NCBI GenBank assembly: GCA_041685495.1
Contig: JAWLFR010000003.1
Location: 5,470 to 69,469, forward strand
Origin: Bacteroidales bacterium
Lineage (GTDB): Bacteria; Bacteroidota; Bacteroidia; Bacteroidales; VadinHA17
Length of the DNA: 64,000 nucleotides
Reading direction: 5' to 3'
This document shows positions 1-64,000 of this stretch, piece after piece. The notes beneath the pieces were generated by a model, which worked only from the letters and a program-made list of their open reading frames with translations, had not been told where the DNA came from and searched no databases. Each line of letters starts with the position of its first letter. Positions within the stretch are counted from its first letter, which is position 1. The position numbers and the translations under genes were made by a program.

Positions 1-797
1 CCATTACCACCTTCCCCAAAACCTGCACCACCGCCTCCTCCGGAGTACTCCCCGACAGCTCCCCCTCCTCCTGTGTATAATGCTCCTTTGCCCTTTGCAA
101 TTGTATCAAGATAAAGAGGGGTGATGAAATTGGTAACATGGCTGGCCATACCTTCCCCTTTTCTACCGGCTATATCTGAGGACTCAGGACGATAAAACAG
201 GTCATCATCCAAAGGGGTACCATCAAGAGTGGCTGCCGGTCCTCCCTTATAGCCCTTACCTGTAACGTCAATGTCTGCGTTTAAGGTAAGTTTCTTATTC
301 ACTATAAGAGCCAGCACGCCACCGGTGCCGCTAATACTGTCCCAGGGCGCACAGCTCAGCTCGCCTGTTACTGTTGCACTCTCATATGAGGGCACTCTTA
401 TAAGCTGTACAAAACTCCCGGTATCATAATCAGAATAACCGATGAGGTTACTTCTGAATGTAATCCTTTTCGGTCCGGGTTCAACCTGGTCAATAATCAC
501 AAACTCATAATACCCCGGCTCCCCCACGTATTGAACTGCACTGCCGAAGCCGGTTGACTGGGTAACCTGTACGGAAACACCCTTCATCTGCATTACCAGC
601 ACCGTATCACCATCACTGAACCCTCCCACCTCATCAAGGATGACTGCATCCTGTGATGCAATGGTGTTTACACGGGCATAGTTATTGATAACTCCTGATA
701 TTTCCTGGGGTGATCCATAAAGGGGCATTCCTGCCATTAAGGGAATAATAAACAGAAAAATAAATAATAATATATACCTTATCAGATACCGGGTCAT
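1..797 (-). CDS. Secreted glycine-rich protein, N-terminal part (C-terminus lies beyond the window start)
   Basis: Not in the ORF track because it is edge-truncated. My own translation of the minus strand from the ATG at 797-795 gives MTRYLIRYILLFIFLFIIPLMAGMPLYGSPQEISG..., a hydrophobic signal-peptide-like N-terminus. The frame stays open to position 1 and ends in a Gly-rich stretch (GGGGAVGEYSGGGGGAGFGEGGN). No family recognised. Confidence 0.5.
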   Translation of the reverse strand, partial: MTRYLIRYILLFIFLFIIPLMAGMPLYGSPQEISGVINNYARVNTIASQDAVILDEVGGFSDGDTVLVMQMKGVSVQVTQSTGFGSAVQYVGEPGYYEFVIIDQVEPGPKRITFRSNLIGYSDYDTGSFVQLIRVPSYESATVTGELSCAPWDSISGTGGVLALIVNKKLTLNADIDVTGKGYKGGPAATLDGTPLDDDLFYRPESSDIAGRKGEGMASHVTNFITPLYLDTIAKGKGALYTGGGGAVGEYSGGGGGAGFGEGGN

Positions 798-1056
798 TAA
801 CTAATTCTTGAACAATGCTAATATAATTAATTTATCACATTAATCAAGTCAACTTAATCAGGCTATGGCATTTATTCTTTAAAAAGAATCAACTTCCCAT
901 TATACGAAGATAGCTGATATTTGTTATATGAAACAAGGCCAAACCAGGAGCATACACCCTGTTATCCTGAAAAAGAATATATTCACCGGCTTTTGCCGGG
1001 AAGGCATGATTATAAAATCCTCACAGGGCAAAGCAGTTCATTTACAGGGAAAAATT

Positions 1057-4000
1057 CTAAGCATATGAAAGGACAGGGTATTCAATATAAAAAGTTGATC
1101 CCCTGCCGGCTTTTGATTCAAACCACACTCTTCCGTTTGCTGTTTCAACCACTCTTTTAACTATTGCCAGTCCAAGGCCCATGCCTGAGGATTTGGTAGT
1201 AAAATTAGGCGCGAACAGCTTGTCTTTAAGCTCTTCAGGTATACCAACCCCATTATCCTCAACGCTGATCAGTGCTTTATCATTTTTAACCGAAAGGCTT
1301 ATTCTTATGAGCCCCTTCTTATTGCCCGGTATGGATTGCACTGCATTCCTGAATATGTTTGACAACATACTATTCATCTGTTCCTTATCAGCATAAACCA
1401 GCACCTCTTTAAGGCCGTTAAGATCAATCTCAAAATCTATATTTCTTATATCACTGTATAATTCAGCCACACTGTGAATATGTCCTACAAGGTCAGTCTC
1501 CCGCGGATTGGTCTTTGGCATCCGGGCAAAATTAGAAAATTCAGTTGCTATTGATGAGAGGTTATCAATCTGCTCTATCTGGTATTGAGTGAACTTCTTA
1601 AGACTGTCATCAAAATCCTTCGGGCTATCCTTCCACTTTTTATACAGCTGCTGCACATTAAGCTTCATTGGTGTAAGGGGATTCTTTATCTCATGAGCTA
1701 TCTGTTTAGCCATCTCCCGCCAGGCATATTCCCTTTCCGACCTTGCCAGCTTAACAGCGCTGGCCTGCAGTTCATCAAGCATCTCATTATACTGTCTTAC
1801 CAGTTCCGATATCTCATCATGGCCCCTGTACTCAAGGGGCTGGCTTTTTTCTTCAAGTTTCACCGAAGCCAGTCCCTTCTGGAGCATACGCAGGGGTGCT
1901 GTTATCCTGACCGATATAAAAGCTGCTATACTGAGAGATATAACAAGCATAATCACCGAAAAATTAATCATTGCGGCAATCAGGTTTGATGTTTCCCGGC
2001 TTATCCGGCTTTGCATATTGAAATACGGGAGATTAAGATAAGCCAGCACTTCATTACGGCTATTCACAAAAGGTGCATAAGCAGACAGGTATTCCATACT
2101 GCCTATCCTTTCCTCGTGAATAAACTGTGCTGCGCCATCATATTTCAGTCTTGACAGTGCCAGGAAATCCATTCTCTCGCTCTTAAGCTCTTTTTCAAAC
2201 ATCTCTCTCCTTGATGAAGCCATCAGTTCTCCCGAGGTATTATACAGGTTAATATCTGTCTTAAAGACATTTGAAAATTTTATCAACAACTCATCCAGAC
2301 TTGCATAACCTTCTACCTGCCAGTCATTACTCAGGGTGTCAAGCCCGGACAGCTTATGGTCCAGTTCGATATATACCGATCCCAGTTTCTCCTCAATATT
2401 CTCATAATGCTTACCATGATACTGTTTGATGCTCAGAATAACAACCACTGTTCCTATTGCAACCAGCGAGCCGAGAAGGATACCAATAAATGAAATCTGC
2501 AGCTTCTGTGTAAAATTAAGCCTCCCCGGAAAAATATTATGGGGTGGCCGAATAATAAACAGGGCAAGCAGGAAAATAATAAGACTGGCAATAAGAATGT
2601 AGGTGAAAGTTACTACTATATCCATAAAATCCACATGGTGACGTACCACCACCACTGATACTTTACCATCAGTATAAATAAAGTATTCCCTGTTACCGGA
2701 ACCTGGTACAGTAGTAAACCCCGTAGTATCATTAAGGGGCAGGGAAAGATAGTTATCAAACGGATAATCACCTGTCTGCATAACAAGCGAATCATTAATA
2801 TATTTAGCTATAGAATAATCCCCTGTATTTACCTGTTTATCATAGCCGTCATCAATCAGTAACTCGGGGTATCCTGACTGTGTATACCTTACAAGGCTGA
2901 TAAGTTCAATAAACAGTCCGTTCATTCCTCCCCCCGGTTTTTCATAGTATATACAACCCATATAATAAGGCCGCCCGGATTTATTATCAAGGAAAACAAG
3001 GTTACTGTCGCGCAGCATAACACCATTTTCCCCTATTCTTGTACGGAAAAATTCAAAACAATTCTCCACCCTGCCGGTATCATTTTCAAAGAACAATGGT
3101 GAATCATCCTCGCAAATGGTGTATATCCTGTCATAATTATCCCAGTAGCCATTGAAATATTCATTATCAAGATATGAGTAAACTGAATTTACATCATCAT
3201 GACTCAAAAAATCCTCACTCATCACTGCCTGCAAAAGGCTGTCACTTTCAAGGTCCTCCCACATATCAAGCAGCAGTCCTTCACCGTATATATCATTCTG
3301 GTTACTGTAATTGACTGTTATGACCTTGAGTTTCTCTGTCTCTTTCAGCCATGTAAGCCTGGGGATTAAATATGCCGTATAGGCGGCAGCAATAATGGCA
3401 AAGGTAACAGAAATATTTACCAGCCTGCCTCTGTCAGCCCTGAATATCCAGACCTGTAACACAAGCAGAATAAAAGCGAGTATATGTATTATTGAAGGGG
3501 CACCAAAGAGAAAATGAAGAATGTGGAGCAAGGCTGATGAAATAACTAATGCAGTCAGCAGTGTTTTTATTGACAGCCCTGAGCACAAGGATGCAAGCTT
3601 AAGGAGGTAAATGTTTAAACCGGCAATTATCAGTAATGCGGAACTTAATGTGACTACAGAAAAAATATCTATATCCAGTATCTCAAATATCCTGAAATAA
3701 ATATTTGATTCAAGAATAAGTGCATACAGCAACCTGCTGAAGATAAAGAAAATAAAAGAGGCAACAGAGAGATAAAGAATAAATATAAACAGCTTTTTTC
3801 CATGCTTTTCGCCCTCACATGCAGGACCCGGGAAATGCCGGTAAAACTCAAAGCAAGCAAAAAGGAAGAATATACTTAACAGTAATAAATGACCTGGAGA
3901 AGGAACCAGGGGTCCGGGATTGAACCTGAAGGATAAAAAAATCTCCATCCTTGTAAATATGCCAGGTTTATCCAGCAAAAGAAAAACAAGGTACAGAATA

Positions 4001-4752
4001 AGCACAGCCTGCAGTGAGGAAAGAAATGAAAGGTAGGGAAAACCTTTCTGTCCAATCCAGCCGGCAAGCCTGTCGATAAGCATCAGAAAAACAACCAGGA
4101 ATACCAACCATAATACCACCGGAAACACAGAGAGGGAGGTCAGGAAATTATCCCCACGGTCAAATTCAAGTGAAAACAGGTATTTACCCCCTGTATCATG
4201 AACGGCATAGCCTTCTTCCCTGTCTGTGCCCAGCTCTGTATCTAAATTAAGTCCAAACACGGGGTTAAAGCCTGATTCTATATATTTATTACTGATATCA
4301 TAATCCCTGTAGATATCGATCAGACAGATAAAAATATCATCCCCATGCCTCAGCCTGTTTACCAGCACCCTGTGGTTTTCCAGGCGTATAAATTTTTCAT
4401 TGAAAAGCTCCGGGTCATAAGAAGCAGGTATGGAATAATTATTCCCGGTCCAGGCTGCCAGGCTATCCCCTGCATATCTGAAAAAGGCACATATACGCTC
4501 ATCATGAGCCTCTTCATAAAATATGTCGCTATCAAACAGGCTGTCAGCCTCTGAGAGTTTCTGCAGATATTCAAGACTCTTTTTCTCAGCTTTATGTAAT
4601 TTGTTTTCAAAAAACTTTGCTTCCAGGGTGTATTTAATATCACTTTCAGAGATGATATCTGATACTACTGCCAGGATAAAAGCCGAAACCAGAACTATTA
4701 TTAACCTGCGATTAGTAATTGAAAAACTCATTTGCCAGCTCTTATTAATCAA
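1057..4752 (-). CDS. Large multi-pass membrane sensor histidine kinase (two extracytoplasmic regions, HAMP-like linker, HisKA, HATPase_c)
   Basis: 1231 aa. The C-terminus has an H-box (AHEIKNPLTPM) and N/G boxes (NAVQS, DNGVGIP, GMGLGLAIVKR). The N-terminal 900 aa contain about 12 hydrophobic helices. The TTG start at 4752 overlaps the rlmH stop; an ATG at 4731 (MSFSITN...) is an alternative start. Confidence 0.85.
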   Translation of the reverse strand: MINKSWQMSFSITNRRLIIVLVSAFILAVVSDIISESDIKYTLEAKFFENKLHKAEKKSLEYLQKLSEADSLFDSDIFYEEAHDERICAFFRYAGDSLAAWTGNNYSIPASYDPELFNEKFIRLENHRVLVNRLRHGDDIFICLIDIYRDYDISNKYIESGFNPVFGLNLDTELGTDREEGYAVHDTGGKYLFSLEFDRGDNFLTSLSVFPVVLWLVFLVVFLMLIDRLAGWIGQKGFPYLSFLSSLQAVLILYLVFLLLDKPGIFTRMEIFLSFRFNPGPLVPSPGHLLLLSIFFLFACFEFYRHFPGPACEGEKHGKKLFIFILYLSVASFIFFIFSRLLYALILESNIYFRIFEILDIDIFSVVTLSSALLIIAGLNIYLLKLASLCSGLSIKTLLTALVISSALLHILHFLFGAPSIIHILAFILLVLQVWIFRADRGRLVNISVTFAIIAAAYTAYLIPRLTWLKETEKLKVITVNYSNQNDIYGEGLLLDMWEDLESDSLLQAVMSEDFLSHDDVNSVYSYLDNEYFNGYWDNYDRIYTICEDDSPLFFENDTGRVENCFEFFRTRIGENGVMLRDSNLVFLDNKSGRPYYMGCIYYEKPGGGMNGLFIELISLVRYTQSGYPELLIDDGYDKQVNTGDYSIAKYINDSLVMQTGDYPFDNYLSLPLNDTTGFTTVPGSGNREYFIYTDGKVSVVVVRHHVDFMDIVVTFTYILIASLIIFLLALFIIRPPHNIFPGRLNFTQKLQISFIGILLGSLVAIGTVVVILSIKQYHGKHYENIEEKLGSVYIELDHKLSGLDTLSNDWQVEGYASLDELLIKFSNVFKTDINLYNTSGELMASSRREMFEKELKSERMDFLALSRLKYDGAAQFIHEERIGSMEYLSAYAPFVNSRNEVLAYLNLPYFNMQSRISRETSNLIAAMINFSVIMLVISLSIAAFISVRITAPLRMLQKGLASVKLEEKSQPLEYRGHDEISELVRQYNEMLDELQASAVKLARSEREYAWREMAKQIAHEIKNPLTPMKLNVQQLYKKWKDSPKDFDDSLKKFTQYQIEQIDNLSSIATEFSNFARMPKTNPRETDLVGHIHSVAELYSDIRNIDFEIDLNGLKEVLVYADKEQMNSMLSNIFRNAVQSIPGNKKGLIRISLSVKNDKALISVEDNGVGIPEELKDKLFAPNFTTKSSGMGLGLAIVKRVVETANGRVWFESKAGRGSTFYIEYPVLSYA

Positions 4753-5222
4753 TCATTATGATAAGGGATGCCTTTTAGTATTGCTAAAGCCCTGTATAGC
4801 TGTTCAGCGAACAATAACCGTACCAACTGGTGAGAAAAAGTCATTGCCGATAACGACAGAACCTTATCAGCCCTGTCTTTCAACTCATGATGCACACCAC
4901 CGGGGCCTCCGATAATAAACACTATTCTCCTTGGTCCTGTATTCATTGTTTTCTGTAAAAAAGTGGCGAAGTTCCTCGACCCCATGCTTTTGCCCCCCTC
5001 ATCAAGAAGTATTAGCGTATCACCTTTCCTGCAGGCAGCCAGAATCCTTTCAGCCTCTTCCTTTTTCACTACTGACACAGGTTTTTTTTGCCTGGCCTTT
5101 GATTCTGCAACTGTTTTTACCTCAAATGGCATCAGCTTTTGGATTCTTGAATGATAAACGGATAATCCATCGTTAAGATATTTATCATCTGTTTTCCCAA
5201 CCTGGAGAAGGACGATTTTCAT
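4749..5222 (-). CDS. rlmH: 23S rRNA (pseudouridine1915-N3)-methyltransferase RlmH (SPOUT)
   Basis: 157 aa. The MKIVLLQVGKT... start, the IIGGPGG motif and the C-terminal FSHQLVRLLFAEQLYRA are typical of RlmH. Confidence 0.9.
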   Translation of the reverse strand: MKIVLLQVGKTDDKYLNDGLSVYHSRIQKLMPFEVKTVAESKARQKKPVSVVKKEEAERILAACRKGDTLILLDEGGKSMGSRNFATFLQKTMNTGPRRIVFIIGGPGGVHHELKDRADKVLSLSAMTFSHQLVRLLFAEQLYRALAILKGIPYHND

Positions 5223-5353
5223 AGGCTTATAAGTTTACACACCCTGCACATAAGATCGAAGATAAAGCAATAAACTTACGAATTTAAAAAAACAATATGA
5301 AGATGCAGCAGCCCACACATTCAAATCTATTTCATGATTTAATAAATTTCGCC

Positions 5354-5361
5354 TATTTTTG
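5354..5361 (+). promoter_or_regulatory. Bacteroidota-type -7 promoter element (TATTTTTG, matches TAnnTTTG)
   Basis: Exact match to the TAnnTTTG consensus, about 30 nt upstream of the ATG at 5391. Confidence 0.35.
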
Positions 5362-5390
5362 TGTGAGCACCATTCTAAAAAATAAGTCCC

Positions 5391-5801
5391 ATGAGAATAA
5401 TAGCAGCGATAATACTATTTACTGCATCATCGGTTCTCTGTGATACATCTGCCCAGCCGGCAGATATACCTGATGAAATCACCCTTGCCTTTAAGGCAGG
5501 TAATGTTGATGTGCTTTCAAAATATTTAAACTCAACGGTGGAACTGGTTTTGCTGGATAAGGAAGATTTCTATACCAAAAAAATTGCTGAAGGCATACTG
5601 AAGGATTTTTTCCGTGATTATCCTACAATTGATTTTGTCATCAAGCATAAAGGCGGCCGGACTGAATCATCTTATGCCATAGGCAATTTAAAAACGGGCA
5701 AAGATGATTTCAGGGTGTATTTCCTGATAAAAAAGATTAACTCAAAACCACTTATTCATCAGCTTAGAATAGAGAAGGATGATAGCGGAAACGATCAATG
5801 A
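5391..5801 (+). CDS. Small secreted protein, DUF4783-like
   Basis: 136 aa with a signal peptide (MRIIAAIILFTASSVLC). Its position directly upstream of nadC is the usual Bacteroidota arrangement for DUF4783. The family assignment is from memory, not from a search. Confidence 0.55.
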   Translation: MRIIAAIILFTASSVLCDTSAQPADIPDEITLAFKAGNVDVLSKYLNSTVELVLLDKEDFYTKKIAEGILKDFFRDYPTIDFVIKHKGGRTESSYAIGNLKTGKDDFRVYFLIKKINSKPLIHQLRIEKDDSGNDQ

Positions 5802-6621
5802 TCTTATTGAACGCGCCCTGGCGGAGGATCTGGGTGAAGGTGACCACAGCTCTATAGCCTGCATACCTGACAGGGCAAGGGGTAAAGCCAGACTCATAAT
5901 CAAGGAAACAGGCATAATTGCCGGCATTGAAATAGCTTCCCGGGTTTTCAGCCTTGTTGATGAAAGGATAACTGTCAGTAATCATCTGGATGACGGTGCT
6001 GCCGTTAAACCCGGAGATACAGGCTTTATCGTTGAAGGACCGGTACGCGGCTTATTAAAGTCGGAGAGGCTTGTTCTTAACATAATGCAGAGGATGAGTG
6101 GTATAGCTACCATGACAGGCAAATATGTCAATGCTGTTAAAGGATACAGGGCAAGGATACTTGATACCCGGAAAACAACACCCGGCTTCAGGGTGCTTGA
6201 GAAAGAAGCAGTAAGACTTGGCGGAGGCCTTAATCACCGTATGGGTCTTTATGATATGATAATGCTTAAAGATAACCATATTGATTATGCCGGGGGAATC
6301 AGCAATGCAGTTAACAGGGTTAATGAATACCTCAAAGAAAAAACACTGAACCTTAAAATCGTTATTGAAACAAGATCGCTTGATGAGGTAAAACAGGTAC
6401 TGGACACAGGTATGGTTGACAGGATAATGCTTGATAATTTCAGTATAGCTGACACAAAAGAAGCTGCAGGTATGATAGCAGGGAAGTATCCTGTTGAATC
6501 TTCAGGGGGAATAAACCTGAGGACAATAAGATCTTACGCTGCCTGCGGTGTTGACTATATCTCTGTCGGCGCCCTCACCCACCAGGCTAAATGCATGGAT
6601 ATCAGCCTTAAAGCTTTATGA
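5779..6621 (+). CDS. nadC: Nicotinate-nucleotide diphosphorylase (quinolinate phosphoribosyltransferase)
   Basis: 280 aa. Contains ALAEDLGEGDHSS, ILDTRKTTPGFR, RMGLYDMIMLKDNH and a MLDNF-type C-terminal barrel. Confidence 0.9.
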   Translation: MIAETINDLIERALAEDLGEGDHSSIACIPDRARGKARLIIKETGIIAGIEIASRVFSLVDERITVSNHLDDGAAVKPGDTGFIVEGPVRGLLKSERLVLNIMQRMSGIATMTGKYVNAVKGYRARILDTRKTTPGFRVLEKEAVRLGGGLNHRMGLYDMIMLKDNHIDYAGGISNAVNRVNEYLKEKTLNLKIVIETRSLDEVKQVLDTGMVDRIMLDNFSIADTKEAAGMIAGKYPVESSGGINLRTIRSYAACGVDYISVGALTHQAKCMDISLKAL

Positions 6622-7544
6622 AGTTATTGTTCAGAAACAAACATAATACCGGTCGACTTGAATGGCTTAAAAAGCTTGTCCTGCCAGGATTTGACAGGGT
6701 TCCTATCTACGATGTTATTATTTTTTTTATACGGGGATTCAGAAAAGGAGCGCTGGTAACAAGAGCATCAGCCATTGCCTTTAACCTGCTGCTCAGCCTT
6801 GTTCCGGCAACCTTCTTTCTCTTTACCCTTATACCATATATCCCCATCCCTAATTTCCAGAATGAAGTAATCTTACTTTTTGAAAGCATAATGCCGGAAA
6901 GGGCCAATGACTATTTCAAACAGAGTATTGTTGAAGCTATTACCAACCGCAGTGATGCCTTCCTTATAATCATGTTTCTTGCCTCTGCCATAATGTCCAC
7001 AAACGGCATTCATGCTCTTATCAATGCTTTTGTTGTATCGGATCATAAATTTGAAACCAGGAGCTGGATAGCACAGAGGAAGATTGCTTTTTTCCTCTTT
7101 TTCATCATAGGCCTGCTTATCACCATCTCGGCCATACTTCTTATCTTCGGCAGGTCAGCAGTGGAGAGGCTGGTACAGAATAATATTATTGAAAGCAGTA
7201 TTGTTTTTTATATCCTGCTTATCTCCAAATGGGTGGTTATAATAAGCCTGCTGTTCCTTGCTATATCATTCCTTTACTACCTTGCCCCGTCAAGGAAGGC
7301 CAGGTTCAGGTTTATCTCGGCCGGATCTTCCCTTGCCACACTGCTTTTTATTTCCACCTCACTGGGATTTTCTGCCTATGTGAATAATTTTGACCAGTAC
7401 AATAAGCTGTACGGCTCAATGGGAACGGTGCTTGTAATACTGTTATGGCTCTATCTCAATTCCATAACCCTCCTAACCGGTTTCGAGCTGAATGCCAGTA
7501 TTAAGACAGCCAATTCAAATAACTCCGGGAACGGAGACAGCTAA
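6618..7544 (+). CDS. YihY/BrkB (virulence factor BrkB / RNase BN-like) family membrane protein
   Basis: 308 aa with about 6 TM helices. The N-terminal RASAIAFNLLLSLVP motif and C-terminal YGSMGTVLVILLWLYL motif are characteristic. The ATGA start overlaps the nadC stop. Confidence 0.8.
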   Translation: MKLLFRNKHNTGRLEWLKKLVLPGFDRVPIYDVIIFFIRGFRKGALVTRASAIAFNLLLSLVPATFFLFTLIPYIPIPNFQNEVILLFESIMPERANDYFKQSIVEAITNRSDAFLIIMFLASAIMSTNGIHALINAFVVSDHKFETRSWIAQRKIAFFLFFIIGLLITISAILLIFGRSAVERLVQNNIIESSIVFYILLISKWVVIISLLFLAISFLYYLAPSRKARFRFISAGSSLATLLFISTSLGFSAYVNNFDQYNKLYGSMGTVLVILLWLYLNSITLLTGFELNASIKTANSNNSGNGDS

Positions 7545-9046
7545 CTGCAATGCAGAAACTCATTTACAAGCTCTGCCAGCTCATCATGTTTTCCGTAAAG
7601 CCTTTCACTCAGATCCTTATCGTCATACGACTTAAGCCTTTTTATTATATTATCTATCAATCCTGCAGGAAAAACATTATCCTTCTCATAGCTGGCTCTT
7701 TGTTTTTCCAGGTTCTCAGCCGACTCCCAGCATGATGCGGGTAAGAGCTTCAACCTGTCCCTGAAGGATTTATTCTCATCTGCAAACAGGTTGCCGGAAA
7801 CATACAGATCATTTGCATATTCAAGGCCATTATCCATCTCAAGGCCATGCTCAATAGCCGTAACCAGTCCGGCCATTAAAAGATAAAGGTCAGCTGATCC
7901 GTCAGGAGCCCTGAATTCAACTGTCTGCTTACTGTCAGAAAAACCAGCTTCGCTTTTCTCCTGCGGGTTCGCATCTGAGATCATATTACCGGTGCCCGTC
8001 CACCCCAGTGGCACTCTTACCAGCACCGACCTGTTCCTGTCGCCCCAGCAAATATTCGTAGGGGCCTCCTGGTGTGGAACCAGACGCAGATACGAGGTGG
8101 GGATTGTATTACCAAAGGCAGTGAGCGAAGCTGAAAGATCAAGTATCCCGGCAATCATCCGCCTTGCTGTAGTGCTTATCTCTCCATCTTCCAACATTAT
8201 GTTCTTACCATCCTTCTCGAGCATCATATGTATATGAAGTCCATTACCGGCCTTGCCTACCGTGATCTTGGGTGCAAAACTGATCTCCACCCCATGTTCA
8301 TAAGCCAGCATCCTGAGTATCCACTTACATATAACCATCTGTTCCACTGCAACATCCACATCTGTAGGCAGGAATTCTATTTCATGCTGCTCATAATTCT
8401 CTCCCTCGCTTGTGAAACTGCCAACCTCTGAATGCCCGTATTTGATGTTACAACCTGCTCCTGCACAAAGGTCAAGGGCTTCTAAACGCAGCGCTTCAAA
8501 CTTGGCAAAAGGCATGGTCTGGTGATATCCTTTCTGGTCGAAAACAGGATAGAGGTCATCTTCTTCCGACTTAACATAATATTCCAGTTCACCCAGTGCT
8601 TTCATTGTTAATCCCGACTTTGACACAAAGCGATTATAGGCCTTTTTCAATATGTTCTCGGGAGCGCTTTCCAGTGGTTTCCCCTTATAATCATAAAATG
8701 AGCACATAATATCGAGGGCAGGCTGTTCCGTGAAAGGATTCACGAATGCAGTGCGGTAACGGGGTATAACATAAAGATCACTTGACCCGGCTCCTACAAA
8801 AGAAAAAAGGCTTGAACCATCAACCCGCTCCCCTTCTGACAAAAGTGACTCCAGGTGCCGGCGACTGGACAAAACAAAATTCAGAGTCTTGAGTTTTCCG
8901 TCTTCAGCCACATAGCGGAAGTTTACCATCTCTATCCCCCGAGCTTCAATAAACCTGATAATATCAGCCTTTGTAAACTGATCTGCAGGCTTTTTCAAAA
9001 ATTGCACAAGCTCATTCGGGTTCATTAATATTTCATTATCTATCAT
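7541..9046 (-). CDS. glnA: Glutamine synthetase, about 500-aa form
   Basis: 501 aa. It has an N-terminal beta-grasp region and a catalytic domain with HSEVG, GNGLHIHM and NICWGDRNRS(V)LVRVP motifs. Confidence 0.85.
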   Translation of the reverse strand: MIDNEILMNPNELVQFLKKPADQFTKADIIRFIEARGIEMVNFRYVAEDGKLKTLNFVLSSRRHLESLLSEGERVDGSSLFSFVGAGSSDLYVIPRYRTAFVNPFTEQPALDIMCSFYDYKGKPLESAPENILKKAYNRFVSKSGLTMKALGELEYYVKSEEDDLYPVFDQKGYHQTMPFAKFEALRLEALDLCAGAGCNIKYGHSEVGSFTSEGENYEQHEIEFLPTDVDVAVEQMVICKWILRMLAYEHGVEISFAPKITVGKAGNGLHIHMMLEKDGKNIMLEDGEISTTARRMIAGILDLSASLTAFGNTIPTSYLRLVPHQEAPTNICWGDRNRSVLVRVPLGWTGTGNMISDANPQEKSEAGFSDSKQTVEFRAPDGSADLYLLMAGLVTAIEHGLEMDNGLEYANDLYVSGNLFADENKSFRDRLKLLPASCWESAENLEKQRASYEKDNVFPAGLIDNIIKRLKSYDDKDLSERLYGKHDELAELVNEFLHCS

Positions 9047-9183
9047 ATAACATATTTTATTGGGTACATTAAGGCATCAAATATAAAAATTTAGTCTGTC
9101 GCAACAAATAAGATAAATCAGCATTAAGTACATATATTAACATAATATACAGGGCAGGGAATAGCCCGGTATGAGAATTTTAC

Positions 9184-9191
9184 TATTTTTG
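9184..9191 (+). promoter_or_regulatory. Bacteroidota-type -7 promoter element (TATTTTTG)
   Basis: Exact TAnnTTTG match, 21 nt upstream of the ATG at 9212. Confidence 0.35.
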
Positions 9192-9211
9192 GAGATTAAA
9201 GTCAGGCAAGC

Positions 9212-10516
9212 ATGAAAAGATGGACAGTGATAATTTTACTTTCCGCCCTGCTGCTGCCCCAATGCAATGAGGATAAAGGCATTGAGTATTTTACAGCAGA
9301 AAAGGCAAAGTATTATTTTTCAGAGGTTGAAAAATTATGCAATATAGATGACGGTGAGCTCTGGGGTGAAAATCTTTACGGACCCATATTGCTTATTGAC
9401 ACCCGTACACGCAAGCTGTACTCTAATGTGCAGGATGAGCAGGGCCTGCTAAGACCAAAAGAGGGTATCTATACAGGAAGTTATCCCAGGGAGGAAGTTA
9501 TCAACTATGCCCTTGAATACGGGGGCACCATGTATGCCATGGCGCCAATGCCTGAAGAAGAGGATTATTACAGGATAACAAGCAGATGCATACACGGCCT
9601 GTTCCACTGTCTGCAGATAAGAAAAGGGATGGACACACCCGACTATAACACCAGCCATATGAGTGAGCCTACAGCCCGGCTCTGGCTTAAGATGGAGTGG
9701 AAAGCACTGGAGAGGGCTATACGCACTAAAGGGGAGACAAGAAGACAGGCAATAAGGGATGCCCTGGTTTTCAGGTCAGCGCGAAGGGAGATGTATCCCA
9801 GATACATACAGGATGAAAACAGGTTTGAAAATTACGAAGGGCTTGCTTCATTTACTTATATGAAGATAGGTACATCAGGCAAGGATGAATATCTTAAAAA
9901 GCTCCTTGATTATTTTCATATGATTTATGATTTCCGTTCATATACATTTTCATACGGCTTTGTTCACGGCAATCTGTATGCACACCTGCTGAACGAGGCA
10001 GGTTTTGAATTTACCTCTCTTGAGAGCCGGGATTCCGACCTTGGCAAGATATTAATGGACATATATGATATCACACTACCCGAGATAAGCCGTGATATAG
10101 CAGGAAGCCTTGCTTTTAATTATGATATTGACCGTGTAAAAGAGGAAGAAAGGGTGCGCGAAGAATATTTAAGGGAAGGCCTGAGGCGCAGAACAGCAAA
10201 GTTTACAGAAAAGCCTGTTGTGCTTCTTGAGCTGCAGAGCCCTAACTTCTCCTTTGAGGCTGAAGATACCGATCCTGTTGATACGCTCGGAATAATATAC
10301 CAGACCATAAGGGTCTCAGATAACTGGGGTAAGCTGGCGGTTGAAGAAGGGGGCTGCCTTCTGTCGCCTGACCTGAAATTCCTCCGCATACCGGCAAAGG
10401 ACGTGAAAAAAGAAAAACAGCATATCACCGGTGAAGGATGGCATATAGTGCTGAATAATAACTGGGAAATGGTTAAGATTGAAGAAAATTATTTTATAAA
10501 AAGCCTCATGCCCTGA
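9212..10516 (+). CDS. Putative lipoprotein of unknown function
   Basis: 434 aa. The signal peptide has a lipobox-like LLLPQC. No family motif recognised. Confidence 0.6.
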   Translation: MKRWTVIILLSALLLPQCNEDKGIEYFTAEKAKYYFSEVEKLCNIDDGELWGENLYGPILLIDTRTRKLYSNVQDEQGLLRPKEGIYTGSYPREEVINYALEYGGTMYAMAPMPEEEDYYRITSRCIHGLFHCLQIRKGMDTPDYNTSHMSEPTARLWLKMEWKALERAIRTKGETRRQAIRDALVFRSARREMYPRYIQDENRFENYEGLASFTYMKIGTSGKDEYLKKLLDYFHMIYDFRSYTFSYGFVHGNLYAHLLNEAGFEFTSLESRDSDLGKILMDIYDITLPEISRDIAGSLAFNYDIDRVKEEERVREEYLREGLRRRTAKFTEKPVVLLELQSPNFSFEAEDTDPVDTLGIIYQTIRVSDNWGKLAVEEGGCLLSPDLKFLRIPAKDVKKEKQHITGEGWHIVLNNNWEMVKIEENYFIKSLMP

Positions 10517-10588
10517 CCCGGAGGTAAGACACCTGACCCTGGATATAAGACACCTGACCCGGACGTGAGGCAATAATTTCACGCCTTC

Positions 10589-13231
10589 TCACCTGAGCTT
10601 TTTCAGCTCCCCGAGACGATCGAGCAATGAGCTTATCTTAATCTCTGTATCCTTCTTCTTTTTCTTTTCGGTCTCAACAACCTTTGCAGGAGCATTATTC
10701 ACAAAACGTTCATTATCCAGCTTTTTCATCACTGTTTTCAGAAAACCCCTGTTATATTCAAGTTCGGCCCCGAGCTTCTTTATCTCCTCCTCAACATCTA
10801 TCTTTCCTTCCATCACTACGTAATACTCAGATGTGCCAATCATAAAGCTGACTGAAGCTTCAGGCTTGCTTTCTGTTTCTTCCGGGCCGGCAACCTTACC
10901 AAGCCTTTCCACATATTTACTGAATGCCTGTGAGCCGCTGTGTGTATTCTTATTCACAAATAAACTGAGCATTTCCTTGTTTCCCAGGCCCTTTTCCTTT
11001 CTCAGATTACGAACAGCACTTACAAGCAGGCGGGCATGCTCAAAATCATCCAGGACAGCGGTGTTTACCTCTCCTGCTTCCGGCATATCAGACACCATCA
11101 AACTGCTTCCGGCAGTCCTTTCTTCCATTATCTGCCATATCTCCTCAGTAATAAAGGGCATAAAAGGATGTATCAGTCTTACCAGCCGGTCAAAGAAAGC
11201 AATCGTTTGCCTGTATGTCTTTTTATCCACAGTCTTCCTGTAATCGGGTTTAACAGCTTCAAGGTACCAGCCCGAAAAATCATCCCAGAAAAGTCTGTAC
11301 ACTATCATCAGGGCATCTGATATCCTGTACCTGTCAAAGGCCTTATTATACTCATTTATTGCCTGGTTAAGCCTGTTCCTGAACCAGTGAACGGCTTCAG
11401 AAGACCATGCAGGCTGTTCGGCAATGCTTTCATCTGTCTCCCAGCCTTTAACAAGCCTGAAAGCATTCCATATCTTATTGGCAAAATTTCTCCCCTGTTC
11501 AGGGAGTGAGTCATCATACAACAGGTCATTGCCGGCCGGTGAGCACAGAAGCATTCCCACGCGCACCCCGTCAGCCCCGTATTTATCAATCAGTTTTAAG
11601 GGATCAGGTGAATTACCAAGTGATTTAGACATCTTCCTCCGCTCGGTGTCCCGCACAATACCATGTAAATAAACATCATTAAAAGGCTTTTCACCGCGGT
11701 ACTCATACCCGGCAATTATCATCCTTGCCACCCAGAAAAATAATATCTCAGGTGCTGTGACCAGTGCATTGGTGGGATAATAATAGTTAATATCACTGTT
11801 ATCAGGCTCCAGTATACCATTAAAAGCTGCAATGGGCCACAGCCATGATGAAAACCATGTGTCCAGCACATCCTCATCCTGCCTTATATTCGGGGCTGTC
11901 AGCTCATTATTTCCACTGGCTTTACGGGCGAGTGCAAGTGCATCATCTTCATTTTCCGCCACAACAAATTCTCCGGAACCATAGTACCAGGCAGGTATAC
12001 GATGTCCCCACCACAGCTGGCGGCTAATGCACCAGTCACGGACATTCTCCATCCAGTGCCTGTACACATTCTTAAACTTGGGAGGGTAGATATTTATCTC
12101 TGTATTCATCACGGCATCAAGCGCAGGGTTGGCCAGCTCTTCCATCTTCAGGAACCACTGCGTTGACAACTTGGGCTCTATCACTGCATTCGTGCGCTCG
12201 GAACGGCCAATCTTATTCCTGTAATTTTCTGTCTTCTCAAGCAGGCCCTGATCTTTAAGCAGTTTCACAGCCTTCTCTCTTGCTTCAAACCTGTCAGTAC
12301 CTGTAAACAAACCCGCTTCACCGCTCAGTGTTCCGTCATCATTGAATATATCTATAGTATCAAGACCGTGATTAATGCCTATCTCATAATCATTAATATC
12401 ATGTGCAGGGGTTATCTTAAGGCAGCCTGTACCAAATTCCATATCCACATAATCATCGAAGATCACGGGCACCTCCCTGTCAACCATTGGCACAAATACC
12501 CGTTTACCTTCGAGGGACTTATACCTCTCATCAGCCGGGTTAACACATACAGCCGTATCACCCAGTATTGTTTCAGGCCGTGTGGTGGCTACGGTGATAA
12601 ACTCATCCGCCGTTCCGCTGACCCTGTAACGTACATAATACAGCCTGGAGTCCTCCTCCTTATACATTACCTCCTCGTCGGACACCGCAGTTTTTGCATC
12701 CGGATCCCAGTTCACCATCCGTACCCCCCTGTATATAAGTCCCTTGCTGTACAGGTCGTTAAATACTTTTATCACCGACTTATACCTTGTCTCATCCATG
12801 GTAAAAAGTGTGCGGTCCCAGTCGCAGGAAGCACCCAGACGCTTAAGCTGCTCAAGGATAATGCCTCCATGCTTCTCAGTCCATTCCCAGGCATGTGAAA
12901 GAAACTCATCACGCGTAAGATCTTTTTTCTCTATCCCCTCCTCCTTAAGCTTTGCCACTACCCTGGCCTCTGTGGCTATTGAAGCATGATCAGTACCGGG
13001 CACCCAGCAGGCATTTTTGTTCATCATCCGCTGCCGTCTTATCAGTACATCCTGCAGGGTATTATTTAACATATGTCCCATATGAAGAACACCGGTCACA
13101 TTTGGCGGAGGTATAGTAATAACATAGGGCTCTCGATCATCAGGACTGCTGCTGAAGAAACCCTGCTCCATCCAGTATTTATACCACCTGGATTCGGTAT
13201 CACCCGGTTTGTATCTGGAAGGTATATCCAT
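10589..13231 (-). CDS. valS: Valine--tRNA ligase
   Basis: 880 aa. It has a HIGH-type motif ([13 protein letters not shown]), a KMSKS motif, an editing domain and a C-terminal coiled coil. Confidence 0.95.
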
Positions 13232-13310
13232 ATCTTGAAATTATCATTAATGAAGTGCAAAAATATAAATTTAAATGTTATAAATCATTCAATTTTACAA
13301 GCCGATGAAT

Positions 13311-13318
13311 TAACTTTG
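13311..13318 (+). promoter_or_regulatory. Bacteroidota-type -7 promoter element (TAACTTTG)
   Basis: TAnnTTTG match, 29 nt upstream of the ATG at 13347. Confidence 0.35.
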
Positions 13319-13346
13319 TATACTTGAACCCATTAAAAAAAACGAT

Positions 13347-14546
13347 ATGCCACAAATATCAAAAAAAGGCATGGCTATGCCCGCCTCTCCTATAAGAAAA
13401 CTGGTCCCTTATGCCGAAGAAGCAAAAAGAAAAGGAAGAAAAGTCTACCACCTCAATATCGGGCAGCCGGATATTCCCACACCGGTCATTGCCCTTGATG
13501 CTCTGAGGAATATGCAGGAAAAAGTTATTGTATACAGTCATTCAGCAGGTAACGAATCATACCGCAGAAAGCTTGCAGGATACTACCAGGGAATAAACAT
13601 CGATGTGGACCATACTGAAATTATTATAACAACGGGTGGTTCGGAAGCTGTTCTTTTTGCTTTTATGAGCTGCCTGGATCCGGGCGATGAAATAATAGCC
13701 CCCGAGCCTTTTTACGCTAACTATAACGGTTTTGCCACTACAGCAGGTGTTAATATTGTGCCTGTGACTTCAAAAATTGAAGAAGATTTTGCACTGCCCC
13801 CGCTTGAGCAGATTGAGAAAAAGATAACTGAAAAAACAAAGGGCATAATAATATGTAATCCCAATAATCCCACAGGCTACCTGTATACCGAAGAAGAAAT
13901 GGAGCAGCTGAGACAGATAGTGCTCAAACATGACCTGTACCTGTTCTCAGACGAAGTTTACCGTGAGTTCTGCTACGACGGGGAGAAACATATATCAGCC
14001 ATGCACCTTGAAGGAATAGAGGAAAACGTGATACTGCTTGACTCGGTATCGAAAAGGTACAGCGAGTGCGGGGTAAGGATCGGAGCACTGGTGACAAAGA
14101 ACAGGGATGTACTTGACACGGCACTTAAATTTGCACAGGCCAGACTGAGCCCTCCCGGCCTGGGACAGATAGTAGGTGAAGCATCCATTGATACACCGCA
14201 GGAATATTTTGATGATGTATATAATGAGTATATAAAGCGCCGCGACTTCATGGTGGAAGCGCTTAATAAGATGCCCGGTGTTTATTGCCCGAAACCCAAA
14301 GGTGCTTTTTACAGCACGGTAAAGCTGCCCGTTGATGATGCCGACAAGTTCTCACAATGGCTTCTTGAGGATTTTGAATACGGCAACCAGACTGTTATGC
14401 TTGCCCCGGCTTCAGGCTTTTATTCAAGTCCGGGCCTGGGCCATAACCAGGTACGCATAGCTTATGTTCTTAATACAGATGATCTTAAGAACGCCATGGA
14501 AACCCTGTCAGAGGCCCTTAAGGTTTATCCGGGAAGAACATCCTGA
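13347..14546 (+). CDS. PLP-dependent aminotransferase, class I/II (aspartate aminotransferase-like)
   Basis: 399 aa. Contains NPNNPTG, a SVSKRY lysine motif and RIAY near the C-terminus. Confidence 0.85.
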   Translation: MPQISKKGMAMPASPIRKLVPYAEEAKRKGRKVYHLNIGQPDIPTPVIALDALRNMQEKVIVYSHSAGNESYRRKLAGYYQGINIDVDHTEIIITTGGSEAVLFAFMSCLDPGDEIIAPEPFYANYNGFATTAGVNIVPVTSKIEEDFALPPLEQIEKKITEKTKGIIICNPNNPTGYLYTEEEMEQLRQIVLKHDLYLFSDEVYREFCYDGEKHISAMHLEGIEENVILLDSVSKRYSECGVRIGALVTKNRDVLDTALKFAQARLSPPGLGQIVGEASIDTPQEYFDDVYNEYIKRRDFMVEALNKMPGVYCPKPKGAFYSTVKLPVDDADKFSQWLLEDFEYGNQTVMLAPASGFYSSPGLGHNQVRIAYVLNTDDLKNAMETLSEALKVYPGRTS

Positions 14547-14570
14547 AATCCGGATAATAAAACCAGGTTA

Positions 14571-15200
14571 ATGGAACTATGTCCGCTTTGTAATGGCTTA
14601 TCAGGCACATTTTGCACTATAAAGAAGAAGGTCTATTATCAGTGCACGGATTGCAGGGGCATATTTCTTGAACGCCACCACCTGCCCGGGGAAGATGAAG
14701 AAATAACAAGGTATAAGGAACATAATAACGATGTTAACGATCCGGGATACCGTAAATTTACCAGTCCTGTGGTCAGGACTGTACTCAGGGATTTCCTGCC
14801 GGAACACAGGGGACTTGATTTCGGCGCAGGCACAGGCCCGGTTATAAGCAAAATGCTGGAGGAAAAGAATTACCGCATTACACAGTATGACCCCTTTTTT
14901 TGTGATAATCCCGGATTGCTCCAGGACAGGTACGATTATATTATCAGCTGTGAAGTAATAGAGCATTTCCACCGGCCGGCAAAGGAATTTGACCTGCTCA
15001 GGTCCCTTCTACGGCATAAGGGAAAGCTTTACTGCATGACTGATATTTACCGTGAAGACATAGATTTCAGGAAATGGTATTATAAGGACGACCCCACCCA
15101 TGTATTTTTCTACATGGAAGAGACTCTTGTTTTCATTAAGGAAAGCTTTGGCTTCAGTGAACTGGAGGTACATGACAGGCTTATAATATTCTCAGACTGA
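14571..15200 (+). CDS. Class I SAM-dependent methyltransferase with N-terminal zinc ribbon
   Basis: 209 aa. It has CPLC...CTDC cysteine pairs followed by LDFGAGTGP (SAM motif I). Confidence 0.7.
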   Translation: MELCPLCNGLSGTFCTIKKKVYYQCTDCRGIFLERHHLPGEDEEITRYKEHNNDVNDPGYRKFTSPVVRTVLRDFLPEHRGLDFGAGTGPVISKMLEEKNYRITQYDPFFCDNPGLLQDRYDYIISCEVIEHFHRPAKEFDLLRSLLRHKGKLYCMTDIYREDIDFRKWYYKDDPTHVFFYMEETLVFIKESFGFSELEVHDRLIIFSD

Positions 15201-15213
15201 AATTCCGGCAATT

Positions 15214-15897
15214 CTACTCCCTGAACCTATAACCTATACCGGACTCAGTAATCAATAATACAGGTTTGGCAGGATTGTCTTCAATCTTTTTTCTTAACTG
15301 GGCAATAAACACTCTCAGATACTGTGTCTGCTCCAGATAGCTATACCCCCATACCTCTTTAAGTATAAACTGATGGGTGAGTACACGCCCACTGTTTCGG
15401 GCGAGCAAATAAAGTAATGAAAACTCGGTAGCGGTAAGTTTTACTATTTCATTGTTTTTACGCACTACATGGCTGACCACATCAATAGTCAGGGTATCAA
15501 ACTGCAAAACAGCAGCATCCTCCTTCTTGTTGCCCGTCCTTATGGCTGCCCGTATTCTTGCCAGCAATTCTCCCGTTCTGAATGGTTTTGTAAGATAATC
15601 ATTGGCACCGTTATCCAGGGCTTCAATAATATCATCTTCTGATTTGCGCACCGATAAAACAATAACGGGTTTAAAAAACCATTCCCGCAATTTCTTCAGG
15701 ACATTCTGCCCGTCGGAATCGGGCAAACCAAGATCCAGAATTATAAGGGCAGGATTATGAGCAGCAGCATCCACAAGTCCATCCTTGCCATTTGATGACT
15801 GAATAACCTTATAGCCATTTGCAGTAAGGGTTATTTCCAGTAATCGCCTTATCTGCAATTCATCATCAATAATTAATATATGTTCATTCTCAGCCAT
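15214..15897 (-). CDS. kdpE: OmpR-family response regulator, KdpE-like
   Basis: 227 aa. The receiver domain (ILIIDDE, LIILDLGLPDSDG, DDYLTKPF) and winged-helix C-terminus closely follow the KdpE pattern. Confidence 0.8.
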   Translation of the reverse strand: MAENEHILIIDDELQIRRLLEITLTANGYKVIQSSNGKDGLVDAAAHNPALIILDLGLPDSDGQNVLKKLREWFFKPVIVLSVRKSEDDIIEALDNGANDYLTKPFRTGELLARIRAAIRTGNKKEDAAVLQFDTLTIDVVSHVVRKNNEIVKLTATEFSLLYLLARNSGRVLTHQFILKEVWGYSYLEQTQYLRVFIAQLRKKIEDNPAKPVLLITESGIGYRFRE

Positions 15898-15901
15898 TCA
15901 G

Positions 15902-17425
15902 TTAATTCTCAAAATTCTCAATATGCGGTTTTCCCGATGGGATATGTATTGTCACCTTTGCGCCACCACCAGTTATGTTTTCAGCTTTTATCAATCCATT
16001 ATGTGCCTCTACAAATCCCTTTGCTATCGATAAACCCAGTCCCAGTCCGCCCGACTTACTGCCATCAGCCCTGAAGAATTTTTTAAACACATTCTTCACA
16101 TCTGTTTCAGGGAAACCTGGTCCCCCGTCAAGAACCTCCAGGATAAGACCGCCGTTTTTATAGCTGCTTATAAGCTTTATCTCAGCCAGAGCAGGGGCAT
16201 ATTGTGTAGAATTGACAAGGAGATTATATAAGACCTGCTCCATAAGGCCGAAATCAATTTTAACGAAAGGCATATCCTCTGCAATAAAGACCTTAAAGGT
16301 AAAGGGTTTCATTTCTTCTTTGAGATCTTCCGTTACTTTATTTATCAGATCGTTTATATCACACCAGTCGGGCCGCACAGATATATGTCCGCTCTCCAGG
16401 CGTGAAATATTCAGCAGGTTTTCCACCAGCCTGTTAAGCCGAAGGGATGCTGTAAAGATCTCGTTACAAAGAGCTTTTTGCATATTATCCGAAGCAGATG
16501 AGTTAAGTATAGAATCAGAAGCTCCCATGATTGTTGCTACGGGTATCCTGAATTCATGTGAGATAGAATTAAACAATGTCCTGTACAGCCTGTCTGATTC
16601 ATCCAGAAATCTGACTTTCCGGGCCAGTTTACCAAGAAACTCCCTCTCAAGGGCATTTGATATCTGGGTGATAAAGGTGTCCCAGAAATATTTCTGCTGA
16701 TCCGGAAAATAGGAGCCCTTTTTAACAAGCACTACCCCCGGATTTAATTTTGCGCCAAACAAAGGATAAATAGCTAAACCGGAGGGAAATGGTCCGGAAA
16801 GGGGAGTTTCTCCACTGTTAACCTGATCAAATGCTCTCACTGCATTATTACAATCTTTCTCACCTAAGCCGGCCGCTCCCCCTGCCGCTCCCGCTAAATC
16901 AAGTCTGCCGTTTCCATCCTGCAAAATAAATACAGGGTCAATGGAAAAGTGTCGCTTTATCTCCCTGGAAGCAACATCAAGTATCTCCTCTATACTGCTT
17001 GATTTTGAAAGTTCCTTTGTCAATTGAAAGAGTGCATTTGTATTTTTTTCTCTGTCGCGGGTTAATTTTTCCTGCTTTCTGACCCTTGTTGTCAGTACAC
17101 CGTTTACGATTGCGATAATAAAAAAAAGTCCGAAAATCAATATATCTTCCGTCTTTTCTATATTGAAGGTATGATGTGGCGGGATGAAGAAATAATTCCA
17201 AACTACAGCGCTTAAGGTAGATGCAAGCAGAACAGGACCAACGCCAAAAAATGCAGACAGTATTGAAACAATAAATAACAGCAGGAAGGAAACAACATGA
17301 TAATTCTGTGTATTCGAAAGAGGTGTGCAAATAAAAGCAACCGCGCCAATAATTATTCCGGCTAGAATATAATGAGTGATCCCGGAATTACGGGCCTGAG
17401 ATAAAACTCTCTTTATATATCCCAT
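15902..17425 (-). CDS. KdpD-type sensor histidine kinase, C-terminal half only (DUF4118 membrane domain, GAF-like, HisKA, HATPase_c)
   Basis: 507 aa. It begins directly with 4 TM helices containing FFIPP. It has an H-box SHEFRIP and G-boxes DGGPGF and GGLGLGLSI. No N-terminal KdpD/Usp sensor domain is present. Confidence 0.8.
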   Translation of the reverse strand: MGYIKRVLSQARNSGITHYILAGIIIGAVAFICTPLSNTQNYHVVSFLLLFIVSILSAFFGVGPVLLASTLSAVVWNYFFIPPHHTFNIEKTEDILIFGLFFIIAIVNGVLTTRVRKQEKLTRDREKNTNALFQLTKELSKSSSIEEILDVASREIKRHFSIDPVFILQDGNGRLDLAGAAGGAAGLGEKDCNNAVRAFDQVNSGETPLSGPFPSGLAIYPLFGAKLNPGVVLVKKGSYFPDQQKYFWDTFITQISNALEREFLGKLARKVRFLDESDRLYRTLFNSISHEFRIPVATIMGASDSILNSSASDNMQKALCNEIFTASLRLNRLVENLLNISRLESGHISVRPDWCDINDLINKVTEDLKEEMKPFTFKVFIAEDMPFVKIDFGLMEQVLYNLLVNSTQYAPALAEIKLISSYKNGGLILEVLDGGPGFPETDVKNVFKKFFRADGSKSGGLGLGLSIAKGFVEAHNGLIKAENITGGGAKVTIHIPSGKPHIENFEN

Positions 17426-17482
17426 TTAATCCATTTATTTAATATACAAATGTAATAATTAATCCTTCCCATTTGTGTTCGG

Positions 17483-18952
17483 TCAGTCTCTCCAGAAATG
17501 TCTTGTGAAAAGTATTAATATTGGATATATTTCCAATCTTCCGAATAACATCAATATGGAAAGTAGCAGCTTTGCGAGAGACGGCAGGTGGGAGAAATTA
17601 CCTGCCGGGCCTACAGATCCTATACCCGGACCGATACCCGCCATGCAAGTTGCCACAGAGCCACCAGATGTTTTGATGTCAACACCAATAACTACCATCA
17701 AAAGAACTCCGCTTACAAAAACCATGAAATAAATAGAAATAAAAGAAAGGATGGAACTGTTCATCCGGTCGGTTATGGACTTTCTGTTCAACCTAACAGG
17801 TACTACAGCACTGGGGTGGGTTAATACCTTAAAAATACGCCTGATATTCTTTAGAAGGACCAGGTGCCTTGCCATTTTTATACCACCGGCTGTTGAGCCT
17901 GTGCTCCCCCCAACAAACATACCCATAAATATGAGCAGCCAGGCATATACAGGCCATTGCATATAATCAGCAGTGGTATAGCCTGTACATGTAAATATTG
18001 AAATTACCTGGAAGAAACTATCCCTGAATGATATTTCAAGAACCTTACCGGTTCTGTAAAAAAGTATAGCTGTAATAATTATACCTGTGAAGAACACAAT
18101 AAACAGGTAAAACCTCAGTTCCTCATTCTTCCTGATCTTTTTAATTTGCCCCGTCATAAGGTAGTAATGAATTACAAAATTAGTTCCGCCCAGGAGCATA
18201 AATACCATTATCACATACTGTATGTAAGCTGAATAACCGGCAATACTGTCATTTTTTGGAGAGAACCCTCCGGTGGCGATAGTCCCGAAAGCATGGCACA
18301 CACTCTCAAACAGATTCATCTTACCATATAGCAAAAAGACTATCTCGGTAACAGTCAGACCAATATAAATAACCAACAAACGCTTACTGATATTTTTAAC
18401 CCGGGGCAGCATTTTTTCCTGGAATGAAGATTCAAGAGTAAAGAGGTGGTAACCTGCAATATGAAGCTTTGGCATTATTATAATCACCAGTACAATTATC
18501 CCTATACCCCCTATCCAGTGTGTCAGGCTCCTCCAGAACAGTATTGACATGGGCAATGATTCAATATCACTCAAAATTGATGAGCCTGTAGTTGTGAATC
18601 CTGATACCGATTCAAAGAAAGCATTTATAAACACCGGTATTGAACCTGAAAAAATATATGGCAGGCATCCCAGCAAGCTTATAACCAGCCATGAAAGGGT
18701 GACGATCAGGAAGGCTTCTTTCCTTCCCATACTATATTTCTCAATTTTTTTTCCTGTGATAAAGAATAATAACAGACCGGAAATAAGTGATATTAAGGAT
18801 GAAAGAATAAATGGACCAGGCGACTCTTTAAAGTTAACAGCAATCAGACTACTTAATAATAAGGCAGCAGAAAGAATAAACAGGTTACGGCTGATTATGT
18901 TAAATACAATACTAAGATTTATATTTCTGCGCATAGTGCTCTGCAGCCACAT
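17483..18952 (-). CDS. trkH: TrkH-family potassium uptake membrane protein
   Basis: 489 aa, polytopic. It shows repeated M1-P-M2 selectivity-filter-like motifs (TTTGSS, IATGGFS, CTGYTT, GSTGSTAGGIK). Confidence 0.85.
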   Translation of the reverse strand: MWLQSTMRRNINLSIVFNIISRNLFILSAALLLSSLIAVNFKESPGPFILSSLISLISGLLLFFITGKKIEKYSMGRKEAFLIVTLSWLVISLLGCLPYIFSGSIPVFINAFFESVSGFTTTGSSILSDIESLPMSILFWRSLTHWIGGIGIIVLVIIIMPKLHIAGYHLFTLESSFQEKMLPRVKNISKRLLVIYIGLTVTEIVFLLYGKMNLFESVCHAFGTIATGGFSPKNDSIAGYSAYIQYVIMVFMLLGGTNFVIHYYLMTGQIKKIRKNEELRFYLFIVFFTGIIITAILFYRTGKVLEISFRDSFFQVISIFTCTGYTTADYMQWPVYAWLLIFMGMFVGGSTGSTAGGIKMARHLVLLKNIRRIFKVLTHPSAVVPVRLNRKSITDRMNSSILSFISIYFMVFVSGVLLMVVIGVDIKTSGGSVATCMAGIGPGIGSVGPAGNFSHLPSLAKLLLSILMLFGRLEIYPILILFTRHFWRD

Positions 18953-19162
18953 TGGCCTCTGCGTTAATACTGCTCAATAAATTTTAGCCCTCAAGCTATC
19001 GAAGCGGACACAAACGCAAAACAAAATCATTTTTATAAAGACCATATAAAGATCAATAGCAGATATATAAAGATTTAATAAAGATGAGGATTTTTTTAAT
19101 TAATGATACGGGGCAGCATGATAATGCCCGTTCAAATAATCTTCGGCTTTGCAAATAAATTA

Positions 19163-20326
19163 TTACCGGTACAATAAGTACTTCTCCCGAATTTCCCTGA
19201 ATTCAGCCAGGCCAGCATCCCAGCCGGCCCTTATTTCCTCTTCCGGAATGCCTGCAATAATCTGCTTCCTTAAACTGTCACTGCCTGCCAGCAGATCCAT
19301 ATACGGGGTAAAAAAAGCATCTTTATCAGGAAAATCATTATAGGCTTCTATCAGCCAGTGCAACTGCAGTCGCGGAACAGGCACCAGCCCGTCTTCCATG
19401 GCTCTGCGCAGGTCTGTTCCGTAACATTCAATACCATTAAAAAGCGGATCGGAAGCACCATCATTGGGCCGGGGTGTAAAGCTAAAACCGGTATCGGGCA
19501 TATCCGGGTGGCCGAATAACTGGAAAGGGGTATCTGTACCCCTGCCACAGCTCAATACCGTACCTTCAAACAGGCACAGCGAGGGATACAGATATACCGA
19601 GTTCATATCCGGTAGGTTAGGTGAAGGTTTCCGAGGCAGTTCATAAAATGTATCATGGCTATAATTAAGGCATTTAACAACATGAAGCCTGCATTCTATA
19701 CCGTTTTCAAGCCATCCTTCGCCATTGAGCATCATGGCATATTCACCGGGGGTCATACCATGTACAAGAGGAATGGGGGTAAGTCCCACAAACGAAGTGA
19801 AAGCAGTGTCCAGCACAGGACCGTCAACATAAAACCCGTTGGGATTGGGGCGGTCCAGAACGATAAGACTGATATCATTATATGCACACGCTTCCATTAT
19901 ATATTGCAGGGTTGAGATATAAGTATAGAACCTTGCCCCAACGTCCTGAAGGTCGAATAGCATTATATCTATCCCTTCCATATCTTCATCTGTGGGTTTC
20001 TTCTTGCTACCATACAGGCTGATTATTTCTATCTCGTGCACCGGGTGCTTTTCGTTCAGTATCCTTGAACCTGCATTCCCATCACCCCAGAAGCCGTGTT
20101 CCGGGCCGAAAATCTTTCTTATATCTGCGTTCCTGGAAAGGAGGGTGTCCACCAGATGGGTCTGTCCTACCATGCTGGTATGGTTGCCCACTATGCCCAC
20201 CTTTTTTCCCTTAATAAGACTGTCATAATCACTGAACAGATAAGCTCCCGGAATGACATCTTCAGCAGGTACACGGCATGAATGGAATAGTACCATAAGG
20301 GGAATAATAAACAGGTATTTTTTCAT
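19163..20326 (-). CDS. DUF1343 family protein (NamZ/YbbC-like exo-beta-N-acetylmuramidase family)
   Basis: 387 aa with a signal peptide. Contains GIVGNHTS, FGPEHGFWG and DLQDVGARFYTYIST motifs typical of DUF1343. Confidence 0.75.
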   Translation of the reverse strand: MKKYLFIIPLMVLFHSCRVPAEDVIPGAYLFSDYDSLIKGKKVGIVGNHTSMVGQTHLVDTLLSRNADIRKIFGPEHGFWGDGNAGSRILNEKHPVHEIEIISLYGSKKKPTDEDMEGIDIMLFDLQDVGARFYTYISTLQYIMEACAYNDISLIVLDRPNPNGFYVDGPVLDTAFTSFVGLTPIPLVHGMTPGEYAMMLNGEGWLENGIECRLHVVKCLNYSHDTFYELPRKPSPNLPDMNSVYLYPSLCLFEGTVLSCGRGTDTPFQLFGHPDMPDTGFSFTPRPNDGASDPLFNGIECYGTDLRRAMEDGLVPVPRLQLHWLIEAYNDFPDKDAFFTPYMDLLAGSDSLRKQIIAGIPEEEIRAGWDAGLAEFREIREKYLLYR

Positions 20327-20433
20327 AATGATTTTTGTGTCAAAATAATAATTTTTCTTAACTGTGATACGAACTGATCATAATACCGACAAACTTATTT
20401 ATTAATTATTAATTTTGAGCCAAAGAGCAGAAT

Positions 20434-21678
20434 TTGAAAACAGGATTATTTATATCCAGGCGCCTGATAAGTGAAAGGAAGAAGGGGATGACCTTCTCCA
20501 GGCCAATAAACAGGATTGTTATTGCAGGAATAGCGCTCAGCATTACTGTGATGATACTGGCTTTTGCCATACTCACAGGCTTCAAACAGGAAATAAGGAA
20601 TAAGATTGCTGCCTTCAGCGGGCATATACAGGTGGTAAATTATGATTCCAACTATTCATTTGAAACCGCCCCGGTATCATCCCGGCAGGATTTTATACCT
20701 AAGCTGGCTGAATATAAAGGTTTCAAAAAAATCAATGTTTTTGCCACCAAGGCAGGCATAATAAAAACTGAAGATAATATCCAGGGAGTTGTAATTAAAG
20801 GTGTAGGTCCTGATTATGACTGGAGCTTTTTCAGAAATAACCTGGTGCAGGGCTCGGTACTCAGCCTTAACGACAGCAGCATATCCAACGGGGTGATAAT
20901 ATCAGCATCCATTTCAGGATTACTGGACCTTGGCGTGGGAGATGACTTTGCCATGTACTTCGTACAGGATCCGCCGCGAATGAGGAAATTCACTGTGGAA
21001 GGCATATATGAAACCAGTGTTGAGTCAATGGACAGGGTATATATTTTCGGGGATATAGGTCATATCCGCAGGCTTAATGCCTGGGATGATAAGCAGGTAA
21101 GCGGATTTGAAATCTTTATTGACAACTTCAATGATATCGACCTGATGACCTTTATCACAAGAGATGCTATAGGATATAAGTTCGAAGATGACAGTGACAG
21201 GTTAAAGGTGACAAACCTGAAGATAAAATATCCGCAGATTCTGGACTGGCTGAACTTCCAGGATACCAATGTCATTGTCATCATAATACTGATGCTCCTT
21301 GTCTCTGCTTTCACCATGATTTCAGGTCTGCTTATAATTATCCTTGAAAAAACAAATATGATAGGCATACTCAAATCCCTGGGCGCCAATAACAAGCTTA
21401 TACAGAAGATATTCCTCAATCAGGCAGCATTTATTATAGGCACCGGGCTGCTATGGGGTAATATTACGGGCTATGGCCTGGCATTTATACAAAAGAAATT
21501 CCAGCTAATAAGTCTCGACCCCTCTTCATATTATCTGAATACCGTACCGGTAAACTTTGATTTACTGCATTTCCTGGGCCTGAACCTTGGAACAATATCG
21601 ATAATACTTATTATGCTGCTGATACCTTCCAGGCTGGTAGCAGCCATAAGCCCCGTGAAAGCTATAAAATTCGACTGA
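20434..21678 (+). CDS. FtsX/LolE-family ABC transporter permease
   Basis: 414 aa with a TTG start. It has an N-terminal TM helix, a large periplasmic MacB-like domain and a C-terminal 3-TM FtsX domain (EKTNMIGILKSLGA). Confidence 0.8.
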   Translation: MKTGLFISRRLISERKKGMTFSRPINRIVIAGIALSITVMILAFAILTGFKQEIRNKIAAFSGHIQVVNYDSNYSFETAPVSSRQDFIPKLAEYKGFKKINVFATKAGIIKTEDNIQGVVIKGVGPDYDWSFFRNNLVQGSVLSLNDSSISNGVIISASISGLLDLGVGDDFAMYFVQDPPRMRKFTVEGIYETSVESMDRVYIFGDIGHIRRLNAWDDKQVSGFEIFIDNFNDIDLMTFITRDAIGYKFEDDSDRLKVTNLKIKYPQILDWLNFQDTNVIVIIILMLLVSAFTMISGLLIIILEKTNMIGILKSLGANNKLIQKIFLNQAAFIIGTGLLWGNITGYGLAFIQKKFQLISLDPSSYYLNTVPVNFDLLHFLGLNLGTISIILIMLLIPSRLVAAISPVKAIKFD

Positions 21679-21699
21679 TACGGCTGTCAATAAGTCAAA

Positions 21700-21758
21700 A
21701 GAGCACCCCATGCTCTAAAAAGAAAGAAAATAACTATTTCTTTCATTTTATTTATTTT
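21700..21758 (+). terminator. Candidate terminator region downstream of the permease gene (two hairpins followed by a T-rich tract)
   Basis: Hairpins AGAGCA-cccca-TGCTCT (21700-21716) and GAAAGAAA-ataacta-TTTCTTTC (21722-21744) are followed by attttatttatttt. Confidence 0.35.
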
Positions 21759-21874
21759 GCCCTTTCCATTAAAATATTCTAATCCACTAAGCACAAAATG
21801 AAATAATTTAATATATACACCGGCTAATTATATATTTTATTAATTTCTCCCCTGGCTTACAGGGATGGGTCAAG

Positions 21875-21905
21875 TTTGATATCTCCTGATTCTTGCATAA
21901 ATTGG
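21875..21905 (+). promoter_or_regulatory. Candidate promoter for gatE-gatD (TTTG-N19-TAAATTGG)
   Basis: TTTG at 21875-21878 is followed 19 nt later by TAAATTGG at 21898-21905. This partially matches TTTG-N19-21-TAnnTTTG and lies 20 nt upstream of the ATG at 21925. Confidence 0.3.
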
Positions 21906-21924
21906 GCAAATTATTAATGAAGGG

Positions 21925-23907
21925 ATGAAAAAATTTAACCCAAAAAAGAATTACGAATATACACGAAGGCTTATTGGCTACGTGAGTTTACATAAGGCAT
22001 CTGACGAGGATTACGGGAGGATAGGATTTAAATCAGGCCTGGAGGTACACCAGCAGCTGATGACAACAAGCAAGCTTTTCTGCCGCTGTCCGGCAGGCAT
22101 CTATCATGATGATAATAATTACGACGCCGAAGTAATAAGACATATGCGGCCCACTCTCAGTGAGCTTGGGGAATATGACGGGACAGCTCTGATGGAGTTT
22201 AAAACACGCAAAGAGATAATATACCGCCTGAACAATGAGAATGCCTGTACCTACGAAGTAGATGATACACCTCCCTTTCCCATCGACAGGAAAGCACTGG
22301 ATATAGCTCTTGAAATATCCCTTTTATGCAAACTCAATATAGTGGGGGAAGTGCATATTACAAGAAAGCAATACCTTGACGGAAGCATACCCACAGGTTT
22401 TCAGAGGACAGCAATACTGGGTGTTGAGGGAGAGATAGAGCTCAGCAGCAAGAAGATAAGACTGATACAGCTGAGTATTGAGGAAGACTCATGCCGGGAG
22501 ATATCTGATATTGGCCATACCCGCATATATAAGACTGACCGCCTGGGCATGCCGCTGATTGAGACAGTGACATATCCTGATATGCTAACCCCCTGGGAGC
22601 TGGCTGAGGCTGCAGAATATATCAGGTACCTTAACAGGAGCACCGGCAAGGTGCGCACGGGAATAGGTGCAGGAAGGGAAGACGTAAATGTAAGCTGCGA
22701 AGGAGGCAGCAGGGTTGAGATAAAGGGAGTGTCGCATAACAGCTGGATACCCGAATTATCTCATAATGAAGCTTTCAGGCAGTATGCATTACTACATATC
22801 AGGGACATATTGAATAAAAGGATAGATGACAGTGCGGAATGGAAAATACAGTACAGCGAGATAAGTCCTAATGACAGTGGGCTGATATTTGATCCCGTAA
22901 AAAAAGCCTTCGACGATAATATGAGGGTTTTTGCCATCAGGCTGCCACAGTGCCAGTCCATCTTATCGCATTTCACCCAGCCAGGCAAGATCTTTGCCGA
23001 TGAGATAAGCGACAGGCTGAAGGTCATAGCATGCATAGAAAAGCCCAATATGACTCATTCCGAAGAGATTGATTCTTTAATGCCCCGTAAGAACTGGGAA
23101 AAAGTATCAGATTTACTGGATGCAGATGATGATGATGCCATGATACTGATCTGGGGCCCTTCGGAGGATATCCCAACCGCACTGGAAACGGTTGAGGAAA
23201 GGATAAAGCTGGCTTTGTCAGGGGTTCCCAATGAAACAAGAAAATCATTTTCTGACGGAACCACAATATTCGAAAGGGTGCTGCCGGGAAAGGACAGGAT
23301 GTACCCTGATACCGACTCAGCCCCTATACCCCTGCATGATGATAAGATTGAAAAGATAAGGTCACAGTTGCCTGAAAATGTAGCCGACAGGATCAAAAAG
23401 ATGAAAAAATGGGGTATCCCGGAGGATACTTTTAAATATATACTGAGCAAAAACCTGTACCCTCTTATTGTGTCAATCTCTGAAGATCTTGGGTTTAGTC
23501 CGCGCGAAACAGCCGTCTTCCTCGGTCACAGGTTCAAGAATATTGAAGGAAAAACAAAGGTGCACAAGAACTTCAACTATAATAATATCTATAAGCTTTT
23601 TGAATTTATTAAAGCAAGGGGTCTTCATCCTGGAATTGCCGTACCCATGGTGAGCATACTGTATGAGCATCCCAGGATGAGGCATGAATCAATCCTGACA
23701 ACACTGAACTTCAGGAAGAAGAGCATGCAGGAGATACTGGGCACCATAGATTTTCTCTATGACAAATTTAAGGAAGAGAGGAGATCGGCAGACCCTGACT
23801 GTGCTGTTAACTGGCTTATGGGACAGCTAAGAGGACAGGCAGTGGGCAATGTGGATTTAAGCGAACTGAAGCAAAAGATCGAACAAAGAATAAAAACAGA
23901 TGAGTGA
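21925..23907 (+). CDS. gatE: Glutamyl-tRNA(Gln) amidotransferase subunit E, archaeal type (GatE)
   Basis: 660 aa. It has a GatB/GatE cradle domain (GFKSGLEVHQQL, FCRCP). GatE-specific features are RPTLSELGEYD, GFQRTAILG, SIEEDSCRE (GatB has a different acidic motif here), DRLGMPLIE, EDVNVS...VEIKGV, an inserted domain and a helical tail. Confidence 0.8.
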   Translation: MKKFNPKKNYEYTRRLIGYVSLHKASDEDYGRIGFKSGLEVHQQLMTTSKLFCRCPAGIYHDDNNYDAEVIRHMRPTLSELGEYDGTALMEFKTRKEIIYRLNNENACTYEVDDTPPFPIDRKALDIALEISLLCKLNIVGEVHITRKQYLDGSIPTGFQRTAILGVEGEIELSSKKIRLIQLSIEEDSCREISDIGHTRIYKTDRLGMPLIETVTYPDMLTPWELAEAAEYIRYLNRSTGKVRTGIGAGREDVNVSCEGGSRVEIKGVSHNSWIPELSHNEAFRQYALLHIRDILNKRIDDSAEWKIQYSEISPNDSGLIFDPVKKAFDDNMRVFAIRLPQCQSILSHFTQPGKIFADEISDRLKVIACIEKPNMTHSEEIDSLMPRKNWEKVSDLLDADDDDAMILIWGPSEDIPTALETVEERIKLALSGVPNETRKSFSDGTTIFERVLPGKDRMYPDTDSAPIPLHDDKIEKIRSQLPENVADRIKKMKKWGIPEDTFKYILSKNLYPLIVSISEDLGFSPRETAVFLGHRFKNIEGKTKVHKNFNYNNIYKLFEFIKARGLHPGIAVPMVSILYEHPRMRHESILTTLNFRKKSMQEILGTIDFLYDKFKEERRSADPDCAVNWLMGQLRGQAVGNVDLSELKQKIEQRIKTDE

Positions 23908-25285
23908 TCAGATATTCCAGGGATACAGAGGCAAGGCACTTGACACTCTGAAAAAATACAATGTAAGGGTATGGGGCCAGGCTGTTATTGAAACCACCAG
24001 GGGTGTCTTCACGGGTACCGTGCTGCCCAGGTCTGAGAATGATGATGATATGCACCTTGTCCTGAAGATTGATACCGGGTATAATATTGGTATCAATATC
24101 AGCACCATCAACTCAATGAAAGAAACCGGTTACAAGAAAGCCAATTATAAGATACCCGAGAAGGAATTCCCCTATTCAGATGATAAACCCAGTGTTAAGT
24201 TATTCGGTACAGGGGGGACCATAGCCTCCCGGCTTGATTACCGCACCGGAGCCGTTATACCTGCATTCTCACCGGGTGAACTGTATGGTGCCGTGCCTGA
24301 GCTTGCAGATATATGCAATATTAATACAGAAAAACTCTTTGCCGTATTCAGCGAGAATATGGGTCCCGAACAGTATATAACACTGGCCAAAGCCATAGGC
24401 CGGGAGATAGAGAACGGTGCCAACGGCATAATGATAGGTCATGGCACCGATACGCTCCACCATACGGCAGCCGCCCTGTCATTTATGGTACAGAACCTGC
24501 CGATACCGGTTATACTGGTTGGGTCACAACGCTCATCAGACCGCCCCTCGTCCGATGCAGCACTTAACCTCATCCATGCCTCCTATGCTGCAGCCCATGG
24601 CGATATAGCGGAAGTGATGGTCTGCATGTTCGGTCCCACATCCGATGATTACGGTTTCCTGCACCGGGGTACCAGGGTAAGGAAAATGCACAGCTCCTAC
24701 AGGTCAACATTCAGGACTATAGGTGACACCCCGGTGGCAACGGTAACACGCGATGCCGTTAAACATATCAAAAAAAATACCAATCCGCGCAGGAAAGACA
24801 AGGAGGTAAAAATAATGCCTTACTTCAATGAGCAGGTTACCATGCTTTATTATTACCCGCATATGAGGCCTGAGGTGCTGGACAGCCTGGTGGACATGGG
24901 TTATAAAGGAATAATAATAGTGGGGACAGGATTAGGGCATGTTAACAGGGAACTGTACCCTGCACTTAAGAGGGCAAAAGACAAAGGGGTGGCTGTTTTT
25001 ATGACACTGCAGACAATATGGGGATATGTGCATATGCTGGTTTACGAGACAGGCCGCGATATGATGGCACTGGGAGTGGTACCACTGGGTAATATGCTGC
25101 CCGAGGTGGCATGGGTGAAGCTGGGCTGGGCTTTCGGACAGACAGATGACCCTGAGAAAGTAAAGGAGATAATGCTTAAACCAGTTAATGACGAGATAAC
25201 CGCGAGAGAGCCCTATAATGGATACCTCGTATACCAGGGTGGTGTAGACGAGGTGGAGGAATTCGTAAGGAGATTCAGGAAATAA
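23900..25285 (+). CDS. gatD: Glutamyl-tRNA(Gln) amidotransferase subunit D, archaeal type (GatD; asparaginase-like glutaminase)
   Basis: 461 aa. An N-terminal GatD-specific domain precedes an asparaginase fold (GTGGTIASRLDYRTGAV, HGTDTLHHTAAALSF, VGSQRSSDRPSSDA, HRGTRVRKMHSS). The start overlaps the gatE stop by 8 nt (ATGAGTGA). Confidence 0.85.
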   Translation: MSDQIFQGYRGKALDTLKKYNVRVWGQAVIETTRGVFTGTVLPRSENDDDMHLVLKIDTGYNIGINISTINSMKETGYKKANYKIPEKEFPYSDDKPSVKLFGTGGTIASRLDYRTGAVIPAFSPGELYGAVPELADICNINTEKLFAVFSENMGPEQYITLAKAIGREIENGANGIMIGHGTDTLHHTAAALSFMVQNLPIPVILVGSQRSSDRPSSDAALNLIHASYAAAHGDIAEVMVCMFGPTSDDYGFLHRGTRVRKMHSSYRSTFRTIGDTPVATVTRDAVKHIKKNTNPRRKDKEVKIMPYFNEQVTMLYYYPHMRPEVLDSLVDMGYKGIIIVGTGLGHVNRELYPALKRAKDKGVAVFMTLQTIWGYVHMLVYETGRDMMALGVVPLGNMLPEVAWVKLGWAFGQTDDPEKVKEIMLKPVNDEITAREPYNGYLVYQGGVDEVEEFVRRFRK

Positions 25286-25359
25286 AATGATTCCGGCAAA
25301 GAGAACAGTCAGGGCAGATTATCCATTCCTGTCTGTTTATATCTGCATATCTTTGTTTT

Positions 25360-25998
25360 ATGAAACATGATCATTTTATAAACGGACTGTCCGCCGCCCT
25401 TAAAAAGGATCTTCCGGGCACTGATGTACAGTGGGAAATGGCTTCCTCAGACAGGAAGGCAACAGGTTTTCCCCGTACGAAGCTAAGCGATTCTAAGATG
25501 GCGGCCGTATTGATCCTGCTCTACCCTGTTGATGATATATTATATACAGTATTTATTGAACGGCCCGTTTATGAAGGCGTTCACAGCGGCCAGATATCCT
25601 TCCCGGGTGGCAAAATGGAACTTGCTGACGCTGACCTTCTTGAAACGGCTCTGCGCGAAACATGCGAAGAGACAGGACTGTGTGATGACCATCTGAAAAT
25701 CCTTGGCAGGCTGACGCCCCTGTATATACCGGTAAGCAATACAGAAGTAAGCCCTTATGTGGCCTTCTGCCATCAAAGGCCGCAATGGAAGATTAATAAA
25801 GATGAAGTTGTATCACTTATAGAAGCACCACTGATGGATTTTTTTGATAAAGGAATGCTTAAGGAAAAGAATATGACAGTAAGGGATGAACTGCTCAGGG
25901 TAAAATATTTTGATTATAAGGGAAGTGTTATATGGGGTGCCACGGCAATGATGCTGCACGAGATGCTGGCAGTTATTAAAAGGGAAGGTCTGGTATAA
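25360..25998 (+). CDS. Nudix hydrolase, CoA pyrophosphatase-like
   Basis: 212 aa. It has the Nudix box GGKMELADADLLETALRETCEETGL, preceded by a GQISFPGG motif typical of the NudL/CoA-pyrophosphatase subgroup. Confidence 0.75.
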   Translation: MKHDHFINGLSAALKKDLPGTDVQWEMASSDRKATGFPRTKLSDSKMAAVLILLYPVDDILYTVFIERPVYEGVHSGQISFPGGKMELADADLLETALRETCEETGLCDDHLKILGRLTPLYIPVSNTEVSPYVAFCHQRPQWKINKDEVVSLIEAPLMDFFDKGMLKEKNMTVRDELLRVKYFDYKGSVIWGATAMMLHEMLAVIKREGLV

Positions 25999-26006
25999 TA
26001 CTCCGC

Positions 26007-27488
26007 TTATCCCTCATCAAGGAAATTGGCATAATGCTCATAGCGGTCCAGCACTTCAATAACATAATTATAAGGCTCTTCCCCCCTGCAAAAACCATGT
26101 TCGACCACCGGGTCATGATAAAATTCCGGGTCTGATTTCCGGAGAAGGTAATAGGCCACATTATTATCCCATATATCAGGATCACGACCGTATTTACGGG
26201 CCAGCTGGCGGGCATCAAGAACATGTCCCGGACCCACATTATATGCAGCAAGTATAAACTTTATCCTCTCATCCTCATCGGGAACCTTATCTTCGAACAA
26301 ATCCTGCAGCCATTGTATATATTTAACGCCGGCCCTGATATTATTTTCCGGGCTGAAATAAATATCAATGCCAAGCTGATTACCTGTGGAAGGCATCAGT
26401 TGCATCAGTCCATAGGCTCCTGCCCATGATCTCACATCAGGTTCAAAACGTGATTCCTGCAGAACAAGTGAAGCCAGCAGTCGCCAGTCCCAGTTAATGG
26501 AATCACTGTATTGCCTGAAATATTCATCCCAGCGTGATATTTTACCCTCACCCAGGCTGTAGTAATCAGACATAACTATATGCTTTGTTCTGGAATTCTT
26601 AAAGTACTTGGCATAGATCAGGGCATAGCGTCTTGTATCCCTGAATCCCTCTATCCATTTATTGAGTTCTGCAAGGAGCGCATCAGAGCCGCTTTTCCTG
26701 ACAGCCCATGCCAGGTTTTGTTCAAAGCTGACAGGTGTCTCAAGATCAATATCAGGATAATAGGTGCGGTTAACCATGGCTATATTCTCATCCGATACGG
26801 TGTAGTTAATCTCACCATCGGCGACCAGCTTGATAAGCTCTTCTGCCTCCATGGGTACTTCAACAATATGTATTGTATCACCAATCTCGCTCTGCAGATT
26901 TTTCATTCTCTGGGCATAGGATGATTCTGTCTGCACATATACCGTTTTGTCTGACAGCTCCAGCAGGCTCCTAACAAGCACATCATCTATCTCATCCATG
27001 GTCATCTGCCTCCAGTTATCAGGTCTCTTCTGAACCAGCACCTGCCTTGTCTTGCTTATGGGACTGGAGAATTTAACTCTCTCTTTTCTCTCATTATTAA
27101 CAGTCAGGTTAAGAGCCATAAGGTCTATCCTCCCGTTATTAAGCATCTCAAACGAAAGGCTCAGGTCATTCTCCGTTACAACCTCAAGCTCTATCTGCAG
27201 GTAATCTGCAAACTCCCGGAGTAACTCATACTGAAAGCCCATAGGCTCACCCTTATAAATAAAATAGCTTATGGAGTTATAATCTGTCAGGGCAACAAGC
27301 TTGCCCCTCTCCCTGATCTGTTCCAGGTCGCGACTGATAATACCGGTATCATCCATAACAGATCTCCTGGAATCGCATGAATAAAACGAGTGTAATATTA
27401 TCAATACAGAAATAATTGCCAGGCTTTTAAAAATAAATCCTGCCATATCATCCCGTATATACATTTCCTGTTCAGACATGATATGCAA
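26007..27488 (-). CDS. MltF-like membrane-bound lytic transglycosylase (solute-binding-like domain plus SLT domain)
   Basis: 493 aa. An N-terminal anchor and a type-3 SBP-like domain are followed by an SLT catalytic region (LVLQESRFEP, AGAYGLMQLMPST, AYNVGPGHV). Confidence 0.8.
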   Translation of the reverse strand: MHIMSEQEMYIRDDMAGFIFKSLAIISVLIILHSFYSCDSRRSVMDDTGIISRDLEQIRERGKLVALTDYNSISYFIYKGEPMGFQYELLREFADYLQIELEVVTENDLSLSFEMLNNGRIDLMALNLTVNNERKERVKFSSPISKTRQVLVQKRPDNWRQMTMDEIDDVLVRSLLELSDKTVYVQTESSYAQRMKNLQSEIGDTIHIVEVPMEAEELIKLVADGEINYTVSDENIAMVNRTYYPDIDLETPVSFEQNLAWAVRKSGSDALLAELNKWIEGFRDTRRYALIYAKYFKNSRTKHIVMSDYYSLGEGKISRWDEYFRQYSDSINWDWRLLASLVLQESRFEPDVRSWAGAYGLMQLMPSTGNQLGIDIYFSPENNIRAGVKYIQWLQDLFEDKVPDEDERIKFILAAYNVGPGHVLDARQLARKYGRDPDIWDNNVAYYLLRKSDPEFYHDPVVEHGFCRGEEPYNYVIEVLDRYEHYANFLDEG

Positions 27489-27496
27489 TATAATGA

Positions 27497-29434
27497 TTAA
27501 TTATAAAATGTCCATGCAAGACCATATTTGAACATACGTATATTCATCGGATAATTCGGGCTTGCGAAATAATCATAACCCATCAGTCCATGATTAACAT
27601 GGTCAAATGCCACGAATATCCTTGTGCGTTTAAGTTTTATATTGGCAAAAACATTAATTACAGGATAATTGTCTGTTCTTACCTCTCTCTGGTTATAAAA
27701 TGTCCCGGTTGCAGGCATATAGGCATATGAGTAATAAGCTGTTTTATATTCTGCCTCGAAGCCCAGCTGTGTCTGCAATCTCCCACCGGTAATGGCAAAA
27801 TAAAATTCATGATCAAAATAAAAAGCTGTTCTGGCACTCACAAGTGGCAGGTCCAGAACATTACTGTTACTGCTTTTCTGTAACAACAGCTTATTGTCAA
27901 ATCTTAACTTCCAGAAGCTGAAATTTTTATTCAGCCGGGCAGCAATAACAGAAACAGCAGCATCGTGCTGTGCCGGCATGGCCCTGTTGTTAAAGTATAA
28001 CATATTGGTTATCAGGGCATAATCAATTCCGGCATCCAGACCTATCCGCGGGTAATCAAATGATCCGCCGATATTAATCCGTAATTCCTTGTTAAAATCA
28101 TTCGTCCATTCAAAATGATTACTGCCCCAGCTGTTCATCCACCATGCAGGACCTGCGTTATGGATACTTCCCCTGACTTCCAGGTCAGATTTATTATCGC
28201 CCTCATCAAAGCTCTTGTTTATCCGTCCTTTTACCTCAAAATCTCCTGCCCTTAATCCGGACAGGTACAGTTTGCCGTCGGAATGCCATCCCAGCTTAGC
28301 ACCAATCTTACCGAACAGTGTACCCAGCACCGCGTTTGAGCCATGTGTCCACCGCAATGAGTCAGACCTGATCTCCTCTTCATGAGTGGGCATAATCTGG
28401 TAAAAGACATTCTGTTCATTTACCAGTCCAATGCCAATGCCAAGCTGGAACCTGGCAGATTCACCGGTATTAAAATCAAAACGGAGGGTGTTTTTCATCA
28501 CCCTGTCATATAATGAATCAAGGGTTACATCATTATTAATATATATCGAATCGTAAAAGCCGGATCCGGGATTATCATCTATGTAAATCCTGCTGCCTTT
28601 TTCATATTCCAGTATATGGGAAAATGTACCACTCAGTCCATCTTCCTGCTCATTTTTGAGGCTGTCAGCACCGTGGGTATTATCCCCTTTACCTATAGTG
28701 TATTTCTGGATGAGCTGAAAATTCATATTCTTCATTGTGCCCTGGGCTTCATTCAGTCCTCCCAGGTTAACAGGCACATCCCCGGTATCAAATTCATCCA
28801 GCTCGCCGGGATCCGAAACACCACCATTTTCATTCGTCTTAAGGTTATTGATGCTCCATGATGCAAAAGCCTGGTATTTTTTTCCTGTATATGATGAATG
28901 CAGGGTAAAGGCCCTGTTGTCAGATTTCTGGTAGCTATACTGTCCCAGACTGTATATAATATCAAGGTCAAGGCCTACATTCAGGAATGGATTGACGTTC
29001 TGTGAATGTCTTACCCCAAGTGTTTGCTCCGACTGGTCCCTCTCCCCCCCGTATGTCCATTTCAGTTCTGTAAAGGGCACATGTGTATCTATATACCTTT
29101 TATTAGCGGCATAATGCATATAATACCTCAGGTGCCTGTAGATAAAATTTTCCGGATCAACGGGCCGGTCAAAGAAGTCCGTTTCAACATAGGGCAGGCC
29201 GTAATTGCCAAGATGCTGGAAGAAGGGGGACATTTTTTCTGTTCTCTTATACCTGTGGAAGGTACCGATAAGGGTATCCAGAGGCAATTCAACAATACCG
29301 GTGTAGGTATCATTAAGCGTGTACTGCCTGGTAACATGGGTCACCGAGTCCTTCTTCCCCGGTATTTCCCCGGCCTGGGAAAAAGCATTTACTGTGATAA
29401 AAAGCAGGATGATGTATATGAATGCTCTGTTCAT
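27497..29434 (-). CDS. Outer-membrane beta-barrel protein (Bacteroidota 'putative porin' type)
   Basis: About 645 aa. I prefer the ATG at 29434 (MNRAFIYIILLFITVNAFSQ signal peptide) over the TTG at 29443 in the track. The sequence has alternating aromatic/hydrophilic beta-strand character throughout and an aromatic C-terminus (LAWTFYN). Confidence 0.6.
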   Translation of the reverse strand: MNRAFIYIILLFITVNAFSQAGEIPGKKDSVTHVTRQYTLNDTYTGIVELPLDTLIGTFHRYKRTEKMSPFFQHLGNYGLPYVETDFFDRPVDPENFIYRHLRYYMHYAANKRYIDTHVPFTELKWTYGGERDQSEQTLGVRHSQNVNPFLNVGLDLDIIYSLGQYSYQKSDNRAFTLHSSYTGKKYQAFASWSINNLKTNENGGVSDPGELDEFDTGDVPVNLGGLNEAQGTMKNMNFQLIQKYTIGKGDNTHGADSLKNEQEDGLSGTFSHILEYEKGSRIYIDDNPGSGFYDSIYINNDVTLDSLYDRVMKNTLRFDFNTGESARFQLGIGIGLVNEQNVFYQIMPTHEEEIRSDSLRWTHGSNAVLGTLFGKIGAKLGWHSDGKLYLSGLRAGDFEVKGRINKSFDEGDNKSDLEVRGSIHNAGPAWWMNSWGSNHFEWTNDFNKELRINIGGSFDYPRIGLDAGIDYALITNMLYFNNRAMPAQHDAAVSVIAARLNKNFSFWKLRFDNKLLLQKSSNSNVLDLPLVSARTAFYFDHEFYFAITGGRLQTQLGFEAEYKTAYYSYAYMPATGTFYNQREVRTDNYPVINVFANIKLKRTRIFVAFDHVNHGLMGYDYFASPNYPMNIRMFKYGLAWTFYN

Positions 29435-29502
29435 GGTTCCCAAAGATAGTTAAAAAGTCATGAAACGAACATAAGCCTGGCGCAGCGATCTCATTGGCAC
29501 AA

Positions 29503-29533
29503 TAAAAAAGGCAGGCCTGCAAGCTGACCTGCC
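29503..29533 (-). terminator. Rho-independent terminator downstream of ftsZ
   Basis: On the minus strand, the stem GGCAGG...CCTGCC (29510-29533) is followed by TTTTTTATT. Confidence 0.55.
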
Positions 29534-29568
29534 ATTCCGTCTATAGTTAAACAGGGGGCAGCTATGAG

Positions 29569-31026
29569 CTAATCCACATTATCATTCAGATATGCATTAT
29601 CATCTCTGAGTGAGGGTTCATCATCATCATCATCGGACAGGGTGAATTTAGAAACTTCAGACCTTCCCTTTCCCTTTTCGTTATCAAGTTTCACCTTTTT
29701 CCTTATAAAGGCAGGTACATCTTCAAACTGATCAACATTTTCATTCATAGTCTTATTGGACATCCCCTCCTTCTTCAACAGGTTCTGCATATGCTTTATC
29801 TTCCTGAGTGTGCCGTCGCCCCGCTCTTCCTGTTTTTCTTCTCCTCTATCGCTGGCCACCATATCAAACTCAAGCTTTTTCTGTGCCTCATCTTCATAAT
29901 CATCAAGCACTCCTGATTTCCTTGTCCTGACCTTTATGCCCACCTGTTCATCCTCATTTCTTTTTTGCCTCTCATTAGTACTGACCTGTCCTGTCTCAAG
30001 GTTAATCTTCTCTGTTTTTGAAGATGACCTGTATGGCTCAAGCACGCTGTTTGGCTCAAAGCCGGTGGCAATGACCGTTACGCAAATGCGGTCACCCAGA
30101 CTCTCATCTTTTGACAGGCCTCTTATTATCAAGGCATCACCGGAAGCCACATCATACACATAGTCTGTTATCTCTCCCAGCTCGTCCATTGTAAGCTCAT
30201 GATCTCCTACCCCGGTGGAGATATTCAGGAGTATACTCCTGGCCCCATGTATATCGTTGGAATTAAGCAATGGTGATGATATGGCTTCTTCTATGGCCAC
30301 TGCGGCCCTGTCTTCACCCGCAGAAGAGCCTGTTCCCATCACTGCAGCACCGGAATCATGCATAACTGTTTCCACATCAGCAAAATCAACATTAATATAT
30401 CCTGCTACGGTAATTATTTCGGCTATCCCCTTTACGGCCATAGTAAGCACATCATCTGCTTTTGCAAAAGCTGTTGATACAGGCTGGTCACCGAATATCT
30501 CCCTCAGTTTCTCATTATTAATCACCAGGAGCGAATCGACATGGTCCTTCAATTCATTGATCCCATCCACTGCATTCTTTATTCTTATCTTCCCTTCCGA
30601 CTTAAAGGGTATGGTCACTACGGCTATTGTCAGTAAACCCGCCTCCTTGCATGCTTTTGCTATAACCGGTGCTGCACCGGTGCCTGTACCTCCTCCCATA
30701 CCTGTGGTAATAAACACCATCCGTGTGTTGCCACCCAGTGCTTTCAGAACCTGCTCAACATTTTCCTCCGCGGCCCTTCTGCCTATCTCAGGCTTGCTGC
30801 CCGCACCCCTTCCTTCGGTCAGGTCCTCGCCTATCTGCACCTTAACCGGTATACGGCTTTCTGCCAGGGCCTGTGCATCGGTATTACAGACAACAAAATT
30901 AACATCCGTAATACCTTCATTATACATATGGTTCACCGCATTATTACCACCGCCGCCTATCCCCAGCACTTTAATTATTGAGGACCGCTCAACAGGCAAA
31001 TCAAAATTTATTAATTCGTCAGACAT
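29569..31026 (-). CDS. ftsZ: Cell division GTPase FtsZ
   Basis: 485 aa. Contains the GGGTGTG tubulin signature, NTDAQAL, and a long acidic linker with a conserved C-terminal peptide (DVPAFIRKK). Confidence 0.95.
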   Translation of the reverse strand: MSDELINFDLPVERSSIIKVLGIGGGGNNAVNHMYNEGITDVNFVVCNTDAQALAESRIPVKVQIGEDLTEGRGAGSKPEIGRRAAEENVEQVLKALGGNTRMVFITTGMGGGTGTGAAPVIAKACKEAGLLTIAVVTIPFKSEGKIRIKNAVDGINELKDHVDSLLVINNEKLREIFGDQPVSTAFAKADDVLTMAVKGIAEIITVAGYINVDFADVETVMHDSGAAVMGTGSSAGEDRAAVAIEEAISSPLLNSNDIHGARSILLNISTGVGDHELTMDELGEITDYVYDVASGDALIIRGLSKDESLGDRICVTVIATGFEPNSVLEPYRSSSKTEKINLETGQVSTNERQKRNEDEQVGIKVRTRKSGVLDDYEDEAQKKLEFDMVASDRGEEKQEERGDGTLRKIKHMQNLLKKEGMSNKTMNENVDQFEDVPAFIRKKVKLDNEKGKGRSEVSKFTLSDDDDDEPSLRDDNAYLNDNVD

Positions 31027-31074
31027 GGCTATCTATGTTTAATAATCAATATTTTCAATATACCGGCAAATAAT

Positions 31075-32427
31075 TTACCGGGTTATATCCTGGTCTTCTG
31101 TCTCAAACATCTTACTGAGGCTTTTCTTAAATTTTTCAGCCCAGCTCAGTTTTCCGTCAGATTCATCCAGCATACCGCTCTCTGCACCGGCTTCCTTTCT
31201 CTTCTCAGCTTCTTCCTGCTCTTCAATCATATCGGCTTTTTCACCGGCATTAAAATTGCTCTTATATGTCTCAAGATAATCGAAGCCCCTCATTATCAGG
31301 CCAACACTTGTTGAAAACATAGGCTGGTTTATCTCCTCCCTGGAATCTCCCGACAGGTGCTCATTGGGTAATCCCACTCTCACATCCATGGCGGTCTTGA
31401 ACCTGACCAGCTGGGGCAGGTGCTTGAGCATTGCTCCTCCTCCTGTCAGCACAACACCTGCCGATATCTTATCAGCATAGCCTGATGACTGTATCTCAAA
31501 ATTCACTGCGTCAATTATTTCTTCCATTCTCGACTGTATGATATAAGCCAGGCTCTTAAAGGATATTTCTTTAGGCTCACGTCCGCTTATGCCCGGAACG
31601 GAAACAACCTTATCGTCAGGAGCAATATCACCCAGTGCTGACCCATACTGCACCTTCAGCTGTTCTGCATAACGCTGCAGTATGGAACATCCTTCCTTGA
31701 TGTCACGTGTAACAACATTTCCGCCAAAGGGTATTACAGCGGTATGGCGGATGATATTATCATAATATACCGCCACATCGGTTGTTCCCCCTCCGATATC
31801 AACGAGTATCACACCTGCCTCCTTTTCATCATTGGTAAGCACGGCATCGGATGATGCCAGCGGCTCAAGTATCAGGTCCTTAACCTTGAGTCCCGACTTC
31901 CTGATACATTTCTCGATATTTTTGGCGGAGGCTACCTGGCCTATCACTATATGGAAGTTAGCCTCCAGCCTCTTACCGCACATACCGATGGGATTCTTCA
32001 CACCTGTCTCGTTATCAACGATAAAATTCTGTGGAATAACATGTATTATCTCCTCACCTATTTCTATGGGTATCTTATGCATGTCCTGGGTAAGATTGAA
32101 CACATCTTCCTTTTTTATTTCATCATCAACGGAATCGCGGTTAATATAGCCCCTGCTTTTCATGCTTTTTATATGCTGTCCGGCTATCCCGACAAAGACA
32201 TCGGTAAAGACTATCCCGGATCGCTGCTGCACATCCGCAACTGTGCTCTCAATGGCGCTTACGGTCTCCTCAATATTGAGTACCACCCCCCTTTTAACAC
32301 CGTTGGAAGGAGCCTTGCTCAGTCCGAGAATTTCAATTTTCCCGTTCTGGTTAATCTTTCCGACGATGGAAACAATTTTTGTTGTTCCAATGTCAATTGC
32401 TGCTACATACTGTTCATTACTGTTCAT
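31075..32427 (-). CDS. ftsA: Cell division protein FtsA
   Basis: 450 aa with an actin-like ATPase fold (AAIDIGTTKIV, VDIGGGTTDVAVY, VLTGGGAML). Confidence 0.95.
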   Translation of the reverse strand: MNSNEQYVAAIDIGTTKIVSIVGKINQNGKIEILGLSKAPSNGVKRGVVLNIEETVSAIESTVADVQQRSGIVFTDVFVGIAGQHIKSMKSRGYINRDSVDDEIKKEDVFNLTQDMHKIPIEIGEEIIHVIPQNFIVDNETGVKNPIGMCGKRLEANFHIVIGQVASAKNIEKCIRKSGLKVKDLILEPLASSDAVLTNDEKEAGVILVDIGGGTTDVAVYYDNIIRHTAVIPFGGNVVTRDIKEGCSILQRYAEQLKVQYGSALGDIAPDDKVVSVPGISGREPKEISFKSLAYIIQSRMEEIIDAVNFEIQSSGYADKISAGVVLTGGGAMLKHLPQLVRFKTAMDVRVGLPNEHLSGDSREEINQPMFSTSVGLIMRGFDYLETYKSNFNAGEKADMIEEQEEAEKRKEAGAESGMLDESDGKLSWAEKFKKSLSKMFETEDQDITR

Positions 32428-32466
32428 AATTTATTCAATATGATATGGTTTAACTATAGTTTATTT

Positions 32467-33243
32467 TCATTTTTTCCTGCATACAAGTTGTCCCTTATAC
32501 CGCATATCTATTTCCTTATAACGATCCCACCCGGCTGAAGGCAGGGTCTTCCTGTAAAAGGTGCCCAGCACAGTGAATTTCGATTCATAATTGCCAGGTC
32601 TGCCAAATTTAACTATATGGTCGCCTACCCTGGGAACCAGTTCTATCTCACCCTTTTTATCAATATATAGCTGTTCCACCTGTCTCTTCCAGAATTCATT
32701 ACTGTTTATATATTCAGCTATACTGTATACCTGTCTTATCATCATATCCTGGTCCTGTTCCAGTATGCTCTCTCCCAGAATACATTCATCCGGCACCTCA
32801 ATATTGCCTGACACAACAAGCATACGAGGGGTGTACGCATTGCTGTGGGGTATCACAAAGCCATAATTATCGATATAATAATTATTGCCCCAGGCCGTGA
32901 TAATCCTCATCAAAGGATCTCGCTGATCGGCCTCAATATGTATGGCACCATCGGCAGTCAGATACACTTCCAGGGATTCAAGTTCAGGCAGAGAGGACAG
33001 CATTTGTTCTATCCTTTCAGTATCAATACTCTTCAGCCGCGAGCCCAGCAGTTCCGGCTCTCCATCCTGCACCAGGGTAAGCAGCCTGCCCGGCGTAACA
33101 AACTTATATTTTACTGAATCGGTAATGCTTATCCTGATATCACTGCAGGGCTGATCATATACCTTGCCTGATATGAATGATGGCATTATAATCATATAAA
33201 CCACCAGGGGCAACCACCATATTTTTTTTATCACTCGCATCAC
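32467..33243 (-). CDS. ftsQ: Cell division protein FtsQ (POTRA-containing)
   Basis: 258 aa with a single N-terminal TM helix. It sits between murC and ftsA, and its start overlaps the murC stop. Confidence 0.7.
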   Translation of the reverse strand: MMRVIKKIWWLPLVVYMIIMPSFISGKVYDQPCSDIRISITDSVKYKFVTPGRLLTLVQDGEPELLGSRLKSIDTERIEQMLSSLPELESLEVYLTADGAIHIEADQRDPLMRIITAWGNNYYIDNYGFVIPHSNAYTPRMLVVSGNIEVPDECILGESILEQDQDMMIRQVYSIAEYINSNEFWKRQVEQLYIDKKGEIELVPRVGDHIVKFGRPGNYESKFTVLGTFYRKTLPSAGWDRYKEIDMRYKGQLVCRKK

Positions 33244-34619
33244 ATCCTTCTTTTTAGCATATTTTCAATGGGCCCGACAAGCCTGTCTATATCCCCGGCA
33301 CCCATAGTCAGAAGCACTTCAATATCCATGTCTTCAAGAAGCTCCGGCACCTCTTGCTTTCCGGCCATCTGTTTATGTTTCAGGTTCATCATTTCGTATA
33401 TCATCCCGGATTCAACACCTTTAATCGGCTCTTCCCGGGCCGGGTATACGGGAAGCAGCACAGCCCTGTCCAGCTTATCCAGTGCAGCGGCAAAAGCAGC
33501 GGCATGATCCCGGGTCCTTGTATACAGGTGCGGCTGAAATATCCCTGTTATTTTCCTGTTGCCGTAAAATTCCCTGACAGACTCAATACAATATTTCAGC
33601 TCTTCGGGATGATGCGCATAGTCGTCTATATAAATAATACTGTCGCTGCTTATACGCAGATCAAACCTCCTTGCCACACCTTTATAATAGAGCAGGGCCT
33701 TCCTTATATCATCATCTGATGCCCCGGCCAGCTGTGCCAGGGCCACGGCACCCGTTGCATTCTCAATATTCATTTTGCCCGGGACCAGCAGGCTGATATC
33801 CTTTATAACACCCTCCGGACCATGGATATGGAAGCGATAAGCCCCATCAGTCACAGTAATATCAGACGGGTAATAATCCGAGCTGTCACTGAAGCCATAG
33901 GTATATGACCTGATGCCTCCGGGTATCCGCAGTCTCCCGGCAATTTTCTCATTGATAATTATTATCCCGCCGTCTCTTATATTACCGGTAAACTCCTGGT
34001 ATGCCCCAACCATACTTTTATGATCGCCATACACATCCAGGTGGTCAGCATCGAGTGATGTTATAAGGGCCATCTCAGGGTACAGATGAAGGAAGGACCT
34101 GTCAAATTCATCGGCTTCCATCACCGTGATAGCGCCGGTGCCTGTCAGCAGGTTAGTATTATAGTTTTTAGATATACCTCCCAGGAAAGCTGAACAGTCT
34201 GTTTCCGATTGTTTCAGAAGATGGGCCGCAAGAGTGGAGACAGATGTTTTGCCATGTGTGCCCGCAACTGCTATCGACCGTGTATTCTTTGATATCACAC
34301 CCAGTATCTCAGACCTTTTATGCATCTTATATCCACCTGAGCGGAAATAATTAAGTATACTGTTATCCCCCGGGATGGCAGGAGTATAAACGATAAGGCT
34401 TCTCTCCCTGTCAAGATATCTTCGCGGCACTTCATCCGGATCATCCTTAAATATCAGATCCATGCCCTCGGAGGTCAGGCTCCCTGTTAGCGGCGATTCT
34501 GTTCTGTCATAGCCTCCCACAGTGAAGCCGCCGGCAGCAAAATACCTGGCCAGGGCACTCATTCCTATGCCCCCGATTCCGATGAACCATACATTTGATA
34601 TTTTACTTAAATCCTTCAT
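33240..34619 (-). CDS. murC: UDP-N-acetylmuramate--L-alanine ligase
   Basis: 459 aa. Contains FIGIGGIGMSALA and AVAGTHGKTS (P-loop), and has the Mur ligase C-terminal domain. Confidence 0.9.
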   Translation of the reverse strand: MKDLSKISNVWFIGIGGIGMSALARYFAAGGFTVGGYDRTESPLTGSLTSEGMDLIFKDDPDEVPRRYLDRERSLIVYTPAIPGDNSILNYFRSGGYKMHKRSEILGVISKNTRSIAVAGTHGKTSVSTLAAHLLKQSETDCSAFLGGISKNYNTNLLTGTGAITVMEADEFDRSFLHLYPEMALITSLDADHLDVYGDHKSMVGAYQEFTGNIRDGGIIIINEKIAGRLRIPGGIRSYTYGFSDSSDYYPSDITVTDGAYRFHIHGPEGVIKDISLLVPGKMNIENATGAVALAQLAGASDDDIRKALLYYKGVARRFDLRISSDSIIYIDDYAHHPEELKYCIESVREFYGNRKITGIFQPHLYTRTRDHAAAFAAALDKLDRAVLLPVYPAREEPIKGVESGMIYEMMNLKHKQMAGKQEVPELLEDMDIEVLLTMGAGDIDRLVGPIENMLKRRM

Positions 34620-35725
34620 TCCGCCAGTTTCAATATTTCTCCTGCAATCACCTTATCCGCATCAGGCAACGCCATGTCAGCTATATTAGCTGAAAGGCTT
34701 CTTCGCTTTTCATGGTCCTCCACCAGTTCTGTTATGGCAGCCGTAAGCTTATCCACCGATTCACTGTCCTTTATCATTATTGCTGCATTATTTCTTACCA
34801 GCGCCATGGCATTCTTTGTTTGATGATCGTCAGCTACATTGGGTGATGGTATGAGGATCACGGGCTTAGCCACAACACTCAGTTCGGATATTGTTCCGGC
34901 CCCTGCACGTGAGACCACTATGTCAGCAGCCGCAAAGGCAAGGTCCATACGGTCTATAAAGCTATACACATGCACAAGGGAGCAAGCCTGTTTACTGCAA
35001 ATATCTTTCATGCTGTCGTAATAATATTTACCAGTCTGCCATATCACCTGCACCTTCTTACGCTCAAACTCATCCAGGCCTGCAGCTATACTTTCATTAA
35101 TTGTACGGCTGCCACCCGAGCCACCCAGAACAAGGACCACAGGCCGGCTGTGATCAAGACCGAAATATTCAAATGCCTCAGTCCTGTTCTTCCCAGGTGA
35201 ACCCAGGTCTTTCCTTATGGGATTACCGGTAAGCAGTATCTTGTCTGCCGGGAAATATTTATCCATATCCTCCCAGGCCACACATATCCTGTCTGCCCGC
35301 TTTGCCAGCAGTTTGTTTGTAAGCCCGGCATAGCTGTTCTGTTCCTGTATCAGCGTTGGTAACCCTCTTCTCCCTGCTATCCACAGCAGCGGACCGCTGG
35401 CATATCCCCCCACACCAACCACAACATCAGGTTTAAAGGAAGATATTATCCTGCCGGCTATCCTGAGGCTTCTGACCAGCTTAATAATGACGGTGATATT
35501 TTTAAGGCTTAGCTTACGCTCAAACCCTGCCACAGGCAGCCCGCTTATTTCATATCCGGCCTGCGGAACTTTTTCCATCTCGAGCCTGCCCAGTGCACCC
35601 ACAAAATGTACGGCAATATCACTGTCAATGCTTTTTAATGCATTGGCAACAGATATTGCAGGGAAGACATGTCCTCCCGTACCTCCACCGCTTATTATAA
35701 CTCTTTTACTCATCTGCAGTCTCAT
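34616..35725 (-). CDS. murG: Undecaprenyldiphospho-muramoylpentapeptide beta-N-acetylglucosaminyltransferase
   Basis: 369 aa. Contains ISGGGTGGHVFPA, GGYASGP, and SRAGAGTISE followed by the HQTKNA motif. Confidence 0.9.
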   Translation of the reverse strand: MRLQMSKRVIISGGGTGGHVFPAISVANALKSIDSDIAVHFVGALGRLEMEKVPQAGYEISGLPVAGFERKLSLKNITVIIKLVRSLRIAGRIISSFKPDVVVGVGGYASGPLLWIAGRRGLPTLIQEQNSYAGLTNKLLAKRADRICVAWEDMDKYFPADKILLTGNPIRKDLGSPGKNRTEAFEYFGLDHSRPVVLVLGGSGGSRTINESIAAGLDEFERKKVQVIWQTGKYYYDSMKDICSKQACSLVHVYSFIDRMDLAFAAADIVVSRAGAGTISELSVVAKPVILIPSPNVADDHQTKNAMALVRNNAAIMIKDSESVDKLTAAITELVEDHEKRRSLSANIADMALPDADKVIAGEILKLAE

Positions 35726-36917
35726 ATATTAACCCGTCACCGGGATCTTCCATTTCATTATCATTCGATTCAACTGTTTCACTCTTGGCCCTGACCATAC
35801 GGCTGACAGCAAGGATAACACCCAGTGAAAAGCTTGAAACAACCATTGATGTCCTGCCCCAGCTTATCATCGGCAGTGTCTGACCGGTAACAGGTATCAG
35901 TCCGACTGCCACCGACATATTAACCATGGCCTGTGTAACCAGCATCACCGTAAGCCCCAGAACCAGGTAGGCCGGAAATCCAGTCTCACATTTACGTGCA
36001 ATGGCTATCCCCCTGAACAACAGTATAAGGTAAATAAACAGTACCGGCAGGGCACCGAAAAGCAGGCCGTATTCTTCTATTATTATCGCGAAAATAAAGT
36101 CTGAATTAGACTGGGGTAACATATTTCTCTGGACACTGTTTCCGGGGGCCTTTCCAATAAGACCGCCTGTTGCTATGGCTATCTTGGCCTGGTTGGACTG
36201 GTAATCGCCATCCCTGTCATCTTCTCCGGATACAAAATTCTCAATCCTGCTTTTCCATACCGACACCCTGTTATTATCTGTTACCAGGTCAAGCAGCAGG
36301 GCAAATAATATTATTGCTGCCAGTGCCATCCCAAGCCATGCAAAGAGAAACTTAACAGGTACCCTGCCAATAAACATTATTATCAGTGCAACGCCGAATA
36401 TCATCACAGCTGTGGAAAGGTTCTCCGGCATTATCAGTGCACAAACAATAGCCAGCGGGACTATCATCACCCTTGTCATATATTTGAAATCATGCAGGTT
36501 ATGCTGGTTTCTTGACAGCATGCGTGCAATATATATTACCAGTGCCACCTTGGCCAGGTCTGAAGTCTGTATCATAAAGTTTGTACCCGGTATCATTATC
36601 CATCTTGATGCCTCATTTATCCTTACAGGGAAAAGAAGTGTAAGGACAAGCAGTATTATGGCCACGAAAAGACCAAAGCCAGCCAGTGATGAATAGACTT
36701 TATAGGGAAGGTGCTGGGTAACGGTAATAATGAAAAGGCAGAATACCAGCATCATGCCATGCGACTTAAGGAAGAAGGTAGTGTCTCCCCCGTGGCTTGA
36801 AAAGGCCAGGCTTACAGACGAGCTGTAAACTGCAAGCAGCGAGTAGAACATAAAGACCACTATCAGTCCCCATACCACCCTGTCGCCTTTAAATAAGCCA
36901 CCTAGCACTGTTTTCAT
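35706..36917 (-). CDS. ftsW: FtsW/RodA/SpoVE-family peptidoglycan glycosyltransferase (FtsW)
   Basis: 403 aa, polytopic SEDS protein (PQSNSDFIFAIIIEEYG motif), in the dcw position. Confidence 0.85.
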   Translation of the reverse strand: MKTVLGGLFKGDRVVWGLIVVFMFYSLLAVYSSSVSLAFSSHGGDTTFFLKSHGMMLVFCLFIITVTQHLPYKVYSSLAGFGLFVAIILLVLTLLFPVRINEASRWIMIPGTNFMIQTSDLAKVALVIYIARMLSRNQHNLHDFKYMTRVMIVPLAIVCALIMPENLSTAVMIFGVALIIMFIGRVPVKFLFAWLGMALAAIILFALLLDLVTDNNRVSVWKSRIENFVSGEDDRDGDYQSNQAKIAIATGGLIGKAPGNSVQRNMLPQSNSDFIFAIIIEEYGLLFGALPVLFIYLILLFRGIAIARKCETGFPAYLVLGLTVMLVTQAMVNMSVAVGLIPVTGQTLPMISWGRTSMVVSSFSLGVILAVSRMVRAKSETVESNDNEMEDPGDGLIYETADE

Positions 36918-37026
36918 AACTTACTATATAATTTCCGTATTATCATTCACTCTCTTTATCTTATTATCTCTCTTCACTTTGTCGCTTTACACCCTGCATA
37001 TTATATTAATTTCATAAACCCGCATA

Positions 37027-38367
37027 CTATAAATTCCTTACTGCCTCTTTAAACTGCCTGCCCCTGTCTTCATAGCTTTCAAAAAGATCAAAGCTTGCAC
37101 AGGCAGGTGAAAGCAGTACTGTATCACCGGTGGACGCCAGGTAATAAGCTGATTTAACAGCCTCGGCCATTGACTTTGTTTCTATTATTGTGGGTACCCT
37201 CCCTTTAAAAGCATCCATAATCTTTCTGTTATCCTTACCCAGGCATACTATTGCTTTTACCTTTTGTTCCGCAAGATCATATAACTCACTGTAATCATTG
37301 CCCTTGTCTATACCTCCTGCAATCCATACCACCTTTTTTGCCATACATTCAAGGGCATACCATGATGAATTTACATTGGTAGCTTTTGAATCATTAATAA
37401 AATTAATGCCATGCACCTCAATAACTGTTTCAAGCCGGTGTTCCACGCCCTGGAAGTCAGACAGGCTCTCACGTATGGTTTCCTTCCGTATATTAAGTAT
37501 TTTGCCTGCGACGGCCGCAGCCATCGAATTATAGGTATTATGAAGGCCTTTAAGAGCAAGATCGTGAATAGTCATAATTTCTTCAGTTTTATTATCGATT
37601 GAAAGTATGATAGTATCATTATCAATAAAAGCAGCCATGCCCTCTGTCCTTTCGGATGAGAAAGGCAGCAGCCTTGACGGTGGAGACCTGTCATACAGCT
37701 CTTTACTGATAACAGGGTCTCCGGCCCAGTATACCAGGTAATCTTCGGCTGTCTGGTTATTTATTATCCTGAATTTGGAATCAATATATTTCTGATAGTC
37801 ATTATCATACCTGTCGAGGTGATCCGGTGTAATATTCATTAAAACGGCAATGTCGGCCCTGAAATCATACATCCCATCAAGCTGGAAGCTGCTCAGTTCA
37901 ATTACATAGTAATCATAATCGCCCTCAGCTACCTGCCGGGCAAAAGAATTACCAACATTACCCGCAAGGGCAGCTTTCAGACCGGCATTCCTAAGTATAG
38001 CATATATAAGATGTGCCGTAGTTGTTTTACCGTTGCTGCCGGTAATACATATCTTCCTGGCTTCTGTATACATGCCGGCAAATTCAATCTCCGATATAAC
38101 CTTCACGCCAGCCTCAAGTAGGTCAGCTACAGGGTATTTATTATCGGGGATACCCGGACTCTTAACTGCCAGTTCTGCCGTCAGCAGTTTATCCAGGCTA
38201 TGTGTCCCTTCTTCAAAATCAATATTATGTGCACTGAGTTCCTGGCGGTACCTGTCTTTAATAACAGCATTATCAGATACGAATACCTCGTATCCCTTAG
38301 CTGCAGCCAGTATTGCTGTTCCTGTACCGCTTTCGCCTGCTCCCAGTATGGCTATTATCTTACTCAA
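37027..38367 (-). CDS. murD: UDP-N-acetylmuramoylalanine--D-glutamate ligase
   Basis: 446 aa. Contains ILGAGESGTG and ITGSNGKTTT, and has the Mur ligase domains. Confidence 0.9.
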   Translation of the reverse strand: MSKIIAILGAGESGTGTAILAAAKGYEVFVSDNAVIKDRYRQELSAHNIDFEEGTHSLDKLLTAELAVKSPGIPDNKYPVADLLEAGVKVISEIEFAGMYTEARKICITGSNGKTTTAHLIYAILRNAGLKAALAGNVGNSFARQVAEGDYDYYVIELSSFQLDGMYDFRADIAVLMNITPDHLDRYDNDYQKYIDSKFRIINNQTAEDYLVYWAGDPVISKELYDRSPPSRLLPFSSERTEGMAAFIDNDTIILSIDNKTEEIMTIHDLALKGLHNTYNSMAAAVAGKILNIRKETIRESLSDFQGVEHRLETVIEVHGINFINDSKATNVNSSWYALECMAKKVVWIAGGIDKGNDYSELYDLAEQKVKAIVCLGKDNRKIMDAFKGRVPTIIETKSMAEAVKSAYYLASTGDTVLLSPACASFDLFESYEDRGRQFKEAVRNL

Positions 38368-39624
38368 TTACCTGATTTTTAATGTTACAACGCTTAATAC
38401 AGCAAGCATTATGGCCACTATCCAGAACCTTGTCACTATCTTGGGTTCCGGAAACCCTTTCATCTGGTAATGATGATGAAGGGGTGCCATAAGAAAAATA
38501 CGCCTGCCCTTTCCTGTTCTTTTCCTTGTTCGCCTGAACCAGCCTACCTGTATCATCACAGACAGGCTTTCTGCCAGGAAAATACCGCAAAGTATCGGTA
38601 TCAGCAGCTCTTTTCTTATCACTACCGCAAAAACAGCAATAATACCACCTATGGCCAGACTGCCTGTATCGCCCATAAAAACCTGCGCGGGGTATGAATT
38701 GTACCACAAAAAGCCTATTGTGGCTCCTATAAAGGCACTGGCAAATATCACCAGCTCGCCTGTATAGGGTATATACATAATATTAAGGTAGTCGGCATAA
38801 ATAATATTACCCGATACATAAGCCAGCACTCCCAGGGTAACACCTATTATTGAGGATGTCCCGGTAGCAAGCCCATCCAGTCCGTCCGTCAGGTTGGCAC
38901 CATTCGATACTGCGGTAACAATAAATATTATAACTATTACAAAAACTATCCATCCTATGGTCTGCTTGTTTTCTCCCTTAACAAAAGGGACCAGCCATGA
39001 GTAGTCAAACTCGTTATTTTTCACGAAGGGAATAGTTGTTATAGTGCTCTTTATATCTCTGGCTACCAGCGTGTCTGACTGAGTTGTTATGCCCGTCTCA
39101 AGGAATTCTGAAGAATGAATTTCACCAAGATCTGTAAGAGTGGTGATTTCACGTACCACAGCCTGTTCGCTGAACAACAGTGTAACACCCACTATCAGTC
39201 CGAGTATTACCTGTCCCAGTATCTTAAACCTGCCTGCCAGTCCTTTTTTATTCTTCCTGAATATTTTTATGTAATCATCAACAAAGCCTATCAGTCCCAG
39301 CCAGAATGTTGTCACAAGCATCAGTATCACATATATATTATCCAGGCGGGCAAAAAACAGGGTAGGTATTATTATGGAAGCCAGTATTATCAGTCCTCCC
39401 ATTGACGGTGTTCCTTCCTTTTTATACTGTTCATCAAGTCCCAGTTCACGCACCACCTCTCCGGCTTGCTTGCGCTGCAGAAAATTGATAATCTTCTTAC
39501 CCAGGATGAGGGATATCAGCAGCGAGGTAATAACAGCTGCAGCTGAACGAAAAGAGATATATTCAAACACCCCCGCCCCTGGGATATTTAATGACTCAAG
39601 ATATTTAAATAGGTAATAAAACAT
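38368..39624 (-). CDS. mraY: Phospho-N-acetylmuramoyl-pentapeptide transferase
   Basis: 418 aa. Contains [26 protein letters not shown] and MGDTGSLA motifs. Confidence 0.95.
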
Positions 39625-39634
39625 TATCCCTGTT

Positions 39635-41098
39635 TTAGTTTGCTGACATAAACATTTTCCTTAATTCTTCCCTGTCGTCGAAATGATGCCTCTTCCCCTT
39701 CACTTCCTGGTATGTCTCATGGCCTTTTCCGGCAACAAGTATTATATCATCCCTGGCTGCTATCATGGTAGCGCTGCGTATGGCTTCTCTTCTGTCAGTT
39801 ATCCGGAGAACCCGGGATCTCTTATCAACCGGCACTCCCCCCATCATATCCTCAATGATCTTTTCAGGATCTTCAGACCTGGGATTATCGGATGTCAGTA
39901 TAAGCCGGTCACTATTTTCAGCAGCTATCCTTGCCATTACCGGCCGCTTTGACCTGTCGCGGTCGCCCCCGGCACCAACAACTGTTATCAGCCTGTTTCC
40001 CGGTATCCTGATATTATTTATGGCTGAGAGCACATTTTCCAGCGCATCAGGTGTATGGGCATAGTCAACTATTGCTGTTATTCCAGTATCTGACCTTACA
40101 ACCTCAAATCTTCCCGGCACAGGTTTAAGCCTGCTTATACCGGCAAGTGCCTCCAGCCGGTCCTGTCCGAGCAGGTCGGCAGCAGAAGCAACGGCCAGCA
40201 GGTTATAAGCATTGAACTCTCCGATAAAGACAGTCCATAACTCATCATTACCAAACTGTATATTCATCCCGTCAAACCTGTGCTCAATAATCCTGCACCT
40301 GTAATCGGCCACTGTCTTCATTGAGTAAGTATATTTTGCCGCCCTGCAGTTCTGGAGCATAAACCCGGCATTTCGGTCGTCAGCGTTGACCAGCGCTATG
40401 GAATCAGCCTGCAGACTGTCAAAAAATTCTTTTTTTGCTGCCAGGTATCCGTCAAAACTACCATGGTAATCAAGGTGATCATGTGTTATATTGGTAAATA
40501 TGCCCATGCTGAATCTCAGTCCCGCCGTCCTTTTCTGCACTATGGCATGTGAGCTGACCTCCATAAAGGCAAACTCGCAGCCGGCATCTGACATCTGCCT
40601 TAATAAGCTGTTTATACTGAGGGGGTCGGGTGTTGTAAGCGTGGCCCTGGTCTCCTTTCCTGCAACCCTGTTTACCACTGTCGATAAAAGTCCTGCCTTA
40701 TAGCCCAGGGCAGTAAAAAGATCATACAGCAGGCTTACCGTTGTTGTTTTACCGTTTGTGCCCGTAACACCGACAAGCTTCAGTTCCTCCGAAGGCTTAT
40801 CGTAAAAATTAGAAGCACATAAGCCCAGGGCATACGATGAATCTTTTACCTTTATCCAGCAGACACCTGGATTGGCATCTGCAGGTACGTACTCACATAA
40901 TACAGCCGTGGCACCAAGCCGTATGGCGTCAGGAATATACTTATGACCATCAGTCACCGTCCCTTTAACAGCGATAAAAAGGCTGTTTCCCACTACCTTT
41001 CGCGAATCAAAACTTATATCTTCAATGATAATATTATCCACGGGCAGTGTTGCCGTATATACTACTCCTGCTAATATGTCTGCCAGTTTCTTCATCAA
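39635..41098 (-). CDS. murE: UDP-N-acetylmuramoyl-L-alanyl-D-glutamate--2,6-diaminopimelate ligase
   Basis: 487 aa. Contains [12 protein letters not shown], a DNPR motif ([10 protein letters not shown]) and GKGHE. Confidence 0.9.
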
Positions 41099-43197
41099 TT
41101 TCTTAGTTCAATATCTATTACTGATCCTGGTACTATCCTTATGCCCGGACGCAATGATTGTTTCACTACTTTTCCCCGGCCGCTGACCCTGACCCTGAGC
41201 CCCGAGTTCTCAAGAAGGAACAGTGCATCTTTCAGTCCCATACCTGTAACATCAGGAACCAGGTTTTCTATCAGTTCCAGCTCTTTAAACTTAAGGGTAT
41301 CCTGATGGGTAGTTGGTCTTATCCAGCCGACAGTCTTGTCATAGGAATGGTTCACTCCGAGATCTGCCAGGACGTATGCCGCATCATCACCATACCCGGT
41401 TTTAATTACAGGCTTACCCTGCTTTTCCTGCTTCTCATGCTCATTAAAGAACCGTGTGGCATATACTTTATCTGCTATCTCCCTGAACACCGGTCCAGCC
41501 ACCAGGTTGCCGTAATATATGTAGTTTGAAGGGGCATTGACAACCACTATACATGAGTACACAGGCTTATCAGCCGGAAAATAGCCCACAAAGGAAGCCT
41601 GGTAAGAGACCCTGCCCCCATGGTTATAACCGTATTTATCATTGGCTATCTGGGCCGTCCCGGTCTTCCCTGCTATACTGTACATATCATTATCCAGGTT
41701 CATTGCTGTACCATTCTCAACAACTCCTTTAAGCAGGGTCCTTATTTTTTCTGTTGTCGACCCGGAACATATGGCCGGATTAAGAACCTCAGTTTTTATT
41801 TCCTTAACGGTTGTGCCATGATATCGTACCTGTTTAACAATACGTGGTTTCATCATTCTCCCGCCATTGGCCACTGCATTATATAAGGTCAGAATCTGCA
41901 AGGGGGTAAGCTGCACTTCATAACCGTATGACATCATGGGAAGGGATATGCCTGACCAGTATTTATCACCCGGGTACCTTATCAGTGGTTTACCTTCACC
42001 CCGGATATCTATACCTGTCTTTTCATTCAGGCCCATACGGTACAGGCGATCCACAAAATCGCCGGGCCGGCTTTTATAGTTCTCATAAATAATTTTTGCC
42101 GTCCCCACATTAGACGACTTTTCAAACACCTCTCTCACCGTCATCCTGCCATAGCCCCCTTCTTCTGAATCTCTTATAGTCTTGTCATAGTACCTGACCG
42201 TTCCGTTGCCCGTGTCAACAGTATCATCCAGTTCAACCAGGCCATCCTCGAGGGCTGCTATAAAGGAGGCCAGCTTAAAGGTTGAGCCGGGCTCTGTGCT
42301 CTCACCCACGGCATAATTATATGATTCATAATAGTGCCCATCCTCCCCTAACTCCAGGTTTGCCATGGCTTTTATATCACCGGTCTCCACCTCCATCAGC
42401 ACCGCAACACCATGATGTGCGTTATGTCTTAGCAGCTGTCTCTCCAGGGCACTTTCGGCAACATCCTGCAGGTCAATATTGATTGTTGACAGTATATCGT
42501 TCCCATCCCTGGGCTCAAGTGAATTTTCGTCATTAACCGGCATCCATGCCCCTCCCGTCAGGCGCTGCTTCAACACTTTTCCACTGACACCTGTAAGCTC
42601 ATTATCATAGGCCCCTTCAAGGCCAACAACATTGCCGGTGGCGCCCCTGGTCAGGTAACCTATAGTCCGGCTCGCCAGCCTCATATGCGGACGCACCCTT
42701 ATATTTTCAGGCTCAGCAATAAATCCTCCCTTATACCTGCCATGCTCTAACACCGGCAGCTTTTGCAGTTCCTTTAAGGTATTATGACTTACCCTTCTTT
42801 TTACCAGGTAATACCTGTCTCCTTTCCTCCTTGCAGCTTCAAGGTCCCGCCTCCAGGAAGCTGCAGATTTAAGACCTATTATTTTTGACAGTCCGTCAGA
42901 CAGTCCGTCAAGACCCTGGGTCCATGTCTGCTGATCCATGCCGGTACTCCTTGTATCAACATAAATCGAGTAATAAGGGACCGAGCTGGCAAGCAGGCGC
43001 CCGTCATCCGACAGTATATCACCCCTGTTTGCCGGCACCATATATGTTTTGTAAATAAACTCCTCACCCATCTCAGCCCAGCTGTTACCTTCTACAAACT
43101 GGATGATAAATATGCGTGCCAGTATGCCTGTAGCCAAAATGATAACGGCAATGTATACCACCCCGCTACGCCATATTATTTCATCCCTTATTGCCAT
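41095..43197 (-). CDS. ftsI: Class B penicillin-binding protein (FtsI-type transpeptidase) with C-terminal PASTA-like domain
   Basis: 700 aa with an N-terminal TM helix and dimerisation domain. It has the STFK, SSN and KTGT catalytic triad of motifs. The C-terminal roughly 60 aa (VPDVTGMGLKDALFLLENSGLRVRVSGRGKVVKQS) look PASTA-like. Confidence 0.85.
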   Translation of the reverse strand: MAIRDEIIWRSGVVYIAVIILATGILARIFIIQFVEGNSWAEMGEEFIYKTYMVPANRGDILSDDGRLLASSVPYYSIYVDTRSTGMDQQTWTQGLDGLSDGLSKIIGLKSAASWRRDLEAARRKGDRYYLVKRRVSHNTLKELQKLPVLEHGRYKGGFIAEPENIRVRPHMRLASRTIGYLTRGATGNVVGLEGAYDNELTGVSGKVLKQRLTGGAWMPVNDENSLEPRDGNDILSTINIDLQDVAESALERQLLRHNAHHGVAVLMEVETGDIKAMANLELGEDGHYYESYNYAVGESTEPGSTFKLASFIAALEDGLVELDDTVDTGNGTVRYYDKTIRDSEEGGYGRMTVREVFEKSSNVGTAKIIYENYKSRPGDFVDRLYRMGLNEKTGIDIRGEGKPLIRYPGDKYWSGISLPMMSYGYEVQLTPLQILTLYNAVANGGRMMKPRIVKQVRYHGTTVKEIKTEVLNPAICSGSTTEKIRTLLKGVVENGTAMNLDNDMYSIAGKTGTAQIANDKYGYNHGGRVSYQASFVGYFPADKPVYSCIVVVNAPSNYIYYGNLVAGPVFREIADKVYATRFFNEHEKQEKQGKPVIKTGYGDDAAYVLADLGVNHSYDKTVGWIRPTTHQDTLKFKELELIENLVPDVTGMGLKDALFLLENSGLRVRVSGRGKVVKQSLRPGIRIVPGSVIDIELRN

Positions 43198-43199
43198 AA

Positions 43200-43577
43200 T
43201 TATTTTTTTACAACAAGTTTATATGGTGGCCTTTTCAATTCTTTCAGTCCCAGTCCGCGCCTTTCTACCAGGCGACTTACCTCCGATTGCTTACTGATAT
43301 ACATCAGTTCAGAACTGGTTGCCATTGCCTCTGCCCTTAACTCTTTCACTTCCTGCTGCAGTATATCTGTTCTCCTGATTATCTTTTCGGCATGAAAGCG
43401 GTTGGCTATATAAAAGGCACCCAGTACAGCCAGTAATAAAATATAGGGCAGGTTACCCAGTATTATCTTCTCGCTGAACAGGGACCCGCTGATAAGGCTT
43501 TTAACAAAGCCTTCGCCCTTTGAATGGCTGTTGCTTTTCCTGGCCTGGCTGTTGCTTTTAACTGTATCCTTATCCAT
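43200..43577 (-). CDS. FtsL-like small bitopic cell-division protein
   Basis: 125 aa with one TM helix followed by a coiled-coil-like segment. It occupies the conserved position between rsmH and ftsI. Confidence 0.6.
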   Translation of the reverse strand: MDKDTVKSNSQARKSNSHSKGEGFVKSLISGSLFSEKIILGNLPYILLLAVLGAFYIANRFHAEKIIRRTDILQQEVKELRAEAMATSSELMYISKQSEVSRLVERRGLGLKELKRPPYKLVVKK

Positions 43578-43578
43578 C

Positions 43579-44478
43579 TCACTTCTTTTCTGCTATTCTT
43601 AATTTTGCACTGCGCGCTCTCCTGTTTCTCTCCAGCTCCTCTTCGGAAGGAGTAATTACCTTTTTATTCACCTGCCTGAAAGGACTAACAGGATTGCCAT
43701 AAAAATCTTTTTCTATATGCCCTTCAAAATTGCCGCTGCGGAAATAATTCTTAACCACCCTGTCTTCAACCGAATGATAAGATATTACAGCTATCCTGCC
43801 GCCGCTTACCAGCATCTCTTCTGCCTGCAGCAACATTTCCTCAAGGAATTCTATCTCCCTGTTAAGCTCAATCCTTAAAGCCTGGAATAACCTTGAAAGG
43901 AACTTATTCTCCTGTCTTGACGGGATAAAAGCCCTGACTGATTCAAGCATTCCCTTTGTGCTTTTTATCTCCTTCTGCTCCCTGTAAGCCACTATGGCTG
44001 ATGCCAGTGCTCCTGCATTCCTGAACTCCCCGTAATTGCGCAACAGCTTTTTCAGATCTTCCACCGGGTATTTATTCACTATATCAGCAGCCGTTTTTCT
44101 GCCCCCCCGGCTCATCCGCATATCCAGGCCGGCATCATACCTGTAAGAGAATCCCCTGTCCGGATCATCAAACTGCCTGAAAGAAACGCCAAGATCAGCA
44201 AGCAGTCCATTCACCGAATCCATACCATGATAAAGAAGGTTGTTCTTAAGGAAACGAAAGTTCTGATTTATAAACAGAAACCGGTCATCAACCGGCTTAT
44301 TCATCTCAGCACTCTCATCCTGATCGAAAGCGATAAGCTTACCCTTACCAAGCCTCCTGAGTATTTCGCGTGAATGACCACCCCCTCCGAATGTCAGGTC
44401 CACATAAGTCCCTCCGGGCTGAATGTCCAGCCCGTCAATACACTCATTCAGCAATGCAGGGACATGGTATTCCATCAT
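43579..44478 (-). CDS. rsmH: 16S rRNA (cytosine1402-N4)-methyltransferase
   Basis: 299 aa. Contains HVPALLNE, DLTFGGGGHS, DLGVS and ISYHSVEDR motifs. Confidence 0.95.
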   Translation of the reverse strand: MMEYHVPALLNECIDGLDIQPGGTYVDLTFGGGGHSREILRRLGKGKLIAFDQDESAEMNKPVDDRFLFINQNFRFLKNNLLYHGMDSVNGLLADLGVSFRQFDDPDRGFSYRYDAGLDMRMSRGGRKTAADIVNKYPVEDLKKLLRNYGEFRNAGALASAIVAYREQKEIKSTKGMLESVRAFIPSRQENKFLSRLFQALRIELNREIEFLEEMLLQAEEMLVSGGRIAVISYHSVEDRVVKNYFRSGNFEGHIEKDFYGNPVSPFRQVNKKVITPSEEELERNRRARSAKLRIAEKK

Positions 44479-44942
44479 AATTCTTCTTCGGGCAGTTTAC
44501 CTCCCATCAGTTTTTCAGCCAGGTCAGCAAAGTCATCCGCAGGCATATCTATCTTATCGTACCTGTCGCCTGCCCATATCTCTATCCTGCCGTCCTGGCC
44601 AGCCAGTATAACATCTTTTTCAATGCCGGCCACCTCCAGCAGGCGGCGCGGTATCAATAAACGGTTGCTGCTGTCAAGCACCAGTTCTGCCGTACCCTTA
44701 AAAAAGTTACGCATAAACATATTATGCTCCCGGTTATAAGGGTTTATCCTGCGGCGGATCTTATCCATCTGCTCTTCCCAGTCCCCGGCAGTATATAAAA
44801 CCAGGCACTGCTCAAATATATCCCGCCTTACCACAAAATGGTCGTCGGAAGCTGAATGCATCTGCTTTTTAAAGGCAGATGGGAAAATCAACCTCCCCTT
44901 GGCATCAATCCTGCAACTGTAATCACCAATAAATGTGGCCAT
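44475..44942 (-). CDS. mraZ: Transcriptional regulator MraZ
   Basis: 155 aa. It has two SpoVT-AbrB-like repeats with DAKGRLIFP and DSSNRLLIP (DxxxR motifs). Confidence 0.9.
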   Translation of the reverse strand: MATFIGDYSCRIDAKGRLIFPSAFKKQMHSASDDHFVVRRDIFEQCLVLYTAGDWEEQMDKIRRRINPYNREHNMFMRNFFKGTAELVLDSSNRLLIPRRLLEVAGIEKDVILAGQDGRIEIWAGDRYDKIDMPADDFADLAEKLMGGKLPEEEL

Positions 44943-44980
44943 AACTATAAAAACGGTTTGAAGGTAAAATTAAGAAAAAA

Positions 44981-45021
44981 TACCCACTTTACTCCACTTT
45001 ACCCCATTTTTTTCCACTTTG
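44981..45021 (-). promoter_or_regulatory. Putative MraZ operator: four direct 10-bp repeats AAAGTGGAAA / AAAATGGGGT / AAAGTGGAGT / AAAGTGGGTA
   Basis: Read on the minus strand. The repeats have exact 10-bp phasing and end 38 nt upstream of the mraZ ATG. The core GTGG(G) matches the repeat type reported for MraZ binding in E. coli and Mollicutes. Confidence 0.6.
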
Positions 45022-45125
45022 TTGATAACTTTTACCCGGTACCCCGGGCAGTTTCAATTATGAACTGTCTGCTTTCAGACTCAAACTTTGATCCTCATAA
45101 GGAAAGGGTTTTAGCATTTTTTGAC

Positions 45126-45133
45126 TAAATTTG
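45126..45133 (+). promoter_or_regulatory. Bacteroidota-type -7 promoter element (TAAATTTG)
   Basis: TAnnTTTG match, 34 nt upstream of the ATG at 45167. Confidence 0.35.
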
Positions 45134-45166
45134 CATCAGGTTTTATTATTGTCAGAGGGGTAAATA

Positions 45167-46006
45167 ATGGATGAGAATAAAGTATCTGTTCAAACCAGGA
45201 TAGATGTAAAAGAGATATTCCGGGACAAAAACCCGGGACTGGCCAGGCTGATACCGGGTTTTGTTATCAGGTACCTGAGGCGAATCATTCACGAAGACGA
45301 GCTCAATGATTTTTTGTCCAAATACGGCAACCTCAGGGATATAGAACTTGTTAAGGCAGGACTTGCTTACCTGGGGGTCAGTTACAGGGCTCATAACAAG
45401 CATAACATTCCTGCTTCCGGACGTTATATTTTTGTTTCAAACCATCCCCTGGGAGGACTTGACGGGGCCGTGTTCATAGCTGAGCTTTCCAGGTATTACG
45501 ATGATATTAAGTTCCCGGTGAATGATATCCTGATGAATATTGAGAATATGTCCGGTGTATTTCTGCCCATCAACAAGCATGGCAGCCAGGCAAGGGAAGC
45601 GGTAAAAAGGATAGATAATGCATATGCTTCTGATTCACAAATACTTTACTTCCCGGCAGGCTTATGCTCCAGGAAGAAAAACAAAAAGATAAGGGACCTC
45701 GAATGGCAAAAAAACTTCGTGGTGAAAGCAGTAAAGCATAAGCGCGACATTATTCCTGTGTATTTCTCCGGCAGGAATTCAGACTGGTTCTATAATCTTT
45801 CAAATTTCAGAAAAGCAATAGGAATAAAATCAAATATTGAGATGCTGTATCTGCCCGATGAGATGTTCAGGCAGAGAGGCAAAGACCTGCATATAGTTTT
45901 TGGCAAAGCCATAAGCAGTGACACACTTGATAAGTCAAAAACACCATATGAATGGGCACAATGGTTAAAGGGGAAAACATATGAACTGGCTGAAACAGTT
46001 CCATAA
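45167..46006 (+). CDS. Lysophospholipid/1-acylglycerol-3-phosphate-type O-acyltransferase (GlsA/OlsA-like)
   Basis: 279 aa. It has an acyltransferase motif (SNHPLGGLDG) and a FPAG(L)CSR motif. It is paired with an OlsB-like N-acyltransferase. Confidence 0.7.
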   Translation: MDENKVSVQTRIDVKEIFRDKNPGLARLIPGFVIRYLRRIIHEDELNDFLSKYGNLRDIELVKAGLAYLGVSYRAHNKHNIPASGRYIFVSNHPLGGLDGAVFIAELSRYYDDIKFPVNDILMNIENMSGVFLPINKHGSQAREAVKRIDNAYASDSQILYFPAGLCSRKKNKKIRDLEWQKNFVVKAVKHKRDIIPVYFSGRNSDWFYNLSNFRKAIGIKSNIEMLYLPDEMFRQRGKDLHIVFGKAISSDTLDKSKTPYEWAQWLKGKTYELAETVP

Positions 46007-46093
46007 GCGGGAATTTTATTATTTTTGAACCAGATTTTTCGCCCGTAACAGTTAAATATTCAAAAATATTTTATCAGTCCAAAAGAGATTACC

Positions 46094-47041
46094 ATGAAAA
46101 AAATTGTTGATGCAATAGCCACCAGGGAGATTGAAAAAGAACTGAGGGAAGACAGGTTGTTGCGAAAAACCAATAATGGAAATAACGAGGTATATATATT
46201 TACCAGCCATGAAAGCCCGGTACTGATGCACGAAGTAGGACGCCTGCGCGAACTCACTTTCAGGGGCGCAGGAGGAGGTACAGGTGAGGAGATTGATCTT
46301 GACGAATATGATATGTCGGAAAAATCCCCTCACCAGCAGTTAATAGTGTGGGATCCGGAGAACAGGGATATCATAGGCGGATACAGGTATTTCATACATG
46401 ACAACAGGAAGAAAAAGGTTGATCCTTCGGATATGGCTTCCTATGATTATTTCCATTTCTCTGATGATTTCACTGAGAATTACCTGCCTCACCTTATGGA
46501 GCTGGGCAGGTCATTTGTACAGCCTGATTACCAGTCAAGGGCCAAAGGCAGGAAAAGCATGTATGCACTTGACAACCTCTGGGACGGTCTGGGTGCCATA
46601 ATCATAGAAAATCCCAACGTGAAATATTTATTCGGAAAGGTTACGATGTACCCTCATTTTCATAAACATGCCCGCCGCATGATAATTTATTTTATGAAAA
46701 AACATTTCAGTGATCCGGATAAGCTGGTTGTTCCTAAAGAAGACATATCCATGGATATTGATAATGAGCTGATGGAAAGCATTTTTACTGCCGATAATTA
46801 CAGGGACGACTACAAAAAACTGTCACAGGAAGTGAGGAAGCTAGGGGAAACGGTGCCTCCCCTGATCAATGCCTACATGAACCTGTCACCCACCATGCGC
46901 ACCTTCGGTACAATACATAACGAAAGTTTCGGGCAGGTTAATGAAACAGGAATAATGATAACCGTCAAGGATATTTACGTTGAAAAGATCAACAGGCACC
47001 TGGCTTCTTACAGGGCAGATTATGATATCAGCGATCAGTAA
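46094..47041 (+). CDS. GNAT-fold N-acyltransferase, OlsB/GlsB ('hemolysin'-like) family
   Basis: 315 aa. Contains LRELTFRGAGGGTG and GRSFVQPDYQ motifs typical of amino-acid N-acyltransferases involved in ornithine-lipid or glycine-lipid synthesis. Confidence 0.7.
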   Translation: MKKIVDAIATREIEKELREDRLLRKTNNGNNEVYIFTSHESPVLMHEVGRLRELTFRGAGGGTGEEIDLDEYDMSEKSPHQQLIVWDPENRDIIGGYRYFIHDNRKKKVDPSDMASYDYFHFSDDFTENYLPHLMELGRSFVQPDYQSRAKGRKSMYALDNLWDGLGAIIIENPNVKYLFGKVTMYPHFHKHARRMIIYFMKKHFSDPDKLVVPKEDISMDIDNELMESIFTADNYRDDYKKLSQEVRKLGETVPPLINAYMNLSPTMRTFGTIHNESFGQVNETGIMITVKDIYVEKINRHLASYRADYDISDQ

Positions 47042-48933
47042 GCCCTGGTATTCCTTTTTTCAACATAATTTATAAATGACCTGTTAGCCACTTTATTACC
47101 CCCCGGCGTTGGATAATCGCCTGTGAAATACCAGTCGCCAAGATGTCCGGGGCATGCCTCATGCAGACCTTCTATCGACTGGTAAATAATCTCAAGCTCA
47201 GCATTTATCACGGGCAGCTTAAGCATAGCGGCTATCTTTGATGAAATTTCTTCTGCTGAAAAAGGCTCATAAATCGCCTTAACCACATTTGTAATATCAT
47301 CAAGTGGCTTCTCATTCTCCTCCAGTGCTTTCTCATATACCTGTTTTATTCTCCCATCCATTCTGCGCTCTTTCAGCAACTCAATAACAGCCCTGAAAGC
47401 AATAAAATCGCCCATCCTGGCCATATCGATACCGTAGCAATCAGGATACCTGATCTGCGGTGATGAAGATACTATAAGAATTTTTCTGGGATCAAGCCTG
47501 TCGAGTATCCTTATGATACTTTTCTTAAGTGTTGTGCCCCTTACAATGGAATCATCAAGAACAACCATGCTGTCTATTCCCCGTCTGATAACGCCATAGG
47601 TGACATCATAAACATGCCCCACCAGATCATCACGCGCCTTATCTTCCGTTATAAAGGTTCTTAGCTTGGCATCTTTAACCGCCAGCTTCTCTATCCTCGG
47701 CTTACCAGACAGGATCTTTTCCATTTCATCATCAGGGATATCCTTTCCTCTTTCTTTGATAATCCTTATCTTATTCTCGATAAGATAGTCGTCAAGGCCC
47801 TTGATAAGTCCGTAAAATGCCGATTCGGCTGTGTTGGGTATATAAGAAAACACCGTATTCTCCAGGTCATAATCTATCTTCTCCAGCACCTTTCCTGTGA
47901 GCTGCTCTCCCAGCCTTTTTCTTTCCCTGTATATTGACTTGTCTGTACCACGCGAAAAATAAATTCTCTCAAAGGAGCATTTTTTCTCTACGCCGGGCTC
48001 CCGTATCATCTCAAGCTGCAGTCCTCCCTCTGATTTAGAGGTAACGGCATAACCGGGCTGCAGCTCTTTCACCTCGTCTGTTTTCAGGTTGAAAACGGTC
48101 TGTATTACAGGCCTTTCGGAAGCAACAACCAGCACCTCGTCATCGGTATAATAGAATACAGGGCGTATACCCCATGGATCCCTTACCACAAAGGTGTCCC
48201 CATGCCCCAGCATTCCTGCCATCGCATAACCTCCATCCCATTTTTTACTTGCCTTACGTAGAACAGAAGCTACCTCTATATTCTTTTCTATCAGCGGACT
48301 TATTTCCACCTTCCTTAAACCTTTCTTCCGGTATTGCCTGAAAAGGTCTTCAACCTCATCATCAAGAAAATGACCTACATTCTCGAGCACTGTCACAGTA
48401 TCGGAAAAATCGGTAGGGTGCTGGCCTATATCCACGAGTGAACTGAAAATATCATTTACATTTGTAAGGTTAAAATTGCCGGCCAGCACCAGGTTTCTGG
48501 ATCTCCAGTTATTGGATCTCATTACGGGATGCACATTTTCAATGCTGTTCATCCCGAAAGTGCCGTACCTGACATGACCAAGAAATATATCAGAGGCATA
48601 TGGCAGATTTTCCCTCAGGTCCTTATATGCCACATCCCCTGCCTCCGCAAATCCAAGTTTCCCCACATCATCATAAATAGCATCGAATATCTCCTTTATG
48701 GGATTACTGCCCATTGACCGCTGCCTGAAAAAATATTTCTCCCCGGGCCTGACCCCTTTTTTCAGTCCGGCTATACCTGCCCCGTCCTGTCCCCTGTTAT
48801 GTTGCTTCTCCAGAAGCAGGTACATCTTCTGGAGACCATAATCCCAGCTACCATATTTTTCAATATAATATTCCAGTGGTTTAAGCAATTTGACCATTGC
48901 TATGCCACACTCGTGTTTTATCTGGTCGCTCAT
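47035..48933 (-). CDS. purF: Amidophosphoribosyltransferase, long (about 630 aa) form
   Basis: 632 aa. It has an N-terminal Ntn glutaminase domain (HECGIAMV) and a PRTase motif (VVLDDSIVRGTT). Confidence 0.9.
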   Translation of the reverse strand: MSDQIKHECGIAMVKLLKPLEYYIEKYGSWDYGLQKMYLLLEKQHNRGQDGAGIAGLKKGVRPGEKYFFRQRSMGSNPIKEIFDAIYDDVGKLGFAEAGDVAYKDLRENLPYASDIFLGHVRYGTFGMNSIENVHPVMRSNNWRSRNLVLAGNFNLTNVNDIFSSLVDIGQHPTDFSDTVTVLENVGHFLDDEVEDLFRQYRKKGLRKVEISPLIEKNIEVASVLRKASKKWDGGYAMAGMLGHGDTFVVRDPWGIRPVFYYTDDEVLVVASERPVIQTVFNLKTDEVKELQPGYAVTSKSEGGLQLEMIREPGVEKKCSFERIYFSRGTDKSIYRERKRLGEQLTGKVLEKIDYDLENTVFSYIPNTAESAFYGLIKGLDDYLIENKIRIIKERGKDIPDDEMEKILSGKPRIEKLAVKDAKLRTFITEDKARDDLVGHVYDVTYGVIRRGIDSMVVLDDSIVRGTTLKKSIIRILDRLDPRKILIVSSSPQIRYPDCYGIDMARMGDFIAFRAVIELLKERRMDGRIKQVYEKALEENEKPLDDITNVVKAIYEPFSAEEISSKIAAMLKLPVINAELEIIYQSIEGLHEACPGHLGDWYFTGDYPTPGGNKVANRSFINYVEKRNTRAY

Positions 48934-48936
48934 AAT

Positions 48937-49440
48937 CTATTTGTCAATGTCTGGGTAAGGTATAATCTCTGTTACCAGGTAAGCATTGGGGAACTCTTCC
49001 TTAACCATTATAAAGCCGGCATATGCATCGTGTTTTGTGCGGTAGTTGCCTACACGAACCTTAAAATAATTAGGAGGATCAAATTTGAGATAGGATGGCA
49101 TATCCGGAAAAGACGAGATAAATTCAGCGTTGGCCTCATCTGCTTTTGCACGGGCATTACGTCCCGAGCCCCTGTATATCTGTATCCTGTAGCCATTTAT
49201 CCCTCCTGTCTTAGCGTTTGTGATAATATGCCTGCTGACAAGAGAGTCAACGCGTATATCCTGGTTAATCTCCAGCCGGCCCGCACCATAGCTGTCATTA
49301 TTATTAATAAGGTCCTCCACTTTAACAAGCTTCTGGGCCTGCAGCCCCATGCCAAAGCTTATCATGGCTATGAGTATGATAAATCGCTTCATGACTGTCC
49401 GTGATAGTATAATGCTCAAATTTTTATTCGCTTTTTTCAT
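48937..49440 (-). CDS. SPOR domain-containing protein
   Basis: 167 aa with a signal/anchor sequence. The C-terminal SPOR-like region reads GYRIQIYRGSGRNARAKA...YFKVRVGNYRTKHDA. The true start may be the internal MKRF. Confidence 0.7.
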   Translation of the reverse strand: MKKANKNLSIILSRTVMKRFIILIAMISFGMGLQAQKLVKVEDLINNNDSYGAGRLEINQDIRVDSLVSRHIITNAKTGGINGYRIQIYRGSGRNARAKADEANAEFISSFPDMPSYLKFDPPNYFKVRVGNYRTKHDAYAGFIMVKEEFPNAYLVTEIIPYPDIDK

Positions 49441-49487
49441 GTCGTCAATCCTCCTGGTTTATGTTCATTTCACGGGTATAAAAATAT

Positions 49488-50615
49488 TCATTCTCCCGTG
49501 CCTGCGGTCAGGTCCTCATTTCCAGTATCCCCTTTACGCAGTGAATAATACACCTTACCCGCCTGTGATCCGCATAATATATAATCACCTCCCCCGCTGA
49601 TCTTCATGGCAGAGGCATATGAATCTGTTGCATATGGATCACAGACTGCGAAAGTCCTGATCAGTGTCTCATCCATCTCATCCTGTACTGAAATGTTACT
49701 GATAATATTTATTATAAAGCAGTTCCTGTTTAATATGTGAGCCCTGTCAAATTCATCAAAAGCAATATCAACACCGCAGTTTGAGCTCTCAAGATACTTC
49801 TTCATTTTAACATCCCCATAGGTGTCCAGTGAAGCCGTAAATGAATTCTCAAGGGTATTATCATCAATATTAAGCTCAGTTTTTCCTGTCACAAATATAT
49901 TCCCGTTATCATAAACCTTTATTGCCTGGCATGCTGCAGCAAACCTGCTGTTATTATATAGCTCATTCTCCCACAGGATATCTCCTGATTTTGTTATCTC
50001 GGCTACAGAGGCTCTTGACTTTGATCCTTCCACGGTTTTTGCCATGGCAGCATAAATATTTCCTGCAGCATTTACCACGAAATCGTTGATGGTAACATTA
50101 AAACCCGGTTCAGCCAGTGTTTCACCGCTAATGTTACCACTCCTGTCGATGGAAAACAAGCCGAAAACAGCAGCACCGGCGGAGTCAATATTTGCACTGC
50201 CGCAGACAAGGAATGTATCCTCACCATCAGGCCTTATCACTGCCTTTGAAACATCTGCCGGCACGGCAACCAGTACTGACCACTCCTCTTCCCCCTTGTG
50301 GTTTATCCTGCTTACCAGTATATCACCCTCTGAATGCCCTGCCGCATAATAAGCTGAAGTATCTTCTATAAGTGTATTAAAAGCGCCGTCCCCCCCGGGT
50401 AAATACTCAAACACCCTTGATCCTGAGCTGTTGGCCTTAATGATGAAAGGAGAGTTTTCCGCCTCACCCGCAATGATATACATAGTATCAGAACCAACTA
50501 TCACATCATTGGCCCGGCCATCTTTCCAGTTCTTTTCAAAGATAAAATCACCGCTTTCATTTTTTGAGCATGAAAGCAGTGAAACAGCAATTAAAAAATA
50601 TGCTAATCCTTTCAT
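49488..50615 (-). CDS. Putative lipoprotein of unknown function (repetitive beta-rich)
   Basis: I prefer the ATG at 50615 (MKGLAYFLIAVSLLSCS lipobox) over the track start at 50648. No family recognised. Confidence 0.55.
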   Translation of the reverse strand: MKGLAYFLIAVSLLSCSKNESGDFIFEKNWKDGRANDVIVGSDTMYIIAGEAENSPFIIKANSSGSRVFEYLPGGDGAFNTLIEDTSAYYAAGHSEGDILVSRINHKGEEEWSVLVAVPADVSKAVIRPDGEDTFLVCGSANIDSAGAAVFGLFSIDRSGNISGETLAEPGFNVTINDFVVNAAGNIYAAMAKTVEGSKSRASVAEITKSGDILWENELYNNSRFAAACQAIKVYDNGNIFVTGKTELNIDDNTLENSFTASLDTYGDVKMKKYLESSNCGVDIAFDEFDRAHILNRNCFIINIISNISVQDEMDETLIRTFAVCDPYATDSYASAMKISGGGDYILCGSQAGKVYYSLRKGDTGNEDLTAGTGE

Positions 50616-50657
50616 ATCGGTGTCTTTTTTACTTATTAAACCGGCCAATGCTGCATT

Positions 50658-51410
50658 TTATTGCTTTTCAAGTTCTTCAGCCAGCTCATCGGTCATCTCA
50701 AGGTTATGAAATACATTCTGCACATCATCATCCTCTTCCAGTGCGTCAATAAGTTTTAGCACCCTCACCGAGCTTTCAATATCCAGGCTCTTATTATCAT
50801 TAGGCACCCTCTGCAGATCGGCACTTACCGGCTCAACACCCATTTCTTCCAGCTTCCTGTTAAGGTTTCCAAAATCTTCAATGGCACAGCTCACTGTTAT
50901 CATATCATCATCTGCCTCAATTTCTTCAGCACCCCCGTCTATTAATTCCAGCTCAAACTCATCCATATCAATTTCATCATTTTTCCTGACAGTAAAGATC
51001 CCTTTTCTCTCGAAAAGGAAGCTGAGGGAACCATTAGTTCCAAGGTTGCCTCCGTGCCTGTTAAATATTGACCTCACGCTGGCAACAGTACGGTTATTAT
51101 TATCCGAAAGACATTCCACAAACACGGCTATCCCGTTAGGTGCATATCCTTCAAAAGTTATCTCCTCGTACTTTGCAGCATCATCACCGCTGGCCTTCTT
51201 TATTGCCCTTTCTATGTTATCCTTGGGCATATTGGCACCTTTTGCATTCTGCACTGCCAGACGAAGAGCCGGATTAGTCTCCGGATCAGGCCCTCCTTCT
51301 CTTGCGGCTACTGTAATTTCCTTAATCAAGCGGGTGAACATTTTGCCTCTTTTAGCATCATTGGCACCCTTTTTTCTTTTGATGGTCGACCATTTGCTAT
51401 GTCCTGACAT
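50658..51410 (-). CDS. yebC: YebC/PmpR-family DNA-binding regulator
   Basis: 250 aa. MSGHSKWSTIKRKKGANDAKRGK is the diagnostic N-terminus. Confidence 0.9.
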   Translation of the reverse strand: MSGHSKWSTIKRKKGANDAKRGKMFTRLIKEITVAAREGGPDPETNPALRLAVQNAKGANMPKDNIERAIKKASGDDAAKYEEITFEGYAPNGIAVFVECLSDNNNRTVASVRSIFNRHGGNLGTNGSLSFLFERKGIFTVRKNDEIDMDEFELELIDGGAEEIEADDDMITVSCAIEDFGNLNRKLEEMGVEPVSADLQRVPNDNKSLDIESSVRVLKLIDALEEDDDVQNVFHNLEMTDELAEELEKQ

Positions 51411-51550
51411 AATTATCTTATTAATCCATTTATCACTCGTTTACAATTTTATAATTATCTGTATACTAGTTAATTATAAAGCCCGAGAACGAATACAGCT
51501 GCTTACTTACAGTAGTACTGCCTGTAAGCTGCCTGCGCTCAGTTCAATTG

Positions 51551-51586
51551 CAAAAATACGAAAAACACCGGTTTCTCAACCGGTGT
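51551..51586 (-). terminator. Rho-independent terminator (minus strand)
   Basis: A perfect 9-bp stem pairs ACACCGGTT (51565-51573) with AACCGGTGT (51578-51586) around the loop tctc. On the minus strand it is followed by TTTTCGTATTTTTG. Confidence 0.65.
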
Positions 51587-51709
51587 CTTCAAAACAAAAT
51601 GGTGGGTCAACAAATTTGATATATTATCCCTGCCTGATGGATCGCTTAAAATCACTCACCATTAACCACCGGGAGGGGAAAATTTACCTGCCTGATGGGT
51701 CGGAATAAT

Positions 51710-52399
51710 TTACCTGTCGCCATTGGGAATGATATATTCTCCTTTCTCAACGAGTACTGCCTGGTAAAACGAGGCAAAAGTGGCCTTTACCCACATAGCG
51801 GCAATAAAGACACCAAAGAAAAGAACAATAAGGCCGCCAATAAAAATAAAGAAGGCCATTATTCCCATCCAGAAGATGCGCCACCCGTGACCCTTTGTTA
51901 ACCTCCAGCTCTCCTCAACAGCCTTTACAGGGTCAAGTTTCTTATCCATTACCAGGTAGGGGACAAATACCAGGCGGCACGCAAAAACAATGCCCGGTAT
52001 AATAAGGAAGAAGATCCCGAATGCTATGATGGCGCCTGTCAGAAGTGATGCCAGCACAACATTCAGGTAATTTTTAAACACATCAAACATATCTTTTACT
52101 TCAAAATCATCCTTGCGTGCTGCCTTGAGGTAAACAAACTTTGAACCATATTCCAGCGGCGATAAAACAAATAATGAATATGCAAAACCGAATACCTGCG
52201 CTGACAGAACAGCCAGCGCTATAAGTGCATCATGCCTCAGGTTCATTTCAGAAATACTGAAAAAGCTGGCTACAGGTATGCTTGCAACAATTATGATCAT
52301 AATGACAAGGAATAATGATATGAATTTATCAGACATTACCCGCCATCCATGACGATATGCAGAACCTGCACCCGGTGTTATGTTTTCTATTCTTTCCAT
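51710..52399 (-). CDS. DUF975-like integral membrane protein
   Basis: 229 aa with 4-5 TM helices. The pattern PLEYG...YLKAAR...F..D.F...K, then IIPGIVF...Y, then AV..S..LTKGHGW resembles DUF975. Confidence 0.55.
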   Translation of the reverse strand: MERIENITPGAGSAYRHGWRVMSDKFISLFLVIMIIIVASIPVASFFSISEMNLRHDALIALAVLSAQVFGFAYSLFVLSPLEYGSKFVYLKAARKDDFEVKDMFDVFKNYLNVVLASLLTGAIIAFGIFFLIIPGIVFACRLVFVPYLVMDKKLDPVKAVEESWRLTKGHGWRIFWMGIMAFFIFIGGLIVLFFGVFIAAMWVKATFASFYQAVLVEKGEYIIPNGDR

Positions 52400-52568
52400 G
52401 ATAATTTATATTTTGATTACAGCTGCTAATATAATCATGGAAAACAACCGGAATCAATCCGCCGAAAGTAGGATTTATCGTTTATCCTGCTATAGTTGGG
52501 AAAGCATATAAATAAATCTCTTGTCATAAATCAAGTATTTTCTTTCATTTGTATTAAATTAACATCCG

Positions 52569-53519
52569 ATGATCAGGCTGGCTGTAATACTTGTAATTAT
52601 TATCTCTGTATCAGGCGGGGCGTACAGCCTGGTAATCCTGTCGCGACTCAGAAAAATATACCGTATTGACTACCTGCATAGCTTTTTCTATTATAAACTG
52701 CTTCATTTTTTTTTCGGCATCTACGGTATCCTGGGTGGCATTGCGGTCCGTGATATCCTACTTAAGTATGACATAAAAAATGCGGAAATAGAATCCATTG
52801 CCATTATTATACCCTTTTTTGGGGTGCCTTTTATTATAGCAGCATGGTACCTTTTAATAAAAACATCACATGAGCTTATTAAGAGAAAGCTGCAACAGTC
52901 TGTCTCTATAGTATTCTTTGTTATAGCCACTGCATCTTTCCTTGTTTACGGCTTTGTTATCAGGTACCTGCCTGGCAGCACCACATTCAGCAGTGCTGAA
53001 CTGAACCTGCTGGTAAGAATTGTATTTTACAGCCTTGATTTGGCCGTCAAAATATATGTGATGGTGCTGCTGGTATCCTCGGCAATGCGCTGCAATAATA
53101 AAGATAAGAGGATACTGCTGGTACGTTTCGGATTTATCACAGCCGGACTGGCACTGCTGAGTGCTTTTGCATTGCATTTTGCTTTCCGCAATATCCTGGC
53201 AGGACCATATTTCCTGCTTCTGTATTTCGGATCGGACCTTGTGCTTGTATTCCTGATGAAGGCATACCTTGGAAAAAATGCGGATGAATTCAACCATATC
53301 ACAGACCCGCTGGAAAACCTGTACCAGAAATACGGCATATCAAAAAGGGAACGGGAAATTATAAGCGGGATATGCAAGGGAAAGACAAACCAGGAGATAG
53401 CCGATGAACTGTTCATCTCAGTTCAGACGGTAAAAGACCATACATATATTATTTTCAGAAAAGTAAATGTGAGAAACAGGGTACAGCTGGCTCATATCTT
53501 CTCAAAACATAATAAATGA
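52569..53519 (+). CDS. Membrane-embedded LuxR-family transcriptional regulator (7 predicted TM helices plus C-terminal HTH)
   Basis: 316 aa. I read seven hydrophobic segments in residues 1-235. The C-terminal GerE/LuxR HTH is ISKREREIISGICKGKTNQEIADELFISVQTVKDHTYIIFRKVNVRNRVQL. Confidence 0.75.
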   Translation: MIRLAVILVIIISVSGGAYSLVILSRLRKIYRIDYLHSFFYYKLLHFFFGIYGILGGIAVRDILLKYDIKNAEIESIAIIIPFFGVPFIIAAWYLLIKTSHELIKRKLQQSVSIVFFVIATASFLVYGFVIRYLPGSTTFSSAELNLLVRIVFYSLDLAVKIYVMVLLVSSAMRCNNKDKRILLVRFGFITAGLALLSAFALHFAFRNILAGPYFLLLYFGSDLVLVFLMKAYLGKNADEFNHITDPLENLYQKYGISKREREIISGICKGKTNQEIADELFISVQTVKDHTYIIFRKVNVRNRVQLAHIFSKHNK

Positions 53520-53562
53520 ACCGGAATAAGTAATAAGGCTTCAGCCTCTAATATCACTCACC

Positions 53563-54900
53563 ATGTCTGCCAAAAAACGTATTCTCAACATATTATTCTG
53601 GTCGGTGATATCAGCAGCATTTATCGGTCCGGGTACCATAACAACTGCCGCTCGCAGTGGCTCTGCCTATGGAACAGATCTTCTGTGGGCCCTTCTGTTT
53701 TCCACAGCAGCCTGCCTGGTATTACAGGAAGCGGCCTCAAGGATAAGTATTATCACAGGAAAGAACCTGGGACAGTCCATAGCCGGCTATTTCGGAACCC
53801 GCTCCTCCGGAACACCTGTTCTGATACTTGTGCTCGGAGCTATACTTGTCGGCACCGCAGCGTACGAAATGGGAAACCTTATGGGGGCGGTAGCCGGACT
53901 GCAGCTGGTATTTGATATCCCGGCCTGGATACTTGTACTGGCAACAGGTGTGTCTGCAGCTATACTGCTGAGCATTCCCTCGCTGAAAAAAGTTTCAACA
54001 ATACTCGGTATACTGGTAGTTATAATGGGTATATCTTTCCTTTTAACCGCCATCATGGTCAGACCTTCATTCACGAATATTGTAAGGGGCACTTTTATCC
54101 CTTCTTTCCCCGGCCCGGAAGCAGGAATGCTGGTGCTTGCACTTATAGGCACCACCATCGTTCCCTATAACCTCTTTCTGGGCTCCGGCCTCTCTTCATC
54201 CGGACAGTCATTAAAAGAAATGCGCTTTGGCCTTGGCACCGCCATTATCCTTGGTGGTATATTTTCCATGGCGGTGCTTATTGTGGGTTCCGCCGTTGAT
54301 GGTATATTCTCTTTTGACAGCCTGGCCGCTGTTCTGGAAACGGGCATAGGCCCTGCCGGCAAGTACCTGCTCGGCTTCGGCCTGTTTGCTGCAGGATTCA
54401 CCTCCGCAGTCACCGCACCCCTGGCTGCCGCCATTACACTGCGCAGCCTTTTCGGTCAGCCATACCCGGAAAAATGGAAAGCCGGAAGCTGGCGGTTCCG
54501 GTCGGGATGGTTAAGTGTACTGCTTGCCGGAGTGATCTTTGCATCACTTAATTTCAGGCCTGTTCCGGCTATAATAATTGCCCAGGCACTGAACGGATTT
54601 CTTCTGCCATTTATAAGCATCTTCCTGTTCATAATAATACGCAAAAGCATACAGAAAAGATCCCTGCCGGTCAGGATTTCCAGCTTCCTGATGCTGGCAG
54701 TAATCTTCATAACCTTAATCATAGGACTTAACAGCGCCGTGAAGGCCGTAATCAACCTGGTAAGTGAGGGATCGCCCGTCACAATGCCTGTTCAGATAAT
54801 AATAGTATGCTTCTCACTGGCCCTGGTAGTAATGGTGGGACTGGCCGGCAGGCAGATGTATAACAATCAGGATAATAATAACAGGATGAAAAATGCATAA
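53563..54900 (+). CDS. NRAMP-fold permease lacking the canonical metal-binding signature
   Basis: 445 aa with about 11 TM helices and overall NRAMP/MntH-like order. The TM1 motif is GPGT (nt 53626-53637) instead of DPGN. The TM6 motif is GTTIVPYN (VPY at nt 54160-54168) instead of GA-x-x-MPHN. Confidence 0.8.
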   Translation: MSAKKRILNILFWSVISAAFIGPGTITTAARSGSAYGTDLLWALLFSTAACLVLQEAASRISIITGKNLGQSIAGYFGTRSSGTPVLILVLGAILVGTAAYEMGNLMGAVAGLQLVFDIPAWILVLATGVSAAILLSIPSLKKVSTILGILVVIMGISFLLTAIMVRPSFTNIVRGTFIPSFPGPEAGMLVLALIGTTIVPYNLFLGSGLSSSGQSLKEMRFGLGTAIILGGIFSMAVLIVGSAVDGIFSFDSLAAVLETGIGPAGKYLLGFGLFAAGFTSAVTAPLAAAITLRSLFGQPYPEKWKAGSWRFRSGWLSVLLAGVIFASLNFRPVPAIIIAQALNGFLLPFISIFLFIIIRKSIQKRSLPVRISSFLMLAVIFITLIIGLNSAVKAVINLVSEGSPVTMPVQIIIVCFSLALVVMVGLAGRQMYNNQDNNNRMKNA

Positions 54901-57900
54901 GGAAGAGTATAAAATATTTGTAGATACCGGCGGCACCTTCACAGATTGTATAGGCATTGACGGCGGCGGCAGGCGCAAACGTCTCAAGGTGTTGAGCAAC
55001 AGCAGCCTGAGAGGCAGCATAACAGATATTGTTTCACCTGTGGAGTTTATTATAAAAGAATCATGGAAGCTGCCACGCGACCTTGTCAGGGGCTTCTCTT
55101 TCCGTATAATACCCGGATCATATTCAGGTGTTTTGGTCGAAAGCTATGATATTGAATCATCCCGCATCATACTGAGCAGACCGCTGCCTGAGATGCCTGA
55201 AAAGAACAGCAATTTTGAGATCACATCGAATGAAGAAGCGCCCATACTGGGGATACGCCTGCTGACTGAAACAGGTCTGGACGAAAAATTCCCGCCTTTA
55301 ACCCTGAAACTGGGGTCTACCACCGGAACAAATGCTTTACTGGAGAGAAAAGGAGCAAGGACATTATTTATAACAACAACCGGCTTTTCCGACCTGCTGG
55401 AGATAGGCAAGCAGTCGCGACCCGACATATTTGCCCTGAACGTAAAAAAACGATCCATGCTGTACAGCCATGTTATTGAGCTGGATGAGCGTATTGATGC
55501 AGACGGCAGGGTATTACATGCACCGGATATTGACAGGCTCCGCGCCATGCTACAAAAAGAAGAGGCCGCTTCATATGAATCAGTTGCCATCTGCCTTATG
55601 AACAGCTTCATTAACCCGGCACATGAGAACCTTGTAGTAAATGAATTAAAGGCCCTGGGCATAGAATATATCTCGGCTTCACATAATATATCCCCTCTGA
55701 TAAAAATCCAGAACCGCGCAGATACAACGGTTGTTAACGCATACCTTGCACCTGTCATCAATAAATATGTCAAAGGCATAAAAAAATATACAGGCAACAG
55801 CCAGTTCCAGGTTATGACCAGTGCGGGCGGACTGGTGCAGGCAGGACATTTCCTTCCAAAAGACAGCCTGCTCAGCGGCCCGGCCGGAGGTGTGGCAGGT
55901 GCACTGGCCATAGGAGAAAAGTCGGGTTACAGGAAACTTATAACATTTGATATGGGCGGCACCAGCACCGATGTTTCACGCGTTGACGGATCCTTTGATT
56001 ACAGGTATGAGCTGGAGGTGGGTGATGCCCGTATCAACAGTCCTGCCATTGCCATTGAAACAGTGGCAGCCGGAGGCGGTTCTGTCTGCGGCTTCGACGG
56101 GTATAAGCTGTTCGTTGGCCCGGAAAGTGCCGGTGCCTGGCCCGGACCAGCATGCTATGGAGCGGGTGGACCTCTGACCCTTACAGATGTTAACCTGCTG
56201 CTTGGCCGGCTTGATACGCGTCAGTTTGGTATACCTGTATTTATATCGCATGCAAAAGGGTGCCTTGATAAACTGGTAAGGGAGATAAAAGAGAAGACAG
56301 GTAAAGAAAGAAAGCCCAGGGATATTCTTCAGGGTTTTGCAGACATAGCCAATGAGCTAATGGCCGGGGCTATAAGGAAGATATCACTTGCAAGGGGATA
56401 TAAGCCTTCCGACTTTGCAATGGTAGCATTCGGCGGCGCCGGAGGCCTGCATGCATGTGATATTGCAGATATCCTGGATATTGGCACTGTCTTACTGCCC
56501 GGGGATGCAGGTCTGCTGAGTGCTTATGGTATAGGTAATGCTGCGGTGGAACGCTTCTCCGTCAAACAGATACTGAAAGACCTGGACCAGGTAAAGGATA
56601 GTCTGGACGAGCTCTTTGCCGGCTGTGAAGCTGAGGCCTCAAGACTGCTGCTTGAAGAAGGGTTCCCGGCTGAAAAGATAAAAACCCACCGCAAACTGGC
56701 TTTTATGCGCTACAGGGGCCAGGACAGCTGCCTGGAAATACCCTGCACCAATACAGAAAGTCTTGCCGGTGACTTTCGCAGCCTGTATAAAGACACATAC
56801 GGGCACAGTGTCAGCGGGCGCAGCATAGAAGTGGAATCCATCAGGGCCATTGTAAGGGTACATGAAGAGGACAGTATGGATGAGCAGCCCGTAACAGGCA
56901 GCCATAAACCGGAACCCTCACATATGGTTAATGACAGAACACCTGTATTCACATTCGATTCACTGGGACCGGGCGATTGTTTTGAGGGCACTGCACTGCT
57001 TACAGACCATTTTGCAACAACATGGCTGAAAAAAGGCTGGCACCTGAAAATTGATCAGGCCGGTACAGCTATTCTAAGCCGCCGGCAAAAAAAGAGTGTG
57101 AAAAAAGATCCCGGGGCACAGGAGACAGAGCTGGAATTATTTAGCAAGCGCTTTATGTCAATAGCAGAAAACATGGGTGCACTACTGCAACGCACGGCCC
57201 TTTCGGTAAACATTAAAGAGCGACTCGATTTTTCATGCGCCCTGCTGGATGCCGAAGGCAGGCTGGTGGCCAACGCACCTCATATACCAGTACACCTTGG
57301 CGGGCTGGGCGTATGTGTAAGAGAGTTGTTAAAACATTTCAGCTTCGAAGAAGGTGATACAATCGTTACCAATCACCCGAAATACGGTGGATCACACCTT
57401 CCTGATGTTACCATGGTGAGCCCGGTCTATTATAAAGGTGAACGTGTTGGCTTCGTGGTAAACAGGGCCCATCACAGCGAGATAGGAGGTATCAGTCCGG
57501 GTTCCATGCCTCCCGGTGCAGCCAGCCTGCAGGAAGAAGGGGTTGTAATAAGCCCTTTCTACCTTGTCAAAAAAGGAGTGCTCAACCGGGATGGTATGAG
57601 GGAAATACTTACTGATTATCCCTACCCCAGCCGTTCTGCAGAAGAAAATATGGCCGACCTTAATGCATCCCTGGCCGCCAATCATAACGGAAGCAAAGCA
57701 TTACTTACCCTTATCAGCCGGCATGGCAGGCAGACAGTTGTAGATTATATGGATCAGCTGCGGTCCTACGCCTCATCCCGAATGAAAGGCACACTGACAA
57801 AATTTACAGATGGTACATACAGGGCTGTTGAGTATCTGGATGATGGTTCCGTGATAAAAGCAGCTATTATGCTTGACGCAGGAAAATGCACCATTGATTT

Positions 57901-58651
57901 TACCGGCAGTGCGGATGTTAATGATTCAAATATGAATGCTACGGAAGCCATAGTCAAAAGCGTAACCATCTACGTTCTCCGTTTGCTCCTTGACGAGCCC
58001 ATACCCCTCAATGACGGGCTTATGGAACCTGTCAGAATAATACTCCCTCATGGAATGCTGAATCCTGTGTTTGTCGATAAGCCGGAACTATGCCCGGCCG
58101 TTGTGGGTGGAAACGTAGAAATAAGCCAGCGCCTTACTGACACCCTGCTCAAGGCTTTCGGCATTATAGCTGCCAGTCAGGGCACAATGAACAACACCCT
58201 GTTCGGCAATGATAATTTCGGCTATTATGAAACCGTGTGCGGGGGATGCGGGGCGGGAAAAGGATTCAGGGGCGCTGATGCCGTGCATCACCATATGACA
58301 AACACAAAAATTACCGATCCGGAGATCATGGAGCACAGATACCCGGTAAGACTTGAAGAATTCTCTGTACGCAGAGGATCGGGAGGTCAGGGCAGATGGA
58401 AGGGAGGTGACGGGGTCAGGCGCGTCATAAGATTCCTTGAACCGGTTAATCTGTCAGTCCTGACGCAGAGGCGCCTGAGCGGCCCTTATGGATGCTCGGG
58501 CGGGACAGACGGACTGCCCGGCTGCCAGAAGATAATAAAAAAGAATGGTGATATTGTTCATCTCGGCTCCGTGCAGAATATAAACCTAGATGCAGGCGAC
58601 ATCTTCGTAATGGAAACACCAGGTGGAGGAGGTTTCGGGAAAGAAAGCTGA
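54893..58651 (+). CDS. Fused hydantoinase/oxoprolinase (HyuA-HyuB), ATP-dependent 5-oxoprolinase type
   Basis: 1252 aa. The N-terminal hydantoinase_A part has VDTGGTFTD and DMGGTSTDV. The C-terminal hydantoinase_B part has [22 protein letters not shown] and TPGGGGFG. Its size and fusion match eukaryote-type OPLAH. The start overlaps the permease stop by 8 nt (ATGCATAA). Confidence 0.85.
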
Positions 58652-58824
58652 TTATAGGCCGGCTATAAACACATACTTATGACATTTATAAGCGGACCAG
58701 GTCCTGATTATGAAAAACATATAAAGGTTAGACGGGCAATAAACCCTTTGCCAGCGTCATCCGGGTATTGCTTTAACTATTCCTGTTTTTTTATCATCTT
58801 TGCAGTGTTAATAATTCAGATGAA

Positions 58825-59748
58825 ATGAGTATGAGCCTGATGAAACGATCTTATGAGGGTATGAAAAACAGTAACAAATTATACCTTGTTATCGGCGTAA
58901 TAATTCTTTTTGCGGCATCATGCCACAGGCCCCCGTCAAACAGGATAGAGGGAATTGATTTTTCTGATTGTGTCATCAGCGGTACCGGATCCACCTTTGA
59001 AATCGTCACTTTTAATATCAGGGCTTATCCGGTATATGGTGAAGAGACAGCCAAAACAGTAGCTGACCTGGTTAAGCAGATGGATGCTGATATTATTGCC
59101 CTGCAGGAGATAAGTAACGAAGAAGATTTTAATAACCTTGTTGACAGGCTTATAGGCTGGGAAGGGCTTTACTATCCTATTGATAACTCAATATGGAACC
59201 TGGCATACCTTTATAAGGTATCCGAAGTGAGCATTGATGAAACGAAAAGTAAAATAATCTTTGACGATGATTTCTGGTCCTTTCCACGCCCTCCTTTTGA
59301 AGTGCATGCCACCCATATACCTACGGGAACAGAGGCTATACTTATAAATAACCATTTCAAGTGTTGCGGTGGAAGCGATAACGAAGAGCGCCGCAGGAGT
59401 GCCACTGATTCACTGCATAAATACATATCGGATAATTACCCGGATGAGCCTGTGATCATCCTGGGCGATCTGAACGATGAGATTGATGGCGACAGCCGGG
59501 AAACAAATGTTTTCTGGACTATGGTCAATGACCCGGACAATTATACTTTCGCAGATATGAGCATAGCAAAGGGAAGCATGGCATGGTGGTCATACCCTTC
59601 ATGGCCCAGCCATATAGACCATATATGTGTTACTGATGAATTATTCGCCAGTATAGATACCACCATGGTGTTCAGACTGGATCAGTGCTATCCTGAATAC
59701 CCGGAAATGATATCAGACCACAGGCCTGTAATTCTGAGGCTGAAATAA
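58825..59748 (+). CDS. Endonuclease/exonuclease/phosphatase (EEP) family lipoprotein
   Basis: 307 aa with a lipobox (LFAASC). EEP motifs are IIALQE, ILGDLND and SDHRPV. The start codon is ambiguous, with several Met in the first 13 codons. Confidence 0.75.
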   Translation: MSMSLMKRSYEGMKNSNKLYLVIGVIILFAASCHRPPSNRIEGIDFSDCVISGTGSTFEIVTFNIRAYPVYGEETAKTVADLVKQMDADIIALQEISNEEDFNNLVDRLIGWEGLYYPIDNSIWNLAYLYKVSEVSIDETKSKIIFDDDFWSFPRPPFEVHATHIPTGTEAILINNHFKCCGGSDNEERRRSATDSLHKYISDNYPDEPVIILGDLNDEIDGDSRETNVFWTMVNDPDNYTFADMSIAKGSMAWWSYPSWPSHIDHICVTDELFASIDTTMVFRLDQCYPEYPEMISDHRPVILRLK

Positions 59749-59923
59749 AACCGGGACAGGATGTAAAATTGTTTACCCGGGTCACAGGAAAGGACCTTGA
59801 GTGAATCCGGCACTGACAGCACATATATACATGTACAGCTTTGAAATTGTTTACCCGGGAAGACCCTTACGTTGTTTAGCATTTATTATTATATTTAACT
59901 CCCGGAAACATATCCCGGCAAGC

Positions 59924-60910
59924 ATGTCAGGAATAAGAAGAAATATTATAAACGCTGCCACAGGCATTATAATTGGAGGTTTCTTCCTTTACCTTACCCT
60001 CAGGAACCAAGCTCTTGACAGGATACTTGAGCTTCTGTCAACAGCCAGAACAGGCTGGATACTCCTGGTTATTGCATTCCTTATAATAATGTTTTTCTTC
60101 AGGGCCTACAGGTGGAGACTGTTAATCAGGAACAGTGGTAAATATCCGGATATAGGAAATATCTCCTATTCACTTTTACTGGGTTTTTTTATTAACAGCT
60201 TCACTCCAAAGCTGGGAGAGATAATCAGATGTACATCCCTGAAAAAATCATCAGGAATTAAAGTGTCAAGGAGTTTTGGCACCGTTATTACCGAACGTTT
60301 TTATGATCTCCTTATACTCATTCTGGCAGTTTTAATAATCATGGCGCTGGAATTCAGGAGGCTGGGCGGACTGCTGGAGACGGCCAAAACCAGCATCATA
60401 AGCACAGTGTCTGAAAATTACCTGGTCCTTATATTCATAATATCGGGACTGCTGGTTACAGCCGCCATCCTGGTTTATTTATTCAAACGTTTCGGGGTAA
60501 TGGAAAAGATACGCATCTTCCTGAAGGATTTTCTGCTGACAGTGAAGCAGACATTCAGGATAAAATCCTACGGCATCTTCACATTTCAAACACTGATGAT
60601 ATGGCTGATGATGGTGCTTATGAATTATTGCTGCCTGAGGGCATTGCCATCAACTGATAACCTGAGTCTTTATTTCGCTTTTGTGGCCCTTTTTATTGGT
60701 ACCATTGGATGGGCTATCCCCAGTCCGGGCGGCATAGGAACAACGCATTTCTTTGTACTTCAATTATTCATACTTTTTAATATGAGTCCGGAGACAGGCA
60801 TAACATACGGCTTGCTTGTAAACGGGATAACGGTAGTATTCACTATTGCAGCCGGACTGCTGACAATAACGATAGTTAAATCCATAAGAATGGCCAGGCA
60901 ATTAAAATAA
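59924..60910 (+). CDS. UPF0104 / lysylphosphatidylglycerol-synthase-TM-region-like (flippase-like) membrane protein
   Basis: I prefer the ATG at 59924 (MSGIRRNIINAATG...) to the GTG at 59801 in the track. About 8 TM helices, with FFFRAYRWRLL and PKLGEIIRC motifs typical of the family. Confidence 0.65.
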   Translation: MSGIRRNIINAATGIIIGGFFLYLTLRNQALDRILELLSTARTGWILLVIAFLIIMFFFRAYRWRLLIRNSGKYPDIGNISYSLLLGFFINSFTPKLGEIIRCTSLKKSSGIKVSRSFGTVITERFYDLLILILAVLIIMALEFRRLGGLLETAKTSIISTVSENYLVLIFIISGLLVTAAILVYLFKRFGVMEKIRIFLKDFLLTVKQTFRIKSYGIFTFQTLMIWLMMVLMNYCCLRALPSTDNLSLYFAFVALFIGTIGWAIPSPGGIGTTHFFVLQLFILFNMSPETGITYGLLVNGITVVFTIAAGLLTITIVKSIRMARQLK

Positions 60911-61074
60911 ACTGCCTGCTGAAACACAGTTTTTATTATTAGCTTTTGTCTTTGTATTTTTGCCAGCCCGCCAGGGAATATTCACGGGAAAAAGGGATAA
61001 ATAAACTATAAGCCGGAAACATTGTTAAAAAACACCAGGAAATGATGAGCCGGGACTAAAGAATCGATAAAACA

Positions 61075-62427
61075 ATGAGCAGGAAATATTACATAGAAAC
61101 ATACGGTTGCCAGATGAATGTGGCAGACAGCGAGGTGGTGGCGTCAATACTTGGCGACAGGGGATTTACCCTGACAGAAAAGATGGAGGAAGCAGAGCTC
61201 ATCCTTATCAACACCTGCTCAATAAGAGATAATGCAGAGCAAAGGGTGTGGGGCCGACTTGATCTTTTTAAACATCATAAAAGAAAAAATCCCCATGCCC
61301 TGATAGGTATAATAGGATGTATGGCAGAGAGACTGAAGGGAGAGCTGCTGGAAACAGGCAAGATGGTAGACATAGTGGCTGGTCCGGATGCATACCGCGA
61401 GCTGCCCGCACTGATAGATTCGGCGTATGAGGGGCACAAAGGGGTCAACGTACTGCTTTCCCGGGAAGAGACATATGCTGATATATCACCGGTAAGATCG
61501 GACAAAAATGGTGTATCCTCTTTCGTTTCAATAATGAGGGGATGCAATAATATGTGTTCCTACTGTGTAGTGCCCTATGTCAGGGGAGCTGAACGCAGCC
61601 GTGATCCTGAAACAATACTGGAGGAGGTAAGGCAGCTGTTCAACAGGGGATACAGGGAGGTCACACTGCTTGGACAGAATGTAGACTCCTACCTGTGGCA
61701 AAAAGAAGACCGGAGTATGGGCTTTGCTGAGTTACTTGAACAGACAGCCGCCACTGACCCGCTTCTGAGGGTGCGTTTTTCCACCTCACACCCAAAGGAT
61801 ATGTCGGATGATGTGCTGCGGGTAATGGCAGCCAATGATAATATATGCAGGCATATACACCTGCCGGTACAGAGTGGCAGCAGCCGCATACTGTCTCTTA
61901 TGAACAGGAAATATGACAGGGAATGGTATATGGACAGGATAAGGTCAATAAGAGAAATACTGCCCGGGTGCTCTGTCTCCACCGATATCATTACAGGCTT
62001 CTGCTCTGAAACGGAAGAGGATCACAAGGCAACACTGGAGCTTATGAAATGGGTGGAATATGATTTTGCCTATATGTTTAAATATAACGAAAGACCCGGA
62101 ACACGGGCCGCAAGAAAGTATACTGATGATGTGGCTGATGAGGTGAAGACGCGGCGACTGAACGAGATAATTAAATTACAGAACCAATTATCCGCTGGCA
62201 GCAATAAAAAGGATATTGACAGCGTGCAGGAGGTACTGGCAGAAGGTTTCTCAAAAAAATCCAGGGCTGACCTTTCCGGAAGAACCTCCCGTAACAAAGT
62301 AGTTGTATTTCCGAAAGGTAATTATAAAGCGGGCGATTATGTACAGGTAAAAATTACAGATTGCACAGCGGCAACTCTTATCGGATCACCGCTTGTCCGA
62401 AAAACTCATCTTTTAACGCGGGAGTAA
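61075..62427 (+). CDS. miaB: tRNA-2-methylthio-N6-dimethylallyladenosine synthase
   Basis: 450 aa. The UPF0004 domain has [10 protein letters not shown]. The radical-SAM cluster motif is [16 protein letters not shown] domain forms the C-terminus. Confidence 0.9.
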
Positions 62428-62505
62428 ATTGTTATTTTGTTAAGCATCAGTATTAAATTGTTTACAAAAAACAAAATCCAAACCGACAATGTACATAATA
62501 ATTAG

Positions 62506-62513
62506 TAATTTTG
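62506..62513 (+). promoter_or_regulatory. Bacteroidota-type -7 promoter element (TAATTTTG)
   Basis: TAnnTTTG match, 44 nt upstream of the ATG at 62557. Confidence 0.35.
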
Positions 62514-62556
62514 TTAAGTACTGTTGAATATATTAAATAATCAATTTACAAAAACC

Positions 62557-63204
62557 ATGAAAGCAATCAGAAAAATATTATTAATGATCATTATTGCCAT
62601 GCTGGGTGCTTCAGCAATAATGGCTCAGACTGAAGATGACTCATATAGATTTGCGATTAAAACAAACCCGCTTGCTGCCCTCGGGGGTCCGTTCTGGGTT
62701 ACTGTTATTCCTGTTACAGGAGAGTATAAGATTCTTTTTGAAGCCAAAACAATGCCCAAACAATCCATTACACTTGGGACTTCATACCTGGGGCCAAGCC
62801 TGCTTCTGAATCTTGATGAACTAACCAACGAAGGTGAGGAGGTGAGCGGCGTTAAAACAAGCGGTTTCAGGGGGCAACTGATATATAAATTCTTCCTCAG
62901 CCGCGATATTGAAGCACCTGAAGGCTTGTATGTTGGTCCGCATTTTTCCTATGCTTCGGCTTCCATCGCCAGCAAAGACAATACTGCCAATAAGATAAAT
63001 ATGACGAAGATGAACATCAACGGGATAATAGGCTACCAGCTGATAAGCAGTGGCGGGTTTGCCCTTGATATCTTTACGGGTCTTGGTGTAAAAAGCAGTA
63101 AATGGACACCTGAAGGAAACTCTGAAGAAGTTTTCGATGTGCCTTTTCAAGACAAGGCTTCCGCATCCGTTGCCTTCGGTTTTAGTTTCGGATATGCTTT
63201 TTAA
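62557..63204 (+). CDS. Small outer-membrane beta-barrel protein (unknown family)
   Basis: I prefer the ATG at 62557 (MKAIRKILLMIIIAMLGASAIMAQ signal peptide). It has alternating beta-strand patterns and a C-terminal FGFSFGYAF. Confidence 0.55.
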   Translation: MKAIRKILLMIIIAMLGASAIMAQTEDDSYRFAIKTNPLAALGGPFWVTVIPVTGEYKILFEAKTMPKQSITLGTSYLGPSLLLNLDELTNEGEEVSGVKTSGFRGQLIYKFFLSRDIEAPEGLYVGPHFSYASASIASKDNTANKINMTKMNINGIIGYQLISSGGFALDIFTGLGVKSSKWTPEGNSEEVFDVPFQDKASASVAFGFSFGYAF

Positions 63205-63229
63205 CCGGCAAACTGAAAATAACAGGAAG

Positions 63230-63255
63230 GGGATATAAGTTTATATCCCTTTTTT
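63230..63255 (+). terminator. Rho-independent terminator overlapping the aspS stop codon (possibly bidirectional)
   Basis: The stem GGGATATA/TATATCCC has a 4-nt loop and is followed by TTTTTT on the plus strand. The right arm contains the aspS stop codon (63241-63243). Confidence 0.55.
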
Positions 63256-64000
63256 CATAATATTAAGGCCAAGCTCTTTCAACTGCTTCTCAGATATCCC
63301 GGAAGGGGAATCAATCATTATATCCCTGCCGGCATTATTCTTGGGGAAGGCAATAAAATCCCTTATTGTTTCTGATCCGGCAAACAGCGACACCAGACGG
63401 TCAAAACCAAAAGCCACACCTCCATGCGGCGGAGCCCCGTACCTGAAAGCGTCCATAAGGAAACCAAACTGACTGCGTGCCTCTTCATCAGTAAATCCCA
63501 GCACCCTGAACATCCGCTCCTGTATCTCTGAGTTATGTATCCTTATTGACCCCCCTCCTATCTCAACACCATTTATCACAAGGTCATAAGCATTGGCCCT
63601 CACCCTGCCAGGCGCTGATTCCAGTAAGTCAAGATCCTCTGCTTTTGGTGAAGTAAATGGATGATGCATGGCATAGTACCTCTTTGTCTCCTCATCCCAT
63701 TCCAGCAGGGGAAAATCCACAACCCACAGGGGGGTGAATTTTTCAGGATCACGTAAGTCCAGCCTGCTACCCATCTCAAGACGCAGCTCCGATAATGCTG
63801 CAAGGGTATGCATACGTTCACCTGCCAGTACAAGCATAAGGTCGCCCGGATGAGCATCCATCACATCAACCCACTTTTTCAGGTCTTCCTGGCTGAAAAA
63901 CTTATCCACAGATGACTTTAATGAGCCGTCATCATTATACTTAACATATATCAATCCCTTTGCCCCCACCTGGGGCTTCCTTACAAAATCCGTCAGGCCG
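63241..64000 (-). CDS. aspS: Aspartate--tRNA ligase, C-terminal part (N-terminus lies beyond the window end)
   Basis: The frame stays open to position 64000 (upstream codons read [21 protein letters not shown]). It has class II motif 3 ([16 protein letters not shown]) and the bacterial insertion domain. Confidence 0.9.

What the first reader, a model, noticed from the sequence alone, without database searches (positions are those of the whole stretch)
21925..25285. Intact archaeal-type GatE-GatD transamidase pair in a bacterial housekeeping context
The two ORFs read as genuine GatE and GatD, not as GatB plus a stand-alone asparaginase.

- **GatE evidence:** it carries RPTLSELGEYD, GFQRT, SIEEDSCRE and an inserted domain.
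- **GatD evidence:** it has the GatD-specific N-terminal domain plus all asparaginase-type catalytic motifs (TGGTIAS, HGTDT, SDRPSSDA, RVRKMH).
- **Operon structure:** the genes overlap by 8 nt (ATGAGTGA), which suggests co-translation of a heterodimer.
- **Why it is unusual:** GatDE is textbook archaeal, making Gln-tRNAGln in organisms without GlnRS. Bacteria use GatCAB or GlnRS, and Bacteroidota normally encode GlnRS. Here the pair sits between an FtsX/LolE permease and a Nudix hydrolase, with no mobile-element genes nearby and no obvious compositional break.
- **Possible explanations:** an old archaea-to-bacteria transfer that replaced or supplements the bacterial route, or a repurposed enzyme.

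I cannot tell from the window how common this pair is in related genomes.
Basis: partly seen in the sequence, partly recalled or inferred. Interest (0 to 1): 0.7.

Follow-up and report, generated by a model that had tools for sequence, protein, structure and literature searches.

The report
Archaeal-type GatDE amidotransferase in a bacterium
This Bacteroidales bacterium carries an intact, strongly conserved gene pair for GatDE, an enzyme that turns glutamate into glutamine on its tRNA and that textbooks call archaea-only, and the pair belongs to a large, apparently undescribed bacterial branch of that enzyme family.

Summary
ORFs 21925-23907 and 23900-25285 pass NCBI's curated GatE and GatD equivalog cut-offs and fail the GatB models. 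All experimentally defined catalytic residues are present, and the predicted fold matches archaeal GatE. The genes overlap by 8 nt.

The pair is not an isolated oddity:
- At least 537 GTDB species genomes, mostly environmental Bacteroidales, carry a relative.
- The block NamZ-LolE-gatE-gatD-Nudix-MltF-porin-FtsZ persists down to about 61% GatE identity.
- dS matches the neighbouring genes, and dN/dS is very low (GatD 0.02-0.04).

The Bacteroidales proteins nest inside a well-supported bacterial GatE clade that also includes Calditrichia, Aminicenantes, Latescibacteria, KSB1 and Krumholzibacteria. With a GatB outgroup this clade falls within archaeal diversity.

tRNA-Gln genes on two gatE-bearing contigs are ordinary Bacteroidales tRNAs with U1-A72, not the archaeal A1-U72 pair.

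Reviews up to 2022 still call GatDE archaea-only, and I found no paper on the bacterial clade, although annotation pipelines already name these proteins.

Most likely function: Gln-tRNA(Gln) synthesis from Glu-tRNA(Gln). I could not test whether glnS or gatCAB coexist in the genome.

The parts
21925..23907 (+). gatE: Glu-tRNA(Gln) amidotransferase subunit E (tRNA-dependent kinase/amidase), 660 aa
   Evidence: NCBIfam GatE equivalogs NF003107 at 473.5 bits (cut-off 456) and TIGR00134 at 405.9 (cut-off 319.55); GatB models reach at most 116 bits against 338. Full-length match to archaeal GatE chains 2d6f_C and 1zq1_C. AF2 model has pLDDT 83.9, and its best Foldseek hits are 1zq1_C and 2d6f_D.
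21925..22008 (+). GatE N-terminal extension (residues 1-28), absent from the archaeal proteins aligned here
   Evidence: Archaeal alignments start at residue 29. The extension is 54% conserved among distant Bacteroidales and 7% against other bacterial phyla. It is predicted helical with pLDDT 81-95.
22009..22818 (+). GatE cradle (catalytic) domain, N-terminal part, with Mg2+ ligands H42 (22048-22050), E186 (22480-22482) and E213 (22561-22563)
   Evidence: These residues align to M. thermautotrophicus His15/Glu157/Glu184, whose Ala mutants are inactive (PMC2330236). They are invariant in all 123 aligned bacterial and archaeal GatE sequences apart from alignment gaps in three archaeal rows. This domain is 68% identical to other bacterial phyla.
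22819..23199 (+). GatE-specific AspRS-like (GAD) insertion domain, residues about 299-425
   Evidence: About 160 extra residues sit inside the Pfam GatB_N match. GAD domain PF02938 scores 22.2 bits with E 1.7e-4, just under the 23.4 cut-off. The region aligns with the insertion of 2d6f_C and is folded with pLDDT 84-96.
23200..23394 (+). GatE cradle domain, C-terminal part (residues 426-490), including the invariant PGxxRMYPDTD motif
   Evidence: Invariant columns R451-D464 in the 50-sequence bacterial alignment. Aligned to 2d6f_C and 1zq1_C.
23395..23904 (+). GatE helical and tail domains (residues 491-660), the part that reads the tRNA D-loop in archaeal GatE; strongly diverged here
   Evidence: Only 15-16% identical to other bacterial phyla and 46-50% within Bacteroidales. 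No YqeY-tail Pfam hit even at E<=10. It is nevertheless predicted all-helical with pLDDT 83-96. It keeps LMG...G641 where M. thermautotrophicus has LMG...RGRADG.
23900..23907 (+). 8-nt overlap ATGAGTGA: gatD start codon inside the end of gatE
   Evidence: Sequence read directly. The same -8 junction occurs in 7 close Bacteroidales relatives and in a Calditrichia locus (L081) and an unnamed 5.98 Mb contig (L085). Most relatives have small gaps instead.
23900..25285 (+). gatD: Glu-tRNA(Gln) amidotransferase subunit D (asparaginase-type glutaminase), 461 aa
   Evidence: NCBIfam GatD equivalogs NF003217 at 498.3 bits (cut-off 310) and TIGR02153 at 497.1 (cut-off 324). Matches 2d6f_A at 387.6 bits and 1zq1_A at 374.5, while the best stand-alone asparaginase gives 140. 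dN/dS 0.02-0.04.
23996..24109 (+). GatD-specific N-terminal domain (Pfam GatD_N, residues 33-70)
   Evidence: PF18195 at 42.7 bits against a 25.7 cut-off.
24194..25174 (+). GatD asparaginase-fold N and C domains with the catalytic set: T107 in TGGT (24218-24220), T183-D184 in HGTDT (24446-24451), K262 in RVRKMH (24683-24685)
   Evidence: PF00710 at 188.5 bits and PF17763 at 107.7 bits. The motifs are aligned and identical in M. thermautotrophicus and P. abyssi GatD and in GatD from four other bacterial loci. The catalytic Thr plus Thr-Lys-Asp triad is described in PMC2330236.

Best explanation
The two genes encode a functional heterodimeric (by analogy alpha2-beta2) tRNA-dependent amidotransferase of the GatDE type.

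Proposed mechanism: GatE binds Glu-tRNA(Gln) and phosphorylates the glutamyl side chain using ATP and Mg2+, held by H42, E186 and E213. GatD hydrolyses Gln or Asn with its asparaginase-type Thr/Thr-Asp-Lys site. The ammonia passes to GatE and converts the activated intermediate into Gln-tRNA(Gln).

The pair is a vertically inherited core gene of an environmental Bacteroidales lineage. It belongs to a pan-bacterial GatDE clade that descends from an ancient archaeal, possibly Asgard-like, donor.

Most likely it works with a non-discriminating GluRS as this organism's route, or main route, to Gln-tRNA(Gln), acting on an ordinary bacterial tRNA(Gln) with U1-A72.

Shown here: family membership, intact catalytic residues and fold, operon pairing, purifying selection, vertical inheritance, the bacterial clade, and U1-A72 tRNA-Gln on related contigs. 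Inferred: the enzymatic activity, the tRNA substrate, the GluRS partner, and whether GlnRS is absent.
For: - Family membership: equivalog-level scores for both subunits, with GatB rejected. GatD_N and asparaginase domains are present.
- Comparison with solved structures: full-length alignment to archaeal GatDE chains.
- Catalytic residues: the three Mg2+ ligands are invariant in 123 sequences, and the GatD catalytic motifs are conserved.
- Fold: AF2 model with pLDDT 83.9 and pTM 0.81, with best structural matches 1zq1_C and 2d6f_D.
- Pairing: gatD follows gatE in 73 of 76 genome loci and 61 of 65 metagenome loci that extend far enough downstream.
- Selection: dN/dS is 0.02-0.04 for GatD and 0.03-0.11 for GatE, as low as or lower than FtsZ, and dS equals that of the neighbours.
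- Vertical inheritance: synteny is conserved down to 61% GatE identity.
- Bacterial context in other phyla: long bacterial contigs carry the same pair beside dnaA, recO, secA or glnA.
- Phylogeny: the bacteria/archaea split has 100% bootstrap support and the Bacteroidales core 100%. With GatB rooting the bacterial clan has 92% and archaeal monophyly 0.5%.
- Substrate: tRNA-Gln on two gatE contigs is an ordinary U1-A72 Bacteroidales tRNA-Gln.
Against: - No glnS, gltX, gatCAB, asnS or tRNA gene lies in the window or clusters with the pair in 2.2 Mb of related loci. The pathway context is therefore unknown.
- Cultured Bacteroidales have GlnRS and AsnRS and no GatCAB. If this genome also has GlnRS, GatDE would not be the sole route.
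- The tRNA-reading helical and tail domains are strongly diverged and no longer match the YqeY profile.
- The likely substrate carries U1-A72 rather than the A1-U72 read by archaeal GatDE. Specificity therefore cannot simply be carried over from the archaeal enzyme.
- The trees are NJ only, and clade labels rest on about 20 named sequences and four gene contexts.
Confidence: 0.8

Rival explanations
1. GatDE coexists with GlnRS and is not the main route to Gln-tRNA(Gln). It would serve as a back-up, a conditional route (for example tRNA-dependent glutamine supply under nitrogen or glutamine limitation), or a proofreader that rescues Glu-tRNA(Gln) mischarged by a relaxed GluRS.
For: All cultured Bacteroidales in the 547-genus survey have glnS=1 and gatCAB=0. 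The gatE-linked tRNA-Gln is indistinguishable in its identity elements (U1-A72, A73, D-arm) from tRNA-Gln of GlnRS-using Bacteroides, Phocaeicola and Parabacteroides, so it would remain a GlnRS substrate. In one complete bacterial genome, glnA lies directly upstream of gatE.
Against: The very strong purifying selection on GatD (dN/dS 0.02-0.04, below FtsZ) and retention across hundreds of species fit an essential role better than a redundant one. No GlnRS gene was seen, but none could have been, because only about 20 kb per genome was readable.
Confidence: 0.2
2. The bacterial GatDE has altered or broadened specificity. Bacterial tRNA(Gln) and tRNA(Asn) both carry U1-A72 and the tail domain has diverged, so the enzyme may amidate Asp-tRNA(Asn) as well as, or instead of, Glu-tRNA(Gln), taking over the dual role of GatCAB.
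For: The substrate-side determinant differs from the archaeal one (U1-A72). The helical and tail domains that discriminate tRNA(Gln) from tRNA(Asn) in archaea are only 15-16% identical to other phyla and lack a YqeY profile match. Cultured Bacteroidales lack GatCAB.
Against: The AspRS-like insertion domain, which is modelled to clash with ND-AspRS (PMC2330236), is retained. Cultured Bacteroidales have AsnRS, so no Asp-AdT is needed. The glutamyl-specific cradle is 68-87% conserved.
Confidence: 0.08
3. The pair is an artefact: archaeal contamination or a chimeric assembly in a bacterial bin, or a misread GatB plus an ordinary asparaginase.
For: GatDE is described as exclusively archaeal in the literature. 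One related contig carries an implausible taxon label, Thiohalospira.
Against: The same bacterial gene order around the pair recurs in dozens of independent assemblies. Composition and dS match the neighbours. Contigs up to complete chromosomes of 4-6 Mb carry the pair. GatB models fail by more than 200 bits, and GatD outscores every stand-alone asparaginase and has the GatD_N domain.
Confidence: 0.01

Closest known systems
Archaeal GatDE (Methanothermobacter thermautotrophicus, PDB 2D6F; Pyrococcus abyssi, PDB 1ZQ1)
   Same: The two-subunit composition and domain order are the same: GatD has the N-domain plus asparaginase fold, and GatE has cradle, AspRS-like insertion, helical and tail domains. 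The Mg2+ ligands and Thr/Thr-Asp-Lys residues are the same. Both proteins align over their full length (GatE 292.6 bits, GatD 387.6 bits), and these are the best structural matches.
   Different: The host is a bacterium. The sequence belongs to a separate, 100%-supported bacterial clade with its own motifs, RKQYLDGSIP and EEDSCRE. It has a 28-aa N-terminal extension. The tail has diverged beyond Pfam recognition. The likely tRNA(Gln) substrate has U1-A72 rather than A1-U72.
Bacterial GatCAB (GatB kinase subunit with GatA amidase and GatC)
   Same: It catalyses the same overall reaction. GatE and GatB are paralogs sharing the cradle fold and Mg2+ site. GatCAB is the enzyme that normally reads U1-A72 tRNA(Gln) in bacteria (PMC2811023).
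   Different: GatB models score only 116 bits or less against a 338 cut-off. GatB lacks the insertion domain. The ammonia-generating partner here is an asparaginase-type GatD, not an amidase-type GatA, and no GatA or GatC lies nearby.
Stand-alone type I L-asparaginase (AnsA-like)
   Same: GatD shares the fold and catalytic residues, and TIGR00519 is matched at 377.5 bits.
   Different: GatD-specific models score higher (about 498 bits). The GatD_N domain is present. The gene is fused in an operon with gatE. The best solved stand-alone asparaginase gives 140 bits, against 388 for archaeal GatD.
GatE/GatD proteins auto-annotated in bacterial MAGs (Bacteroidales, Calditrichia, Aminicenantes, Latescibacteria, KSB1, Krumholzibacteria, CSSED10-310)
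   Same: The window proteins are 60-95% (GatE) and 70-99% (GatD) identical to Bacteroidales members, and 45-51% (GatE) and 63-69% (GatD) identical to the four loci examined from other phyla. The operon is the same.
   Different: None of substance. The window is one more member of this clade, and the clade exists in databases by name only, with no characterisation found.

Membership tests
GatE (Glu-tRNA(Gln) amidotransferase subunit E) | Scores above the curated equivalog cut-offs of the GatE models and below those of the GatB models | tested here: met
   NF003107 at 473.5 against 456 and TIGR00134 at 405.9 against 319.55. The best GatB model gives 115.9 against 338.
GatE (Glu-tRNA(Gln) amidotransferase subunit E) | Cradle domain with the three Mg2+-binding residues required for kinase and transamidase activity (Mth His15, Glu157, Glu184) | tested here: met
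   H42, E186 and E213 are present and invariant across 123 bacterial and archaeal sequences. The requirement comes from PMC2330236.
GatE (Glu-tRNA(Gln) amidotransferase subunit E) | AspRS-like insertion domain that GatB lacks | tested here: met
   A roughly 160-residue insert sits in the GatB_N match. The GAD domain scores 22.2 bits, just under its cut-off. The insert is folded with high pLDDT and aligned to 1zq1_C and 2d6f over 511-524 columns.
GatE (Glu-tRNA(Gln) amidotransferase subunit E) | C-terminal YqeY-like tail with the GatE-type glycine motif in place of GatB's Lys-rich KxGKxK motif | tested here: inconclusive
   No YqeY Pfam hit, and identity to other phyla is low. However, NCBIfam alignment runs to position 628 of 630, the region is confidently helical, LMG...G641 aligns with the archaeal LMG...RGxxDG, and no Lys-rich motif is present.
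GatE (Glu-tRNA(Gln) amidotransferase subunit E) | Encoded together with, and acting with, a GatD subunit | tested here: met
   gatD overlaps gatE by 8 nt. The two genes are adjacent in 73 of 76 and 61 of 65 related loci.
GatD (Glu-tRNA(Gln) amidotransferase subunit D) | Scores above the curated GatD equivalog cut-offs | tested here: met
   NF003217 at 498.3 against 310 and TIGR02153 at 497.1 against 324.
GatD (Glu-tRNA(Gln) amidotransferase subunit D) | GatD-specific N-terminal domain in front of the asparaginase fold | tested here: met
   PF18195 GatD_N at 42.7 bits (cut-off 25.7), plus PF00710 and PF17763.
GatD (Glu-tRNA(Gln) amidotransferase subunit D) | Asparaginase-type catalytic Thr nucleophile and Thr-Asp-Lys triad | tested here: met
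   T107, T183, D184 and K262 lie in TGGT, HGTDT and RKMH, aligned to both solved archaeal GatD proteins.
GatDE system as described in archaea | ATP-dependent conversion of Glu-tRNA(Gln) to Gln-tRNA(Gln) | not testable with these tools
   This needs an enzyme assay. It is inferred only from conserved residues, fold and selection.
GatDE system as described in archaea | Substrate tRNA(Gln) carries the A1-U72 first base pair that GatDE reads | tested here: not met
   tRNA-Gln genes on two gatE-bearing Bacteroidales contigs (L061, L169) have U1-A72 and A73, like tRNA-Gln of GlnRS-using Bacteroidales. This was tested on related contigs, not in the window's own genome, which shows no tRNA gene in the 64 kb.
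GatDE system as described in archaea | Genome lacks GlnRS and has a non-discriminating GluRS | not testable with these tools
   Only the 64 kb window and about 20 kb around relatives were readable, and none held glnS or gltX.
GatDE system as described in archaea | Archaeal host ('archaeal signature protein') | tested here: not met
   The window holds bacterial genes: valS, lolE-like, mltF, ftsZ, ftsA, namZ. The closest relatives are Bacteroidales MAGs.
GatB (subunit of GatCAB) | Scores above the GatB equivalog cut-offs, has no insertion domain, and is partnered with gatA and gatC | tested here: not met
   The score is at most 116 bits against cut-offs of 315-680. An insertion domain is present. 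No gatA lies in the window or in related loci.

The most novel reading that the evidence does not exclude
A whole bacterial branch of GatDE, here in Bacteroidales, has replaced GlnRS or GatCAB as the route to Gln-tRNA(Gln). In doing so it would have been re-tuned from the archaeal A1-U72 determinant to the bacterial U1-A72 determinant, through its diverged tail and cradle loop, and possibly gained GatCAB-like dual Glu/Asp specificity.

This would overturn the 'archaeal signature protein' status of GatDE. It would also weaken the argument that co-evolution of GatDE with archaeal tRNA(Gln) explains why archaea never acquired GlnRS.
Probability: 0.25. Interest if true: 0.7.

Novelty: new member of a known kind. 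Interest (0 to 1): 0.5.

Why it matters
GatDE is described in primary papers and in reviews up to 2022 as found exclusively in archaea. That exclusivity underpins arguments about LUCA's amidotransferases and about why archaea never acquired GlnRS.

This locus and its relatives show a large, vertically inherited and strongly constrained GatDE clade in bacteria. It spans hundreds of Bacteroidales species and several other phyla.

This opens three testable questions:
- How does a GatDE read a U1-A72 bacterial tRNA(Gln)?
- Does it displace GlnRS or GatCAB?
- When and from which archaea was it acquired?

For genome annotation, it means that a missing glnS or gatCAB in such MAGs need not indicate incompleteness.

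Tried and rejected
1. GatB plus asparaginase reading: rejected by the model scores.
2. Contamination or chimera: rejected by the recurrent bacterial synteny, matching dS and composition, and megabase contigs.
3. Recent horizontal transfer into this lineage: rejected. There are no mobile-element genes, no GC or GC3 break, and synteny is conserved to 61% identity.
4. Obligatory translational coupling through the 8-nt overlap: not general.
5. Search for pathway partners (GlnRS, GluRS, AsnRS, GatA, GatB) in the window and 166 loci, 2.2 Mb in all: nothing was found except gatE itself. This is uninformative, because the universal GluRS was also absent from that DNA.
6. tRNA and Rfam scans of the window: nothing found.
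7. A73 discriminator as a GatDE-linked, archaeal-like feature of tRNA-Gln: rejected, because GlnRS-using Bacteroides, Phocaeicola and Parabacteroides have it too.
8. Sigma-70 promoter and terminator scan: at the chance level, and not suited to Bacteroidota.
9. Sheppard & Soll 2008 (PMC2366055) could not be read.
10. Six literature searches found no report of a bacterial GatDE.
11. The 1.9 kb insert between gatE and gatD in four loci encodes a kinase-like protein and a glycosyltransferase, which are unrelated to tRNA charging.

Full report
**Observation.** The second starts inside the first through ATGAGTGA at 23900-23907. All quoted peptide motifs are present at the stated places.

**Identity.** Against NCBI's curated models, ORF1 passes both GatE equivalogs: NF003107 at 473.5 bits against a 456 cut-off, and TIGR00134 at 405.9 against 319.55. 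The best GatB model reaches only 115.9 bits against 338. ORF2 passes both GatD equivalogs (498.3 against 310; 497.1 against 324) and scores lower on type I asparaginase (377.5). Pfam finds the GatB/GatE catalytic domain stretched over residues 37-475 for a 277-position profile, which means about 160 inserted residues. In ORF2 it finds GatD_N plus both asparaginase domains. The insert gives a near-threshold GAD (AspRS-like insertion) hit.

**Comparison with solved structures.** Both proteins align over their full length with the two solved archaeal GatDE enzymes. GatE scores 292.6 and 283.3 bits against 2d6f_C and 1zq1_C. GatD scores 387.6 and 374.5 bits, whereas the best stand-alone asparaginase gives 140.

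**Catalytic residues.** The residues shown by mutagenesis to be essential in M. thermautotrophicus GatE are His15, Glu157 and Glu184 (PMC2330236). They correspond to H42, E186 and E213 here and are invariant in all 123 aligned bacterial and archaeal GatE sequences, apart from alignment gaps in three archaeal rows. The GatD Thr nucleophile and Thr-Asp-Lys triad are intact as T107, T183, D184 and K262.

**Predicted structure.** An AlphaFold2 model of GatE is confident (pLDDT 83.9, pTM 0.81). Its best structural matches are 1zq1_C and 2d6f_D, with TM 0.77-0.81 normalised to the target, followed by GatB chains.

**Context and selection.** The window is bacterial. It holds valS, an aminotransferase, a two-component system, trkH, namZ, a lolE-like permease, the pair, a Nudix CoA pyrophosphatase, mltF, a porin, ftsZ and ftsA. 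There are no mobile-element genes, no tRNA and no Rfam hit. GC and GC3 of the pair resemble the neighbours. Against close relatives, dS of gatE and gatD equals that of the flanking genes. dN/dS is 0.03-0.11 for gatE and 0.02-0.04 for gatD, as low as or lower than ftsZ. The genes are therefore old residents under strong constraint.

**Distribution in Bacteroidales.**
The 80 best are almost all Bacteroidales or Bacteroidota MAGs.
- The protein database returned 8000 or more hits. The top 120 are 66-95% identical, and the sources name them GatE of Bacteroidales.
- The block NamZ-LolE-GatE-GatD-Nudix-MltF-porin-FtsZ recurs in 39-52 of the 80 genome loci, down to about 61% GatE identity.
- gatD follows gatE in 73 of 76 genome loci and 61 of 65 metagenome loci with enough downstream sequence.
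- GatD is almost always exactly 461 aa. The junction varies from -8 to about +350 nt, and four loci carry a 1.9 kb unrelated insertion.

**Beyond Bacteroidales.** An exhaustive search of cluster representatives at 50% identity gave 614 clusters below 1e-30. In an NJ tree they form two super-clades.
- One super-clade is archaeal by every name obtained: Heimdallarchaeota, Hodarchaeales, Thorarchaeota, Thermoprotei, Acidilobaceae, Desulfurococcaceae, Parvarchaeota and Methanofastidiosum.
- The other contains the Bacteroidales proteins together with clusters at 42-55% identity. Their named members are bacterial: CSSED10-310, Calditrichia, KSB1, Krumholzibacteria, Aminicenantes, Latescibacteria and Desulfaltia.
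- Contigs of 174 kb to 5.98 Mb from this second group carry the same gatE-gatD pair beside dnaA/rpmB, recO/ftsEX, glnA or secA. Their GatD is 63-69% identical to the window's.

**Phylogeny.** The bacteria/archaea split has 100% bootstrap support, and so does the core Bacteroidales clade. The non-Bacteroidales bacteria are never monophyletic to the exclusion of Bacteroidales. With five GatB sequences as outgroup, the bacterial clan keeps 92% support and archaeal monophyly gets 0.5%, with the root falling among Asgard-type sequences. The bacterial clade and a Heimdallarchaeota representative share the motifs RKQYLDGSIP and EEDSCRE, which other archaea lack. The simplest reading is one ancient archaea-to-bacteria transfer followed by long bacterial history. 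These are NJ trees with a distant outgroup, so the rooting is tentative.

**tRNA side.** Archaeal GatDE reads A1-U72 and the D-loop, whereas bacterial GatCAB reads U1-A72 (PMC2330236, PMC2811023). The window has no tRNA gene. However, two gatE-bearing contigs carry tRNA-Gln: L061, 1.1 kb from gatE, and L169. Both have U1-A72 and A73. tRNA-Gln genes of GlnRS-using Bacteroides, Phocaeicola and Parabacteroides have the same first pair, discriminator and D-arm. No archaeal-type tRNA-Gln travelled with the enzyme on these contigs, and the presumed substrate differs from the archaeal one at a known identity element.

In line with this, the GatE domains that contact the tRNA elbow have diverged strongly. 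They are 15-16% identical to other phyla, against 68% for the cradle, and give no YqeY profile hit. They remain confidently helical and keep the LMG...G motif.

**Literature.** Papers and reviews from 2008 to 2022 describe GatDE as exclusively archaeal. Six full-text searches found no description of a bacterial GatDE. A 547-genus survey shows that cultured Bacteroidales have glnS and asnS but no gatCAB, and that Cytophagia have gatCAB but no glnS. That survey did not look for gatDE.

**Mechanism and uncertainty.** The best-supported explanation is a working GatDE that amidates Glu-tRNA(Gln). I could not establish whether it replaces GlnRS, because only the window and about 20 kb per related genome were readable. 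Screening 2.2 Mb of such DNA found no GlnRS, GluRS, AsnRS or GatA, which only shows that the partner genes are not clustered with gatDE. Redundancy with GlnRS and a broadened Asp/Glu specificity remain open rivals.

**Verdict.** The finding is real and correctly identified. It is ordinary in mechanism and already named by annotation pipelines. It is nonetheless one member of a large bacterial GatDE clade that contradicts a textbook statement and appears undescribed in the literature I could search.

Noticed in passing
L060 9988-11918 (also L044, L068, L073): In four Bacteroidales loci about 1.9 kb is inserted between gatE and gatD. It encodes a 221-aa P-loop kinase-like protein and a 420-aa glycosyltransferase, and the pair otherwise stays intact.
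   Followed up: partly
Protein P0162 / P0276 (Candidatus Heimdallarchaeota GatE): This archaeal GatE shares the bacterial-clade motifs RKQYLDGSIP...GFQRT and EEDSCRE, which other archaeal GatE lack. It is the closest archaeal neighbour of the bacterial clade. This could mark the donor lineage or a back-transfer.
   Followed up: partly
L084 8558-9967 (CP070727.1, complete 4.13 Mb genome labelled 'bacterium'): Glutamine synthetase glnA lies immediately upstream of gatE-gatD on the same strand, which suggests a glutamine-related operon in that lineage.
   Followed up: no
L031 (JBKHIH010000001.1, labelled Thiohalospira sp. MAG): A contig assigned to a gammaproteobacterial MAG has the Bacteroidales NamZ-LolE-GatE-GatD-Nudix gene order at 48-78% protein identity. 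It is probably a mis-binned Bacteroidales contig.
   Followed up: no
L061 3193-3264 (-); L169 20586-20659 (+); L174-L178: Every Bacteroidales tRNA-Gln examined, from gatE-bearing contigs and from gut Bacteroides, Phocaeicola and Parabacteroides, has an A73 discriminator with U1-A72. From my own knowledge, E. coli and B. subtilis tRNA-Gln have G73.
   Followed up: partly
L168 13844-13916 (-): A tRNA-Glu(UUC) on a gatE-bearing contig has a G1.U72 wobble first pair and an 8-nt D-loop, against 7 nt in most of the tRNA-Gln genes. An extra D-loop base in tRNA-Glu is the kind of difference amidotransferases use to reject it.
   Followed up: no
L032, L054, L061, L127, L138, L148, L159: In these loci gatE is not followed by gatD within the DNA available, so in a minority of lineages the two genes are separated or gatD lies elsewhere.
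   Followed up: partly
window 21925-22008: Bacteroidales GatE carries a conserved N-terminal extension of about 28 aa (FNP..NY....IGYV) that is absent from the archaeal proteins aligned. It is predicted helical with high confidence, and its role is unknown.
   Followed up: partly
window 54893-58651 (+): A 1252-aa ORF resembles a fusion of the alpha and beta subunits of caprolactamase/hydantoinase/acetophenone-carboxylase-type enzymes.
   Followed up: no
window 7541-9046 (-): A 501-aa glutamine-synthetase-fold protein scores well below the GlnA equivalog cut-off (210 against 429 bits), so it is a divergent GS-family member about 13 kb from the gatDE pair.
   Followed up: no

Follow-up and report, generated by a model that had tools for sequence, protein, structure and literature searches.

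Introduction

The closest described systems to the locus analysed here are operons in which an Nramp-related membrane protein accompanies an ATP-dependent 5-oxoprolinase. C. glutamicum deleted for pxpT no longer grows on 5-oxoproline, a defect complemented by the gene in trans, and deletion of ycsG leaves B. subtilis unable to use 5-oxoproline as a nitrogen source (PMC13274462). PxpABC, a system not homologous to HyuAB, is the established prokaryotic 5-oxoprolinase (PMC13274462). A role in Mn2+ import has also been claimed. YcsG was renamed MntG as an Mn2+ importer, ycsG overexpression raising cellular Mn in B. subtilis, and its authors concede a conflict between their own results and the 5-oxoproline phenotype (PMC10448178). 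In A. baumannii, ICP-MS measured less Mn in a delta-mumT mutant, the mutant is resistant to Mn toxicity, and MumT is likewise operon-linked (PMC5050338). A sequence-only reading of the DNA treated here had called YcsG uncharacterised, a description at odds both with the genetics supporting 5-oxoproline uptake (PMC13274462) and with the claimed Mn2+ import (PMC10448178).

The Asp of TM1 is described as universal among SLC11 transporters, the NRMTs included, and as essential for transport; the sequence-only reading had rightly said that the Mg-transporting NRMTs keep this residue (PMC8806188). Here we describe a permease that lacks it, together with the enzyme gene that follows, both encoded on the forward strand of the window, the 64,000-nucleotide stretch of Bacteroidales DNA that was analysed as a whole.

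Fold and family of the permease

The permease gene (53563..54900, + strand) encodes 445 aa and matches the Pfam family Nramp (PF01566) with E 4e-63. The AlphaFold2 model (pLDDT 93.7, pTM 0.93) has 12 TM helices, and its helix breaks, at residues 21-22 of TM1 and 199-200 of TM6, fall exactly on the two motif sites discussed below. Top Foldseek matches of the model are DraNramp structures (TM-score 0.76/0.86, 22% identity) and EleNRMT. NCBIfam scores are far under the cut-offs of the established families (MntH, 106 against 430; TIGR01197, 98 against 272), and its signature places the protein in the Nramp-related 'orphan outgroup' or 'G-motif' clade of the SLC11 literature. AlphaFold2 secondary structure, alignment and length medians together delimit an extra C-terminal helix, TM12 (aa 408-444; 54784..54897, + strand), a feature of the window-type subclade that is missing in pxp-linked and haloarchaeal relatives of about 400 aa; median permease length is 438 aa when hyu-linked and 408 aa when pxp-linked.

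Replacement of the metal site

In the unwound segment of TM1 the canonical D-P-G-N is replaced by G22-P23-G24-T25 (53626..53637, + strand; GGT CCG GGT ACC). In that of TM6, G-A-x-x-M-P-H is replaced by G196-T-T-I-V-P-Y-N203 (54148..54171, + strand), with GTT CCC TAT at 54160-54168 encoding V200-P201-Y202. These substitutions, DPGN to GPGT and A-x-x-MPH to T-T-I-V-P-Y, had been proposed from the sequence at the same positions, and the sequence, phmmer and MAFFT bear them out. Against solved Nramps, phmmer sets 'fIGPGTI' opposite 'yMDPGNF' of DraNramp and 'fLDPGNI' of human NRAMP1, and in a second aligned pair 'LIGTTIVPYNLFLGS' opposite 'IIGATVMPHVIYLHS'. The permease therefore replaces D56 with G, N59 with T, A227 with T, M230 with V and H232 with Y. 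MAFFT alignment with E. coli MntH and with Thermus and Collinsella Nramps gives an identical motif register, and in neither alignment does the window permease contain offset copies of the Asp, Asn, Met or His. As aligned, then, none of the four metal ligands is left, nor is the TM6b His, and the earlier claim that the metal residues are gone, not displaced, holds.

The replacement residues are themselves conserved. Across 92 clade members there is no variation at G22, P23 or G24, and at least 90% keep T25. Over 118 full-length cluster representatives with identities as low as 33%, F-I-G-P-G-T and G-T-T-x-V-P-Y-N hardly vary, the TM6 motif being conserved in every one of the 118; such constancy points to an alternative site under selection. 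The TM3 motif Y101-E102-M-G104-N105 (53863..53877, + strand) lies among columns that are invariant or near-invariant in the clade (A100, Y101, G104, N105, G108 and G112). Its clade-specific Tyr, Asn and Gly are the 'YN' substituents and invariant glycines by which Cellier describes the orphan outgroup (PMC10606218). The acidic residue of TM3 (E102) and the Gln of TM10 (Q341) are kept.

The fused enzyme and the surroundings of the pair

The permease stop and the enzyme start overlap by 8 nt (54893..54900, + strand; junction ATGCATAA), so that the ORFs, the junction and the Pfam matches agree with the earlier description of a 445-aa permease overlapping a HyuA-HyuB fusion. The fused ORF (54893-58651, + strand) encodes 1252 aa. 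Its HyuA half (54893..57097, + strand), with the ATP-binding hydantoinase A/oxoprolinase domains (Pfam Hydant_A_N and Hydantoinase_A), has a start conserved in homologues and the motif DTGGTFTD at its N-terminus; the HyuB half (57098..58651, + strand) is the hydantoinase B/oxoprolinase domain (Pfam Hydantoinase_B, E 2e-179). Other members of the HyuA/HyuB family are hydantoinases, N-methylhydantoinase, caprolactamase and acetone/acetophenone carboxylases. Among solved structures the best match is 7hk5, a fused 1288-aa 'N-methylhydantoinase' (E 1.5e-122, 414 bits, residues 114-1250), and NCBIfam returns sub-threshold caprolactamase matches. The enzyme had been called an OPLAH-type 5-oxoprolinase: Pfam upholds the fusion, and 5-oxoproline, rather than hydantoin or another lactam, is the likely substrate because the genomic context points there.

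A further gene (52569..53519, + strand) stops 43 bp 5' of the permease gene; its 316-aa product is a multi-pass membrane protein whose C-terminus carries a LuxR/GerE helix-turn-helix (Pfam GerE, E 1e-17). The gene is not conserved at this upstream position in related loci; the protein may be a local regulator, and its membership of the module is uncertain. A search upstream of the pair found no riboswitch, and by ORF list and Pfam no metal-homeostasis gene or metal-responsive regulator flanks the pair in the window.

Linkage to two oxoprolinase systems

The comparison covered about 160 genomes, with 80 species carrying window-type relatives and 80 metagenomic loci of a sister subclade. Each set was picked by similarity to one seed, so the proportions hold for these two subclades rather than for the clade at large. 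Among the former, which come from several phyla, hyuAB adjoins the permease gene in 61 of the 80 species-level genomes: 43 have it downstream, 14 have it upstream on the same strand and 4 have it in divergent orientation. For 13 of the 19 unlinked loci, the flanking sequence on one side is shorter than 3 kb. Where the gene order of the window is shared, the permease-enzyme gap is within about 35 nt in 33 of 43 relatives. This strong enrichment beside oxoprolinase/hydantoinase genes is what the sequence-only reading had expected of the subfamily. The 80 loci show no recurrent gene of a hydantoin pathway, be it for a carbamoylase, a creatinine deaminase or another enzyme. In Methylococcales the permeases are 53-55% identical, yet hyuAB is much more divergent (36%/46%). 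Abutting Nramp-hyuA-hyuB genes, with hyuA and hyuB split, also occur on megaplasmids of Haloferax, Haloarcula, Halocatena and Haladaptatus, and in the last two genera a gene of the Asp/Glu/hydantoin-racemase family follows hyuB.

In the sister subclade, pxpA-pxpB-pxpC lies directly downstream of the permease gene in 71 of the 80 metagenomic loci, and within about 35 nt in 61 of those 71. The permease of L145 shares 62% identity with the pxp-linked L121 protein, but its downstream neighbour is a fused hyuAB with 48%/63% identity to the window enzyme, and the enzyme type (hyuAB or pxpABC) differs among permeases that are 55-62% identical to one another. Conserved operons thus pair the clade with one or the other of two oxoprolinase systems that are not homologous. 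The sequence-only reading had argued from one permease family beside two unrelated oxoprolinase types, and the pattern proves stronger than it claimed.

Proposed function and alternatives

The two genes probably act as one module that takes up and cleaves 5-oxo-L-proline (pyroglutamate) or a lactam very similar to it. Within the Nramp-related 'orphan/G-motif' clade, the permease would be a secondary carrier with a LeuT fold, in which the unwound TM1/TM6 site that holds Mn2+/Fe2+ in canonical Nramps has been rebuilt from glycines and from side chains bearing hydroxyl or amide groups (G22, G24, T25, Y101, N105, T197, T198, Y202, N203 and Q341). Such a site may bind a small polar organic anion, with H+ or Na+ driving its inward movement; ATP-dependent opening of the lactam ring by the co-transcribed HyuA-HyuB fusion would then yield glutamate. 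The earlier proposal that the permease imports 5-oxoproline or a related lactam gains support from the absence of the metal residues and from the co-occurrence pattern, and a testable candidate substrate thereby becomes available for a clade of transporters still classed as orphan by specialists.

The same architecture could serve another cyclic amide (hydantoin, N-methylhydantoin, 5-oxo-D-proline, 2-pyrrolidone or some other lactam), with HyuAB as the matching ATP-dependent amidohydrolase. The N-methylhydantoinase label of the nearest solved homologue and the partial caprolactamase similarity would suit this, the racemase-family gene of Halocatena and Haladaptatus would also fit hydantoin, and the divergent hyuAB beside similar permeases in Methylococcales hints at substrate drift. 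We nevertheless regard it as unlikely: PxpABC, the partner of the sister subclade and of near-identical permease lineages, has 5-oxoproline as its sole established substrate (PMC13274462), and hydantoin-pathway genes are not recurrent.

That the permease carries a divalent metal (Mn2+ or Mg2+) at a non-canonical site and supplies it as enzyme cofactor, as proposed for MumT and YcsG/MntG, is a still slimmer prospect. The Mn phenotypes of ycsG overexpression (PMC10448178) and of delta-mumT (PMC5050338) speak for it, the sampled operon-linked YcsG-type proteins likewise lack the canonical site, and E102 and Q341 are retained. Against this, all four ligands are gone, among them the Asp described as universal and essential; the window clade is only 20-23% identical to the YcsG type, and for YcsG the Mn evidence is indirect and acknowledged to conflict with the 5-oxoproline phenotype (PMC10448178). 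It is also hard to explain why a metal supplier should accompany two unrelated enzymes with nothing but a substrate in common, and the locus has no metal-responsive riboswitch or regulator. Precursor/product antiport is common among LeuT-fold/APC carriers, AdiC is among the Foldseek matches and tight coupling to an enzyme is compatible with it, but 5-oxoproline/glutamate exchange or export of the enzyme product is highly improbable here, as nothing in the sequence favours it, glutamate is the assimilated product, and the loss of growth on external 5-oxoproline in delta-pxpT, albeit on a distant branch, argues for net uptake.

Comparison with known systems

Canonical SLC11/Nramp/MntH proteins (DraNramp, ScaDMT, EcoDMT, human NRAMP1/DMT1) share with the window permease the LeuT fold, unwound TM1 and TM6, PF01566, the TM3 acidic residue and the TM10 Gln; they differ in being only 20-24% identical and in having DPGN and A-x-x-MPH. 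The NRMT Mg2+ transporters (EleNRMT, NrmT) are also Nramp-related and outside the canonical clades (EleNRMT: TM-score 0.76, 21% identity by Foldseek), but they keep the TM1 Asp essential for their transport and often occur with M-box riboswitches or MgtE-like fragments, neither of which is found at the window locus.

PxpT (Cg1142, C. glutamicum), YcsG/MntG (B. subtilis) and MumT (A. baumannii), the 'G-motif 3' Nramp-related proteins, belong to PF01566, lack the TM1 Asp/Asn and TM6 Met/His, and are encoded in operons with an ATP-dependent 5-oxoprolinase, with genetics supporting 5-oxoproline uptake; MumT is tentatively placed here because of its operon architecture and low identity to reported NRAMPs. 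They differ in identity (20-23%; Foldseek, 19% to the YcsG model 9a52_A), in motifs (TM1 GPGF and TM6 GGTVGGY against GPGT and TTxVPY), in having 11 TM helices instead of 12, and in their partner, PxpABC with a D-glutamate cyclase gene instead of HyuAB. The earlier assignment of YcsG to the same permease family therefore stands for PF01566 and the lost metal site, but not for the subfamily.

On the enzyme side, the eukaryote-type fused 5-oxoprolinase OPLAH/OXP1 and other HyuA/HyuB enzymes resemble the window enzyme in being one polypeptide of about 1250-1290 aa with HyuA domains followed by HyuB, and in the ATP-binding motifs; the likeness to OPLAH/OXP1 is one of domain architecture, the nearest solved structure being labelled N-methylhydantoinase. 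Haloarchaeal operons (e.g. Haloferax volcanii pHV4) have HyuA and HyuB genes directly after a permease with TM1 GPGT, but their enzyme is encoded by two genes, TM6 reads VGY instead of VPY, and a CopG-type regulator lies upstream in 3 of 4 genera; these permeases, 37-39% identical to the window protein, are closer to the pxp-linked subclade (Haloferax, 55% to L121). The pxpABC-linked subclade (e.g. P0239, loci L090-L172) differs in its PxpABC partner, a frequent upstream DUF2891 gene, permeases of about 400 aa with 11 TM helices, and a TM6b end of NLFLH against NLFLG. Its permeases are 37-41% identical to the window protein, are operonic with a 5-oxoprolinase, and carry TM1, TM3 and TM6 signatures identical to those of the window permease.

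Organization of the gene pair

The permease gene (53563-54900) and the enzyme gene (54893-58651) lie on the same strand of the window. The first encodes a 445-aa protein of the Nramp family (Pfam PF01566, E 4e-63), and the second a 1252-aa protein in which the Pfam domains Hydant_A_N, Hydantoinase_A and Hydantoinase_B follow one another in order, which identifies it as a HyuA-HyuB fusion. At the junction (ATGCATAA), the enzyme ATG is found 8 nt inside the permease gene. The open reading frames, the overlap and the residue replacements described by the sequence-only reading are all confirmed in full. Membership of the two genes in one operon is well supported, and the 8-nt overlap makes true translational coupling plausible.

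No riboswitch, M-box included, was found in an Rfam scan of 52000-59200, no MgtE-like fragment is present among the genes neighbouring the pair, and the window contains no pxp genes. A scan for sigma-70 promoters and terminators around the operon gave no signal that could be interpreted in a Bacteroidales operon. An upstream gene (52569-53519), which ends 43 bp before the permease gene, encodes a 316-aa protein whose N-terminal part crosses the membrane several times and whose C-terminal part holds a LuxR/GerE helix-turn-helix. The product may be a membrane-bound one-component regulator; the upstream position of the gene is not kept in related genomes.

An Nramp fold without the metal site

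The codons on which the first reading had based its claim of a lost metal site encode G22-P23-G24-T25 in TM1 and V200-P201-Y202 in TM6, and both replacements are borne out by codon reading as well as by HMMER and MAFFT alignments. In HMMER alignments with solved Nramps, 'FIGPGTI' stands opposite 'YMDPGNF' or 'FLDPGNI', and in TM6 'LIGTTIVPYNLFLGS' stands opposite 'IIGATVMPHVIYLHS'. T-T-I-V-P-Y is aligned to A-T-V-M-P-H, and the canonical A-x-x-M-P-H motif is absent from the permease. According to these alignments, residues D56, N59, A227, M230 and H232 of DraNramp are replaced by G, T, T, V and Y. The register is unchanged in MAFFT alignments with the Nramps of E. coli, Thermus and Collinsella. 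The TM1 aspartate is essential for transport in EleNRMT, and published work describes it as conserved throughout the SLC11 proteins, NRMTs among them (PMC8806188); the first reading was right that Mg-transporting NRMTs keep this residue.

In its PF01566 match and its LeuT fold of 11-12 TM helices, the protein resembles canonical SLC11/Nramp metal transporters. An AlphaFold2 model based on a 92-sequence alignment (pLDDT 93.7, pTM 0.93) places the helix breaks of TM1 (residues 21-22) and TM6 (199-200) precisely on the two motifs. The top Foldseek matches are DraNramp structures (TM-score 0.76/0.86, 22% identity), followed by a Bacteroides fragilis Nramp, EleNRMT and NRAT. Among NCBIfam models, the MntH model NF001923 (106 bits, cut-off 430) and TIGR01197 (98 bits, cut-off 272) both score below threshold, and only the broad NF037982 scores above it (68 bits, cut-off 50). 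Window-type permeases have one more helix at their C-terminal end (TM12, residues 408-444, encoded at 54784-54897), so that the chain should finish on the cytoplasmic side again; the pxp-linked and haloarchaeal relatives end after TM11.

A search of 1.84 billion cluster representatives returned 2966 relatives of the permease, 364 of them below E 1e-30. The best 150 include 118 full-length sequences, and in these, down to 33% identity, there is hardly any variation in TM1 'F-I-G-P-G-T-V-T-T' or TM6 'G-T-T-x-V-P-Y-N-L-F-L'. Residues A100, Y101, G104, N105, G108 and G112 of TM3 are likewise almost invariant. Across 92 clade members, the conserved residues are G22, T25, V200, Y202, Y101, N105, G97, G104, G108 and G112. 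The tree of the clade is a neighbour-joining sketch. Studies by Cellier describe an 'orphan outgroup' of PF01566 with 'YN' in helix 3, 'V-Y' in helix 6 and four invariant glycines (PMC10606218; PMC9606685), and a 2026 preprint from the Gaudet laboratory describes 'G-motif' groups of Nramp-related proteins. Clades without the metal motif are termed 'orphan' (PMC10606218) and 'entirely uncharacterized' (2026 preprint). Public databases annotate such proteins as 'Nramp family divalent metal transporter' or 'manganese transport protein'.

Gene neighbourhoods of window-type relatives

Two sets of loci were assembled, each picked by similarity to one seed. For the window-type (hyu-type) set, each GTDB species was represented by one genome; the scan yielded 80 loci, whose permeases share 44-90% identity with that of the window. 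Bacteroidales, Cytophagales, Chitinophagales, Balneolales, Chlorobiota, Acidobacteriota/Aminicenantes, Methylococcales and other groups are represented. The co-occurrence check with oxoprolinase or hydantoinase genes suggested earlier was run on this set, and linkage was found in most cases: in tblastn searches with the window enzyme, hyuAB adjoins the permease in 61 of the 80 loci. The genes share a strand in the 43 loci where hyuAB lies downstream and in the 14 where it lies upstream; in 4 loci they diverge. The two genes lie within ~35 nt of each other in 33 of the 43 loci that share the gene order of the window, and virtually every bacterial locus encodes the enzyme as one fused ORF. PxpA, PxpB and PxpC of E. 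coli have no match in any of the 80.

Among the 19 unlinked loci, 13 have a flank shorter than 3 kb on one side. The neighbours of unlinked permeases, judged by their translations, are mutually unrelated and resemble RmuC, LemA, LysA, PadR and cardiolipin synthase. Apart from DUF2891, which is found in a subset, hyu-type loci have no recurrent neighbour. An apparent 1694-aa permease-HyuAB fusion at three loci (L006, L007, L010) was ruled out by in-frame TAA codons at the junctions. At L033 (9600-13095), matches to hyuAB are fragmentary, with no single continuous ORF, and may represent a pseudogene or an assembly error. The permeases of three Methylococcales loci (L025, L028, L076) are 53-55% identical to that of the window, and adjoin a fused hyuAB with only 36%/46% identity; at other loci with comparable permeases, the enzyme is ~48%/61% identical. 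The Methylococcales enzymes may represent another subfamily or have another substrate.

The pairing extends to haloarchaea. In each of the genera Haloferax, Haloarcula, Halocatena and Haladaptatus, megaplasmids have abutting Nramp-hyuA-hyuB genes, with the enzyme split into its two parts. The hyu-linked permease of Haloferax is 55% identical to that of L121, a pxp-type locus, and only 37% to that of the window. The gene immediately after hyuB in Halocatena and Haladaptatus (L183 9444-10041; L184 9392-10041) belongs to the Asp/Glu racemase superfamily; the annotation is maleate cis-trans isomerase for one and aspartate/glutamate racemase family protein for the other. Such a gene could point to the handling of D/L stereoisomers, or to a hydantoin-type substrate.

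Exchange of two unrelated enzymes beside one permease lineage

In a sister subclade, permeases of ~400 aa have a TM6b that ends in NLFLH, and three of four representatives lie in or near LamB_YcsF / CT_C_D / CT_A_B operons, that is, pxpABC. When metagenomes were scanned with an alignment built from this subclade, 80 pxp-type loci were recovered, 71 of which have pxpA(-pxpB-pxpC) directly downstream of the permease gene. Of the others, one (L145) has a fused hyuAB and eight remain, 6 of them truncated.

The permeases of L145 (1892-6886) and L121 (5830-9581) are 62% identical; the first is followed by a fused hyuAB and the second by pxpABC. The two halves of the L145 enzyme are 48% and 63% identical to those of the window enzyme. 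This is a clean non-orthologous enzyme displacement in one operon slot. The argument that one kind of permease accompanies two unrelated oxoprolinase types therefore holds: HyuAB is found in one subclade and PxpABC in its sister, and the enzymes swap within a narrow lineage. PxpABC is an established 5-oxoprolinase (PMC13274462). Since two non-homologous ATP-dependent systems interchange beside one permease lineage, the economical reading is that HyuAB presumably catalyses the same reaction and that 5-oxoproline is the common substrate brought in by the permease.

At ~27 pxp-type loci (e.g. L110 1483-2592 and L090 5925-7001), the gene immediately upstream of the permease encodes a DUF2891 (PF11199) protein whose signal peptide is of the lipoprotein type, and a DUF2891 gene also stands beside the hyuAB-permease modules of four hyu-type loci (L043, L055, L079, L080). 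It is thus a third recurrent partner of both module types, and possibly an extracytoplasmic component.

Probable substrate and proposed mechanism

We consider it probable that the window permease imports 5-oxoproline. For the enzyme, gene context, including the in-situ interchange with PxpABC, makes 5-oxoprolinase the economical reading, and its HyuA N-terminal, HyuA and HyuB domains are joined in one ~1250-aa polypeptide, as in the OPLAH type. Its best solved match is an N-methylhydantoinase, and caprolactamase models score under their cut-offs.

The carrier retains the Nramp/LeuT architecture, with a pocket between the unwound TM1 and TM6 that is predicted to be lined by glycines and by hydroxyl and amide side chains (G22, G24, T25, Y101, N105, T197, T198, Y202, N203, Q341). 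A pocket of this kind would suit a small polar anion such as 5-oxoproline, whose carboxylate could, by analogy with amino-acid carriers of the LeuT fold, be held by backbone amides of the glycine-rich TM1 segment and by the TM3 tyrosine. One TM3 carboxylate, E102, is still present in the permease, and the coupling ion might be H+, via this residue, or Na+; saline habitats are the source of many members. In the cytoplasm, the HyuAB fusion would next open the lactam ring at the expense of ATP, yielding glutamate.

Another cyclic amide is an unlikely but credible substrate, favoured by the N-methylhydantoinase label of the enzyme's nearest solved relative and by the racemase-family genes after hyuB in two haloarchaeal genera; the interchange with PxpABC points to 5-oxoproline. 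Non-canonical metal transport, for which the reports on MumT of A. baumannii and MntG of B. subtilis may be cited, is distinctly improbable, given the complete ligand loss in the window permease and its association with two unrelated enzymes that have only a substrate in common. Exchange or export has no specific support and is the most improbable of these alternatives.

The YcsG/PxpT branch

The permease of B. subtilis invoked in support of the sequence-only reading, YcsG, proved not to belong to the same family branch, with 20-23% identity and other motifs, and had been wrongly called uncharacterised, since growth and Mn studies have been published (PMC13274462; PMC10448178). A delta-ycsG mutant can no longer use 5-oxoproline as nitrogen source, and C. 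glutamicum delta-pxpT does not grow on 5-oxoproline unless complemented by pxpT (PMC13274462). On the other hand, YcsG overexpression raises cellular Mn, hence the name MntG (PMC10448178), and a delta-mumT strain contains less Mn (PMC5050338). The literature on this branch is divided between 5-oxoproline uptake, evidenced by growth phenotypes, and Mn2+ import, evidenced by cellular Mn.

YcsG-type genes were found from the PxpA side on plasmids of Bacillus badius (pPM400), Lactiplantibacillus and Klebsiella. On pPM400 the order is pxpA-NRAMP-hydro-lyase, with pxpB and a PxpC-type carboxyltransferase-family gene divergent, and the Klebsiella order is that of the mumTLUHC operon of A. baumannii. 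Low-identity plasmid matches in Planococcus, Paraburkholderia, Caballeronia and Collinsella were rejected as YcsG-type, having no pxp context or being canonical DPGN Nramps. The retained proteins score above the PF01566 threshold and are 45-49% identical to each other, 20-23% to the window clade and 15-19% to MntH. Their motifs are S-I-G-P-G-F in TM1 and G-G-T-V-G-G-Y in TM6 (L179 5774-7000, L180 2166-3365, L181 3739-4983), with Gly at the TM1 Asp position and G-G-Y in place of canonical M-P-H, so that Asp, Asn, Met and His are missing there too. At the level of sequence, these proteins do not support a canonical metal site, although YcsG/MntG and MumT have been published as Mn2+ importers.

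The 'putative hydro-lyase' (YcsI/MumU) of these operons is a PF07286 D-glutamate cyclase (L179 7021-7812, L180 594-1382, L181 5762-6568), an enzyme that interconverts D-glutamate and 5-oxo-D-proline. Its presence fits a 5-oxoproline role for YcsG-type operons, including the 'manganese and urea' mum operon of A. baumannii. Neither D-glutamate cyclase nor the haloarchaeal racemase-family genes occur at the 160 GPGT-clade loci.

Implications

That a metal-site-less PF01566 protein serves 5-oxoproline uptake in an oxoprolinase operon is already published for YcsG/PxpT. Our literature search found no account of a separate 'orphan' GPGT/VPY clade with this role, of its pairing with fused HyuAB across bacterial phyla and haloarchaea, or of an in-situ HyuAB/PxpABC swap. 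The double linkage, with HyuAB in one subclade, PxpABC in its sister and a swap in a narrow lineage, provides a concrete and cheaply testable candidate substrate for the orphan clade and, by the same argument, a putative function for a widespread bacterial fused HyuAB enzyme. If true, thousands of annotations would be corrected, a pyroglutamate-scavenging route would be added in Bacteroidota, Balneolales, Acidobacteriota and haloarchaea, and the finding would bear on the evolution of transition-metal transporters from, or next to, an organic-solute carrier. It also touches on the conflict over YcsG-type proteins, for which 5-oxoproline uptake and Mn2+ import are both claimed and whose examined sequences lack any canonical metal ligand.

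A wider scenario is conceivable, if rather doubtful: all metal-site-less PF01566 proteins, both the GPGT/VPY 'orphan outgroup' and the YcsG/PxpT 'G-motif 3' branch, might be carriers of 5-oxoproline or small lactam acids, SLC11 metal transporters being descended from an organic-anion carrier whose unwound TM1/TM6 pocket acquired Asp, Asn, Met and His. More speculatively still, the Mn phenotypes of MumT and MntG might be indirect effects, or the metal might be co-transported with the organic anion.

Comparison with known systems

NRMT Mg2+ transporters conserve the TM1 Asp, whereas the window permease has Gly there; an M-box riboswitch or MgtE-like fragment is frequent, though not universal, at NRMT loci, and neither is near the window pair. 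The permease agrees with the 'orphan outgroup'/G-motif clade, as described in the available published text, in its Gly at the TM1 Asp position, its V..Y in TM6, and its Y..N and four Gly in TM3. It lies outside the PxpT/YcsG group, whose members have GPGF/GGTVGGY motifs and are 45-50% identical among themselves but 20-23% identical to it; by Foldseek identity alone, the YcsG model 9a52_A is 19% identical. PxpT/YcsG genes share an operon with pxpABC, whereas the partner of the window permease is hyuAB.
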